64,000 bases of DNA from Podarcis melisellensis (GCA_964234715.1 OZ174281.1), one strand, 5' to 3'; positions 1-64,000 are shown, numbered from the stretch's first letter. Numbers and translations are program-made. Notes: generated by a model from the sequence alone, not told the origin.

Positions 1-756
1 GCTGGAATGTAGCCTAAAGTACAAAAGTGCCACTGTCCCTCCTCCTCCCCCCCCCATATATCTTTAAACAGCCTGAGGCTTGATGCTTCTAGATACTGAG
101 AATTAGTTTCTAAGCATGTGAGAAGACTGAAATGCAGACGCCTAATGTTTTATACCTCTGTTCTCTGATTCTGCCAGCAAAGCCCCTATTTCTACACAAA
201 AGGGCAGAATCCCTGTTGGTCTATTGAACATGCCTTCCCTTCTACAAATGGCATTATTGCATTACTATTATTGATTAGAGAATGTTCATGGGGGAAAGCT
301 GGGATTAACAGCTTAATTTCAGAGTCAAGCCTCTTGTGTATTATAAGAGACACTGTTAACTCTACAGTGCTCACTGATTTTCTGTCACATATGCACTATG
401 TCTGTTTGATACAATGTGCCCCACTTCTCTCTGGTAGTTGTTGGGTTGGAATATGAAAATTAAGATTACCTTCAACTTTGGGTTCTCAGAAATATTATTT
501 GAATCTAAGCTTGTTTTCAGCTGGACCTGGGCCCCTGGGATTTTACAGATTGTGGAATTCAGAGCAAACCTTGGGCCTCCACATTCCTCCCAATGCTTCC
601 ACACCACGGAGGGAACGTAAAGGGTGAACCAGGAGATAACATTTTGAATGCAGGACCAGAGACTGCATTTTAGTGGGATCTTCTGTTCCAGGCATTGGCT
701 GCCACTGTGATGATGAGGAAGCCTGAGATGGTCCTTATTATATTAATCGTATTTTA

Positions 757-925
757 CCGTATTTTTCGCTCTATAACACGCACCCGACCATAACACACAC
801 GTAGTTTTTAGAGGAGGAAAATCCATAGGCATGCCACCCGTAGGCATTTCCTCCATAACACGCACAGACATTTCCCCTTTCTTTCTAGGAGGAAAAAAGT
901 GAGTGTTATGGTGCAAAAAATACAG
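757..925. mobile_element. Tc1/mariner (pogo/Tc2-like) MITE
   Basis: Imperfect TIRs CCGTATTTTTCGCTCTATAACAC and GTGTTATGGTGCAAAAAATACAG, with TA on both sides. Confidence 0.75.
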
Positions 926-1633
926 TATATAGTAGACAAGTCACAGGATTGGAAGTAGTTTTTTTTAAAGTTATATTAGTTCATGCTATACAACATTGAC
1001 CTTTTGTTGCTTTTGAGGATAGTAGTTCCCTAGAGTTTGGCTTTAAGAGGTTTTAACAATAACTAATTTTATTCCCACAACTCAAGTTATTATATAAAAT
1101 GGCTGCAAGCAACTGGTGGGTACTCCTTTTTGCCTTAGTTTGATGAGGTGGTTTGGGGAATTTAAGATTAGACCTATTGATTACTTATTTGTCATTTGTA
1201 GTGTCTACTGTGGGCTTCACTGAACACAAGCAACTACAAGCAACTGCAATTACATAGTCTATTTGGGCTAACTCTTAACCACTAAAATGTGTGCAACTTT
1301 GAAAGACCTTAAAAAATAACACAATTATTATAGATGGCTTGAGGTCAGCACCAAGCATTTAGAATTGTGGGAATCTGGAATGTACCATTCTCATTGTTGA
1401 AACTTGGGACTTGGATCAAAGAGTACATGCTACACAGACTGTGAAATACAAGGACTTAGATTGTTAGGTTCAGGTCTTCAAAGTTTTGTTAGCTAGATCA
1501 CAATGACAATGGAGTTTTGTTTTCAGAATAAGGGATATTTCTTAATTTTCCTCTGAAAGTCAGTTTTACTGCTTGCCACTGTGCAATACTGAGAATAACA
1601 ATCTTCCTCCTACTTATTCTTGAACATTTTAAG

Positions 1634-1842
1634 GTATGCTGTAATCGCTTTTGGCTGTGCAAGCTGTCCTAAACTTACATGTGGACGTGAAGGCTGTGGA
1701 ACTGAATTTTGCTATCATTGTAAACAAATTTGGCATCCCAACCAGACTTGTGATGCTGCTCGCCAGGAGAGAGCCCAGAGTCTACGCTTGCGAACAATTC
1801 GTTCTTCGTCCATTAGCTACAGCCAGGAGTCTGGAGCAGCAG
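1634..1842 (+). CDS. RNF19A: RNF19A coding exon (IBR)
   Basis: ttttaag|G TAT GCT ... GCA G|gtattt; [16 protein letters not shown]...SQESGAA. Confidence 0.95.
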
Positions 1843-4800
1843 GTATTTATTACCTGAAATACTAGGTGTCTTTAAAACATTTTAAACTATCAGATAACTG
1901 TTTTGTTCACTGATTATTGATGTTTATTAAGAAAGGAGCGCTGAGTCCAGTAGCCCTTATTTCAGCATTATGCAAATGGTGCAAACTTTCATAATCAGAT
2001 GATCCAGAAGTCGACTGATAATGGTTGACTTAATAGAGGTTAACCAATATCATTGTTGTTGTTGTTATTATTTATTAAATTTATTTACTGTACTTCTTCC
2101 AAGGATCACAGTGCAGTGAAACTAGACATTTTCATGATTGTCTTGCTTTGAGATTCAATTCATGACTTATTATGTTTTTATGATTACTTTGGGGAAGGCC
2201 TTCAAAATATAAGCAATGACTTAAGTAGAAAGTGAAGGACAGAGCTTACTAGGTTTATTTTATTTTTTAAAAACTGCCCTTGTGCTTATACTTCTGCAGC
2301 TGATAACCATGCCTATCCACCTGTTTTAAAGGCAAAAGATTTATACAATATGAAGAGAAAACAGGCTATCTGTTGACTCACCTATGATATGCTCCTTGGT
2401 AACCTGTGCAAGAGGACTGACTGCATATAATGCCTTGCTTTGTCAGTGAACCTATTTCACACTGGACAGCCAGAAACCTCATCAGAATCTTGGGCAAGGG
2501 GGAGGAATTGGCATCGCTTTAGAGCATAATTACTGAATTAATGTAGAGCGAAAAATTTCACAGTACACTCTGTTGGATTTTTATTTGGATATGGATAGTA
2601 GAACATCTGATCCAGGTGCTTCTTTGTTATACTGAGTCACAGATGTTGACTTAGAGGAGGGGTTGCTAACCTTTTGGGACCAGTAGACATGGGCATTGCT
2701 GGGGGCAGGAACAGGGAGGGACAGCTGCCCCATTAAATAAAAATACATAGCTAACTGAGGTTCTGCCTCCCTAACAAAAGGCCTGCCCCTCCTAAGAAAA
2801 ATCCTGGCTACACCCATGCCAGTGGATATGTTTTGCCACAAAATGGCTGCCATAGGCGTATGGTGTAACACAAAATAAGAGAACATGGTCAGCCTCCTCA
2901 ACCTCATGTTTATCATGGGAAGATCTGTGTCCTGCTGGTCTTGATTGTGGAGATGCAACTTTTAAAGGCACAAAACCCCCATTTCCCCCAGTGTCAATTC
3001 TAAACCAAAGCCAAGGCTGTTATTTTGTACCCACTTACCTGGGAGTAAGTCCCATTAAGCACAGAGACTACTTCTGAAGGAGGTATGGGTATTGTTGAGC
3101 TGTAAGTTAAGTATACATTGAATTCTTAATGAGTGCCTGGAGTGCTCCTACACTGCAAGAGACACGCCTAAGCCACTTTCCAAAGTGTTCATGTTTTGCA
3201 TTTGCCATATGGAAAAGGGATTATTTAGCTTCCACCCACGCTTACTGTGTAGTAGTAGTTGCAGAAAATAAACTCTAGACAGTACCTGATCGCAAATGAA
3301 CTATCCATAGGATATATGTATCCTGGTTGCCATGGGAAAAGGTGGAAAACTAGGGAGATTCCAAGGACTACTCTAAATAAGACAGATGCAGGAATAATTC
3401 ACTAAAAGGGAGAAGAAAACAGAAGTTCTTTAGGATCCGAGGTGTCCAAACAGCACTGACTTTCCTTGCTGACTGCAAATGACAGGCTGAAGCAACCAAC
3501 CTAGCTCATTGCACAAAAATTGTGTAAAAGGTACCTGCATGTACCTGTTATTATTTATTAATTTTGTATATACCCACAGATCTCCCGGTTCTCCAGTTAA
3601 ATTTTTCTCCCTTTAGGTTAATTCTTTATTAAGTTAGGCTGAACTTGGAATTGGTCGCAACCAGTTAAAATTTACAAACATTTCCAGACATGATTTTCAG
3701 TGTTGTTTGTTCTCATAAGCAGCATGGGTTCATTGGGTTTCTTTTTAAACAGCTGATGACATAAAGCCATGCCCACGCTGTGCTGCTTATATAATAAAGA
3801 TGAATGATGGAAGCTGCAATCATATGACATGTGCGGTCTGTGGATGTGAATTCTGTTGGCTATGCATGAAGGAGATTTCAGACTTGCATTATTTAAGGTA
3901 TGTATTGAAAGAGTTCATATACCTCACTTCATGTTGTACCCCACTAATTAACAGCAGCCTAGGCTATAAATCCTTTAAAAGGAAGGAAGGAAGGAAGGAA
4001 GGAAGGAAGGAAGGAAGGAAGGAAGGAAGGAAGGAAGGAAGGAACAAGTGACATTTGTTTTGATCATGCACATTTGATGTAGTCTTGAGGTAGGGACGCG
4101 GGTGGCGCTGTGGGTAAAACCTCAGTGCCTAGGACTTGCCGATCGTATGGTCGGCGGTTTGAATCCCCACGGCGGGGTGAGCTCCCGTCTTTCGGTCCCA
4201 GCTCCTGCCCACCTAGCAGTTCGAAAGCACCCCTAAGTGCAAGTAGATAAATAGGTACCGCTTTATAGCAGGAAGGTAAACGGCGTTTCCATGTGCTGCG
4301 CTGGTGCTGGCTCGCCAGAGCAGCTTCGTCACGCTGGCCACGTGACCCGGAAGTCTTAAGTGAAATGAGCGCACAACCCTAGAGTCGGACACGACTGACC
4401 CATACGGGGAGGGGTACCTTTACCTTTACCTTAGTTTGAGGTGGAATTCTATTTTCATACCTGGTTAGATTTTTAATATATATAAAACTGGTTTGAGAGG
4501 GAGTTTACTGATATTAGATAAGGCAGGACTTTCCATTGCATGGGTGTCAACTACAGGAAGTGCCTTGCTTTCTATAGCCTGGTGCACACGGAAGCTCTCT
4601 TCAGAATATGATAAAGTGACGGGGAAACCCCAGGACTTACTGTGGGAGATTAGGAAATGGACTTCCCGCAGTAAATTTCACTAAGAAAGATAGCAATGGA
4701 ATCAAATCTATCACCACAATCCCCGCCTCCCATCATATGTCCTACATGCTTGGAGAAGCCTTTTGCAAAGAGAACATTCTGTTTGTTATTGTGTCTAGCT

Positions 4801-6582
4801 GTGTTCAGAACAAGTGGGACAGCTGCTGCCATAAAACTTCATCAACAGGCCTTAGAGCTTTTGCCTAAGTACAACACACAATTCCTAGAGAAAGACAAAA
4901 CTTGTCAGATGTTTCAGTTAAATTTGAGGAAGGTAAATTTTCCCCATTCATAGTAAAGAGGTTCATTTAAAACGTAGGTGGAGAAACTTTGTTCCAAATC
5001 CCGAGTTGCCCATTTTAGCATCAGCCCTGGGAAGAGCCATGATCTGATGAAACCAAAAAGAAAATGCACTGGATATAAATGGTGTGCTGCTGGTCTGGTA
5101 CTATATTAGTTTCAGTTTACTCTCTCTACAACCTGAAACGTTACATTACGTTAACACTTTTAGCAGGATTTCAGATTCAAGCATTCTTGCTCTCTCTGTT
5201 AGAGAATGTTATTATAAAACTGACTATTCTGTGAGTCATAAGTTTGCCTTACTTATGGAAAATTTCTTCAAATAGTCCATCAGGTTGTACATTCTGGGGG
5301 AAAAAACCATGGAGTCGGAAGAAGAAAATACTGTGGCAACTAGGGACGCTTGTGGGTGCACCTGTGGGAATCGCCTTAATAGCAGGCATTGCTATTCCAG
5401 CTATGATTATTGGAATACCTGTATATGTGGGACGTAAGGTAAGGTGACTGTGTGTTTAGAGTCTTCAGTTACATAGGACTTGGATACTTTTGTACACATG
5501 TTTAAGGCTTGTTCACACAGCAACATGTTGTACTTCAAGATATTGTAGTAATATATATATATAGAGAGAGAGACTGCCTTTAGTCAACTTACATAAATAA
5601 ATGTACCTAGAACCAGGAAAAAAAGCATAATTTTTTTAAAAAAACACTTAAAAAAAAGTATAATGCAGCAGCATAGAATTAAATAAGCTAGTAATATTTG
5701 CAAACAGTTTCTGTCTATAAATCTGCGGCATTAAGACGCTTCATTTAAGAAAAGGCAGCTCAAAATAAAAAAATATATATATTCTTGCAGGAAATACTTC
5801 TCAGTTCTGTGATGTGCAATGCATTCTAAAATGCTCTTTTTCTTAAAGATTCACAATCGCTATGAAGGTAAAGACATTTCAAAGCACAAGAGGAACTTGG
5901 CCATTGCAGGTGGCGTAACCTTGTCTGTAATTGTTTCACCGGTTGTAGCTGCAGTAACTGTTGGTAAGTAAAGGTGCAGGTAAAAATCAGGAAAACCCTT
6001 TCAGAATTAGTTATTTATACTGATTTATAAAAAGCTTTGTTTACACATTGCTGTAAAGGTGGGGCACAAAGAATTGATATTATCGATGCTGCTGGGCATT
6101 CATTGTACAGCTCTGAACCCTATTTTCCAAAAATGCATTACTAGCTTATAAAAGTATGTGGAGCTGAAACAATCCCTGTGCCTAAGCACTCATCCCAATT
6201 ATTGTAGGTTTGGTAATATTCTCTCTGAAAACCAGGGCCTCAGTACAAGATACCTGTGTGTGTTCAGATATGTATGTAAGCCCTTGGGTCAAGCCCCATC
6301 AATTCCAAGGGAAGAACCACACCCAGTGGTACAAAACAGTGTACATACAGACCTGATTCATCAGTTGAAATGAAAGGAAGAGGCATTAGAAGCAGAGGAT
6401 CTCAGTGTCACATAGAAACTCCTGGCATCAGGAGGTGTTTATAGGATTAAGGGGAGTGTCTTTTTCATTTATAGTAGTAATTCAGCTTTTATTTTCTTTG
6501 CCACTTTTTGTGATAGCCTATTAAATTGTATAATAAGGAGATATATAGTGATCTCTCTCTCGTGTGTGTGTGTGAGAGAGAA

Positions 6583-6623
<41 letters not shown>

Positions 6624-9600
6624 GATATCACACAACATGACAACTCTGTACTGATTATAGTGTTCTACATTTTTATTGCAGGAATTGGTGTCCCGATTAT
6701 GTTGGCCTATGTCTATGGAGTAGTTCCTATCTCTCTCTGCCGAAGCGGAGGTTGCGGTGTATCGGCTGGCAATGGAAAGGGTGTCAGAATAGAATTTGAT
6801 GATGAAAATGATATAACTGTTGGTGGAACAAATGCAGCAGTAGGTAAGGAAAGTCTGTTCCAGTCTCTTCTCAATGTCTTCAGTTGATGGATTGAGTTGA
6901 TAGATGATATACATGCTCTCTTCTTGCAGACATTGTAGTTATATCAGTCTAGGACCAGCACTAACCCAGATTCTTGGGACACATGGAAAAGCTTAGCAGC
7001 AACCCTAGTAGTCACTGTTCCAGCTTTTCCAGAGCAATGTCTTTCTCTACATTGAAGGAGTTTCAGTGAAATGCTTTTCCTATTAATTTTAAGTACTACC
7101 CTTTTCATATTTAGATCTTTCTTCTTTGGCAGTCACTCGTAGTTGAGTAAGATTATCTTCCATAAACACGGTTTTAAGAATGAGTCCGTAAGAGACTGTG
7201 GAGGCCAATTCTGGATCCACACGTCCTTCCACAGTGGGGACATTGGTTTCCGGGCGGGAGTTTATCACGGTGTGGATTTGCCAACGGTGCTTTCCTCTTA
7301 GCACGTTTCTCCCTTACGTCCCGAGTTTAAGTGTCTTTACCTTTACCTTTCATATTTAGATACCACATCAGTAGCAGAGGCACGTAATAACCCCAGCATA
7401 GGGGAAGAAAGTGTTGGAGGATTGACTGGAAGCCTGAGTGCAAGTGGTAGCCATATGGACAGAATGGGAGCAATTCGAGACAATCTGAGCGAAACTGCCA
7501 GCACTATGGCCCTGGCTGGAGCCAGTATAACAGGGAGTCTGTCGGGAAGTGCAATGGTCAACTGCTTTAACAGGTAAGATAATTTGTGTCCAAAGTTCAG
7601 TTTTTGTGTCTGCTTCTGTAAACAAACTACAGTTAGCTCTGAGGGGATCAACTTTTTCGTGTTGTACTTTCTGATGTGATACTTTTTTATTTTGATCTCA
7701 TGTAGTCTAAAAACAGTTACTTTGTTTACATGGATTAAAGAAGCTTTCTGATCCCTGATTACTCAATTGCAGTTAAAGGAAGGGAAGGAAGTTCAGGTGC
7801 TACAAATTACATAGGCCACTTCGAAAGTTTCTGGCAACAGAATTTAGTGCAGTGTGTTTGGTGTGTCAAAACTGTTGCTAAATGGGGGGCTTTGAGAGAA
7901 GATTTTTTTCTGAAATGAGTTGGGCTCATAATAAATGATATTTTCTGCCCCTCTTTTTTTGGCCAAATAGTGCTATTCTTCTGTAGTTGGTTTTCTGTCT
8001 CAACTACAGTGAGCAATGTACCAAAACAGCATAAGGAGTTCTACCTTCTACCATGTGTATGGCTTCAGGGGCAACAGGAAAATATTGTCTAAACACGGGT
8101 CTTTTGTAGTCTGGGAAGCTTTTGTACTGACAGTAGCCAACTAGATAATAGAATCATAGTATTGTAGAGTTGGAAAGGACCGTGAGGTTCATATCGTCCA
8201 ACCCATTGTGGGGCTCAAACCCACGACCCTGAGATTAAGAGTCTCATTCTCTAGCCACATGCCTGTGAGTAGCTTGCAAGCAGAAGCTTCTAAAAGACTC
8301 CCAAGTGAAATGAAAGCTGAAAGATAATAAGAGAACTAAAATTGAATTTCTCCCCAAGGTTGGAAGTTCAAGCAGACGTGCAGAAGGAAAGGTGCAGTTT
8401 GAGTGGAGAGTCGGGCACCGTTAGTTTAGGAACAGTTAGTGACAATGCCAGCACCAAAGCGATGGCTGGATCCATTTTAAATTCATATATCCCATTGGAC
8501 AGGTAAGAATTAAGTAGTGGAAATGTGAATAGAAATGCAGCTTATTCAATTCTGTTAATTGAACGATGTCGTATTCAATATGCATACCTTGTAGTAGTCT
8601 GCAAAAGTAGCATTAATGAATTCCCCTTCTTTGAAATTTCTGGTATGATTGTTGTTGGATGTAACAATATTTTTTATCTATTATCAAATTTCTGCCCCAC
8701 CCTTCTGAAGTTCAGTCCTTCAGAGCCAGGGAGGTGGTGGGATTTTTAGTTTCTTCTTGGTTTGAGCTGCTATTACTTAAATATAATTTTCTTGACCTGC
8801 ACATACAAAACCTTGTTAAATTCATTTTTTAAAAAAGCTTTGGATCTCTGCTTTTATGAAGTAACTTTGTCAATATGATTTCTTGCTAGAACTATCCAAA
8901 ATCCTCACTGTCCACTTAGTGCATCTAATAAAAGCTTGAAATAAAAGCTCCTTGAAAATAAAAGCTCTTGGCGGAATTTTTTTCCTGGCTTGGTTTTAAA
9001 AATTATATTTGCACATTTCTTTTTTATTGAGAAACTGGTGTAAGATGTCTTTATATCTCCCCACCTCCCACAGTTTGCAAAGCTTGGTAAAGGTAGATCC
9101 AGCTTGGCTATCCTGTGAATTTCAGACATTCCATTCACAGAAAGGACTCAGGTCTTGTAGAGACTTCCTGCTGGACAGGAGCAGTGATTTCCACCAATTC
9201 TTCCTGCAGCCCCCCCCCCCATGCCTCCAGGTAGTCCTCTGACTCTTAAACTGCTTTTGGCAGGCTGCAGGAGGAAGGAGAATTGCTGAAAATTGCCTCT
9301 CCTTTTCCATTTGGCATGTCTGGATCCAACCCTGTATGGTTTTCTTTCTGGATATCTTTTACAAATGGTTGATGGGCTTCTGGAATGTATGCTTGTGGAT
9401 CCATGGCACATTAAAGTTAGGAAGAAGTTCTCATAATGTGCTTTTAGATATGTGTACTAAAAACAGTGGAAAGTCCTATGACACTTCAAGGACTAAAATG
9501 GATTGTGACAAGAACTTCCAAGGCAAAACCCTACTGCAACTGATCCATGAAGTGAACAGTGAAGATAATGGATTATGTGCATAGGTCCAGTGAGAAATCT

Positions 9601-10668
9601 GATATGTTAATTATTTTCTTTTAAAGCAGAGTTTCAACACATAAATCAGTTGCAGTTCATAAGGCTTTATATCTGCAGTATTTTTAAAAAAGAAACTAAA
9701 CTTATATTTGAATAATAGTGGCTCATTTTTCCTTAAAGGGATGGGTAGAGATAAATAGAGGCAATGTTTCAGCACCTGAAATAGTTGTGTTTATATTGTA
9801 TTACATCATTTTATTAAGGGCAATATTAGCAGAATGAGTCACCAGGCTTTTAGTGCCATTTTTTCCTAAAGCTATACTGCATTGTGTTAAAATGCTTTTA
9901 AATTGCATTTTTCCATTTTTAATTTCACAAATTGAAACATTTTTAAAATGAATACTTCTCTCTTCTCCCCCTTCTAGAGATAGCAGCAGTATGGAGGTAC
10001 AAGTAGACATTGAATCAAAGCCCACAAAATTCAGACACAACAGTGGGAGCAGTAGTGTTGACGATGGTAGTTCTGCAGGTCAAAGTAACGCTGGTTGTTC
10101 GTCAGCCTGCTTGTCAGAAAACAAATCTAGTGCCACCAAGTGGTCCAAAGATGCATCGGCAGGGAAAAAATGCAAAGGTAAACTAAGAAAAAAGAGTAGC
10201 ATGAAGATAAATGAGACCAGAGAGGACATGGATGCTCAGTTATTAGAGCAACAAAGCACAAACTCCAGTGAATTTGACTCTCCCTCCCTCAGTGACAGTA
10301 TCCCATCTGTAGCTGATTCCCACTCAAGTCATTTTTCTGAGTTTAGTTGCTCTGATATGGAGAGTATGAAAACCTCATGTAGCCATGGTTCCAGCGATTA
10401 TCATACCCGGTTTACCACGGTTAACATTCTCCCAGAGGTAGAAAATGACCGTTTAGAAAACTCTCCACACCAAAGTGGCAATTCGTTGCTGATTCCAGCT
10501 GCTCCAAACTCAGAGGCTCCACAGCTGAGTTACATTGCTGAAGAATGTGTTTATAATGGGACTTCAAGTGTTGCAGATATGGGTACTGGTGAAACACTGA
10601 AAGAAGCAAACAACAACCATTCACAGCACGCTGTGGAGTTAAATGCTGCAATTCAGACTGAGATTTAA
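1634..10668 (+). CDS. RNF19A: RBR E3 ubiquitin ligase RNF19A (Dorfin), 3' part; 8 coding exons in the window, 5' exons upstream of it
   Basis: Exons 1634-1842, 3753-3897, 5276-5438, 5849-5963, 6682-6843, 7360-7573, 8359-8502 and 9978-10668 join in frame with GT-AG introns. They encode the IBR ([24 protein letters not shown]), RING2 (CPRC...[19 protein letters not shown]), two hydrophobic TM segments and a Ser-rich tail ending AIQTEI*. Confidence 0.97.
2688..2818. mobile_element. hAT-type MITE (CATGGGC..GCC TIR family; relatives near 43537-43638 and 43744-43888)
   Basis: TIRs catgggcattgct and ggctacacccatg; 8-bp TSD ccagtaga/ccagtgga. Confidence 0.65.
3753..3897 (+). CDS. RNF19A: RNF19A coding exon (RING2, catalytic Cys)
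   Basis: aaacag|CT GAT GAC ... TTA AG|gtatgt; [26 protein letters not shown]. Confidence 0.95.
3979..4044. repeat. (GGAA)n microsatellite
   Basis: Perfect tetranucleotide run. Confidence 0.95.
4093..4431 (+). mobile_element. Sauria SINE (lacertid POM-like), near full length
   Basis: tRNA-like head GGGACGCGGGTGGCGCTGTGGG with a B-box-like GGTTTGAATCC; BovB-related 3' part (AGAGTCGGACACGACTGA); (ACCTTT)n tail; TSD approximately tagt(c)ttgaggt. Confidence 0.9.
5276..5438 (+). CDS. RNF19A: RNF19A coding exon (TM1)
   Basis: aaatag|T CCA TCA ... CGT AAG|gtaagg; [37 protein letters not shown]. Confidence 0.95.
5849..5963 (+). CDS. RNF19A: RNF19A coding exon (start of TM2)
   Basis: ttaaag|ATT CAC AAT ... 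GTT G|gtaagt; [38 protein letters not shown]. Confidence 0.95.
6552..6625. repeat. Compound (CT)(GT)(GA)(GACA) microsatellite
   Basis: Directly visible. Confidence 0.85.
6682..6843 (+). CDS. RNF19A: RNF19A coding exon
   Basis: ttgcag|GA ATT GGT ... GTA G|gtaagg; [25 protein letters not shown]...EFDDEND. Confidence 0.95.
7117..7347 (-). mobile_element. 5'-truncated RTE-clade LINE, antisense to RNF19A
   Basis: The minus strand encodes REKRAKRK...[22 protein letters not shown], an RTE C-terminal zinc finger, followed by a short 3'UTR and a GAA-rich tail. 14-bp TSD tttcatatttagat at 7103-7116 and 7348-7361. A related copy lies at 62117-62343. Confidence 0.88.
7360..7573 (+). CDS. RNF19A: RNF19A coding exon (acceptor lies within an RTE target-site duplication)
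   Basis: atttag|AT ACC ACA ... AAC AG|gtaaga; [20 protein letters not shown]...AMVNCFNR. Confidence 0.93.
8146..8255 (-). mobile_element. tRNA-Lys(CTT)-derived SINE with CR1-like 3' tail
   Basis: Minus strand GAGACTCTTAATCTCAGGGTCGTGGGTTTGAGCCCCAC, then GGTCCTTTCCAACTCTAC...ATGATTCTAT (CR1-type tail). Confidence 0.7.
8359..8502 (+). CDS. RNF19A: RNF19A coding exon
   Basis: cccaag|G TTG GAA ... GAC AG|gtaaga; [24 protein letters not shown]...SYIPLD. Confidence 0.95.
9978..10668 (+). CDS. RNF19A: RNF19A last coding exon
   Basis: ttctag|A GAT AGC AGC AGT ATG, in frame with ORF 9991..10668 ending AIQTEI*. Confidence 0.95.
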
Positions 10669-12130
10669 ACCTGTAAGCGCTGCAGAAATGTATTTACCAC
10701 TAAAGAGCCCTTTTCTGTTAGCTGGTCAGGTAACTTTCAGCGGCCATCAGAAGCAAAGCTTCAATGCAATTTACATTTTATATATCTCTATTAAGGCAGA
10801 ATGCTTTGCGTGGAACTCTGTTGCAGAACTATGTGAAGTGACATGAAGGTGTAAACAAGTGCATTACAACGAAATGAATATGTTGATGTTTTGTATTATT
10901 GCCATAACTTTGTTGAAGGTCTGCATGTGGGTAGGGGCAAAAGCTGACTCATGTCAATTGCAGAAGTGACCACTTGGTAATAGATAACATGTAAAAATGC
11001 AGCAAGTGGTTTCAAGTCCCCAGCAGTAACTTCAAGCTCTGGTGAATAGCACCTAGCAAAAATTAGTTGCATTAACCATACCAAATATTTCAGTGCTGTT
11101 AATATTGTCTGGGACAGAATGTAATCTGTTCCAGGCAATGCTGAGACACACAACGTTCCTTGAGCAAGGTTATGGCATTTAATATAATTTTTAAGTATGA
11201 AAAACTGGTACTTGATATATGATAGGTAGCAAGGTGACGTCTCCTTATCAAGCAAGTGGGGGTAATTTAATTATATTTGCAACTGACAGCAGAAGGTAAG
11301 GTTATGATATGCTGTATAAAAGTTTTTGTAAAATTTAAGATCATTTTAATTTGTAATCCATTATAGTGAAGCTGATCTAGTCGCCTTTCACCCAGGGGAC
11401 TTCAGTTATGCTGTTTAATTCTTGGTGCCTTTGGAAAAGACTGGGGGTTTAAGTGCCTGGTCTGTTGATGCTTTCACTGTACAGTTTTCCAGAATGTTTT
11501 CTCTTGCCACCTTTTTGGAAGCTAAAGGAAAACTTCAGAAAATCAACTGACTGTGGTAGATTAATGGGTATCGTAATACTGAAGTATTAGCCTACCAAAG
11601 ATTCACTCAGGCTTTTAGTGGATAACTTTTCTGACATCCCTTTTGCGAGTCACATACACAGAAATAAAGCACAGTGCAGAGCTTGCACATATACAAAATT
11701 TGGGCTTCAAATTTGGCTGGCTTTTGGGGCTTTCCCATGTTATCCTCCTTATGGAAGATATTCAGCTAAACATAAGCTGAAGCTAGCTCAGGCGTCTGCA
11801 CTGTTAGATGTTTGCTACACAATCCAGAATGATATGTGCCCTCTGCCCCTCCCCCAAAAGAAAAAAAAATTATTATCCTTGGCGCATAATAGCCTCCAAT
11901 TTTTGTTCTGTGTTTTTTGTAAGTATTGCCATTATGGTGCTACTGAAAGTTTGGTTGTATGAGAAGACAGCTGCTGTGAGCTGCAGCCCTCTTCCACGAC
12001 TTCCCTTCACCAGTTTCTTTAATCGGCTTATAACACTAGTGCCAGATACGTCATTTGGTAACGCTTGTTACAATATTTGTATATTTGCTCTTTTCTTTTG
12101 CTCAATGATGTGTGTAAACTGCATACCTGA

Positions 12131-12136
12131 AATAAA
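12131..12136 (+). terminator. Probable RNF19A polyadenylation signal
   Basis: AATAAA followed by a GT/T-rich downstream stretch (tattttggttgtcttctgt), about 1.46 kb after the stop; a more proximal AATAAA lies at 11663-11668. Confidence 0.6.
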
Positions 12137-12357
12137 TGTCTGAGTACTATTTTGGTTGTCTTCTGTCCATTTGAACAAAGAACCTTTAGCCTGGAGATCA
12201 AGCATATACACTATTGGTGTGGGATGAAATAGCTGTTTCAAAGAATGGCCCCCAAAAGTAGTGTGTCTTGCATTTTCACCTCTCCCTTCTCAGCTACTTA
12301 ATCAAGTAGGGCTGAGGCCATCAGAAATAGTTTATTGTGGTGAATATAGGACAAGAA

Positions 12358-12530
12358 GCATAGCTCAGCTGTGGAGCACATACATGCCTTGCATGCAGAA
12401 TGTCATGTTCAATCTCTGGCATTTCCAGTTAAAAAGATCTGGTAGCAGGGAATGTGAAGTTAGTCTGTCTGTCAGACCTTGGGGAGCTACTGCCAACCAG
12501 AGTACACAATACGGGGCTACATGGGCAAAT
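12358..12530 (+). mobile_element. Squamate tRNA-derived SINE, diverged
   Basis: TAGCTCAG...GAGCA...TTGCATGCAGAA...GTTCAATCTCTGGCAT head; same family as 30022-30215 (-). Confidence 0.55.
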
Positions 12531-15500
12531 AATCTCTCCTGTGACATTTCACAGAAAATATTCAATATAGCATCTTATTTTTATTTCCAGTAAGTATTTT
12601 TTACTACATTAAAACTGTTTTATGGCACACAGCGTGTAATATACTTTTGTATGTCTTATCCTACAGATAAATGTAAACTTGGAAACGAAAGTTTGGCATA
12701 TTTTGCCATCTTTTTTTAACTTTAATTGGAAACCTGACCTGAACATTTATTTAAAGAGTGTTTTATAATTTTGTTTTATTTGTTTTTATAATTGTATATT
12801 CAGTGTAGCACCCCCTGGGATCTTATGATGGATGGGTAAGAAGACTTAATAAAAATAATAATATGGTAGGAATTTTGTAAAATTACTTTGTTCCTAGTCA
12901 GATACTGCAAAATGGTCAAAACATCCTTAAAACTGCTTGATGTAGGAGTTCCTAATGGGTAATTTCACTTCTGATAGCATATGAGTGGTGATGGCATAAG
13001 TCAGGTTTGGTATAATGGTATGTATGTGCTCCCAGTTATTTCCTTTGTTGCAGCAACCATATATTTACTGACCAACTATTATGCAGTACCTTATGAAAAA
13101 TAAAAGACTGAACTATTAGGAACTTTTTTAATTTAGGAAAAAAATACTAAGAGGGGAGGGGGACACGATAGATGTTTATAAAATGTATGGTTAGGGTAGG
13201 TAAACAAATTATTCCCTTTTGCAAAGCATGAAGACCTTGGAGTCATCCACTAAAAGTAGATTCAGGATAGGCAAGTACTTCACATACCACATAATTAAGG
13301 AATTCACTGCTGTAGGATGTGATAACCACTGACTAAAAGGGAAAATAAATAATTTCTCCATGAATCTTGCCTATCAGTCAATGTCGATTAGCCAACAAAC
13401 TAAATGGGAGTCTCCTTGGTCAGAAGTAGTGTACTACTGAATCCCAGCTGCTGGTGACAAGCACCTGAGGGCTGGGGCCATACTTGAAGGTATCTAAGAA
13501 ACATCTGATTGACCACTGTTGGAAACAGTCTTTTGCTCTGATCTGACAGTGCTGTTAAGTACGATCATAGGTTCCACATAGTATAAAGAATTAGCTTTAT
13601 GAACCACTATAGCGGAAGAAACTTGCGCAACAAGGTTTGTAATGTGTAGATGTCATTATTTTTGAATCTTTTTAATTCACTCATACTTCTGTGTGACTGC
13701 AGGGCCCAGGCTAGGAAAGAAGCTGCTGCCAAGATAGAAAAAAGCTCATGCGTTCTCTTCGTACTCCACACCTGACTAAATGTAAGGAGTTATGGAATTT
13801 CCTTTGGAGTGCACTAAGTTTTGAGTCTTGCAATTCTTGGTTTAGATTCTTTTTAAGCAACTATGAAAGCTCAGTATTTCTATTACTCGATTTTCATACC
13901 TGTGGTTGTGAATCATCCTTCCTCAAATGGGAAGACAGTGTTCATTTGCAAAATGGGAAGACAAGGTTCATTTGCATAGCTTTTGGCCTCCAGTGTCTAT
14001 GTCTCCATTTAAGCTCTGCTTGAAAAGCCCATTTAAATATACCCTCTTCTCTGTAGAGTGTAATTGTTGCTATCTTTTCTCCAAACTCACTTTCAACCAA
14101 TCAGTAGCAGTGGCTGAATTTCAAGCAGTGCTGTTAATTCACCTCACATGGGAGGTTAGCTGCAGGAAGGTGGATGGGCTGTGCTGCAAGAACCATGGGC
14201 TCAGTCCTTCCAGAAACCAGCATATGCATGCCACTTTTTGGCATTGAAATATGTTGATGGAATCAGTAAGTTATGCATGTGTGCACCTTTGTCTATATTT
14301 GCATACTGGTGAAGGATATAGCAATGGGGAATAGGTGGACAGATAGGGACTGGAAGCATGAAGCAAGGATCTGTGACTGACACTGGACTATTAGTAGCCA
14401 TCTCTAAATTCATGCTCTCTATTGGCAGCAGGATTTAAGGATTTTTAAAATTTTAGGAGTCACCTGCCAGACTCTGGAACAAGTCCATGGAAAACTGGAA
14501 TATGCATTGCATTTACGATTCCATAGAATATTAGATCAACTGTGAGCTTTTAATACTATAAGCCCTTTCTCGCAGTCTTTGCCAGCTCCTTGAGGCTATT
14601 TCTACTGACCTTGTTTTATTTCTGTTACTTTGTGGAAGACTTCTATTCTAAACAAGCTTTCAGAGAGTGGGTCTTCTCTGGAGTTAGGGCTTTTTAGCCT
14701 TCTACAACATTCCTGTGTAGATGACATCTAAATATAGGACATAATTCTTCTTAATAGTGAACTCACAATCAAAAGTGGGGCTACTGAGAAATGAGAAATT
14801 AGCATGCTTGGGGAAGCCAGAGGTTCCAGAAGTACAAAACATCTAAAAAGCAAATACCCAATGGGACCATCTTCCTTAAACAGCCCAATGAGAGTTGAGC
14901 TTCTTCAGTGATCATTGGAAGGAGCCTCTTAAATGCTATATAAGTTGGAAAAGCCAAACAAAGTTGAAGGTCAGGAATTTGGCTGGCTTCCTTTAGCTGT
15001 TTACAGTACTGTGTTCTGGAGGAAGGCATGGACAGCTGCCTGGATTCCTGAAAAGGAGCACTTCTGTTACTGGGTAAGGATATACTGTAATAGGTCTCAC
15101 CTGTTGATATCTACTGTAATTGCTGTAGGTATTCATATACATGGCTATGCTAAATATATAAGTAGCAATTCATGCACACCAGTAGCATTTTTTATTCTAC
15201 ATATAGCAATTTTGTAAGAACTCTGTGTGCTTGCCATCACATGAATCTTTACTTCAGTGGACAATTTGCAGTCCAACCTTGAGCAAGTTGCAGGATGTTT
15301 AGATGACTGTGTTGCTGCAAGTCAGGATAACTTGTTGAGCAAAGGAAATAGGCTCCTTGTCTTATTCTAATGATTGAGTTACAAGAAAATACTGAAATTA
15401 AATGTTACTCTTTGACTTTCTAAGAAAAAGAGGTTTTCTATATGGTGAAATAGATATTTGTTTAGGCTGTACATGAAATATTAATCTCTATACTTTTAAG

Positions 15501-17617
15501 AGCCACAACATACATATTTTTTGAAATAATTGTGATACATAAAGGCTTTTAAATAAATACCAAATCAAGTGAGTGTTTGTGTTAATTAAAAAGCACATCT
15601 TAACTATAAGACTGCAATGATGAGGTTAATTCAGTTTAAGATGAAAATGAACAACAGATCAACGGATGAGTAAGCTAAAATTACTTAAGTTCTAAATTAA
15701 GAACACTAGTAGCATTTTAATGTAAACCTATTAGCATTCCAGGAAGCAAACCATACCATTTAGGTACCCTGCACCTATTTACAAATCAGTGTCCATGGAA
15801 GAGCCCTGAACAAAACTAGCTTAGGGTTGACAAGGTGGTCAAGTGACAACTACCAAAACACTGAAGATGGAAAATGATTTTGAAAAGTTTCATATGAATA
15901 TGATCCTGGTAAACTGTGTCTTTTCTGTCCTCAGTATTGTCAACCTTTGACTTAACTAAATAATATGACTTATAGGGCTATCAATGGCTAATAGCTGTCA
16001 ATACCCTGAGAATTTTGTAATCAGACCTATCAAGGCTATTAAGTAGGTAAAATGCCAGCTGTGTGTGCACGTGTCTTGTGTAGGATAGGACTTTTTGATA
16101 GAATTGTCCAAGAGATGAGACATTATGGACAATGCAGCTTTTTGTTTCAGTTAAAAAGAGTAAGGTTTAATACTAATCTACCCCACACATAAGGATATAG
16201 ACAATATATGATATGAATAAATGAAACCTAATAGGGAAAATAACTAATTTCACTGTACTAGGATAATGTTCATCACTATACATTAAGTTACAAATCATTC
16301 AGGTATAGATACCCTTCAAAATTAAATCTGTAGGTAGGCGTCTGCTGTTGTCTGGTAGTTCAAACCAAAATTAAGTGTTTTGCTTATAACGGTGGACAGT
16401 ATTTTATTAACTAACATATCTGCTGAAACCATGGTTCAGGTTGCCAAGCTAAGCCTAGGCCCCAGGAAGCATATACAAGGAAAACAAGAAAATACTGCTT
16501 GTAATAAATGGCAGTGAAAAACTGCCTTAAGCATGATTTACTTGAGCAGATGAACTGCTACCCTGAATTTTTTGTGTATATGGGCTTATACCTCACAAAT
16601 GCTTTCTAATGTGAATCTGCCTATAGAAGCTGTTATGCAAGAGAGCTGTCTTTAGAGAATTTATGCCTCTTCCTACTTAAGAATGCAACTGAAATGTAAT
16701 ATCTATTCTTTGTCATTACTTGAATTGACCTCTAAAAATGATCTAGAAACTTATATGTGACAGAGAACAGAACTGAGGTAGCCAGTTATCAGAGGACACC
16801 AAATTATTACAGAGGACATTCCTACATTTGGACTGGGCAATTAACAAGCGTTAAAATTGGGAGCATAAAAGTCCCCATTTCATATTTATCAACAATATCT
16901 TATTGCAGTCTTCTAGAAAATATCTTGCCAGTGTGGAAAGCAACCTAAAACTGTTGCCTTACTACGCTAGGGCAATGAAAAGGCAAAAACACAAATATGC
17001 CAAATATATTTATTTTTAAACATTTTCCTGTAAGGGTTCTTCAAGGAAACAACTTTCAACCGGGTTAAAGTCTTAAGGTAACAGAAATGTCATACATAGG
17101 TTATTTAATAATGGGGAAAGTCACTGACTAATTTCACCTTCAAAATAGTGCAAGTACCTGAGCAGTCCCTCCCATAATAAAATTTGATATGCACACTAAC
17201 AATAAATTACGAGTCTCTGGTTTAAAAATATAACAGTTCTATTGCTTTAAAACATTTAACAACATAGTCTATCCTGCTCCCGTTTTGCTGTTCACCAGTA
17301 GTCCACAAGCCATATAAAATGATTTTTGTATACCTAGAAGACACAAAGTAGAAGAGGACCAAACTGTCCCTTCTTGGAACCTGCTTACCAAAGTGCGGAT
17401 GTAACTTTACACATTCAGTGCCATAAAACATTTTACTGCATATATTTAAGTTAGCATTCAATTTTAAGAAGTGTGCCAGTGTTTTCCTTTGAAGCCACAC
17501 AGAATTGGAGCTAGATGCAAGTGTTTGTCCAAGTGCATCAGCGACTGATGGAAAGAAAGGTAGGTTTCAGCTGCACTGCAGTTAGATGTGACTAGCAGGG
17601 AAAAAAATGAAGGCTGT

Positions 17618-17684
17618 AATAATAATAATAATAATTTTTATTTATACCCCGCCCTCCCCAGCCAAGGCCGGGCTCAGAGCGGCT
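17618..17684 (-). mobile_element. L2-like LINE 3' end with (TTA)n tail
   Basis: GGGCGGGGTATAAATAAAAATTATTATT end, shared with 28155-28230, 37930-38084 and 48923-49005. Confidence 0.55.
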
Positions 17685-18328
17685 GTAGGCACAAATGCAC
17701 TAGGATTGTTTTTCGGCATAAGCCCCACTGAAAGATAATGATGCACAATTTCCATTCTGTCAATGGAACTTTTGTACAAGATGTTCTCCATCAATTCTGC
17801 TACATGTCCAAAGACATTTCTGAAATAGTAGCATCTTTAGAAGACTCTCCTGTATTACAAGAAAGGGAATACAACATAGGTGGCTATATTCAGCCCCATT
17901 AATACAGCTTGATGTCATTGAATACATTCTGATTATTATACTGTTATATATGGGACCCCCATTTTAGAAACTGTTGATTTGTCCAAGAGAACCATGTCCT
18001 CACTGGCTCATGTGTTCTCTCCCCTCTGAAGGGAATGTGCAAGCCTGAGTCCTGTGCTCCTGATCTCATTGTATAATTGCAGGAACAAAATGGTAAGTGA
18101 ATAGGCCCATTACTTATAAAGCCATGCGCGTGTACTCTGTAGGATAAAATATATACAAGACGAAGAGCAGATTTTTCAGTGTGCAAGTACTGTAAAAAAA
18201 AATGTACAGCATATTGAACAGTCCAGGTAAAAGACTGACTTTACCTCATGCAAGCCTGCATAGTTTATATGCCCGTCCTACAAGCATTAAGGGAATGCAT
18301 GCTAGAGGCAGTTCCAAAATGAAGTTGT

Positions 18329-18460
18329 TTAAAGTTCAAAGTCTCTCTTAAGGCTCTTCAGATCATCTAAAGAAAATTGTTGGTTTTCCTCTTTGGAAAG
18401 AGAATCAAACAGTTGTTGAACCTGTTCTACTTCGTTCTTACTAAGTAGTGTTAGCACCAT
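18329..18460 (-). CDS. SPAG1: SPAG1 last coding exon
   Basis: MVLTLLSKNEVEQVQQLFDSL...LKRDFEL*. Confidence 0.94.
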   Translation of the reverse strand: MVLTLLSKNEVEQVQQLFDSLSKEENQQFSLDDLKSLKRDFEL

Positions 18461-21400
18461 CTGAAAAGGGGGAAATAATGTGTGGTTAGCATTTATAAAT
18501 ACTATCTGCAAATGGTATTTGTCTAAATGCCTAGTAAAAGCTAGTATTTCATAAACATGCACATTTTCAGAAATAATTGACAGCAAATGCCATAATTCCT
18601 TACCTTAAACCTTTCTGCTCTACTCAGGTGGACAAGATGCTGGTACACCAGTCCAGGGTCTTGACAAAATACATCCGACTGCAGGGCTTGGATAAAGAGC
18701 AGAAAAATGTCTCCTTCTAGTTTGTTGCTTAAAAGGGCTGGTAAATCTTTTGGCTCAATCGCTGTCAAGAGCTCTGCACAAGCAGCGATGTCCTTATTGG
18801 CATTCACAACATTTATAATCTGACCAAATTCATAGGCATTAGATGGCTTTGAAATAATGAGTTTTTCTGAACTATTCATTGGCACTGCGTCAGTCTCTCC
18901 TTTAGCGCTGTCATGATTTGATGTAGCCTTCTCTGAAGTACAGGTCACTCTAGCTTCCTCTTCCTCATTCACCTTCACAAAGAAATAACCACATGCCCAG
19001 TTGGTTTTGATATATGTATGCAACATGTAACATTTCATAATTGTGATAAGCAGGAGCACAGAGAAATTATTATTGCAGCCTGAGTAAAACTTATGAAAAT
19101 CTTTCTCCCAAGAGACATTTTAATTCTGTCCTAGACACCATCAAAATGATATATTCAATGTCTGACCCTGTTCACATGTGCAGCTGCCAGATTATAACAT
19201 AGGTGAGCTTGATTGTGCTGCCTCCATCCCTCTCAGTGGGGTGCTGACTGCATGGTAAAAAAGGATGTAAAAAATTATGCCTGGCTTCACCTATTTGCTC
19301 ATGTTCATCCTCTGCATGCCCATGCCGTGCAGGTGTCTTATATGTTTAACTGACTTCCACATAGTTGGCTGCACATATGATGGAGTGTCTGCGATCAGAG
19401 CACCATATACTAAAAGCAGTAAACAAACTGGTGCACTTACAAAATCAGAGAGGTTGGGTGAGGGAGGGACTATTAAGAGTTTCAATGTTAACTCCACCAT
19501 CAAAAAACTTTTGTTCAGAACCGAGAGACTGGGCTGAGTCTAGGATAAGAGTTACCAACCTTTGGAGGCCTGTGGGCACATCTGCAAACCAGGGAAACTG
19601 CCATGGGCATCACACCCACATTCTACTAGCTACAACAGAATGCTACTTTCAGACCTACCATATTGGCCTGGATATAAGCCTCACTTTTTTCCCAAATTCC
19701 GACCGTGAAAAGTTAATAGTGTGGCTTATATTTGCGACCTTATGGTATGCATCCAGAGAGCGGCAAAGCAGTGCCCGTCCTGTGTGCAGTCCCCCATCCT
19801 CTTCCCCTAATGCTGGGAAGGGAGAGAGTGAGAAAGGGGAAAGGTCACTGGCAAAGCAGCACAGCTCCGCCGCCGCCCAGTATGCAGTCAGGAACACCTT
19901 ATATTTTGGTGCTTTTCGTCCCCACTCCCTCCAATTTTAAAGGTGCAGCTTATATTTGGGCCAATACAGTAATTTCAGTGGAGGAGAGGAGACCCTGCAG
20001 ATACCAGGGAAGCCCTTGGTGATCACGTGTGCACCTGCAAAGCAATGTTGGTGGCCCTTGATCCAGGGCATTTCCCTCTAGCTTCCAACCTGCCCACTTG
20101 CTGATTTGGGCTTTTGCTGTCCCTCAATCACTCGACAATAATCTTGACTCAACGGCAAGTGCATAACAACGTTGATAGTTAAAGTGCAAGTAAACACTAA
20201 CGTGCGACTCATTCCTATTTTAGAGCTTTAGAGTTTTTCATCTTTTAATCTGTTAGGATTCTCTGTTTTAGATACATTATAAAATTAAATAATAATAATA
20301 AAGCTTCACAGAAAATGAAAATGGGGAATGAAATTAAACCAGAGATTAATGAAATGGAAATTAGGATCAGAAATTATATAGAAGATGACAGAGAACTGGC
20401 AGGACAGAGATGAAACTATGGCAAAACTTAGAAGGAACAACTGATGAAATGGAAGTACCCACTATACAAGTGTCTGGAGAAATGAAGGTAAGATTTTGGA
20501 AAACAAAAATGACATAAATGAAGAGAGATCTGGATAATCTGACATCAATGGAATTGAGAGAGAAAGAATTTGACCTATGACTTGGAGTGATCCTAGGGAT
20601 AAAGCAATTAAATCTCTGGCATTCTTTTTGGAAAGAGAAACACAAAAGGAAGAGTCAGTACTAGATAAGGCTGAAAAAACATGGCAAATACAACAGGAAG
20701 TGGAAATTGAAGATACAGAACTGGGTGTGGGCCAATGGATACATAATAAAAGGATTTTGGAATATTATCTCAATATACAATCACAGCAGATAGATTCTTA
20801 TATGCACAAAGGAGGAAATTGGAGGCAAAATTTAAACATTTAATTAGAGGGGGGGAACATTCTTGGCATTTATCATTAATTGGGAACCCCTTTTTGAGTG
20901 AAAAGAAAAATGAACACATAGTTAATATACCACTCTTCATCATAACATCTCAGGGTGATTCAATTTTCACATTTATAGTTTTTTTAAAGAAAATTTGCCA
21001 AGCACATAAAGCTGAATGCAAACAAGTTGTGAGTTACCTGTAATATAGAAAAGGAAGCAATGGGACTAAGAGGGCATTTTAAATTTAAATATAGCAACAA
21101 GATTTTAAGCATTACAACTCTTTGGCTGTAATAAGTAACATTCTAAACTACCTTACTTTAGTACTATAGTGGGATTCTCTTTATGGCTGCTGTATAATAA
21201 GCAACAAGTAAGCCAAAACTATTTATTTTAATACGGTGTTTACTATGTGATAATCAGCTGGTGGCTAGTCACATTTGTTTATAACATCAAACAAAACAGG
21301 TTCCCATTAATAAAACACAAGTCCAGAAGACCTTAGTGGTCTTAGCCTTCCACTATTTTCTCAGAAAAGAATCCCCACAACCAGCAAGTCTACAACTGCC

Positions 21401-24400
21401 TTGCACAACTTACTTAGCTTGCCAGTTACCACAAAGTGCTTGAGCAGCTCAATCCAGACATTTCATAAGGAGGTTTGAATCTTACACACTTATAGGCCCA
21501 GTACATGATTTTTTTTTAACTGAATACCTCTTGGATTTCAATTTTTTTCCTTTGCTTTTGTTGCCCGTTGACTGTATGCTCATTTTTCAGTTTTAGCAAC
21601 TGTGTTGTTTCCTGCAGCTCCTTCTTTGCTTCTTCAATATTTGAATCTATTAGAAGAACTTTCTTCAAATCATCAATACTGGCTTTGTAGTTCTGAAATG
21701 TTTAAAAAGTCAATTATTGGCCTTATAAACTGAATAGCTGGAAATATCACAAAATTTACAAATACTCAGAAATATGAAACATAGCAAAACATAGTAAGAA
21801 CTGGCATTAAGACTAGGTCAGGTGATGCTGTGACTACCACAAAGTGTTCCTCCAAATCAGCAGTCAGCAGTTTTTCATTTCTGTTTCTTCAAACAACAGG
21901 AATTCTCCCTCCTTCAAACTTTTGATAATTTAAATGTTATCATTTATGCTATAACTAACACTGAGCAAGTTAAGAGCTAAAACTCTTTTCTTACCTGTAA
22001 TCCTTTGTATGCTAGAGCTCTTCTGTATAAAGCTTTTATGTTAGAGTCATCAATCTGAAGAACATGATCACAATCTTTTTTGGCTTCTTCATATTGAAAC
22101 AGCTTCAAGTAACAAAGGGCCCTATAGAGTAAAAAGAAAAAAGAAAAAGCACTGTAAGAACATAGGGTAGCACCCATAGAACCCTGAGGCCAATTCTCAA
22201 AGTCCCATTACTTGTATATTAAGAAATGTGTATAGTTGTAGTTATAAGAATGGCTAAATGGCCAACCTAAGTTTGATTCTGATATACAGTTGTACCTTGG
22301 TTTTCAAACAGAATGCGTTCCGGAAGTCTGTCCGACTTCCAAAACATTTGGAAACCAAGGTGCAGCTTCCAATTGGCTGTAGGAGTGTTCTGCAGCCAAT
22401 CGGAAGCCGCGCCAGACGTTCGGCTTCCAAGGCAAATTTCGCAAACCGGAGCATCTACTTCCGGGTTGGCAGCATTTGAGTTCCAAGTTGTTCGTGAACT
22501 AAGCTGTTCAAAAACCGAGGTATGACTGTACTAGTTGGAAAGGCAATATGAGAATTGTGTGCCCAGATGTTTATGGTCCTCCCTGCATAGCAGAGTATAA
22601 ACGTCTTAATATAAAGGCATAGACTTTCATATAACAGAACTGCAATGAAACTAGCTTTCAATTACAAAATTAAAGTTTGACAAAATCAATTTCCCACTAA
22701 AATGAATGACAAATTGCCTGCTGATTTGAATAAGCTGGGTTGTATCTGATAGTGTTTTAAAATTCTCCTTACCTGTTAGTGTAGATAGTCTGTTCCTGGG
22801 AATTTAATTTGATGCATTCATTGTACTTTATCAATGCTTCTTCATAGTTACCCTTTTTCACAAATTCATTTCCTTTATTCTTAAGTGACTTGAACATTTC
22901 TTCTGGGTTTTCATCTATTTTCCCAAACAGATAAACAGATTGTCAGTCATCGGCAAACTTGAGTAGGGAGATCATTCATGCACTAGTTTTGTGGCATTCA
23001 GAAAGCAAGGCTGGAATTCATAGAGTATGGATCTATTTCTTAAGAGCAAGTTCATACCGTCACGCTTTTCACTGGATAATCCAGGCTTTGGGGGAACAAG
23101 AAGTTGTAGAGGAAGCAAAAATTAAGAACTCCCTCCCCCAGCCCATGCAAGGACACTGCAATGAGAGCATGAAAGCTATATATGCAGCTCTTTTGTTACT
23201 AGCAGGAATTTCCCAAGTATTAAGCTTTCTCAAATAAAACATTTATCAGCAATCACGTTACACATACTAGTAAAATGTGACTGTTGATCTCCATGCCTGG
23301 CTGCATTTTTCTTCTTTGGCTCTGCAGTAACACTTCCTCCATCCCACCAATGTAACTGAGCAGAAACTGGAACAACAGGAATCGGGGACAGCTTCTCCCT
23401 CCAATTTGGGCCATCCTCCTCTATTAAAGTTCTTGTTATCCTAGAGAAAAACAAGGTGTTGTTTTTTTTCACCGACGGCAATAAAATGCAGTAAACTAAC
23501 TAGGTAATTAAAATACTGCAACAATTTAAATGGTATGCATTCAAGTTTTTAAAAATCTTTTTAAAAAATCACATTAAGCTGTTTTTATTTATTATCCATA
23601 CCCATGTTATCTTTAGAATGCTAGTAACAATAACATTATCTACTGAATATGTCAACTAAGTACAAGCATGAAAGCCACATTGAACTGTTTCTCTCTTTCA
23701 GACCCAGTGAGGAGCACTTCATAGTACAGTACACACAAATCAGCCAAGATAATCAGATTCTGTTTATTTTGTATTGCTAGGAGCAGTCCACACATAGAAT
23801 TTGAGGTATTCAATAATTACTTCATAGGAATCAAATTTCAAATCTCAGGTTTTATAATACTATGTCAACTTAGTTTAATTCTATTTCACATAGTGCAGAA
23901 ACAAATACTTTGCAAGCTGAAAATGAATTACCAGAAGGAGAAGGAAGCAGCTGAAATAAGGAGATGGGTTGCCAGGAAGAGAGCAATAAGCAGTGAAGCA
24001 AAAGCATAAGTAAGACCTAGAGAGGGGCTGGGGAGTCCATGTGTTCAGAATTACGCAGGAGGAGCCATCATAAGAAGCAAGAAAGTAGAAGGCATTTGGA
24101 GTAATTCTTAAAACATCTAAATGCAAATATAAGATGAAAAGAATGGAAATCCTAAGTTTATGACCTCCAATTTCTACTTCATCTATTTCACATGACACTG
24201 AATATACATAGCCCCAATTAAATATGTTCAGTGATATTTGATGTCAGTCATATTCAGAGCAGGACAACTGAAATCAATGGGCAAGTTATGCTAAGCCCAA
24301 GGTTTTCACTGGGTCTATTAACACTGGGTGCTTCCCACCATTTCTCAAAGCAAATATGGAATAAAAAATTTTCTGTTTAACCAAAGCAAGACACAAATCT

Positions 24401-27400
24401 CTCAAGCACTTTTCAAAGACTGATGGACATGCCATGAACACTGTTTATTTCTTTAAATAACACAGGATTTAGTTTCAAATAGTTTACATCTGCAGCCAGA
24501 CCACCACAGTACAAAAGGCTATCCAAGCTAGTCTAAAATACATTGTATGGCCTACAATGTTTTGTGGATTGAACATTAAAAAACGTAATTCAGTGTGATG
24601 AATACAAGATAAAATGGAAATATTGCACATATGACTTAGTGTTGGAATGTTAAACTCTTACAAAGCTCCAACTGTAAACTCATTAAAATTCCAGTGTTAT
24701 GAACTAAGCTCTTGTTTGGAGAAATGATAGAAAAATAGTATCTTGAGAAATCACAAGAGCCATATTTAATAAAACTTAAAACATGAACTAAAATTGATAG
24801 CACTTAAGAGACATGTATAATCATCTCAGGTGACAAAAATAAAAGGGAATTATTTATTATATATAAGCAGTTTTATAACTTGAAAATTATTATTTTTAAC
24901 AATTACCCCCTTTTCAATAACATCCAAAGTGGGCTAGGAAAGAAAAAAAAACCTTTATAGTAGCAGATCTTGGTAAGTAGCTCCCTAATTGGCACGTCAG
25001 TTCAGTTTCCAAGTAGTGTGTCCCAAAAGTGAAGTGGGGTTATTATTATGGTTCCTCAAAACTAATATTAGACTTTCAGTGGTGACAGACATATAGGTAT
25101 ATTATGTACATTAATAATTGGCCTTTAGTGCAAGAAACACTTAACTGAGTGGTCAACAAGAAACCACTTTTCTTAAAGGCTCCCTATTAATACAGTAATG
25201 TACAGTACAGATCTTAAGATTAAATCTGGCAGTACACTAGTGATCAATTTACGGGAAAACTAAAACTGAACTAAATTTATTGTGCCAATACAGTTATCAC
25301 AGCAATAAAGCGAACTTATTAGTACATTAATCAAGATGTTTAGGCCAAATGGTTTCATTTTGAAAGCTGCATTCATAGCAAACCTCTGCAATGGTATTCT
25401 GCTCCAATACATGCAGGCTTCTTCGTACAAATATCCCCAGCAACATGGGAGTTACATCCACAGAAAAGGATGTTGCACAAGATTCTATGCATATTTTATT
25501 TAAAAACATGTATGCATATATCACTTAGTTTTTTTTTAAAAAAACTATTGGTATACAGTCTAAAAAGGAACAATATTTCATTAAAACAAAAACATAACCT
25601 AAGACCCGCAAGAAATAGTAAAATACATAAAAGCAAATAAAGCATAAATCTGAATGATTTCAAACTTGTAAAACTTAATGAGTCAGGGAAAGCCCGGGCA
25701 AAAACATAAGTCTTCAGCAGACATTGAAAGCATCTGTCCAAGAGGGACACCATTTGCTTGTTCAGTTCTCTATGAAGCTCACCTACCAGGACAACCAAAG
25801 TAGTCTCTATCCCAAATCCAAACAAGAAACCAGACTGAAAAGGATCTAGATACCCTCTACCATCTAGAAATATAAAGAATTTGGGTGTCATTTATGCTGG
25901 TTTACGACCGTAATAAATATTTGTTGCTGCTGGGTGCCATCACTAGATGCTTAAGCACTTTGTCCAAAAATGGTATGCAGGACACAGACGACTAGTTGCC
26001 CAGACTGGTGGCATCTAAGAAAACATTGCCAGTCACCTTTTCACCATAACTTCCTTTCCTGCCTTCTTTCAAAGAAGCATTTACTGATTCACCCAACCTA
26101 TCGTTCCACCTCTTGCTGCAAGATCCTTGGAGGTATAAGGCTATTATGTGTACAATCTATCCTTGCCTGTTGTAGACTTCAAACCTCCAATGATGCACAA
26201 GCTGAAGTGTATCCATAATAACAGGGTGAGCAAGAGTTCAAAATGCACATAATGATTCTGCAATTACTATGGCATTCAAGACAGAGTGGATGTGAGCGAC
26301 TTCATGCAGGAAATGTCTTGTAAACAAGTGTAGACAACAGACCAGTTGTTAGAGCATGAGACTCTTAATCTCAGGGTTGTGGGGTTCAGCCCCACATTAG
26401 GCAAAAAGATTCCTGTATTGAAGGGGGGGTTGGATGAGATGTCTCTTGTGGTCCCTTCAAACTTTACAATTATATGTTTATAATATTCTATGAAATCAGT
26501 TACAGTAAGAGTAAATGCCCTCTCACCACTCGGAAAAGCTACACTTGCCAAAATCAGACAGACCAAATTATGATGGAACAGTAACATTTAATAGCCACCA
26601 TCACTACTACCACTGAGTACCACCAAAGAGTCTGAAAATGGGCTCTAGTCCATGTTGGGTTGGATTCACTTTGAATATTTCACCACTGTGTGTGTCTAGC
26701 TGATGTATCTGCTATATCACTGTTTCAATCATCCCAGAAATTGTGGAGCTGGGCTTTAAAAAGTGAAGTGGAGATTTAGAAGCAATCATGTCAAATGCCC
26801 TAGTCATTTCCCCATTCTAGAGGTAAGCTAGGGGTCCAACAGGACTGCTAGACATTGGAAATAGAAAACTCCCAAAGAAGCACCAAGAATCCATTTGGAT
26901 GCATCCATTCCCAGGCAAACTGTTCTAAATCGGTTCCCCACACCTGCAGAGATTAGAGGTCCCAGTGAACTTTAACACTGTGAGGCAGCAATCTGTTCAT
27001 TATAAGGGGACCACATCAAGTTCCCTAGAACCCATCATTCTGTCAAGTACAAAACACCATATCAACATTATAACCTGCCAGAAGCATGAAGCTCAATAAT
27101 GATTGAGGCTGACCCATGGTGGTCATGCAGTCATGAAATCCTTACATTTTCCAGACAAATGTATAATTAATTCCCTCAGATTCACCAATCTGGGTGACTC
27201 CAAACCATTTTACATCAAAACCACTACTGCTAAATAAGGCATATTTACTAAATCACCTTCCACATATATATCGCAAGGTAATGTACAGAACAGAATAAAA
27301 GCAACTAAAAACAGCACAAAAAATAATAGATAATTTTAAAAGGAGGGTATGCAGTAAAGGAAGCAGTATACAGCCCCCATTTTTAATCCAGAATTAGATT

Positions 27401-30400
27401 ATCACTAAACAGGCACCTGGCCACAAAAGATTTTGGTCCCCATTCAACAGATCAGTATATGAAGTCCATTTAGATGAACTGACACTGAAGCTTGTAGTCG
27501 GTTCCACATTGGTATGCTACAATTTTATGTTCATGTTATAAATGGTTTTACCTGTTAACACTGTCATTTGCTACCTGGATTCCACTGTCTATTTGTAGTA
27601 CTGTTTTATAATCAACATATGCCTGCCGATATCGTTCCATAGACTCATAGGCCATTGCTCGACGCAGAAGAGGTTTCAGAGAATATGGATGAAGTTCTAG
27701 TGCACTAAAGACAAATGGCCAGAAGTTATTACAAATACTTGAAAGAAAAACACAGAAAAAAACATGCAGAATTTCGATATGCTTATAAACATGTAAATTT
27801 CAGATATGGACCTATCCTAAAATAAATCGAAAGAAAAGGAAATAATGTACCAAGCCGTCTATTGCTATTTTATTATATTATTTTTTATATTGGGACAATA
27901 TAAAGGAAATTCTATTAATCATATAGATAAGAGACAGATTTAAACTGAGTGATACTTATTAGCAGAGAAGCAACTCGGAGGATTAATGGTTATCGCGCTT
28001 AAAGTAGTATCTAGGTCAGGAGTAGGGAATTTATGGCCCTCCAGATGCTACTGGACTACAGCTCCTATCATCCCTGACCATTGGCCATGTTGGCTGAGGC
28101 TGGTGGGAGTTGGAGTTCAACAACTTCTGGAGGGCCACAGATTCCCCATCCCTGGAAACCCAGCCAGATGGACGGGGTATAAATAATAAATTGTATTATT
28201 ATTAGTAGTAGTAGTAGTTGTTGTTGTTGTCATCTGTATCTATATGTATATAGCTTGCAGATTGTTATAGTTGCATAACATTCAGTATGTACAGGTACAA
28301 AATACAGTGGTACCTCTTGTTGCGTTCCACTCTTGTTACAGACTTTCAGCTTACAAACGCGGCAAACCCGGAAGTGTTTACTCCGGGTTCACCATGTGTG
28401 CATGCCCATAAGTGCTTGATTGCACCGTGATGTGCGGAAGAGGCGCTCTAGTTGCAGACTTTTGGGGGGGGTGAACAGCACCTTGAAACGGATTGAGTCC
28501 ATAACTAGAGGTACCACTGTATACCCAGAGCCTAATAGCTGAAAAAGTATTTATTTATTACTGTCTCCTTGCAATATACACAACTGCCAATTACTTGGTC
28601 CAAATTATCTTTACAAGTAATATTACCTGAATTTGTCACCCCTACATGAAGATACACAATACCGATATATACAGAATTTACCTACAAATGGTTCATCCCA
28701 TATGATGATGAACTCTATAGCTTTAATAAAGATATCATAAAAGAGTAACATCCAACATTTGGGAATTTTTATAATGGAGGGGGAAGCACTTGTCTGAGAA
28801 TTCTAAGCATTTATGTAATAATATGAACAATGCTAGGTAGGACTTCAATTCAAATCAACATTTTGAATCAAAAAAAGCTGAATTCTGTGGCTTATATAAA
28901 TTATGCAAATTAAGACTGTTTAGAAATATTTCCTCTGCATAATTTAATATGTGTCAGGTAATCATAGGGAGGGACAAGAGTTATGCAAAACACCAAACCA
29001 AGGTTCTTAGCTCTGGAAATCCTGCTGTGCCCACTCTCTGCCTTCTAAGACTTAAAGCACTGCACACAACTTTCAAGCCTATCTTCATAGTTTCAGTGGT
29101 GAGGAACTTCAGCAGGTGAGTGAGTGGCTCAGCTGAAATTTCTCAAAGAATTTTCTGGTGATTTCCTTTTCTGAGCCTCTTCTGAAGCATCAGATAATTC
29201 CATTCCTCCCCTGGAGAATATTTAGAAAATAGTCTCACCAATCTCACCATTCAGTAATTTGGGATACAGTTTTAATATTTAAAACTGGTCCCTACTTCTA
29301 CTGCTCATCCTTCTTAGCTCATTCAGCATTAAGTAACAAAAATTTCTCAGAAAATAATTTTATGATTACACTATCTGTCCATTATTTTCAAGGCAGAGTT
29401 CTGAGCAGTGAGTAATGACAGAGTTAAGCACTGTCAGCACTGTCTCCAGTGTTATCACTACCCATTACTACAAGTTCTTTGTAACTTCTAAAACTCTCAA
29501 ATTTCTAAACCAACAAAAGTTGGTGCAATTAAAGATGCCAACCTATTTTACTTATTTTTATATAACAATGATTAGTTGTCTTGGACAACTCTGACACCTG
29601 AAAGCTTGTGTGAGTTGCTTAACAATTATGAATTATATGTTGCCTGTGAGATTCAAGAGCTATTAAAGAAAACTGTGATCCAAAAATGCTTATTAAATCA
29701 GAAATTTAACTATATTAAAACAGAAATTAAATCAGAAATCCTAACATGGCATCCTCCAGAGTCCAGGCGTTATTGGATTACAACTCCAATCATTCCTCAT
29801 CATGACCATGCTGCCTGAGGCTGACAGGTAGTGCAGTCGAATAACACCTGGAAGGCATCACACTGGCTACCCCTGTATAAAATACACTGACCATCTAATG
29901 TCTACATTTAACAAGGCAAGGCCTGGACAGCTATAGCTCTGCTGCTATGTCTAACTCATTAGATACTGATTAAATACATTCACTGTATAAGAGGATACAT
30001 TTTAGAAAAGCCAGCAGCAAGTTAGGAATATATGAAGCTGCCTTGTATTGAGTAAGATCATTAGTCAATCTAGGTCAGTATTGTATACACAGACTGATGA
30101 CGACTTCCCTAGGTTTCAAACTGCGAACATTCCCACTCCTGTCTGGAGGTGCCAAGAACCGCACCTGGGACTCTCAGCATGCAAAAGCAGATACTCTATC
30201 ACTGAGCTACACCCTTCCGCTCATGTTCTAGATGAGAGAAAGGATTCAAGACATTTGCCTTCAGAACTATACCCTATACTGCACCATACGTAAGAGACCA
30301 ATAATGTGTTTTCTGGGAACCACTGCAACACAATTGCAATCATGTTGCAATTATGATGCAACTACTTAAAAACGTTTTGGATAATATCAAACATAATTCT

Positions 30401-33400
30401 AGGCTCAGGTATCAAATGGAAAATACATTAATAGCTATAGGAACTAACATACAATTCTGTAATGAACTTGCTTTAATTTTACATTCAAACCAACCTTACA
30501 TGTTTATATAACTTGGAGAAATATTAACTGTCTTTCTCATCTTCCTCCCTCTTAGCAAGGAAGTGATTTCCAACACATTCTGACGAAACACATACTATCA
30601 TATTCATAGGGGTTACACATTTCAAACTGTTTAAACTCTTTAAAGGAAGGTTAAATGCTCTTTTAATCATGGGGGGGGGAATTGTTTATCTGCGTAAGAT
30701 TGGTATTTACCTGTTACAGTCTTGAATGCAGTCAACACAGTTTCCTTCTTTTAGGTAACATGCTGCTCTGTTTGAATACAAAATACTTAGATCCTCTGGA
30801 CTTTGGATTCCTTAAATTACAAAAAATTATAGTGGATTATGATCACTGAAATCAAGTTTTATTAGTATAAAATACTTCATTAGATTGTAAGTTGCATTGC
30901 AGTAGTGCAATTGTGCTGATGAAGCAAAGCTTCAAGGATCTTTTTTTTAGTGGATCACCTATAAATACATCCTACTGCTTTAATATGCAGCCATAACTCA
31001 GTTACAATGAAATTCTACACAATAAATCTGATTCTCATGGCAACGGTATATGAATATTTTCACAACTACATAATTATTACAGAGAAATTCAGCTTTCTCC
31101 TAGAAATATATTAATTGAAGAAAGGATACATTTTAAAATCACCATAAGAACTGCATAAAGATATAACTCACCAGAACTAATTACATTTTCAATTGCTTCT
31201 GAGTATCTGAGGACGGCCTCTCCAAATTGTCCATTTTTAAATAATTCATTTCCTTCAGCTTTCAGTTTTGCTGCAGTGGAAGGGAACAAAGTAGAACTGT
31301 TTTTTCCAGCTGCTGAAGATTCTGCATTTTTCTGTATTACTTCCTTGTTTTCACTATTATTTTTGTCACTGCCCAGATAGCCATTTACTTCATTTTCAGA
31401 ATCCCGTAAAACCTTTGCTGTCTTTTTTTCAGGTGTGCCTTTTTTAACACTATTCTCCAAAGGGTCTCTGAGCTTCTGTGCTTCCTTGGGTTCCCATTTA
31501 CAGCCATCTCCTTTGCTGGGAAACTTCTTTTGTGCATTCCCCATTTCTGTCTTCTCAGTTGTGATCTCTCCTCCCACTAGCACAGCAGTTTCTACAAGGA
31601 AGTTAATCGGCTAGGTTAGACTGCATCATCAGAAGGAACCATTGTGAAAGCAAAGGAGGGGTGGATTAAAAGCATGTACAGGTATATCACACATATTAGC
31701 TTACTGAAATGAATTCAATGAAAGATAACATTTTCTGCAGTCTTTTTAGACTGCACAGCTAAGTATAAATGGTTTGCCATCATGGGAATTTAACACTGTC
31801 AAATCAGTATTTTTTAAGAACTGGCACTACTCTCTTCTGAATGGTATACAATCACCTTGAAATTAACCTTTTAAATACTAGATGCTCAACTTAAAATTTG
31901 GCCTGACAAGCAAATTAGACAGCAAATCACAACTGCATTTTATATCAAACATATAAAAAGATTAAGCCATGTTCTGTATTGTGAAGTATCACATACAGTT
32001 TCCGGTCCACTAAAAGGTAAGGATAAATTCTTCTACCCTTTATTTCAAAAAGGCTTTCTATTCATATCCAAATGGTCTAGAATAGATAGCAGGGGCCAAA
32101 ATGGTACTGGATAAACCAATTAACAGTTTTTATACTAGTAGAGCTGTATTCACTTGCTACTGTCTGAAAAAACGGAATAGATTGCTTAAAATGAACAATT
32201 TGGAGATCAGTTTTAGAACCTTGATGAATATTCAATATATAAAATGTATAGCAGATAAACAGATTTACCATATGCTTTATCTCTGTTAGCCCCTATAATA
32301 GTATAATAGCATCTTCCTAAAACAAATAATTTCAGATTTTAAAAATAAAACTTGCAATATTGAACATGTTTATTTCTTACTTATCTAAACACAAAATATT
32401 AAACAAAATTGTTTAATACCATCTTAAACCAAAAATAGAAGACCACAAATTTATGAGAGTTTCCCTCTTAAAATAGCTCCAGTGTCTGCAAATCTACTGT
32501 TAAAAGACATATGAAAAACAACTGTTCAAGGTTATGCTATGAAAACATTTTAAAGGAAAATTGGAGTGGGTGGGGAATAATGTGCAATATTACAGATTGA
32601 TAGTATGTCTAAGTACTGTACACAAACAAGTTGGGAAGCTGGTGAATCAGAGAGATATTTGATTTCTGTTTGAATTCCAGGCCACAGCTATCGGGGAAGC
32701 AAGACCCTCTTGGGATGCTGTAAACCCCTCCATCATAGGCTCAGGTATACATATATATGTGTAAATAAAACATATATCATAAAGACACCTCAGTCTCTAC
32801 TGTGCCTCATTCCGAAGGAAACATGAACCCTGGGTAAGTGCCTGCAACCCCTGGAATCTCACACTGCTCAAGACTGGGATGATGTGCAGTACTATCTTCC
32901 AGTGAGGTGACACTACAGTCAGCTCCATGTCCTTCCATTAACAATTATCAAGTTAAAATTACTTTTATCTCCACTGCCATTTTCACATTCTGCTTCATTT
33001 CCTCCTAGTTCTTCATCACCATCTGAGTCTTCTATATCTTGAATAAGTATTTTTTTCCCCTTGCTATTGGTTTGAGAAATAGGTTCCAACTCTTTCAGCT
33101 TCTTCTCAATATCCAACAAGTTTTTCTGTAGTAATATAGCAATATTTATTTATTTTTATTTTAATAATAATTCTTCCACCACTGAAAGATACGCTCAACA
33201 TTTTCAACATTACATAATACTGTAATTGCAAAAGGAGAAAATTAGAGAACAGTGTCAGAAGTGAGATCAGAACCAAAGTACTTAGAACTGAAAGTACATA
33301 TACCTCTATAGGAAATTCTATTTAAAAAGAACCTGTTCAGTACAATAGTAGTTCTCAAATAAATTTAAGTAATACAGTTGTAAATGTAGGGATATTATAT

Positions 33401-36400
33401 TGGGAGTGGTGCTTTAAATTATCTGTAGTGGGAGATAGTTAAAGTAGAAATGTCTAAAATCCTGAATGAGGCAACTGGTTTAATACCACAATTGATATTA
33501 CTGAATACAGTTTGTTTGATGCTTTCATTACTATCAGTCTATCAAGATGGCCTTTGGAACCAGACTGACTATAGCTCATCATTAGAAATCGGCTCAGGAT
33601 TTCTCTCTCAGTTTGGCACAAAGATCATTCACCAACTTAAGCTACTGAAAGGGCAAGAAAAACTAGACTCTGTTTTAGAATATCTTCTATATTAAATTCA
33701 TCATGTGTAATTGGTAAACCACCCTATAATCCTCAGACAAAGGGTGGTATAGAAATTTAATAAATAAATATAAATTGTGTGGAGCAATTATACGTTACCA
33801 TACTTCTCCTGACATGTATGTGCTACTTAGGTCACCTGCACTAAACCAGAGTGAGGAAAATAAGCTGCAGGCTGACATGCCTTCCGTGTCAAGAGAAACA
33901 CTACCAAAGCCCACCAATCAGGGACGGTGCCAGTGACAACACCCACATAGGGAGCCAATGAACTCACAATACCACATCCCCAGCATACACAATACCAGAT
34001 TGCCCCACTCAATCTGCTGCAAATGGCTCAGCCAGCAATCTTGTACTCCACTGGTTGAGGGCTACAGGATTTATTGAAAGCCATGCTATGCCACCGGAAC
34101 TTGAGATACTCATTCTGGAAGGAACTGGGCTGCAATTGGCCAACTCAGTGTACAGAACCATAGCAATATCCACAACAGAGTGGCTACAAGCACAGAGGTA
34201 ATCAATTGCTCGGATCTCTCTTGAACCCTCAAAATGTGCAGATTATTTCTGTGTGACATTCCCTCCAAATCATATAACTTAGCTTGCAGAGCAGCATCAA
34301 AATTGAGAGAAATATGGTATTGTAATAGTTGGGTGAGTGGTGGGCTCTCCACTCTGGATCAGCTGATGGAAACTTACTGCTTTTTTCCCTTTTGAAAAAC
34401 CAGTTTAACCTGCTGTCATCTGTGGGATGGCAGTATTTGTATCAAATACAGTATTTGTATTAGATATATTTCATTGTGTACCATCTTTCAATAGTAAATA
34501 TGTCTAATACAAACGGTATCCACAGTTTACAATACGTCCATGAAGTCAACAATTAATACTTACCTTAGCAATAGCATTTTCTGGCTCAATATGTAACACT
34601 TTCTTCAAATCTTCTGCAGCTGCTTTGAAATTATGTAGATTAGTGTAAACAGTGGCACGGCGCATAAAAGCTGCAGATCAATAAAGAATGCATTATTTTA
34701 TTGCAATATTCTAAGTTACATAATAAATATGTCAATATAATGTGAAATAGTGGAAATGTAAAATAATTATGCATTAATTATATAATAATTTGCAACTATT
34801 GCAATATAACTTTGTAATAAAGAGGAATGGTTTAAAAATAATTTCAATTTGACGCAGACAAACCATCTTCACATATAAGGATCCATTTTAGTACAGGCAT
34901 GCAGATCCTCAGGCCGAGGGGCCAAATGCAGCCCTCCAGGCCACTCCATCTCGCCCCTGAGGTTCTCCCCAGGCCACACCCCCTCCTGAACCACACCCAT
35001 CACCAGTCCTTCTTTACAGCCCACTCTAGTGTTTTTGCCTGGCTGGAATGTGTCCTTAACTCCAATAAGGCTTCTTGCTTCCTCAATGGAGAATACAGAG
35101 AGATGTGAGAGTGTGAAGAAGCCAACCTACAGTACACAAGGCAAAAATGGCAGTAGTTGCTTAGCCCACTTTTGCCTCTGGTCTTGCCCATCAATGGCAC
35201 GAGGTCCTATAAGGCTGCCCAAAAGCGAATGAGGCCCTCAGGTTGAAAAAGGATCCTCAACCCTTATTTTAATACTGTAATTATTCCGCTAAATTTCTAG
35301 TCTGTCCCACTCTCCCATCAAAGTATAATCTGTTACCAAAAATTAACCCACTAAAAGAGATGTGATTACAGCTGCAATAACCTATATAATGTAACATGGC
35401 ATTGTTTCTTATTTATTCATTATATTTTTATGCTGTTCTTCCTCCAAAGACCTTGGGGTGGCTTAGGTTACTCCCCAGTTTTATTGTCAAAATGATCTGT
35501 AAAGTGGGCTAACCTTGAAGCCAGGTTTCCCTGGTCCTAGTCCAACAAGCACACTATAAAAAGTCTCCCACATGGTATATGTATGTACAGTATGATAATT
35601 GCATGGCATGGACACATAAATTCAAAATGTTGTATCTGTACACAATCACTTGTCATGGGAAAACAGAGCAAAAGAGATAACAATTGCTGTGAGTGGGAGA
35701 GGCCAACTATTTCTTAAAGGTGTAAGCATAATTCCAGGAGGAATTCTACACTCCCAGTAAAGGCAGCTGCGGAATCCTGAATCCCTTCCTCACCAGGTGG
35801 AGGAGTTCCACTCCTGGATGCCTCTTCATTGCAGTAGGGGCAAGTTTTATACAAACTATGCCAACACTGGAACTAGCATAACTTCCCTCCTACTGAAACC
35901 AACTGGGGATAGAAATAAAGGAAATAAGTCCACTTTATGTCCTATTTTGTGCTTAGACTCTTGTGCTTCCCTGGATCTCTGTAGGATTGCTCTGTTATTC
36001 TCCCTTTTTATTTACTTAGTTTGGTGCTAGGAAAAGGCAGTACCTAGACATGTGGGGACTTCCCTTTTACACTGTATATAAAAAGCCAACTTTTCATCTG
36101 TCAGAATTGCAATAAATTGCTTTAGACAAAGTAGACTGAACTTCCTTCAGCTGATTAATAGTTGGAAGGGGAACTCTTGTTGCTTGGAATAAACTTTTCC
36201 CACCACCGCCTGGCTAGCCCTGTCTCGGAATTTACCTTGAATTGAAGGGATACAAGCTTTTACAGTGAATATTGGAGATGAGTGGGAAAATATTCAGGGT
36301 TCTAATGGCAAATCACAGATACTGTACCCCCATAAATTCCCTTCCACTAAACCATGTAAAGCACTTAGCATGGGTACTAAGCCACTATGTGCTGAACAAT

Positions 36401-38007
36401 TCATTTCCCGCTATAGCAGAAGTGGAAAAATAAAAAACTGAGAGCGGTTATTCCACAGAATGCAATCCACAAATTTCAAAAACCAGTGTTTGTCAGGTAT
36501 ACTGATTTTGCTCCATTCATTTAAAAAGATTTTTTGCTAGCATTAATTTCTCAAAAGTGATTTCTTTAATTTTACCTTTTATGTTTTCAGGGTCCATTTT
36601 TAACACTGTCTCACAATCCTGATGAGCAACATGCCAATTCTGAAGTTTTATTTCTGCCTGAGCTTTATTATTGTATGCAGCCACAGTGGGAAAGGCAGAT
36701 ATGCTCCTGCAAAATACTGAGGCATTAGGCAGGCTGAAATGAACACAGACACTTCAGAAAAGAGTCAGGTGACGCCTTAAAGCCTAAGGTGCGGGGATGT
36801 TGTTACAAAGTAAAGCCAGAAGACCCAAGAATGAAAAAGATAGGAGTGTTACAGTACTGTACAGAGTACAAATGAAAACAAGTACCGGTCAAAAGAGTAA
36901 AAGATCCAATCAGAGTGGGCGAGGCCTCCCATCTGCTAATGAAAATGGCAAAGGAAGATAAAGAATACACATAAAGGCCTAAAGAGGGACAAATTATTTT
37001 CGGTAGTTACCTAACCATTTTCATTCTCTATTGATCTCATGCAACTCAGTGCAGAAAACTGACAAGTCATAAAGCTTTTATAATATGAAGACTATATGAT
37101 AAAGCATGTAAGAAAGGCCAAGTGATCTACAATTCTGCCTGTCACCCTTGTCATCGCAAAAGGTACATATGTCAACGATGATGAACTCTCCAGCTTAGAA
37201 GTGAAGGTAGAGCTGGGATAATCCCCTGCAACTGCACTGAGTTACAGAGCAAACTAAGTTGCACCCACCCCCAACTCCAAGCTGAAGACGAAGGCTGTGG
37301 CCTGCCATGTTGGCCGTGGGCAGTTAAAGATTCACAAAGTGCCTCTGCTGCTTAGTACCTAAACAAGCACAAGTTTTCTCTCTGGCTTTGGAGGTGAAGG
37401 TTGGCATAGGCTCATTTGGGTAATTGGCAGCAGGGCTACATCAAGTACATCCGCTGTCCAGTGCCAAAACAAATTCTAGTTCTCCACCTACAAATTTGGA
37501 ACTGGAGGAGGGTGGGAGTCATCCCCACAGTTATGCCGGGTTTCAAACCTCCAACAAAGCCCAGCACAACTGCAAAGACCACCAGGAAGAAGGCATCTAT
37601 ATATAACATATTCAATACAATCAGGATCAGTCCAAGCCATTTTTGCTGCCTAATAGGATAGGATAAGAAGGCAAAAAAATAGTGTCATGTCGCACCTGAG
37701 GTTTTTGTCAGTACACAGTCTCAGTCTAGAATGCCTTATTGTGAGGGTTACTGTGTGGCTAAACAACATATACACAGAAAAATGCATACCATAAAATTGA
37801 TATATGTATACTAGTACAAATTTTGTTTAAACCACTTTTAAATAACGAAGTTGATAGTGAAACAGCTAAATGATTTTTTAAGTGGAAGTTGCAACTTTTA
37901 AGACTACATATTAATGCCTGCCTTACATCCAGGTTGCTACTGTATTTTAATATTTTGCTGGAAGCCGCCCAGAGTGGCTGGGCAAGCCCAGCCAGATGGG
38001 CGGGGTA

Positions 38008-38046
<39 letters not shown>

Positions 38047-41000
38047 ATAGATTATTATTATTAATTATTATTATTATTATTATTGCTACTGCAGCAGGCT
38101 AATAATTACTATGGATGACTCACCGAGTATAGTAGATAACGGCTTCTTTGTAGTCTCCTGTAACAAATGCTTCATTTCCTTTTTCTTTTTCACGATTAGC
38201 AATGAAGATTTTTTCCTTTGTAGTCAAACCTAGAAAATATCTATTACATATTAAAGGAAGAAAAATTGCAGGCAAAACCAAAATTTCTCTTTAACACTAC
38301 AGAGAAATAATAAGAGAGAAGGAATATTGTAAAAGACACAATCTACAAGTGCTCTGTTGTGTTGATTTGAGTCTCCACCCACTTCAGGCAACATGCTATA
38401 TCTCAATAGTTGAACACATACTTTGTGTACAGAAGGTAACAAATTTAATTATTAGTCTGTCCAGTTAAAAGGAACTCCTGTAACAAGGCTAGGAAGCACC
38501 TCTGAGATCCTGAAATACTAGTGGCACTCAAAGTAGGCAGTTATACAGTGGTTGAAATTACACTTTGGAATTTTTTGCTTTATTGTTTTAAGGGTATACT
38601 ATTTTTTTCAAGGTATTGGTTATAACATTTTAAAACCCTGTTTACAAAAAAATGTTTTCTAGCTATATTGCTGATTTATCTACTACCTTAGCAGAATTAT
38701 GCAATCAAAAACACAGGATTTTTAAATACTGTAATCCAGCAGTACTGACTACATTACTGAATTTTGAAGTAACATGGTAAAGTGGGGGTAAATGTTTCTG
38801 GGAAAGGATAGGCAGGCATTGGATATATACAGAAGTTACTGACAATGCATACAATACTGATAAACAAATTCATATAAAATTGTCACAATTCTATATGGGC
38901 ATCAAGTCACAGTATTTTTGAAAACAGGGATTCCTATGAGTAATAGATTTTTTATTTTTCAATAAAAGGCAACAGCAACCAAAATCACTGTAGTATTGAA
39001 TGAAAACCTACCTGTTGTGTCTATATCAGATTTTGGTAACCCTTTGTTAGTAGTTTTAAAGATGGGTTTACTCTTATTTTCCTCATAACCATCAATTTTG
39101 GAACATTCTTTTTCCACATCAAACCTTAAAAAATGGAAAGGCATTTAATATATTTACATTATAATAATAAACATCCATAAATTATACAAATGTGTGTTTA
39201 ACTATAACAAGACTTCACACTTACATAGTTTAAGGGTATGATGGACCATTAATCTGCAATATAGGAATATGCAGGTGGCCCATATGGGGATCAAACCCAT
39301 GATCTTGGCATTATCGGCACCTCACTCTAACCAATTGAGCTGCAGCAGTGGGCACGTTCTACTCTTAAGTAGGAAGAACCAGCTGTACAAATATAAGATG
39401 TGGGAAAGGATCTAGGTGTCTTAGTAGACCACACATTTAATGTGAGTCAAAAGTGTGGTGCAGCAGCAAAAAAAGGCTAATGCTATTCTAGGATGTATAG
39501 TGCCCCTATCAAATGAAGTAAGAGTACTGCCTTGGAATTCCTATTCTGCCTTGGAAAGACCATACCTGGAGTACTGTGTCCTGGTCTGGGCACCACAATT
39601 TAAGGAGGATATTGGCAGGGCAAGCAAGATGTCGTGCAAGGAAAAATTCTTGCACAGATCAAATACTTGCCTTAGTATGATGTTGAATACAACTCATCAT
39701 ATTTAGAGTGCTTTCTCCCAACATGCAATTTTTGTGTAAAGTTCTCCATTAATACTAGACTTTCGAATACATTTGTCTATAGTTAGACCTGTGAGATTTT
39801 GAGAATTTCAAGGGAACGTTAACATAGAAACAAACCTTCCTTTTTCAAAACCAACCTAAATAGAACATTAGAAAATAATTGAATTAAACAATATGCAGAA
39901 GGTATCTGACATACTTATCCCACTCTCTATAGTCCCTTGGTACATTTTTATTCTTTATCACACCATTTCTTGAAGTTTTGCTCTAGAATGAGAAGTCAGA
40001 CAAGATATAAAAAAATAAGCTTCATCAAAGAATTTGTTTTGTTACTTTTCATTTCATGTAATATGAGCATTATAACATGTTTTAGCTACCTCAAACTGAG
40101 GTTTTGGAGTTCACATATGTTCAGTAAGTAACTCAATCACTTGCTATCCATTCTACAATCATGTGCTTATCAACTAAGAATAAATGTCAATATTTGGATA
40201 TTTAAAATTCTCATACGGGAAAAAATTAGAATTGCAAACATATCATTTGCAAACATACATAACCAAGTGGGACTTGCAATTAAACATTGCAGCATAGAGT
40301 GCTATCTCATCAAGAATCCAGCCCCTCCCCCTCCAGCTTTCCATTCCTCACCTCCAGTTAGTGGGCATGAAATGCTCTGCCATCACTGGGCTGATTGGGG
40401 TTTGTTTGTACTTTTTTCCTACTTCTGCAAACCTTTGAGATGCCCTGAACCTACTGATAGCTTCCTTTTACACGATTGGCACTCAGAAAATTTAAATGTA
40501 GGGTCCTGAATTGAATTGAATCAAGTAGGGTCCTGTGACAAAATGTTCCATTGTAGAGTACTTCTCTCCAGGGTTATTAGATGTTTCCCCCCTCCCATTT
40601 GATATATGACCAAGTCATACTCAGAGTAGATCTACTGAAATAGGGACAAGTTGGCCATGATTTCAGTGGGTCTCCTTCAGGTATGACTTATTCAGATGCC
40701 AACAACACATTAAAAATTTATATATATAGATACTGAATATTGTATAGAAACACAGATCCCCACCTGTTTAGATGGAAGAGAGCTATCTGAACTACGAACT
40801 GGTGGCAAATTTTCCACTTTCTCCTTGAATACTTCCGTTGTAGCATACCACATTTTATACTCATCTTCTTTCATTTCGGTAATCCAGCTCTGAAATAAAT
40901 CGAAAACATAAACATATTTCAAAATCTGAATTTTTTTTTTACCAGGCAACAACTATTTGTTATTTAAAAGTCACATACAAAATTAGCATGCTGCGGAATG

Positions 41001-41951
41001 AAGAAGTGCAATACCTTCATTTCATTCTCTATTTCTTTCCATTCCTCAGTAGTAAAATCAGAAGCAGTGGCTGCAGGTTTATCTTTTCGCAGAGCTCTGC
41101 TATTTGGAGCCAAAGACTCAATGCGTTTTTCACAAAATAATACAAGATCAGGATAGAAGCCTTCTTCACCAGATCTAAAAATTAATAAATGTGACATTAT
41201 ACGAACTTCAGTAAGCACAACAAGAATTCTCTTCTGTCCCCTGTAGCCCCCATGCACCTCAAAATATGCTATGACAGGTTAGGGAAAACTCAAGAGAGAG
41301 TGCAGAGAAAGAATATGTCCTGCTGGATGAGTAGACCTCCGCACATACATTAGATATCACCAATAGCAATTTTTAAAGCATAAACCATAAATATTAACTT
41401 CAGGAGTTGTTATAACATGCCCCCCCTTCTGAGATAAAGACTTCCACTATTTTTGTTTGATTTGCTCTAGACTTGTAAGTAGTTTACAGCTGACATTGCT
41501 ACATTTTGTATTGTTTTTGTATTGCTTTTTTAAGCTCAATAGCCATTCAATGGCTCAATTCTGCAAGACCAAAAGCCTTAGCTAGTATAAATCTATCACC
41601 TTCTCAGTCCAAACAACCAATTTATGTTATACTAATGCCATGCTAGCAAGACTAAACTATTTTCACTTATTTAAAATTATGACAATATTTAGCTTCTAAA
41701 CAAGTTTTCTGACAAGGTTTGCAAAATAAGTGATGACCTAGTTAATGTTTAGTTAATATGAATAAAAATATGTAAACCATAACAAAATAAATATGTAATT
41801 TAAATGTTTACCTTAATATCTTAAGAATCTTTTCCAAATGCTTAACATCTTTGCATGTTTCAATGAATTTGTAGTCTAGATGCTCAATAGGAATTTGATA
41901 CGTTTTTGTTGTTCCTTGGCTTAACAAGCATGAAACTTGGTCAGCACTCAT
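18329..41951 (-). CDS. SPAG1: Sperm-associated antigen 1 (TPR co-chaperone, axonemal dynein assembly factor), complete CDS, 18 coding exons, 964 aa
   Basis: Exons in transcript order: 41951-41812, 41174-41015, 40889-40764, 39982-39915, 39124-39012, 38229-38124, 36706-36576, 34670-34564, 33125-32963, 31591-31172, 30810-30711, 27704-27552, 23440-23268, 22914-22773, 22121-21995, 21692-21528, 18972-18604, 18460-18329. They sum to 2895 nt in one frame. N-terminus has IPIEHLDYKFIE; three TPR triads (EKEKGNEAF, LKAEGNELF, LKNKGNEFV); RPAP3-C-like tail KPSNAYEFGQ. Confidence 0.96.
18604..18972 (-). CDS. SPAG1: SPAG1 coding exon 17 (RPAP3-C-like domain)
   Basis: VNEEEE...KPSNAYEFGQII...LSNKLEGDIFLL...LSRAERFK|gtaagg. 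Confidence 0.94.
19658..19969. mobile_element. Tc1/mariner (Tc2-like) MITE
   Basis: TIRs ccatattggcctggatataagc and gcttatatttgggccaatacag, TA flanks. Confidence 0.7.
21528..21692 (-). CDS. SPAG1: SPAG1 coding exon 16
   Basis: NYKASIDDLKKVLLIDSNIEEAKKELQE...RKKIEIQE. Confidence 0.93.
21995..22121 (-). CDS. SPAG1: SPAG1 coding exon 15 (TPR)
   Basis: ALCYLKLFQYEEAKKDCDHVLQIDDSNIKALYRRALAYKGLQ. Confidence 0.94.
22287..22528. mobile_element. Tigger-like Tc1/mariner MITE
   Basis: TA-CAGTTGTACCTTGG ... CCGAGGTATGACTG-TA. Confidence 0.75.
22773..22914 (-). CDS. SPAG1: SPAG1 coding exon 14 (TPR)
   Basis: ENPEEMFKSLKNKGNEFVKKGNYEEALIKYNECIKLNSQEQTIYTN; purine-rich acceptor. Confidence 0.85.
23268..23440 (-). 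CDS. SPAG1: SPAG1 coding exon 13
   Basis: ITRTLIEEDGPNWREKLSPIPVVPVS...; A|gtatgt. Confidence 0.88.
25560..26180 (-). mobile_element. L2 LINE relic (RT fragments)
   Basis: Minus-strand peptides LDPFQSGFLFGFGIETTLVVL and FQCLLKTYVFARAF, typical of CR1/L2-clade ORF2; boundaries approximate. Confidence 0.65.
26341..26480 (+). mobile_element. tRNA-Lys(CTT)-derived SINE with CR1-like tail
   Basis: TAGAGCATGAGACTCTTAATCTCAGGGTTGTGG...AGCCCCAC, then GGGTTGGA...GGTCCCTTCAAACT. Confidence 0.7.
27552..27704 (-). CDS. SPAG1: SPAG1 coding exon 12 (TPR)
   Basis: ALELHPYSLKPLLRRAMAYESMERYRQAYVDYKTVLQIDSGIQVANDSVN. Confidence 0.94.
28017..28154. mobile_element. Palindromic hAT MITE (relatives near 29745-29875 and 61570-61705)
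   Basis: CAGGAGTAGGGAA ... TTCCCCATCCCTG with internal inverted GGCCCTCCAGA/TCTGGAGGGCC. Confidence 0.75.
28305..28519. mobile_element. Tigger-like Tc1/mariner MITE
   Basis: TA-CAGTGGTACCTC ... GAGGTACCACTG-TA. Confidence 0.8.
30022..30215 (-). mobile_element. Squamate tRNA-derived SINE
   Basis: Minus strand GGGTGTAGCTCAGTGATAGAGTATCTGCTTTTGCATGC head ... AAGGCAGCTTC...TTCCT end. Confidence 0.65.
30711..30810 (-). CDS. SPAG1: SPAG1 coding exon 11 (TPR)
   Basis: IQSPEDLSILYSNRAACYLKEGNCVDCIQDCN. Confidence 0.93.
31172..31591 (-). CDS. SPAG1: SPAG1 coding exon 10 (linker and TPR start)
   Basis: TAVLVGG...MGNAQKKF...LKAEGNELFKNGQFGEAVLRYSEAIENVISS; G|gtgagt. Confidence 0.9.
32963..33125 (-). 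CDS. SPAG1: SPAG1 coding exon 9
   Basis: KNLLDIEKKLKELEP...KGKKILIQDIEDSDGDEE...GDK. Confidence 0.9.
34110..34352 (-). mobile_element. L1/Tx1-like ORF1 relic
   Basis: Peptide LQAKLYDLEGMSHRNNLHILRVQE resembles the L1 ORF1p DLE.RSRRNNLRI.G.PE motif. Confidence 0.55.
34564..34670 (-). CDS. SPAG1: SPAG1 coding exon 8 (TPR)
   Basis: FMRRATVYTNLHNFKAAAEDLKKVLHIEPENAIAK|gtaagt. Confidence 0.93.
34894..35266. mobile_element. hAT (Charlie-like) non-autonomous element
   Basis: GGCC-rich subterminal motifs; 8-bp TSD ttttagta/ttttaata. Confidence 0.6.
36576..36706 (-). CDS. SPAG1: SPAG1 coding exon 7 (TPR)
   Basis: SISAFPTVAAYNNKAQAEIKLQNWHVAHQDCETVLKMDPENIK. Confidence 0.93.
37930..38084 (+). mobile_element. 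L2-like 3' end with (TAAA)n(TTA)n tail
   Basis: GAAGCCGCCCAGAGTGGCTGGG...CAGCCAGATGGGCGGGGTATAAAT followed by simple repeats. Confidence 0.65.
38124..38229 (-). CDS. SPAG1: SPAG1 coding exon 6 (TPR)
   Basis: LTTKEKIFIANREKEKGNEAFVTGDYKEAVIYYT; CG|gtgagt. Confidence 0.93.
39012..39124 (-). CDS. SPAG1: SPAG1 coding exon 5
   Basis: FDVEKECSKIDGYEENK...DIDTT; G|gtaggt. Confidence 0.9.
39276..39343 (-). mobile_element. tRNA-Ile-derived SINE head / tRNA pseudogene
   Basis: GCAGCTCAATTGGTTAGAGTGAGGTGCCGATAATGCCAAGATCATGGGTTTGATCCCC, a degenerate tRNA-Ile. Confidence 0.55.
39360..39615 (+). mobile_element. CR1 LINE ORF2 fragment
   Basis: KKANAILGCI...[24 protein letters not shown]. Confidence 0.8.
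39915..39982 (-). CDS. SPAG1: SPAG1 coding exon 4
   Basis: SKTSRNGVIKNKNVPRDYREWD; ctag|...AA|gtatgt. Confidence 0.88.
40764..40889 (-). CDS. SPAG1: SPAG1 coding exon 3
   Basis: SWITEMKEDE...NLPPVRSSDSSLPSKQ; ag/gt boundaries. Confidence 0.92.
41015..41174 (-). CDS. SPAG1: SPAG1 coding exon 2
   Basis: SGEEGFYPDLVLFCEK...EIENEMK; ag/gt boundaries. Confidence 0.93.
41812..41951 (-). CDS. SPAG1: SPAG1 first coding exon
   Basis: ttctag|ttATG AGT GCT; MSADQVSCLLSQGTTKTYQIPIEHLDYKFIETCKDVKHLEKILKIL; AG|gtaaac. Confidence 0.92.
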
Positions 41952-44099
41952 AACTAGAAATATAAAAGGTAATATTTAAATTTTCCCAGTGTTCATATAT
42001 ATTTTGAAATTGCATAGGCTCACTGAATAATGTGTTATAATGTCTTATGTTACAATTTCTTATGTACATATGCACCTGTTTTAAATCCTTCTAGCTTCAG
42101 TCCATTGAAATGGAACAATTTATAGGACCAGGACTTTCTGTGTGGGTAGTACTTTATGCACCATGAATGCTTATATGTATAAACAGCTACTGCTAGGAAA
42201 AAAACCTGATTAAGTGAAAAGAATTTCCTCTGCAGAATTTTTCACATGTATAATTCTGTTTTTGTTTCTAAATCTTTGCAGCCACTGTTTTCTTATTTGT
42301 ATTTGCAATAACAGTTGCTTTTTATTACAACATGCCAAGTGCAGACTTCATAACGTTTATGTTCATTCAGATTTGGCAGCCATCTGAATGTCAAACTTTT
42401 TTCCATAATACAGACTAATTGAACATAATCCTATTTGTGAGAATTATTCTCAGATCCTTTTGCATATAAATAAATCCATTGATTGAATTTTGTCTGCAAA
42501 TTATGTGACTGATGATCTTAGAGTATCATAGGTTCAGAGAACATTGTGTATTTGTGGATTACCTGTTGTGAGAGATCTTCCACATTATTTACCTTCTGTT
42601 CTCCTTATGCAAATCATACAGAATACCTACAAGCTCATTTCTTGAACATGGTTTATAATGCTACAGTTTGTAAGAATACTGAGTATTTTACTGTGCACTG
42701 GTTAACAAGTGCAAAATGTCAGCATCAATTAAAAAACAAACCCTGTAATTTCCCATGAAAATGGAATGCTAGAAAATTTTGACCCATCCCCATTTTGAAA
42801 CATAAAAAACAAAACAAGAATCATTTAAGCCTACAATGTAGCATAAAAACACAATTTCAGCACTGTAATGGGGAAATACATTTTTTATAAAGAATAATTC
42901 AAGGACAATGCCCTCTACAGTTAAAAAAAAGGAACAGGTTGCAGCAAATAAATAAATAATCCACTAGCAACTGTTGCTATGTACTGAAGTGAGCCACAAA
43001 GCTCAGAAATTTCAGGAGATCATCATCTCCTGAAATTAGGCCCTGCTCTACGCAGTTTCACAACACCGCAGAGGCAAGCCTCACTTTTTCAGTACATGCA
43101 GCAAGCTCCTAAAATAACAACATTTTGAAGGTATTCTGCTTTATTTTATATGAATGTCTGAAATAACTGGATCATTTGTGTTGGGTCCCCGATTTCCTTC
43201 CCTCTCCTTTTTAAAATAAAATAAAATAAGAATAAAATGCTTTTATTTGCTTACAGGGCATCTGGGCATAGATGTAAAGCACAGAGCTGGCAAGACTCCA
43301 GCCACCAACCATCTAAATGTGCCCAGAGGTCTAAATTTGTATCTATCTGTATAAAGCAGCACATACAAATTTGTGGTAGCGACCTGTACCATGAGTATTT
43401 TAAGGGCCCAGCCAGCGCCCCTTTATCAAAGTAATTTCTACAGCCTTAGGCCCAATTCACACAAAAATCAAGAAGTGACCTTAGCAACAGTAGTCACACC
43501 CCTATGTTCACCCTCAGAGCAATGAGGGTGGTGGGGAATGGGCATAGTCAGGATTTTGTTTAGGGGGGGGGCAGAACCTCAAATTTGTAATGATTTTAAT
43601 TGATTGGGGGCCAGCTGCCCCCCTTGGCTACGCCCATGGGGGGTAGGAAAAGGAGCATGAAAGATAACAGCTGTGCATGTATGTTGCCCATGTAATATAC
43701 ACCGTTGAGGCTTTTTGCAGTTTCAAATGCCCATGTAGTTGAGCACGGGCATAGCCAGGAGTTATGTTGGGGGGGGGGGCAGGATTTATGTTGGGGGGCA
43801 GAACTGAGCTCCATGTGACACGATTGGTCAGTTACTTGAGCATTTTTATTTATTTACTTGATGGGGGGGTATCTGGCTACAAGCATGTAGCTGAGTGACT
43901 TCAGGCCAATTACCACCACAATCTATCCTACTTTACAGGGTTGCTGTGAAGACAGTCAGAGAAAAGCCATACCCTGAACTTACTGGAGAGAAAAATCAGA
44001 ATTAATTTAATTTTAAAGAAAGAAAAACACACATTGGCACCACCACCTGTTTGCCCCCCTATGAAGCCTGTTCTCCCAATTATAGCTGCCTCTCAGCAT

Positions 44100-44650
44100 C
44101 ATCGCACCTTCCCCGTTTGCATCACCCTAGACTCGCCCCCCCCCCGCTCTCCCACAGCCCTCCCCATCCATCCTCCGCGATTCCTCGCCCTCCCTCTTCC
44201 TCCTGCCGTTATCCTCAAACGGCCACACACAGCATCCCCTGCCCGGCACCGGACGCTCCTACCTGCTTCCTTCCCCAGCGAACGCCGCCACTCCAACGTC
44301 CTTTTCCACAGGAGAGAGAGAGACCCCAGCAACGCTTTGCCGCCGCTCGGAGCGGCCTTGAACCGGCGCCGCTGAGGGAAACCCTACAGGTGGCCCCGCC
44401 GAGAGCCACTTTTTAAATAGAATTCGCTCGAGCAACAAAACGTACCCCCTCAAGCGCATGCGCAGAAGGCGAGCGGCCCACCACCACCTCAGCGCCGTCG
44501 CCCGAGGAAGACAGTCTCCACCGAGGGCCGCGCGGGGCGGTTGCTAAGGAGACGCTGCTCCGTCGCCGCCGCTCTGGAAAGGGCGGATTGCCAACGTTGT
44601 GAGGGCAGGCGCTCGTTCCCCTCCTCCCGCACTTCATTAAAGCGTACATC
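44100..44650 (-). promoter_or_regulatory. CpG island / SPAG1 promoter and probable non-coding first exon
   Basis: GC- and CpG-rich segment upstream of the SPAG1 ATG exon. It has a candidate minus-strand donor GCAG|gtagga (exon edge 44263), an NRF1 motif GCGCATGCGCA at 44454-44464 and an RFX X-box at 44540-44553. Confidence 0.75.
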
Positions 44651-45169
44651 TAAAAACGGTTTAATCTTTCGTCTTCTTGTCTATTGAATTTGTTCTAAAT
44701 ATATCCCAATCCCACCATGTTTTACACTCGCCGAACAAAATCAGGGGGCAACAATGAAGTTCAGCAACTAAAAAGCACCATCATAATTAATAAAAAAAAA
44801 CACCCAGGACTAAACTTTTGCTATAAGAACAGTACTACCGATATGCCACCTTAAAGGTGGCTTTTCATTAGTAGGCTCAAGGAGGCAAACAAGATACCTG
44901 CACAATGGAATACACAAGTAGTAGCACAATTCTAACCCTGTACACAGAGATGAACATCCTATTTAAATCAATGGGGCCTCACACTACTAAGTGGAGTTAA
45001 GAGTTGCAGCCTTAGCCTAACCCTCAATTAACCATTACACTAACCTGGTTCTGAACCCACTATCATCACTCCATGCTTCTTTCCATCCCTTCAAACATAA
45101 GAGATTCTAACAACTAGATTTAGCCACCTGTTTGACTTGGATGCTACAATCACATTAGACCTTAAATGA

Positions 45170-46070
45170 TTTTTTAACTATTTTAATTGTTTTTTCAATT
45201 ATATACATATCGTACAAAGTCACAAAATAGAAATTGACTATAACAAGAAACAGGTAAGTAATCATGTTCATTCTTTTATATAGTGATTGTTGCCTGTGTT
45301 GTTCTTACAGAGTATATTGCCAAGATGTCACCATTTCCTTCAGCCAGAAGAGATTGAGATATCCAAGGATAAATTTCAGAGCAGAAACATGGCATACAAA
45401 TTTGTGATGATCTGGTGAGAAGTTGTTTTATAAACCTGATTTGTTGGTCAATTTAATAAATGACCGTCAAACAGCATAAAATGTGTGTGTGGTTTCTTTT
45501 GCCCTTTCATAACCACTACACTAAGCAGTGAAGTCCACATGCTCCTGGATAATTTGTGGTACTTCCAAACCTATTGTCCATCGATAGTTCTGGGCCATAG
45601 GGAAAGACAATCACAGGGGACATGTTTCCTGTGATTGCATCCCTCCCAAAAGGTAGGTGCAAATCCGTATGTCCTATGGGGTAATTGAACCAGTGTCCTA
45701 TACCATCTATGGATTATCTTGATAGAATTTTCCCAAACATATGCTGAGACATATTTAACTGGTTTGTCTACAGTTGTGTACAGTCATATTCACAACTGTC
45801 TCCCATACCCTCCCATAATCCCTCTAGAGGGCCTATCAAATTGCTTACAAATCCTCCATAAATTAATGACACCATACCCTTACATGGTCACACATAGATA
45901 TTCAATTCTCAAATCATGTTAATGGCTGCCAAGCCTGTGTTTTCAGTCATGGGTCCAATAACAAATGTTGTCATTGGTGTATCTGGAACCATGCTAAATT
46001 CAGGTTTCCTGTATTAGTTGCCAGCTGTTCCAAAGAAACGGGATCGTTATTAACATAAAATAGTATTCCT
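45170..46070 (-). mobile_element. L1/Tx1-like ORF2 3' relic
   Basis: Minus-strand fragments such as IIHRWYRTL, plus an A-rich end; boundaries approximate. Confidence 0.45.
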
Positions 46071-46199
46071 TTTGTTCCCAGTTAGGAAGAGAATTAGATT
46101 TTAGAGTAGTGGGTGATATTATATAACTTTAAAAGATTTTTAAAAGTTTTATCAGATTTCATTACTGGCAAAAATGTCAAGCAAGTACTGGAATAAAAC

Positions 46200-46205
46200 T
46201 TTATT
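46200..46205 (-). terminator. Probable POLR2K polyadenylation signal
   Basis: AATAAA on the minus strand, about 120 nt after the stop codon. Confidence 0.65.
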
Positions 46206-46323
46206 GTCATAACAGAATAATTTACACACTGTCAGAATGAAAGAATGCATTTGCCCATAAGAAAATCAAAGTCTAACATGAATAAAATACATTGCAATAA
46301 ACCAGATGCATCTTCTGTTTTCT

Positions 46324-46346
46324 TCATCGGGCATCAAACACAACCA
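46324..46346 (-). CDS. POLR2K: POLR2K last coding exon
   Basis: ctatag|TG GTT GTG TTT GAT GCC CGA TGA. Confidence 0.93.
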
Positions 46347-49275
46347 CTATAGTAGAGTTAAAGAAAAAAGCTGGAGAGCACAAGGAAAAAACCCTGGTTA
46401 GTTATAAGAATTATGCAAGCAAATTATTTCACGCTCCTAACACATTTCAACAAGAGGCATAAGCAAGAAGCAGAAAGTTTGTGCTTTGTGCTTCTTTCCA
46501 GTGTTCAAGGTGTAACTTTCACATCTCCCTCTGCAATCAGCTGTTCTATCTATTTCAGGGGTAGTCAACCTTTTTATATCTACCGCCCACTAATGCATCT
46601 TTCTCGATGGTAAAATTTCCTTACCGTCCACCAGTGCTCAATAGGAGGAGGATTCAGCTTGTGCCGTAGGACCCCCTACTGTCCACCTAGAATCCTGAAA
46701 CACCCACTAGTGGGTGGTAGGGACCAGGTTGACAACCCCTGATCTATTTAAACACCACTGAATGCAATGGCACTGGCATGCAAATAAAAGCAACTAGGGT
46801 ACAGAATCATAGAATCATATACATATGCACAATTATGGTGCTATGTGCTATGTGTTGAAAATATTTATGGCTGACCAGTTTACACATTACACTTCACAAT
46901 ATGAAGCTGTGTATAATGAAAGGCAGGCAAAGAACACACTTACCAACCAGAGGATCTGTATATGAAATGTAATATATAAAGTGGATCAAAGTATTGTAGC
47001 ACAAGTATTTTAAGTACTGATGAGATTTGTAGACCTTTATTAGTGTAAAATTACGCCATCACATTATAGCAACAAATTCTAAAAGTTCAGGTAGTTAGGA
47101 TCAGCATGCAATAATCAAGCAATGAACAGGCCCACATAGAAGGATACATCTTTTTGTTCTTTTTTTGTACATTATTCTGTATCCACATTCTCTGCATCTG
47201 ATGGGATCTCTTGCTTTTATTTCATTTTCTGTGTGACATTCTGAAAATATATTAAAAAGTATATTAAAAATTGAAACAAAGCAATGAGAACAAAGCTTAG
47301 CAATGTGAGAGAAAAACTGTCCTTTTATTATAACGCACAAAATATTATAAACAATGTCACATTTTATTGAAAAGAACAGAGTCTGGCTAACTCATTTTAC
47401 ATAAATGTTAGAGAAGTTAGGCTGCAATCCAAGTCCTGGGGGGTTAAGGAGAAAGTTGGATTGAGTGGAGGTGTCCCTCCACCTAGCCCTACCGGCCTCT
47501 ACTTGTGGAGTGATGCATCACTGCTGGCATACAACTCTCCATTCCACCCACTGAACATGCAGGTGGAGGTGCTAATGGGGGGGGGGGATTCTGCCACCAG
47601 CACCTGACAGAAAACCCTGAATTAGAACATTCCAGTAGGGGCTGAGCTGGCCTAGGATCCTCTGAATCCCAAACTGTCCCTACTATCATCATATTACGGC
47701 ATTGGCATGATCCAGATTTAGGGGGCAATCCTATGGCAAGACATGCTGCAATTAGCAGTTTACAATGCAGATTTCTGGTTCAGCTGGCTAATTCCTAGCT
47801 CAGCTGAAGATACAACAGTGTAACTTGCTCATCTTGGTTGAGCTGGAGCTGAGCTGAAGCCCATGTAGGTTCAAAAATGATCCTAAACTTGCCTAGCTTG
47901 TTCATGTGACCTGGTAATGCAGTGTAAAATACCATTTTAAAGGCTTGTTTCCCTTCTGTTTTTGACAGAGCAAAAACAGCCCTGCTACTGAACAGGGTTT
48001 GGATCTGGTATAACTACAACAGCTTATTTTATGCCAGTTTTGTGTGCAAAGGTAAAGGGACCCCTGACCATTAGGTCCAGTCGTGACCGACTCTGGGGTT
48101 GTGGCACTCATCGCACTTTATTGGCTGAGGGAGCCGGCGTACAGCTTCTAGGTCACGTGGCCAGCATGACTAAGCCGTTTCTGGTGAACCAGAGCAGCGC
48201 ACGGAACCCACAGTGCCACCCGCGTCCTCGTGTGCATAGGATTGCTCTCTAAATCACAGTTGTACCTCCAGCCCTGCCGTTCTGTTAAACCCATCTACTC
48301 CTCAGTTATGCTTTAGATTGTGAGGACAGAAAACATATATTCACACTGTATTTTATAAATTAGTTTACACTAGAATTATGAAAGGTTCTTAACATTTCAT
48401 ATTGGGGTTTGTCAAATTAGAATGGCATCTGAGTTCAATAGTTATATAGACAATTTATATTTTGATTTTTCATCAGTCCTCAAAGTGGCCTAGGGCATTT
48501 ATAAAGTACAACAGATACACCAAGAACCACCCAGACAAAATAAAACTAATTCCATTGGAGCACAAGCTGGGATCTGATACTCCTTTCCACAGGGCAGTTG
48601 GTAGCAAATGGCCCTGTGGTGGGGAGCAGAGATACCAAACAAAGCAGCAACAGGCACTTTGTGTCATCTCCCTCTCCCTCTCATTTAAACCTACAGAATT
48701 CTGAGATGCAATTCATGACAGGCCTCATGAACGTGAGACAAAACTCTCTCCCCCCCACCCCAGGAGGGTCTGCAGGGATTTATTTTTCAAGCAAAGGTAC
48801 TTCTCCCTTTTCCTCCCCCCACATGTATCCTGCACCGCATCAATGGGTTGGCAGAATTCCCAAAACAGATTTAGGGCATGCACAGGGGGGAATATCCCAT
48901 TGCACGGTGCTTGTACTACTACTAATTTTATTATTTATACCCCGTCCATCTGGGCGGCTCCCAACAGAACACTAAAAACAGAATAAAATTTCAAACATTA
49001 AAAACATGGGACAGGTGTGCTGGATGCCACCCAGGTTTTGCTCAAACTTCTAGGTTGCCGAAACGAGAGAGAGAGAGAAAGATGTGTCGCAACATTATCC
49101 TTCCCTCAGAACGTGAGATAAAACTCAATTTCAGCAACACTCTGTGGCACAGTCACCTTACCAAGAGGCTATACATCACATAACTCCTAACAGTTAGGCA
49201 TTAAATGATCTTACCTCCACAGATGTATATCATAGGTTGCTGCTTTGGAGGAGGAGCGTCTTTCTGGGTGTCCAT
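46324..49275 (-). CDS. POLR2K: RNA polymerases I/II/III shared subunit RPABC4 (RPB12), 58 aa, 3 coding exons
   Basis: Exons 49275-49215, 47240-47148 and 46346-46324 total 177 nt: [58 protein letters not shown], a CxxC...CxxC zinc ribbon. Confidence 0.98.
46347..47147 (-). other. U12-type (minor spliceosome) GT-AG intron of POLR2K
   Basis: 5' splice site GTATCCTTC; branch site TTCTTTAAC (46365-46357) with only 10 nt (tctactatag) to the exon, and no polypyrimidine tract after the branch site. Confidence 0.88.
46556..46741. mobile_element. hAT MITE inside the POLR2K U12 intron
   Basis: TIRs CAGGGGTAGTCAACC and GGTTGACAACCCCTG; perfect 8-bp TSD atctattt. Confidence 0.88.
47148..47240 (-). CDS. 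POLR2K: POLR2K second coding exon
   Basis: tttcag|AA TGT CAC ... AGA T|gtatcctt. Confidence 0.95.
47721..48249. mobile_element. Palindromic MITE (Harbinger-like) hosting a Sauria SINE
   Basis: TIRs gggcaatcctatg and cataggattgctct; tta/taa flanks. Confidence 0.55.
48049..48229 (-). mobile_element. Internally deleted Sauria SINE
   Basis: 5' end GGACGCGGGTGGCACTGTGGG fused to the 3' half with a CTTTACCTTT tail; TSD gtgtgca. Confidence 0.8.
49215..49275 (-). CDS. POLR2K: POLR2K first coding exon
   Basis: gacag|aatATG GAC ACC ... GGA G|gtaaga. Confidence 0.95.
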
Positions 49276-49479
49276 ATTCTGTCAGTAAAAAGAAGACAAA
49301 TCATGCACATCTGTTATGAGTTTAGTACGCATAGTTCTCTTACAAGTCCACTTCAGGCTTGTTGTTAAATAAAATCGGGTGATGGTGTTACAGGCTGGAA
49401 AAGGGAAGCTTTCTACCTGATTTCTTTATTACGCCGATTTTTTACTTTTAAAACCAAGCAAGAGTATGCCAAAAGAAAA

Positions 49480-49830
49480 GAGCACGAGGAAGACGCTACA
49501 TTATTTACCCGCTCCCCCAACCAACCCATGACTCAACCCTCGCGGGTCGATCTATAGTCTCACCCAGGAAGGCAGGAAACTGCATGAATGAGCTACAACT
49601 TTTGGGGAAGGACCTGATTAGTGAATTTATAACCTCACCTTTCAACAGAAACAATCTCCCCCAAAACAGGTTTTTTAAAAACCAGCTCCGTTACCAGTTC
49701 GTATCTCCCATGCACGGCTCTAGGACGCAGCCTAATGAGCACTACTCTTGGGCGCAGGCTGATGACGTAAGAAGCACACACAGCAAGCCAGCGAATCCCG
49801 CCCCGCTAGTTCAGGCGTGTTGTTAAAGAG
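49480..49830 (-). promoter_or_regulatory. POLR2K promoter / non-coding first exon region
   Basis: CpG-enriched; CRE/ATF-like TGACGTAA at 49763-49770; GC box CCCGCCCC at 49797-49804; several minus-strand donor candidates between 49500 and 49700. Confidence 0.6.
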
Positions 49831-49889
49831 CTGGGTTGCAACCCCATTTAGCGCTTTATAATCTTTCGTAATTACTCAGTAAACTAAGA

Positions 49890-49979
49890 GGCTGCAATCC
49901 TAATCGCTTTTACCTGGGAGTAAATCCCAATGATTTCAATGGGATTTACTTCTGAGTAGACATGTTTTAGGATTGCGCC
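49890..49979. mobile_element. Short hairpin MITE (dispersed family; relatives near 3020-3100, 44925-45012, 50430-50505, 52840-52900, 55490-55580)
   Basis: GGCTGCAATCCTA...GTAAATCCCA/TGGGATTTAC...TAGGATTGCGCC palindrome. Confidence 0.65.
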
Positions 49980-50608
49980 TTTAATGGTTTGCTCAGCAAA
50001 TACTTTGTTATAGGAATTCAAAGGAGCAGTTTTTTCTTATAACAATTTGTTCAGGTTTAACTTCAGTATATTAGCTTCCAGTATTACACTGCACTGCAAC
50101 GTACCTGTACGTTTTGAACATTTATCATAGGTAAAACCTGAACTGTGGCTCGGAGCTCAGACCCAAAATCTTTATCAGGGGTTGTGTCTACTTCCTTACT
50201 GTAGTCTACTTCCCGCCCCCTCCTTTTCTCTCTCTTAAAAGTTTATAGGCTGGTTATGATTAAAAATGGATCTGAGCGTTTGCAACGTGTATTTTTCTTG
50301 CGTCAGGTAGCCACGCCAATTCCCACCTCCACCAAGAAAAAAAGAGTTAGGAGGCAGCGTGTCCTGTCACAAGGTGTATTTTAATGCAAATTAGTTCTGT
50401 ATCTTTCAGATAGGTTGGGTGCCCTTAATGCTACAATAAATACTTTCCTGTAAGCCCCACTGAACATAGTAGGGCTTATTTCTGAGTAGTTATACACAGA
50501 ATTAGACTCACTAGGAGTAAACCAAATACAGCAGGAGCAAACCAAAAACAGAGTAGCAAGTAGTAAGAATACTACTACTAAGCTTTTAAGTAGTATTTTA
50601 GACTGTTC

Positions 50609-51230
50609 TGTTCATATATGTACCAAGCAAACACATACATAAATATATAAACCACGTCTGAAACCCCACAGAAAAAAGTCCTGAACAAATTGACCTCAAA
50701 TATTTCTCTGCAAGGTCAAAGTGGGAAACCTCCCCATTGGCTCTTTTCTCACAAATCCTGTCTTAAGGGCACATTTAAGATATGAATAGGGTGTGAGCCT
50801 GTGACCTGGCTCAGGAACTAAAGACTGGCCAGGCTCCCCAGGGTATCCAATCAAGTAAGCATTAATAGGTAACCTGCCAGACAGGAGATAAACAACGACA
50901 GGAGATAAACAACTCACTCAGATTTCTGCTGTAGCCTGCCCTTTCTGTGATGTATTTATGATGTTTCTGGGGGTGGTCTTGAACTCCAGGGCGGGCAATT
51001 TAAAATGTCTATATAAGGGCGGACACAGCTGGGTTCTGGGTCCTCCTCCTTTCTTGCGTGTGAGGGGAGCACCCTGTTGCAACAGATCAATAAAGATCAG
51101 GCTTTGCTTCTCAATATTCTCTGGTTGGCCTCTGTTATTTTTTCCAACCGATGGAGAACCTGCAAAGGACTTGGTACAAGGGCTCTTGTGTACCCCATAA
51201 GGGAATAAGGGCAGATTTCCGTTTATTACC
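50609..51230 (+). mobile_element. Probable solo LTR
   Basis: U3-like region with CCAAT, a 17-bp tandem duplication (50880-50913) and GGGCGG, then TATATAA at 51010-51016 and AATAAA at 51089-51094. It begins TG and ends ...ATTACC (degenerate CA), with gttc on both flanks (50605-50608, 51231-51234). Boundaries are tentative. Confidence 0.6.
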
Positions 51231-51759
51231 GTTCAAAGCAATTCACTTCCATTATCTTGCAATGTTTTGTAATAATATTTATTATTATTTTAATTTTTAA
51301 TGTATTGATTGCCCTTCACCCTAAAGTCCCAGGGCAGATTGCCATTTAAAATACACTTTAAAAAACCTTATAATTAAAAAATACACTCACAGCTAGCCCT
51401 CACTACACTTAGTCAACACTAGTCAACATTGCAGGTGGAGTGAGGGAACTGCAATTTGTGGTCCTTGCAGGATTTGGACCTTGGATTTCCTGGCTCATTC
51501 TTAACATTAGTTCCGTCTGCTGTGAAAGATGACATTTCTCTTCTCCTCCTTAATGGGGGGGGGGGGGAGTGGAAATTCTAATCTACTATAGGGAAGGGGG
51601 GGAGAATGTGTACGTCCACCTCAATTAATACGGAGTATAAAATGTGTTCATGTGTGGCTGAAAAACACCGAAGACGTCAGAGAAATCCAGTTCTTGTGAA
51701 AGGAAGTGGGTCATGGGGTAAGGAGGTCAACTATAGGAAATTGACAGCCCTCCTTCACA

Positions 51760-52340
51760 CGCCCCCAGGTTATAAAAATGCACACGCAACGACGCGTGTT
51801 AGCTAGCAGAGAAAAGCTCTGCAACTTGCTCCTTGCCCAGCCTCAGTTCACGAAACTTTCTGTCCTTTGCAATTAATGCACAACTGCAACTTCTCCCCTC
51901 TGCCTCCCTCCCTCCCTCCCTCCCTCTCTCTGCCGGTCTTGCGCGTGGCGTCCGTTCTGAGCTCCTCTCCTAGGAAGCAACGCGGAGGAAGAGGGAGCGG
52001 AGGAGAGAAGCTGCAGCAGTTGGGAAAAGGCGGGTAGTTCAAAACTGAGCGAGGGAAAACCACGGCAGGCGCACGCGGGCAGTGCAGCGGGAGGCGTTTC
52101 TCTTTCTCGCTTAGGGCAACGCTCTGGGGCTGAGGCGAGCTGGAGCGGGGGAAGCCCAGAGCTGCTGCTGCTTTTTCTCCAACAGGCAGAGAGCCGTGCT
52201 CTTTCTGCATAGATCTTGCGCGCAGCCCCTGCCAGTTCTTAGGATGGGTGCGAATTCGTTCCCTTTTAAAAGCCCTCTTTAATCACTCTTTCCAGCCGCC
52301 GCCCCGCACCCATCTCTTGCTCCACATGTGGGAGCAGCGC
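51760..52340 (+). promoter_or_regulatory. CpG island / FBXO43 promoter
   Basis: CpG-rich segment upstream of FBXO43; TATAAAA at 51771-51777; MYB site CAGTTG at 52017-52022 and GGCGGG-tag-TTCAAA (CDE/CHR-like) at 52029-52043. Confidence 0.7.
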
Positions 52341-52648
52341 CCTTTTCACCGTCTCCATTGACTTGTGCGAGGATTTGGGGTGTGTGGAACTGCTGCTGGT
52401 GGTGTTTTGCACTCAAGGTGACTGAACCCCTCAAAGTCCCGTTTCTGTCCCTGTTATTTGCTAAAAGAAATCAGAGTACAGTTAATTAACTCTGATGCTA
52501 ATCCATTTATTTGAACATACTTTGACTCTAACCATACCTATCAGTTTCATGATTAAGATTATATGTTTGGTAGAGTGCTTGGCTTGTTCTGTTTCTTTCC
52601 CCCCATCTTGGACGCCTTTCCTCCATTTCACCGTTCCCTCCTCCCCAG

Positions 52649-52722
52649 GTTAAAAAGGTATTCTGATTTTAACAATAAGGAAACCTTCATGAGAAGCTGT
52701 TCCTGCCTTTCAAATTCACAAG
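52649..52722 (+). other. Candidate FBXO43 5' exon (74 nt)
   Basis: Strong acceptor ttccctcctccccag| and consensus donor CAAG|gtaagt, lying between the CpG island and the large exon. Confidence 0.55.
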
Positions 52723-54492
52723 GTAAGTAGGGCTGTTGTGTGTTTTGAGGGAGATCTCACACAGCCACTCTTCTCCCCTAAATCAGTCCTGAATGATGGA
52801 GTTAATGAAATCCTAGCTGGAAGAGAAAGTGTTCTGTAGAGGCTGTACACAATTATCTGGGAATAACAATGGGAGTTACTTCTGAGTAGACACCTGTAGT
52901 ATTGTACTGTTACTGTGGTATAGGTGATGAAATGAGGATGAAGAAAACACACATTTGCACTAGAAAATCCTGCTTTTCTAATGCTCTTGCTTAAAACAGA
53001 CACATTGACAAATAGTTTTTTATATTCAATATTTTAAAAAGTCACTATAGAGTAAGCTATAATGTTAAGACTTTACATTTGTAGTTTTGTTTTTAGGCAC
53101 AATTATTCTTTTTTGCATTAATTTGCAGGCCACTTAATTAGAGCATACTGTGGATGGTGCCTTAAGAAATTACGATCCCAACCTAGTTGTTTCCAGAAAC
53201 ACACATTATTGCTTTATGTGTCTTCTACTGGCTCTGCATTTATACTAATAACTGTTTCTTTTCTTACTTACTTAAAGCAGAGGATCATAGTTCTAAATTC
53301 TAAACATCTTCCAAGCAAGTGAGGAAGATGACACTGGTATCTTGTGTACAGGTGATAATTTCCTGTTTGCTCCATATAGCTCGTAATTATAACTTGCCTC
53401 CAACGGAGGTTCCATTTTGCAATTTTCCTAAGCAATAAACAGTGTGTATATATCTAAGCCTTTAAAAAATAGTCAGTTTCCACTTTCCAGGTCTCTGTTT
53501 GAAAAGCTCCTCTGTACTTTTAAGTCTACCACTGAATGAGACTAATCATGCATGATTTGCAGCTGATCAGGAGTGCTTACTACCACAGAGGGACAAGACA
53601 CAAGCAAAAAGACAGGGAAATGGGGAGAGAGAAATTAACCTAGTCCTTTGATTCAGTGTTAGATTAAAAGTACAGGGGGAACCTCCGGGTTGTGATTTGA
53701 CAACCCTAAAGCCATCTGTGCAAGTGGCTATAGCAACAACTGTGACAGTTGATTCTCTAGGTAAATGTTTGTATTCTTTGAAGTACTTCCATCTCCCTAG
53801 TAGCAAGTTCAGAACAATCCGTTTTGTTAGATGACCCTTGGTTCTCCTGTGTTGAGAGCGTGAATAACACTTCTTCTAGTTACTTTCTTTATATTGTTCA
53901 TGGTTTTTATAATCCTGTGTCCTGTTCCTTCAGCTGTCTTTAAGCTAAAAACTCAGCTACTTAAGCCTCTTTTTTTTTTTTACAAGACACTAAAAATGTC
54001 AGTTTCTTCTCTGCGTTGTTGTGTTAGTCTTGTGCCTTAAAGAGTGAAACATTTATAATTCACAATACCTTTGTAGAGTCCACTTCATCAAACACATGAA
54101 ATGTTATCCCAAGCACACAGTATACAAACTTAACTGGAGGGTGGAGGTAGTAACTGCATTACAAATGCATTTTAAGACTGCATAGGTCTTAAATTCGAAG
54201 GCAGTGCAGGACTTGGGAGACCTCATTTATACTGTCAGCTGATAAACTATCATGGGATAGGTTGCTGTGTTCTGCACAACCTGTGATTCTCATACAATCA
54301 TGAGAAATTTTGGCCCACCATATACTAAAGTCTAAGAAAGCTATGCCATGTTTTGTAATAGCAAATGTTTTTGTCCCTCAGCATCCTAGGTGATGCCTAT
54401 ACAGTTGTGGAGTATTTATTTAACTTCAGCCTCCTTGTGACTCCATCAGGGTAAGTACAAAATCTTAGTTTGTTGAAGAGTCATTGCAAATA

Positions 54493-54750
54493 CAGTGGTA
54501 CCTCAGGTTACTTACACTTCAGGTTACATACGCTTCAGGTTACATACTCTTCAGGTTACAGACTCTGCTAACCCAGAAATACTACCTCGGGTTAAGAATT
54601 TTGCTTCAGGATGAGAACAGAAATCGTGCTCCGGTGGCGCGGCAGCAGCAGGAAGCCCCATTAGCTAAAGTGGTGCTTTAGGTTAAGAACAGTTTCATGT
54701 TAAGAACGGACCTCCGGAACGAATTAAGTACTTAAACCGAGGTACCACTG
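54493..54750 (+). mobile_element. Tigger-like Tc1/mariner MITE
   Basis: TA-CAGTGGTACCTC ... GAGGTACCACTG-TA; internal CTTCAGGTTACA repeats; same family as 63781-63997. Confidence 0.85.
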
Positions 54751-55924
54751 TACTGGCCAGGATCCAAAGAACTGAGCAGCTAGTTCTATTATACCAAGAG
54801 AACAGGATTTGTTTGTTTTTTGAACAGCTCCTGAAAGGTGCATGGCAAACCACTTGTAAGACTGAGTGGATTTGCAAAAATAATTTGTGATCTTTCATGA
54901 GAGTCAGCGGTTTAAATAAAACGAACAATTCCATTAGACTAGCAAGCCTTAGGGAGAGTGCGGAGTGTTTCAGGCGAGGCAAGGTGAGGTGCCCACTTTG
55001 AGCGGCAGAATACCAATAGACAGCACCCACCTCTCCTCCACTGCCTGTCTCTCTGCCTCCACTGGCAGTGGTGCCGGTATCCAATGAGATCTCTCCGAAA
55101 TCTCACGAGATCTCATGGAAGCCAGCCCTGCTGCTGGTGCTTTGTGGGTGCCGCTGCACAACACAGGTAAGTGTGGTATGGCGAGGCAGCAGCAAGCAGC
55201 AAAACAGAATGCACCGCCCCCGGAGTGGATTGATTTTAAATCACTAAGAACAGAGACCAATTTAAGTTAATGTTTAAAATCATTTTTTCTAACTGACTGC
55301 TATAAAAATCAAGACACATTTGCTTGTGGTTAAGGAGAGCCTTTATACCACATAGGAGCATAATCCGAAATCTCTCTAATGCCCCTCATGCTATTTGCAG
55401 TACAACAATTTACTGCTTATTGATAAGACATATTTTTGTTTTGCTCTGTCTATATATGCAAGGTTACTAAGTCATATCACTCAAATGAAGGCTGTGACTG
55501 CGTTCCTAACTGTACTTAACAGAGGGGGAAGCCCCATTAAATTAAATAGGACTTCTGATTAGATATGGTTAAGATTGCATGGCGGAGGCTTTCGGTTACT
55601 TCAATACGAGCTTTTTGAAAAACTATAACCCTTATTTGTGAATATGTAATGTCATGATATTTTTTAAGGAGGCAACTGAATGGTAAATGATAACTTGAGT
55701 GACCTCTTACTACAAACATAGTGGAGCATTTTTCCTACAACTTTATAATAGGTACATAGGCAATCCTCATTCTATCAGCATTCAACTGTGGTGACTGGCT
55801 TCCTTCTCTGATGAAATAGCTTCCTGTAAGTGTTTTGTTTGGTACCCAGAGATTCCAGGTATGATGTTATTAATTGTAAAATGCTGTTTCCACTTTACAG
55901 ATCATAACCAGTTCCAAGCACAAG

Positions 55925-57408
55925 ATGTCAGAAAGCCACTCAATTCTATCCAGTATTCTTAAAAGAGGCAGACTGACCTCTCCCGGCAACAGTGCAAGAT
56001 ACTTCAGCTTTAAAGATTCTTGCTCCCCTTCCATATTTCATGACAGTGGATACAATGGATCATTAAAAGACCCAAGCTTTGATTATAATGATGCAGAACA
56101 TAAAGGCGAACAGAATGAAACAGGCCTGCCCGAATATTCAAAACATGCACATTCTAGTTTAAGCACTTCATTGTCTCCCATTGACCATGAAAATGTTACC
56201 TTTTTATCTGAAAGAAAGGAACCAATTACACATACAGACTTATATGAAACACCAAAAGTTGTTAAAAAAGACTTGTCACTCCGCAGAAGATTGCTTGTGT
56301 CTAAATCAGCTTCTGTTGGTTCTTTGGGGTGTTCTGAAAAACAAGTATCTTCAGGGAGCCGTCAGAAAAAAACATGTTTAGCTCACTTTCTTAGTCTTGA
56401 TGAAATAATTTCAAAATGTGCCTTGGATTCTCCAAGAGAGAAGAGCTACAAGCCTTTGGCTACTAGTACTTTAAAAAGTGAGGACCCTATTTCTGGTTGT
56501 CAGAAACTCAGGCTTGTTTTCTCTCAGCAGAGGACATCTACAATAGATGATTCAAAATCTAAAGGTGGCTGCTTGTCCGAGCCAGGTTGTTTATCTCCAA
56601 TCCAGCCTAAATCATCTACAAATACACCTAATATTTTTATTGACAATGTTCTTAATAGTTTTAATGATCAAAGCACTTGTCCAGAATTGATTGAAACTCC
56701 TAACTGTACATTGTCCGAGACAAATGATGATAGATTTATCACACCCATCAATAGTCTTGTAGAAGGATTTAGTCTTAATATATCTGAAATAAATACCCCT
56801 CCAGTTAAAGAAATAAGTGACTTGAGCCTATCAACCCCTGGTAGCAGCAGCTATAATTCACTTAGTTTAGATAAATCGGAGGAGTCCTTGTCAGAACATG
56901 AGGGATCTTTCCAAGAACTACTTCAAAAACGTACAGAATCATCTCTAAACTCTAAAAGAAAGGTAAGAAAGCTACAACGCTCAAGAAGATTATCCACACT
57001 TTCAGAATGTGGTTCCCAATCAGAAAAAGAGGAGGACTGTGATACCACTGTTGCTCATTCAAAATGCATACTAAAGATAGCTGGCTCTATCACCGAAAGC
57101 AATGAATTGGTTTTTCATGAGGATGACAAATGCATGGCTCCAGATTTTGGCAGTCTGTCAAGAACCCCTGCTTTGCAGATAGTGCGTGCGCTATTTATGC
57201 AAAACAGAAGTAAAAGAACAAAACAAGATGACCTGCTGAAGAAAATTGATGGAGCTGACATATCTGCGCTGAAGTGTATTGTGGCTCAACTCATTGGCAG
57301 GAAAATGGGCATTGAGAAACTAGATATATTAACAGAATTAAGAATCAGAGACTTAAGACATGTTCTTACTTTGATTTTAGATATCCTGACTGTGGAAAGC
57401 CTATGCAG
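55925..57408 (+). CDS. FBXO43: FBXO43 large coding exon
   Basis: 495-aa ORF ending at donor TGC AG|gtaaaa. Confidence 0.95.
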
Positions 57409-60400
57409 GTAAAAGAAACAACTTTGGGACTTTCACTGGGTGCCCCCTAATGACATTGTACAAGTGTAACATAATTGAAATTCTGTATACTAGTAGTGAA
57501 TTCAGTTATCTGAGTGCTTATGCTTATGTAGCCAAAATGGCACCATCTACACCCATGGGAGGCACCATGAGGCTTGTGGGAGCATCATAATTTGCAGAAG
57601 AACAAAAATTATGTGGATAAAAATCTAAGCAAAACCCAGAGCAGGCCACAGAAGACTGAACATCCTTAGTGGGCACAGGTGTTAGCTGCCTGGGGTGTGG
57701 GATAAAAAACGGGGAAGAAGGAAAAATGGAAGGGAGTGGCTATAAACCTGAAGCACTCCATGTTTTGTTGCAGTTACAACTTCACTCCAGTTTTCCCATT
57801 TGGATACCCTGTTTTTGTATTATGATAAGCTTTTACAAAATGACAAATCTTTTGGATTCCTCCATTAATTAAGGTTTGGGAATTTGGCATATAACTATTA
57901 AGCATAGCAAGGTTGAAACATAAATAATATTTAAAAATGCTATGTATTAACGGTAAACATTAGCAAATAAAATAATATTGTTGTCTGTCCCTCTGTGACA
58001 AGAGGGTATGATGATTAAAAGTGTCCAAAATATATGTAAATACCCCTATACTTTGATGTATATCAGCTTCAGAGCACTTGTCCCTTTGATCCTGTGCTGC
58101 AGCTATCATTGAAGCTGATTTATTGATTCTTGGTGAAGACATTAAAGCAGATTAGGTTCCTTGAGGACAAACCAGCTCCATTCTAAATTCTAGCAAAATG
58201 TTTGAATTGTGGCTGATAGCGATTCTTTATTTTAGTATGTGGAAGGTAAGCAAGAACTGGCGAGAAATTGTTATACAAGATAGACATGCGAATCGGAGGA
58301 GAAAGTTGTACATAAAACAGCTGGCAGTTGAAGCTAAGGTAATATACCACTGCACGGGCATTATTGAGGGTGTTTGGTGAGACAGTATGGGTTGAAGAGG
58401 AGGAAAAGCAGAAATAAAACTCCGTATCTAATAGACATTTCATCAGATGAAATTTGTTGTACTGCTTACCTGTGCTACTTATTAAAAGATTTAGGGTGAT
58501 AACCAACAAATTCATACTGAGAATAGAAATGAGCCTATAAACTAGATTCATAGTTTATTGATTTCAGTGGGCCTATTTAGTATGACTTAGTTGGATATAA
58601 CACACTGTCTTTAGTGTCTAGCCACACATTTAGCACATTTATTTTTAAATAGTTCTCTCAAGACCTCTTAGAGGTTTGTTGGGGGGTTGTTTTTATTTTT
58701 TTAAATGCTTCTGGCAGATCAGTTTTGGATTAAACCTGGTCCTTTTCGTGGTCGTCTCCCTTTGACCCATACTCCAAATCATCTTTATTTCCTTTCTGTG
58801 CCAAACTATTTTTTCAAGCTGTATTGTAACAAAGGTGGCACACCAAACGCCAATTTCTGCCAAGCAGTGCACAAAATTCAGGGGGGGGGGGTTCCACCCC
58901 CTCACCCAGAGTTGTGCTTCCATTGAGAGTCAAGACGTGGTGTAGACTAGTGAATTTATTCACACATATACAACCCGAGTGTAGCTGGAGGGAGCTACAG
59001 ATCTTACAGCATTGTCCTCTCAAGAGTGTCTCTCCCTGCTTCTCTCATGGCTTCAGGCAGCTTGAGTCTAGAGCAGCCGGCCGTGCTCCCCAGTCTCTGT
59101 GTTGCCACTTCTCCAGCCAGCACCCAAGATGGTTCTGACCACATGGCATCCCCCCTTCTTCCCAGTATGGGCTTCTGCTACAAGCCATGGTTGGCATTAA
59201 GTAGTAAACAGCACATTCAGTTTGTTCTTTGAGGAAGTAATTTGTGGTGTTTGGTTATTTTACCAGAGACACCTGCCAGATACTGAAGATGCTGCCACTA
59301 GACTTCTGATGACCAGATTTGCACTACGATCAGTCCAGGCTCAAGCAAAACCTGCTGTATTACAAATGCAGCCCTCTTGTGACGAGTCTTTGACACCTCG
59401 TGGACGCAGCCCTGTTCTTCAGTCAGTTAGCAAAGAAGAAGTGTGTGTAAAGGTAGGAAACATTCCTTTAGTAGTGAATGTTGCCAGATACAAGTTAAAC
59501 AAAGGCTGCCACAAGAAGTATGAGGGGAAAGTGACGGGGCTATCTAAATAGACAGTTCTGCTAGTGCAAGGACTTTTAGCTGGACCTTCCTCACTCTGTC
59601 CTTTCCTATGTGACCCCCTAAGTTGGCCCCAGAGGGCTGAGGAAAACCCCATAACAGATTCAGGAGTTGCACAGGGAGAGAGGAGATGATGGGGAAGTTC
59701 CATTTTGCAGCTAAAAGTCCTTGCAGTAGGGCATGGGTAGGCAATCTAAGGCCCGGGGGCCAGATCCGGCCCAATCGCCTTCTCAATCCGACCTGCGCAC
59801 AGTCCAGGAATCAGTGTGTTTTTACATGAGTAGAATGTGTCCTTTTATTTAAAATGCATCTCTGGGTTATTTGTGGGGCATAGGAATTCGTTCATATTTT
59901 CCCCCAAAATATAGTCTGGCCCCCCACAAGGTCCGAGGGACTGTGGAGCGGCCCCCTGCTGAAAAAGTTTGCTGACCCCTGCAGTAGAGGAACTGTTTAG
60001 TTGGATACTGCCCGTAGGCCCATATTAGTAACATTTACCATTTGTCTCTTTTGCTGTATCTTGTCATCTGGGATAAAATTTTATTGACTCTTCTATCTTG
60101 ATATATTTCTATAGTGAAAATTAATTTACTCATTGCATTGCAATTCTCTAGAAATTAAAGAAACAGGATGGGGTAGTTAGCAGCCTTATAAAAATGAATG
60201 CATGACCAAATCTTAAATATCTCTTCCCCTGATGTAGGTTGCCCGATCCCTCTTCAGTGACGAAGCTTTAAAACCTTGTCCAAGATGTCGGTGTCCTGCA
60301 AAATACCAAGCCTTTCAAAAAAGAGGACTCTGTAGCCGGGAAGACTGTGCGTTTGACTTCTGCACTTTATGTCTTTATGCCTTCCACGGATCAAGAGACT

Positions 60401-60486
60401 GTAGCAGTCCATCTGCTAAACGACAAAACAGAAAAGATGCTCTGCCAGGAAGTGCAAAAAGCAAGAAAAACTTAAAACGCCTCTAA
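55925..60486 (+). CDS. FBXO43: F-box only protein 43 (Emi2/Erp1, meiotic APC/C inhibitor), 673 aa
   Basis: Exons 55925-57408 (acceptor at 55901), 58236-58338, 59267-59452 and 60238-60486 total 2022 nt in frame. Motifs: DSGYNGS degron, RTST CaMKII/Plk1 site, [17 protein letters not shown] cluster, F-box, D-box RFAL, ZBR CPRC...C...C.FDFC..C...H....C, and the C-terminal NLKRL tail. Confidence 0.96.
58236..58338 (+). CDS. FBXO43: FBXO43 coding exon (end of F-box)
   Basis: ttttag|T ATG TGG AAG ... GCT AAG|gtaata; [29 protein letters not shown]. Confidence 0.93.
59267..59452 (+). CDS. FBXO43: FBXO43 coding exon (D-box)
   Basis: taccag|AGA CAC ... GTA AAG|gtagga; [21 protein letters not shown]. 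Confidence 0.92.
59536..60013. mobile_element. Palindromic MITE interrupted by a hAT element
   Basis: Arms cagttctgctagtgcaaggacttttagctg and cagctaaaagtccttgcagtag[insertion]aggaactg. Confidence 0.6.
59732..59981. mobile_element. hAT non-autonomous element
   Basis: TIRs CATGGGTAGGCAA and TTGCTGACCCCTG; TSD cagtaggg/cagtagag. Confidence 0.8.
60238..60486 (+). CDS. FBXO43: FBXO43 last coding exon (ZBR and RL tail)
   Basis: atgtag|GTT GCC CGA; [17 protein letters not shown]...[14 protein letters not shown]. Confidence 0.95.
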
Positions 60487-60738
60487 ATATCTTCAAATGA
60501 ATGGAACGTATTTCCCCTCCCCCTCAATTCTCTATTTTGTATAGGTAGCACTTTTAAATAATTATGCATTTTGAAAGTATTACATATTGTAATTTTGACC
60601 ATTAATCAAGTTGATAATTTAATTCTCTGTGTAAATATCCTAAACTTGACTTTTGATACATTTCAGAAAAAAGTGAAAACATTTTAAACTCTTTGTCTTG
60701 GTGTTTGTCACTTTGCCAGACACATTCAATGAGATTTC

Positions 60739-60744
60739 AATAAA
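60739..60744 (+). terminator. Probable FBXO43 polyadenylation signal
   Basis: AATAAA about 250 nt after the stop, in an AT-rich UTR. Confidence 0.65.
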
Positions 60745-61517
60745 GTACTTTCAGTGTAGTTTTTACTACATCTTACACCCGTGTTCTAAGATTTTAAATA
60801 CAGTTCTTGTCATAATGGTAAATTAAAAATAATTAAATATTTGTTACATTTTAAGGAGTATTTTATGATAAATGTGAGAAGCTATTGCCATAATAGTACA
60901 TTAAAACATACTGCATATATCAAGCCAAAATTATTTTATTTAATATCAAGCATCACTATTATTATTTTTGAAGTCTTATACAGAGATCAAAAGATAAGAC
61001 TCCCTGCTTGCCCAAGTTAACAATCTAATAGACACACTGCAAAATGAAAAAGCTAAGGAAGAGAAAACCAAGTAAATTTAGGTAACAGTTCTTGCAAGTT
61101 AATAAAATTTGTTACTCCTTAAATTGATAATCTCAGCAGTATCATCTGAGCTGGACAGAGGTGCGACACTCCCTGCTTCTAAGTATGCAGAAACATGCAG
61201 GTAGCCCATAGCCTTATGCTTGATGGCTATTGCTAGAGCATCATTCCACCCCTTTCCACAGTTCCAAGGCAACTGGCAGTTGCAGCTGAATAATAAAATC
61301 ACAAGAGATCAAACATAAGGCAACTGGAAGATATACAAATACATCAAAATAATCGGTTTGGAATAAACAAATATAATTTCTTCATTCACTACTGCTTTCA
61401 TCCCAAGCTGTGTTTATAATACATCCCCCTCCTAACAAGGAACAGAAATTGATTGATTGTATGCATTTCCTCCTAATCAACTGTGCTGCAAGTGCAAGTG
61501 AAGCTATAACAAGTGAT

Positions 61518-62116
61518 AATAGAATCATAGAATTGTAGAGTTAGAAGGTATCTCAAGGATCATCTAGTCCAGTGTTTCCCAACCTTGGGTCTCCAGCTCT
61601 TTTCAGACTACAATTCCCATCATCCCTGACCACTGGTCTAGCTAGCTAGGGATGATGGGAGTTGTAGTCCGAAAGCAGCTGAAGACCCAACATTGGGAAA
61701 CACTGATCTAGTCCAATCCCCTGCAATGCAGGAAACACCATCCAACCTCCGCTTAAAAACCTTTAAGGAAGGCAAGTCCATCACCTTTGGAGGGAGTCCA
61801 TTCCACTGTTGAACAACTCTGTCAGAAAGCTCTTCCTAATAAGTTTAGTTGGAGTATCCTTTCTTGTAGTTTGAATCCATTGGTTCAGGTCCTACCATTT
61901 GAAGCAGGCAAAAACAAGCTTGTTCCATCTTCCATGTGACAGCCCTTGAAATATTTGAAGATGGCTATCATATCTCCTTTCAGTTTCCTCTTGACAACTC
62001 CTTCAACCATTCTTCATAAGGTTTCTAGTCCCTTGATCTTCTTGATTGCCTTCCTCTGCACGTGTTCCAGCTTGTCAGCATCTTCCTTAAATTGTGGTGC
62101 CCAGAATTGGACACAG
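61518..62116 (-). mobile_element. CR1 LINE 3' fragment
   Basis: Tail repeat (ATTCTATG) read as atagaatcatagaat on the plus strand; ORF2 C-terminal sequence [17 protein letters not shown] on the minus strand. Confidence 0.8.
61570..61705. mobile_element. hAT MITE nested in CR1
   Basis: TIRs CAGTGTTTCCCAA and TTGGGAAACACTG; perfect 8-bp TSD atctagtc. Confidence 0.9.
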
Positions 62117-62343
62117 TCTTCTTTCTTTGGCAATCACTCGTAGCTGAGTAAGATTGTCTTCCATGAACACAGTATTGTCTTTAAGTGACTGTGGAGGCCA
62201 ATTCTGGATCCACACGTCCTTCCACAGCGGGGACACAGGTATCAGAGCAGAAGTTGATTACTGGTGAGGATTTCCCAAATGTGTCTTTCTCTTAGCTATT
62301 TTTCCCTTTCGTCCTGAGTTTGTGTTTCTTCAAAGCCCTTGAC
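62117..62343 (-). mobile_element. RTE-clade LINE 3' fragment
   Basis: Shares GACTGTGGAGGCCAATTCTGGATCCACACGTCCTTCCACAG with 7117-7347; [18 protein letters not shown] finger. Confidence 0.82.
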
Positions 62344-63780
62344 GTGTGTGTTTCCTCTTCCTTCTGCAGTCACATACCGTAGTCGGTGACAATTTGTCCA
62401 CAAACCAGTTGTTGCATGTGGAAATGCCTTGGTGTGTGTGTGTTGGTGTGTGTAAGAGAGAGAGAGCGCAAGAGTGTTTACCTAAAGAAATTATGGATCA
62501 GCAGCATAGATGGCAATTTGTAATGGGCATAAATAAGGGCACAGTGTTTCTAAAATACATAGAAAGAAGATGGCAACGTTAACTGTTTCAACATGAAGTA
62601 TGTTGAAGCAGATAATGATAAAGTTAATACGAGATTTCATAAGAAAGGGGCAGAGAGAACAAGCCAGAAGAAATCTTTTCCAAAAAAAAGTTCTGTCACA
62701 GCATGGAAGTATGGTTCCAAATTGCCTGTGCTTTTCCATTACTAGAATGAAATTAATTACAGCAGTATCCATGCCATACGAACCCAAGTGATATAAACCA
62801 GACACTAAAACGCCTACTCTCCCCCCTTCTGAGTACTTTAAGTTGCTGCCAGATGATCTTGTGAGAAATGGAGGGCATTCTTTCTTTGTTGAATTTGGAT
62901 CTTCAGGGGAGCCTGTGCTAAGAGGCGTGTAGGAGGGTTTGGAGTGAGTAGGTTAAGAGTACCAAACATCTTTCTATTCCCTTGGTGTTTGATATCTGAA
63001 GCTCTTCTGTGCATTGTTCATTGAAATATACTCAATTTCACCGCTAGGGGACATCAAAGATTCATCTTCGAAAAATACTTCACAAAAGCTTGGGGGGGGC
63101 GAACCTGAACTAATGCTTTTAGGCTATTCAGTGCATCTGTAAACGTAGCATTGTAGGTTCATGCTTCAGCCTTGCCTGCCAACTATAGCCAATGAGTATT
63201 TAATATTTAAAATGTGTTTCCTTTGGCTATCAGTTATAACTTATGGCTCTGAGAAGTCTTTGTTTGTTTCAGTGAGGTCATGTTAAAGACCTGGAAGGCA
63301 AGAAGAAGCTGGCTCATCAGGACTAAGTTATGACTTCTTTCTTGGTCTCCCTAGGAGCTCAGCTGGCTTAGCACACATAGGAGGACATTTGCTGGAAATA
63401 AGAATATTCAGCATAGCTCTGGAAACACAAGTATTCCAATAAGTTGGGGTGTCATTAGGTTGCTGACAAATCCCAGGCTTGTTGCTTCCTTGTGGTGATA
63501 GGATGATTAGAATAACCTAACCATGGGCCTCCAGAACTCTGTGGAATATATCCTCTCATTTAGTGGGTGTTTTGTTGGTCTCTTAGAATTATAAAATAAT
63601 AATACACTTTGGTCATCAGTAAAGTCAGGTTTCGATATCAGTTTCATTGTAGTGTCAAAAGATTTGTCTTTGTTGGAATCATTACATTTGTAAAGTGCTA
63701 TTCAACAAGAGCTAGTATAGGAAGTGAATGGGCTTCTTAACCTGAGCTGTACAGTATCTTGATTGCAGTGATAGTTTTAT

Positions 63781-63997
63781 TTGTGGTAGCTCAGGTTAAG
63801 TACTTAATTGGTTCCAGAGGTCCGTTCCTAACCTGAAACTGTACTTAACCTGAAGCACCACTTTAGCTAATGGGGCCTCCTGCTGTGGCCGCATGCGATT
63901 TCTGTTCTCACCCTGAAGCAAAGTTCTTAACCCAAGGTAATATTTCTGGGTTAGCGGAGTCTGTAACCTGAAGCGTATGTAACCCAAGGTACCACTG
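63781..63997 (-). mobile_element. Tigger-like MITE, inverted relative to 54493-54750
   Basis: Reverse complement closely matches the 54493 copy; right end GGTACCACTG-TA. Confidence 0.8.
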
Positions 63998-64000
63998 TAG

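Follow-up and report, generated by a model that had tools for sequence, protein, structure and literature searches.

The 3' end of an RTE-like LINE very probably lies antisense in RNF19A of Podarcis melisellensis, at the very start of a coding exon, where its own target-site duplication (TSD) and its junction together form the productive splice acceptor. We came to this reading by following up a first-pass annotation of a 64-kb stretch of lizard DNA (hereafter the window). The structure is well supported and of modest interest; the AS-NMD switch and the truncated RBR+TM protein that the annotation also put forward are conjecture. What is new beyond that annotation is that the insertion is common to a related species, that this relative shows a 13-nt loss at the insert junction, that parts of the acceptor derive from the insert itself, and that there is a third, cryptic acceptor.

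The RNF19A locus and its exon geometry

The gene at this locus is RNF19A, on the + strand, as judged from stop-free segments leading from the IBR/RING2 exons to the last exon, which ends ..AIQTEI at 10668. RBR-type exons were found, with two hydrophobic segments and a long C-terminal tail, and so were named orthologues; a bird protein named RNF19A-like shares 82% identity with the last exon. The exons were handled one by one as separate queries, and not as a spliced model; as single exons were queried, the IBR-type matches fall below the Pfam threshold. The exact product of the last-exon ORF was not on record, and a search with this ORF for close relatives gave as best match a sequence 89% identical, on a contig without the upstream part. 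The features of the gene around the insert are the following (a slash marks an exon/intron boundary here and below).

6682–6843, + strand: upstream RNF19A coding exon, ending with the G of a split Asp codon (..GCA GTA G/GTAAGG)
6844–6845, + strand: donor GT of this exon
6844–7114, + strand: pre-insertion intron, 271 nt, with a native branch-point-like TTAAT (7083–7087) and a native pyrimidine tract, ending in the upstream AG 7113–7114
7360–7573, + strand: RNF19A coding exon, 214 nt, reading (D)..(R), with G/AT ACC ACA.. across the junction

The 214-nt exon is opened by the AG at 7358–7359, and the reading across this junction is the conserved one. Two further exon junctions follow 3' of it, from 7573 to ~8357 and from 8503 to ~9985. 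Three distant orthologues (L002, L003 and L005), with an exon identity of 87–88%, have the same 214-nt exon and the same junction and no such LINE; each has a single acceptor (..TCTAG/ATACC, ..CATAG/ATACT) and one copy of its own 14-mer. The conserved reading and the equal exon length in these TE-free orthologues thus bear out the proposal that the downstream AG restores the normal exon. The introns of the three do not align with the window (local comparisons began at 6850), so that they do not represent a strict empty site.

A 14-nt target-site duplication

Within the 64-kb window, TTTCATATTTAGAT occurs only at 7103–7116 and 7348–7361, and with one mismatch allowed no further match was found there (0.13 expected by chance). 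The repeat is exactly 14 nt long, the neighbouring bases being different both on the left (T vs C) and on the right (C vs A), and it is made of the last 12 intron bases and the first 2 bases of the 214-nt RNF19A exon. Its two exact copies stand at the two edges of an insert of 231 nt.

7103–7116, + strand: upstream TSD copy, TTTCATATTTAGAT; T7116 may belong to the LINE tail instead
7348–7361, + strand: downstream TSD copy, containing AG 7358–7359, the putative productive acceptor

The first-pass annotation had taken this 14-mer for the TSD of a LINE, spanning the end of the intron and two exon bases. All of its coordinates and its exon geometry proved correct, the span is confirmed by the reading frames, and the exact repeat, which occurs at the two ends of the insert and nowhere else in the window, agrees with a TSD. 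The insertion point had been placed exactly 2 nt inside the exon. It does lie inside the exon, but the distance may be 1 or 2 nt, since other copies of the LINE end in ..AAGA and T7116 can therefore be either target or tail.

The inserted LINE fragment

7117–7339, − strand: 5'-truncated 3' fragment of an RTE-like LINE, antisense to RNF19A
7117–7173, − strand: LINE 3'UTR, 57 nt, with an AAG/GAA-type short-repeat tail at its end
7174–7326, − strand: end of LINE ORF2, 50 codons, then the stop TAA at 7174–7176, with a C2H2-like finger
62117–62330, − strand: second copy of the LINE 3' end, longer at its 5' side than the copy in RNF19A

On the minus strand, an ORF2 C-terminus, a stop, a UTR and a tail follow one another in the insert, as expected of a LINE 3' end. 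The tail (..GCCAAAGAAGAAAG in minus-strand reading) ends at 7117; the 3'UTR ends AAAGAAGAAAG, and similar tails are present in four other copies. The copy at 62117–62330 is 79% identical in the blastn match and 83% identical over the shared alignment columns, and the alignment starts at 7116/7117. Three copies on public contigs (L006–L008; 87–88% identity) share the same 3' end and run further 5', into a 128-aa stop-free ORF2 C-terminus, and 5' truncation is variable across the copies. Since the longer copies reach further 5', the RNF19A copy is a 5'-truncated fragment; a SINE, considered when two copies appeared to share an end point, was rejected because the longer copies run into ORF2. The finger in the ORF2 end has the spacing C-x2-C-x12-H-x3-H, and in a Pfam search of the insert's peptides the zf-C2H2 matches were all below the threshold.

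A search of 1.84 billion representative proteins with the 128-aa ORF2 piece gave 2921 relatives at E≤1e-3. Two long ones, P0179 (1050 aa) and P0192 (1057 aa), have an Exo_endo_phos domain that begins at about residue 8, and RVT_1 in mid-protein; the query matches their extreme C-terminus, with only ~46% identity. A full relative (L009/L010) has one ORF of 1057 aa. No upstream ORF of more than 58 aa is present in L009, and in L010 a 3'UTR of ~50 nt is followed by CAAG/TAAG repeats. A single ORF with endonuclease and reverse transcriptase, of ~1000–1066 aa, is thus found in the homologues and not in the fragment itself, and the short 3'UTR is common to both (57 nt here). The insert is plausibly a LINE of RTE-type architecture.

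RTE-1 has an ORF of 1066 aa and possibly a tiny ORF1, and its 3'UTR, composed of short repeats, is unusually short (PMC1291365). The RTE clade (RTE-1 of C. elegans, Bov-B of reptiles and ruminants), in which short AT-rich repeats make up much of the 3'UTR, is evoked here by the single ORF of ~1050 aa with AP-endonuclease and RT in the relatives, by the very short 3'UTR with short repeats at its end, and by 5'-truncated copies flanked by duplications. The tail of reptilian Bov-B, in contrast, is (CAA)n (PMC13295347), whereas the LINE in RNF19A has an AAG/GAA-type tail and an ORF2 end with a C2H2-like finger. As in Bov-B, the RNF19A duplication starts, on the LINE strand, with an A preceded by a T, which in a single case means little; unlike in Bov-B, the site has no TTT run ~10 nt upstream of the nick. 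Thus, the earlier description of the insert as an antisense LINE 3' fragment is confirmed by the family copies and by the minus-strand succession of ORF2 end, stop, UTR and tail. The label "RTE" fits as far as architecture goes (single ORF, short 3'UTR, short-repeat tail), but the AAG-type tail is not the (CAA)n of Bov-B.

Junctions and proposed mechanism of insertion

The homology to the LINE ends near 7339, where the consensus of the other copies continues ..CTTCAAAGCCC and the RNF19A copy reads ..CTTTACCTTTACC. Positions 7340–7347 are filler, matching neither the LINE family nor the target, and the length of this filler at the LINE 5' end is 6–8 nt. An extension of the LINE homology into the right-hand 14-mer was discarded, only 6 of the 14 aligned columns being matched.

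7336–7353, + strand: tandem hexamers TTTACC TTTACC TTTCAT at the LINE 5' junction, the last of which begins the right-hand 14-mer

We propose that a 5'-truncated LINE 3' end of ~223 nt, together with 6–8 nt of filler, was inserted antisense by target-primed reverse transcription, into a target that would have carried a single ..TTTCATATTTAG/ATACC... With the + strand as the cDNA strand, the first nick would have been made in the sense strand of the gene, at ..TTTAGAT^ACC.. or one base earlier, that is, given the ambiguity of T7116, 1–2 nt inside the coding exon. The second nick would have fallen 13–14 nt upstream, within the intron; this order is deduced from the junctions and from the standard mechanism of target-primed reverse transcription. 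Fill-in would then have doubled the last 12 intron bases and the first 2 exon bases. The downstream copy would abut the intact exon and form a complete acceptor with the TTTACC TTTACC junction, so that the insert in effect would lengthen the intron from 271 to 516 nt, and the upstream copy, with its native branch point and pyrimidine tract, would stay as a possible decoy.

The downstream acceptor

From −12 to +2 the two acceptors do not differ; the differences lie in the sequence upstream of that. At the downstream site, yUnAy motifs (TTTAC) with A7339 and A7345, 19 and 13 nt before AG 7358–7359, lie in the junction hexamers; 15 of the 18 positions from −20 to −3 are pyrimidines (vs 14 of 18 at the upstream site), and no AG occurs between 7331 and 7358. 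The AG itself lies within the duplicated target copy 7348–7361. The TSD would hence have supplied the AG and the last 12 bases, and the insert junction the motifs resembling a branch point, along with much of the pyrimidine tract. The view that the TSD rebuilt the acceptor therefore holds for the AG and the last 12 bases, but not in the sense that the duplication alone was sufficient, as the motifs and much of the tract come from the 5' junction of the insert.

From the conservation of the protein and from the selection described below, we infer that splicing is mainly to the downstream AG. Under exon definition, the 214-nt exon made with the downstream site is favoured, if not exclusively, over the 459-nt exon made with the upstream one.

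An insertion shared with a related species

An antisense ORF called across the 214-nt exon in a public collection led us to a contig of a relative (L004), from an independent assembly, which is 95.9% identical to the window over 7308–8869 and in which the right end of the insert is joined to the exon. This contig ends inside the insert, and thus covers the right-hand junction and not the left one. When the minus-strand ORF of the insert was used as a query for the orthologue, it returned only other LINE copies, the upstream junction of the relative not being among them. Since the relative has the same insert–exon junction, the insertion appears to be older than the split of two species that are ~4% apart in their introns, and does not stem from an error in the window's assembly.

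In the two exons downstream of the insert, 2 of 361 sites differ between the window and the relative, one synonymously and one as Asn>Ser, whereas 44 of 1148 intron sites differ (Fisher test, p = 6e-4). As the exons differ far less than the introns, purifying selection has continued to act on the coding sequence 3' of the insert. This suggests, though indirectly, that splicing to the downstream AG yields a working mRNA, and that the insertion is both tolerated and old. The earlier suggestion that the insertion was neutralised by its own TSD gains support from both observations, i.e. the same junction in a relative ~4% diverged and the purifying selection on the later exons.

The join in the relative reads ..GTGTCTTTACC/TTTAGATACC.. 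and is without 13 nt (7342–7354, TTTACCTTTCATA), so that only TTTAGAT is left of the right-hand 14-mer; this is seen in one contig. Most simply, the lineage of the relative would have undergone a deletion between TTTA repeats; this would be preferred over the reverse, a gain of 13 nt, in which seven new matches to the upstream copy must have arisen by chance.

These comparisons bear on two other accounts of the structure. One of them is that the 14-nt repeat arose as a chance match, or by slippage around the TTTACC/TTTCAT hexamers, the LINE merely sitting in the intron. The right-hand junction is indeed a short tandem array (TTTACC TTTACC TTTCAT), and the loss of TTTACCTTTCATA in the relative marks the region as unstable. 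However, the two copies of the repeat coincide exactly with the borders of a defined retroelement fragment, the left border being the end of the tail of the family, the number of matches expected in the whole window is low even with one mismatch, and slippage is unable to produce the 7 further bases TTTCATA shared with the upstream copy. The state found in the relative, too, still keeps a 7-nt TTTAGAT duplication that includes the AG. We thus regard chance or slippage as highly improbable. Even more improbable is that the insertion, instead of being fixed, is an artefact of the assembly or a rare allele in the animal that was sequenced. The independent assembly of the ~4% diverged relative has the same insert–exon junction. 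An indirect argument against it also comes from 14 genome-size runs under five organism labels, which hold 0.57–0.92 of the sampled words and thereby exceed the ceiling without the insert, roughly 0.7 once divergence is allowed for. A LINE insertion with its own TSD is the reading that we retain.

The upstream acceptors and the NMD hypothesis

7115–7146, + strand: reading after AG 7113–7114, (G)AT CTT ... AGT TGA, 10 residues and then the stop TGA 7144–7146
7130–7132, + strand: third, cryptic acceptor CAG, behind the pyrimidine run TCTTTCTTCTTT, antisense of the AAG-type tail

Use of the upstream AG 7113–7114 would add 245 nt, giving a 459-nt exon. That it leads to an early stop, as the first-pass annotation had it, was seen directly in the reading, the positions of the TGA having been checked. 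This stop lies 427 nt before the junction at 7573, with a second junction following, well over the ~50 nt by which NMD substrates are recognised. At the upstream acceptor, a yUnAy motif (TTAAT) places A7086 27 nt before the AG. The antisense tail gives TCTTTCTTCTTTGGCAG, and from the CAG at 7130–7132 the same stop at 7144–7146 is reached. Degradation would be the expected fate of transcripts using either AG 7113–7114 or this CAG. Recursive splicing at the upstream AG was dismissed, as no GT follows it.

The antisense poly(A) of Alu elements provides a pyrimidine tract in Alu exonisation. Here, the antisense AAG-type tail likewise gives TCTTTCTTCTTT and then CAG (7117–7132), a candidate cryptic acceptor, the differences being that the element is another one and the tract short. 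Known poison acceptors in AS-NMD are defined by measured use and are usually strongly conserved. The RNF19A upstream acceptor is like them in that it would bring in a stop well before later exon junctions.

It could be argued from this that the acceptor pair is a regulated and working switch, in which the upstream AG, or the CAG at 7130–7132, leads to NMD or to a truncated RBR+TM protein, and which is kept by selection. The upstream AG does keep its native TTAAT and pyrimidine tract, with its identity to the used site from −12 to +2, the stop is far upstream of two later junctions, and the upstream 14-mer is intact, even though the insertion is old enough to be common with a species ~4% diverged. 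At such a divergence, however, an intact 14-mer is not unlikely by chance, and the relative is already without 13 nt at the right-hand copy, so that the pair has not been kept as a unit. RNA folding of 7040–7400 gave a structure no more stable than that of shuffled sequences (z = 0.55), with no sign of a masked upstream acceptor, and thus nothing unusual in the region. Six transcriptome-size runs hold 0.38–0.49 of the sampled words (31-mers), where ~0.37 would be expected from the two exons alone and ~0.65 with a common 245-nt extension; as the words are only sampled, these shares, near the former expectation and below the latter, speak weakly against a common extension. On balance, a selected switch seems unlikely. 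It is similarly doubtful that the decoy acceptor and the CAG are used at a meaningful, perhaps tissue-dependent level, as an NMD-coupled dosage valve kept in this lizard group. One might speculate that, if this were true, a conserved E3 ligase gene would have gained a new valve of that kind from a LINE insertion.

Relation to known insertions at splice sites

Introners, or transposon-derived introns, can co-opt a splice site from a TSD, as in the Micromonas IE1 example (PMC11282704). The element lies there in coding sequence and a short duplication supplies the 3' AG, as in RNF19A, for which such splicing is predicted, and the mobile element is spliced out with the reading frame kept. Introners, however, are for the most part short DNA transposons that leave 3-nt duplications and make new introns in protists, algae and tunicates. 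In RNF19A, by contrast, a LINE fragment with a 14-nt duplication has lengthened an existing vertebrate intron, the whole acceptor core being copied. While the principle of a TSD-rebuilt splice site is known from introners, it has to our knowledge seldom been documented for a LINE in a vertebrate gene. The RNF19A case is a tidy but ordinary variant of this known principle, an anecdote and not a new mechanism.

A similar position is occupied by de novo Alu insertions at the splice acceptor of NF1 intron 14 (c.1642-1_1642; PMC3219598). These are retroelements at an intron/exon boundary with TSDs, like the RNF19A LINE, and were inserted by an L1-type endonuclease in either orientation. The NF1 insertions are pathogenic and were found through splicing defects, whereas the RNF19A insertion is tolerated and common to two species. 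It is thus a natural example of a retroelement that, at the first bases of a coding exon of a conserved gene, is still tolerated: its own TSD and a fortunate pyrimidine-rich junction would rebuild the acceptor, and the intron simply grows. Two acceptors that are alike from −12 to +2, but unlike in branch point, tract and exon context, also amount to a natural minigene for 3' splice-site choice, of which the 13-nt loss in the relative is a second natural variant.

Splice acceptors at the insertion

Features of the window
7336-7353, 5' end of the antisense LINE fragment: junction array TTTACC TTTACC TTT
3960-4050 and 6576-6625, RNF19A introns, adjoining exons: microsatellites
18544-19059 (-), downstream of RNF19A and antisense to it: exon encoding an RPAP3_C domain (E 1.2e-14)

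In the relative, about 4% diverged, that carries the right end of the insert joined to the RNF19A exon, 13 nt are missing from the pyrimidine tract and the right-hand duplication (L004:1500-1515, matching window 7342-7354), and its acceptor (..GTCTTTACCTTTAG|AT) thus derives almost wholly from the insert. The same contig has an Asn to Ser replacement at codon 7482-7484. At the other end of the insert, TCTTTCTTCTTTGGCAG (7117-7132), the antisense of the LINE AAG-type tail, is a ready-made candidate cryptic acceptor, lying 18 nt downstream of the upstream AG and sharing its frame and stop.

Sauria SINEs are reported to have an (ACCTTT)n tail (PMC13295347), and the junction array repeats the same hexamer. 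Since the array here lies where the antisense LINE fragment has its 5' end, the likeness may be due to coincidence or slippage.

Genomic surroundings and further LINE copies

The two intron microsatellites, of (AAGG)n type (translated KEGRKEGR..) and (CAGA)n type (translated DRQTDRQT..), both lengthen the stop-free segments around RNF19A exons, and could misdirect exon calls based on ORFs. The neighbouring gene with the RPAP3_C exon, also present in contig L001, is probably SPAG1 in a tail-to-tail arrangement with RNF19A.

A repeat-like stretch (..TTAAATTGTGGTGCCCAGAATTGGACACAG, 61800-62116) adjoins the second LINE copy of the window, and resembles an interspersed repeat common in reptiles. 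Copies of the lizard-type LINE inserted in RNF19A were also found, at 87-88% identity, on three short contigs (L006-L008) of assembly ERZ27260045, from the 'ENA metagenome assemblies' collection, which suggests that host DNA was present in the underlying sample.
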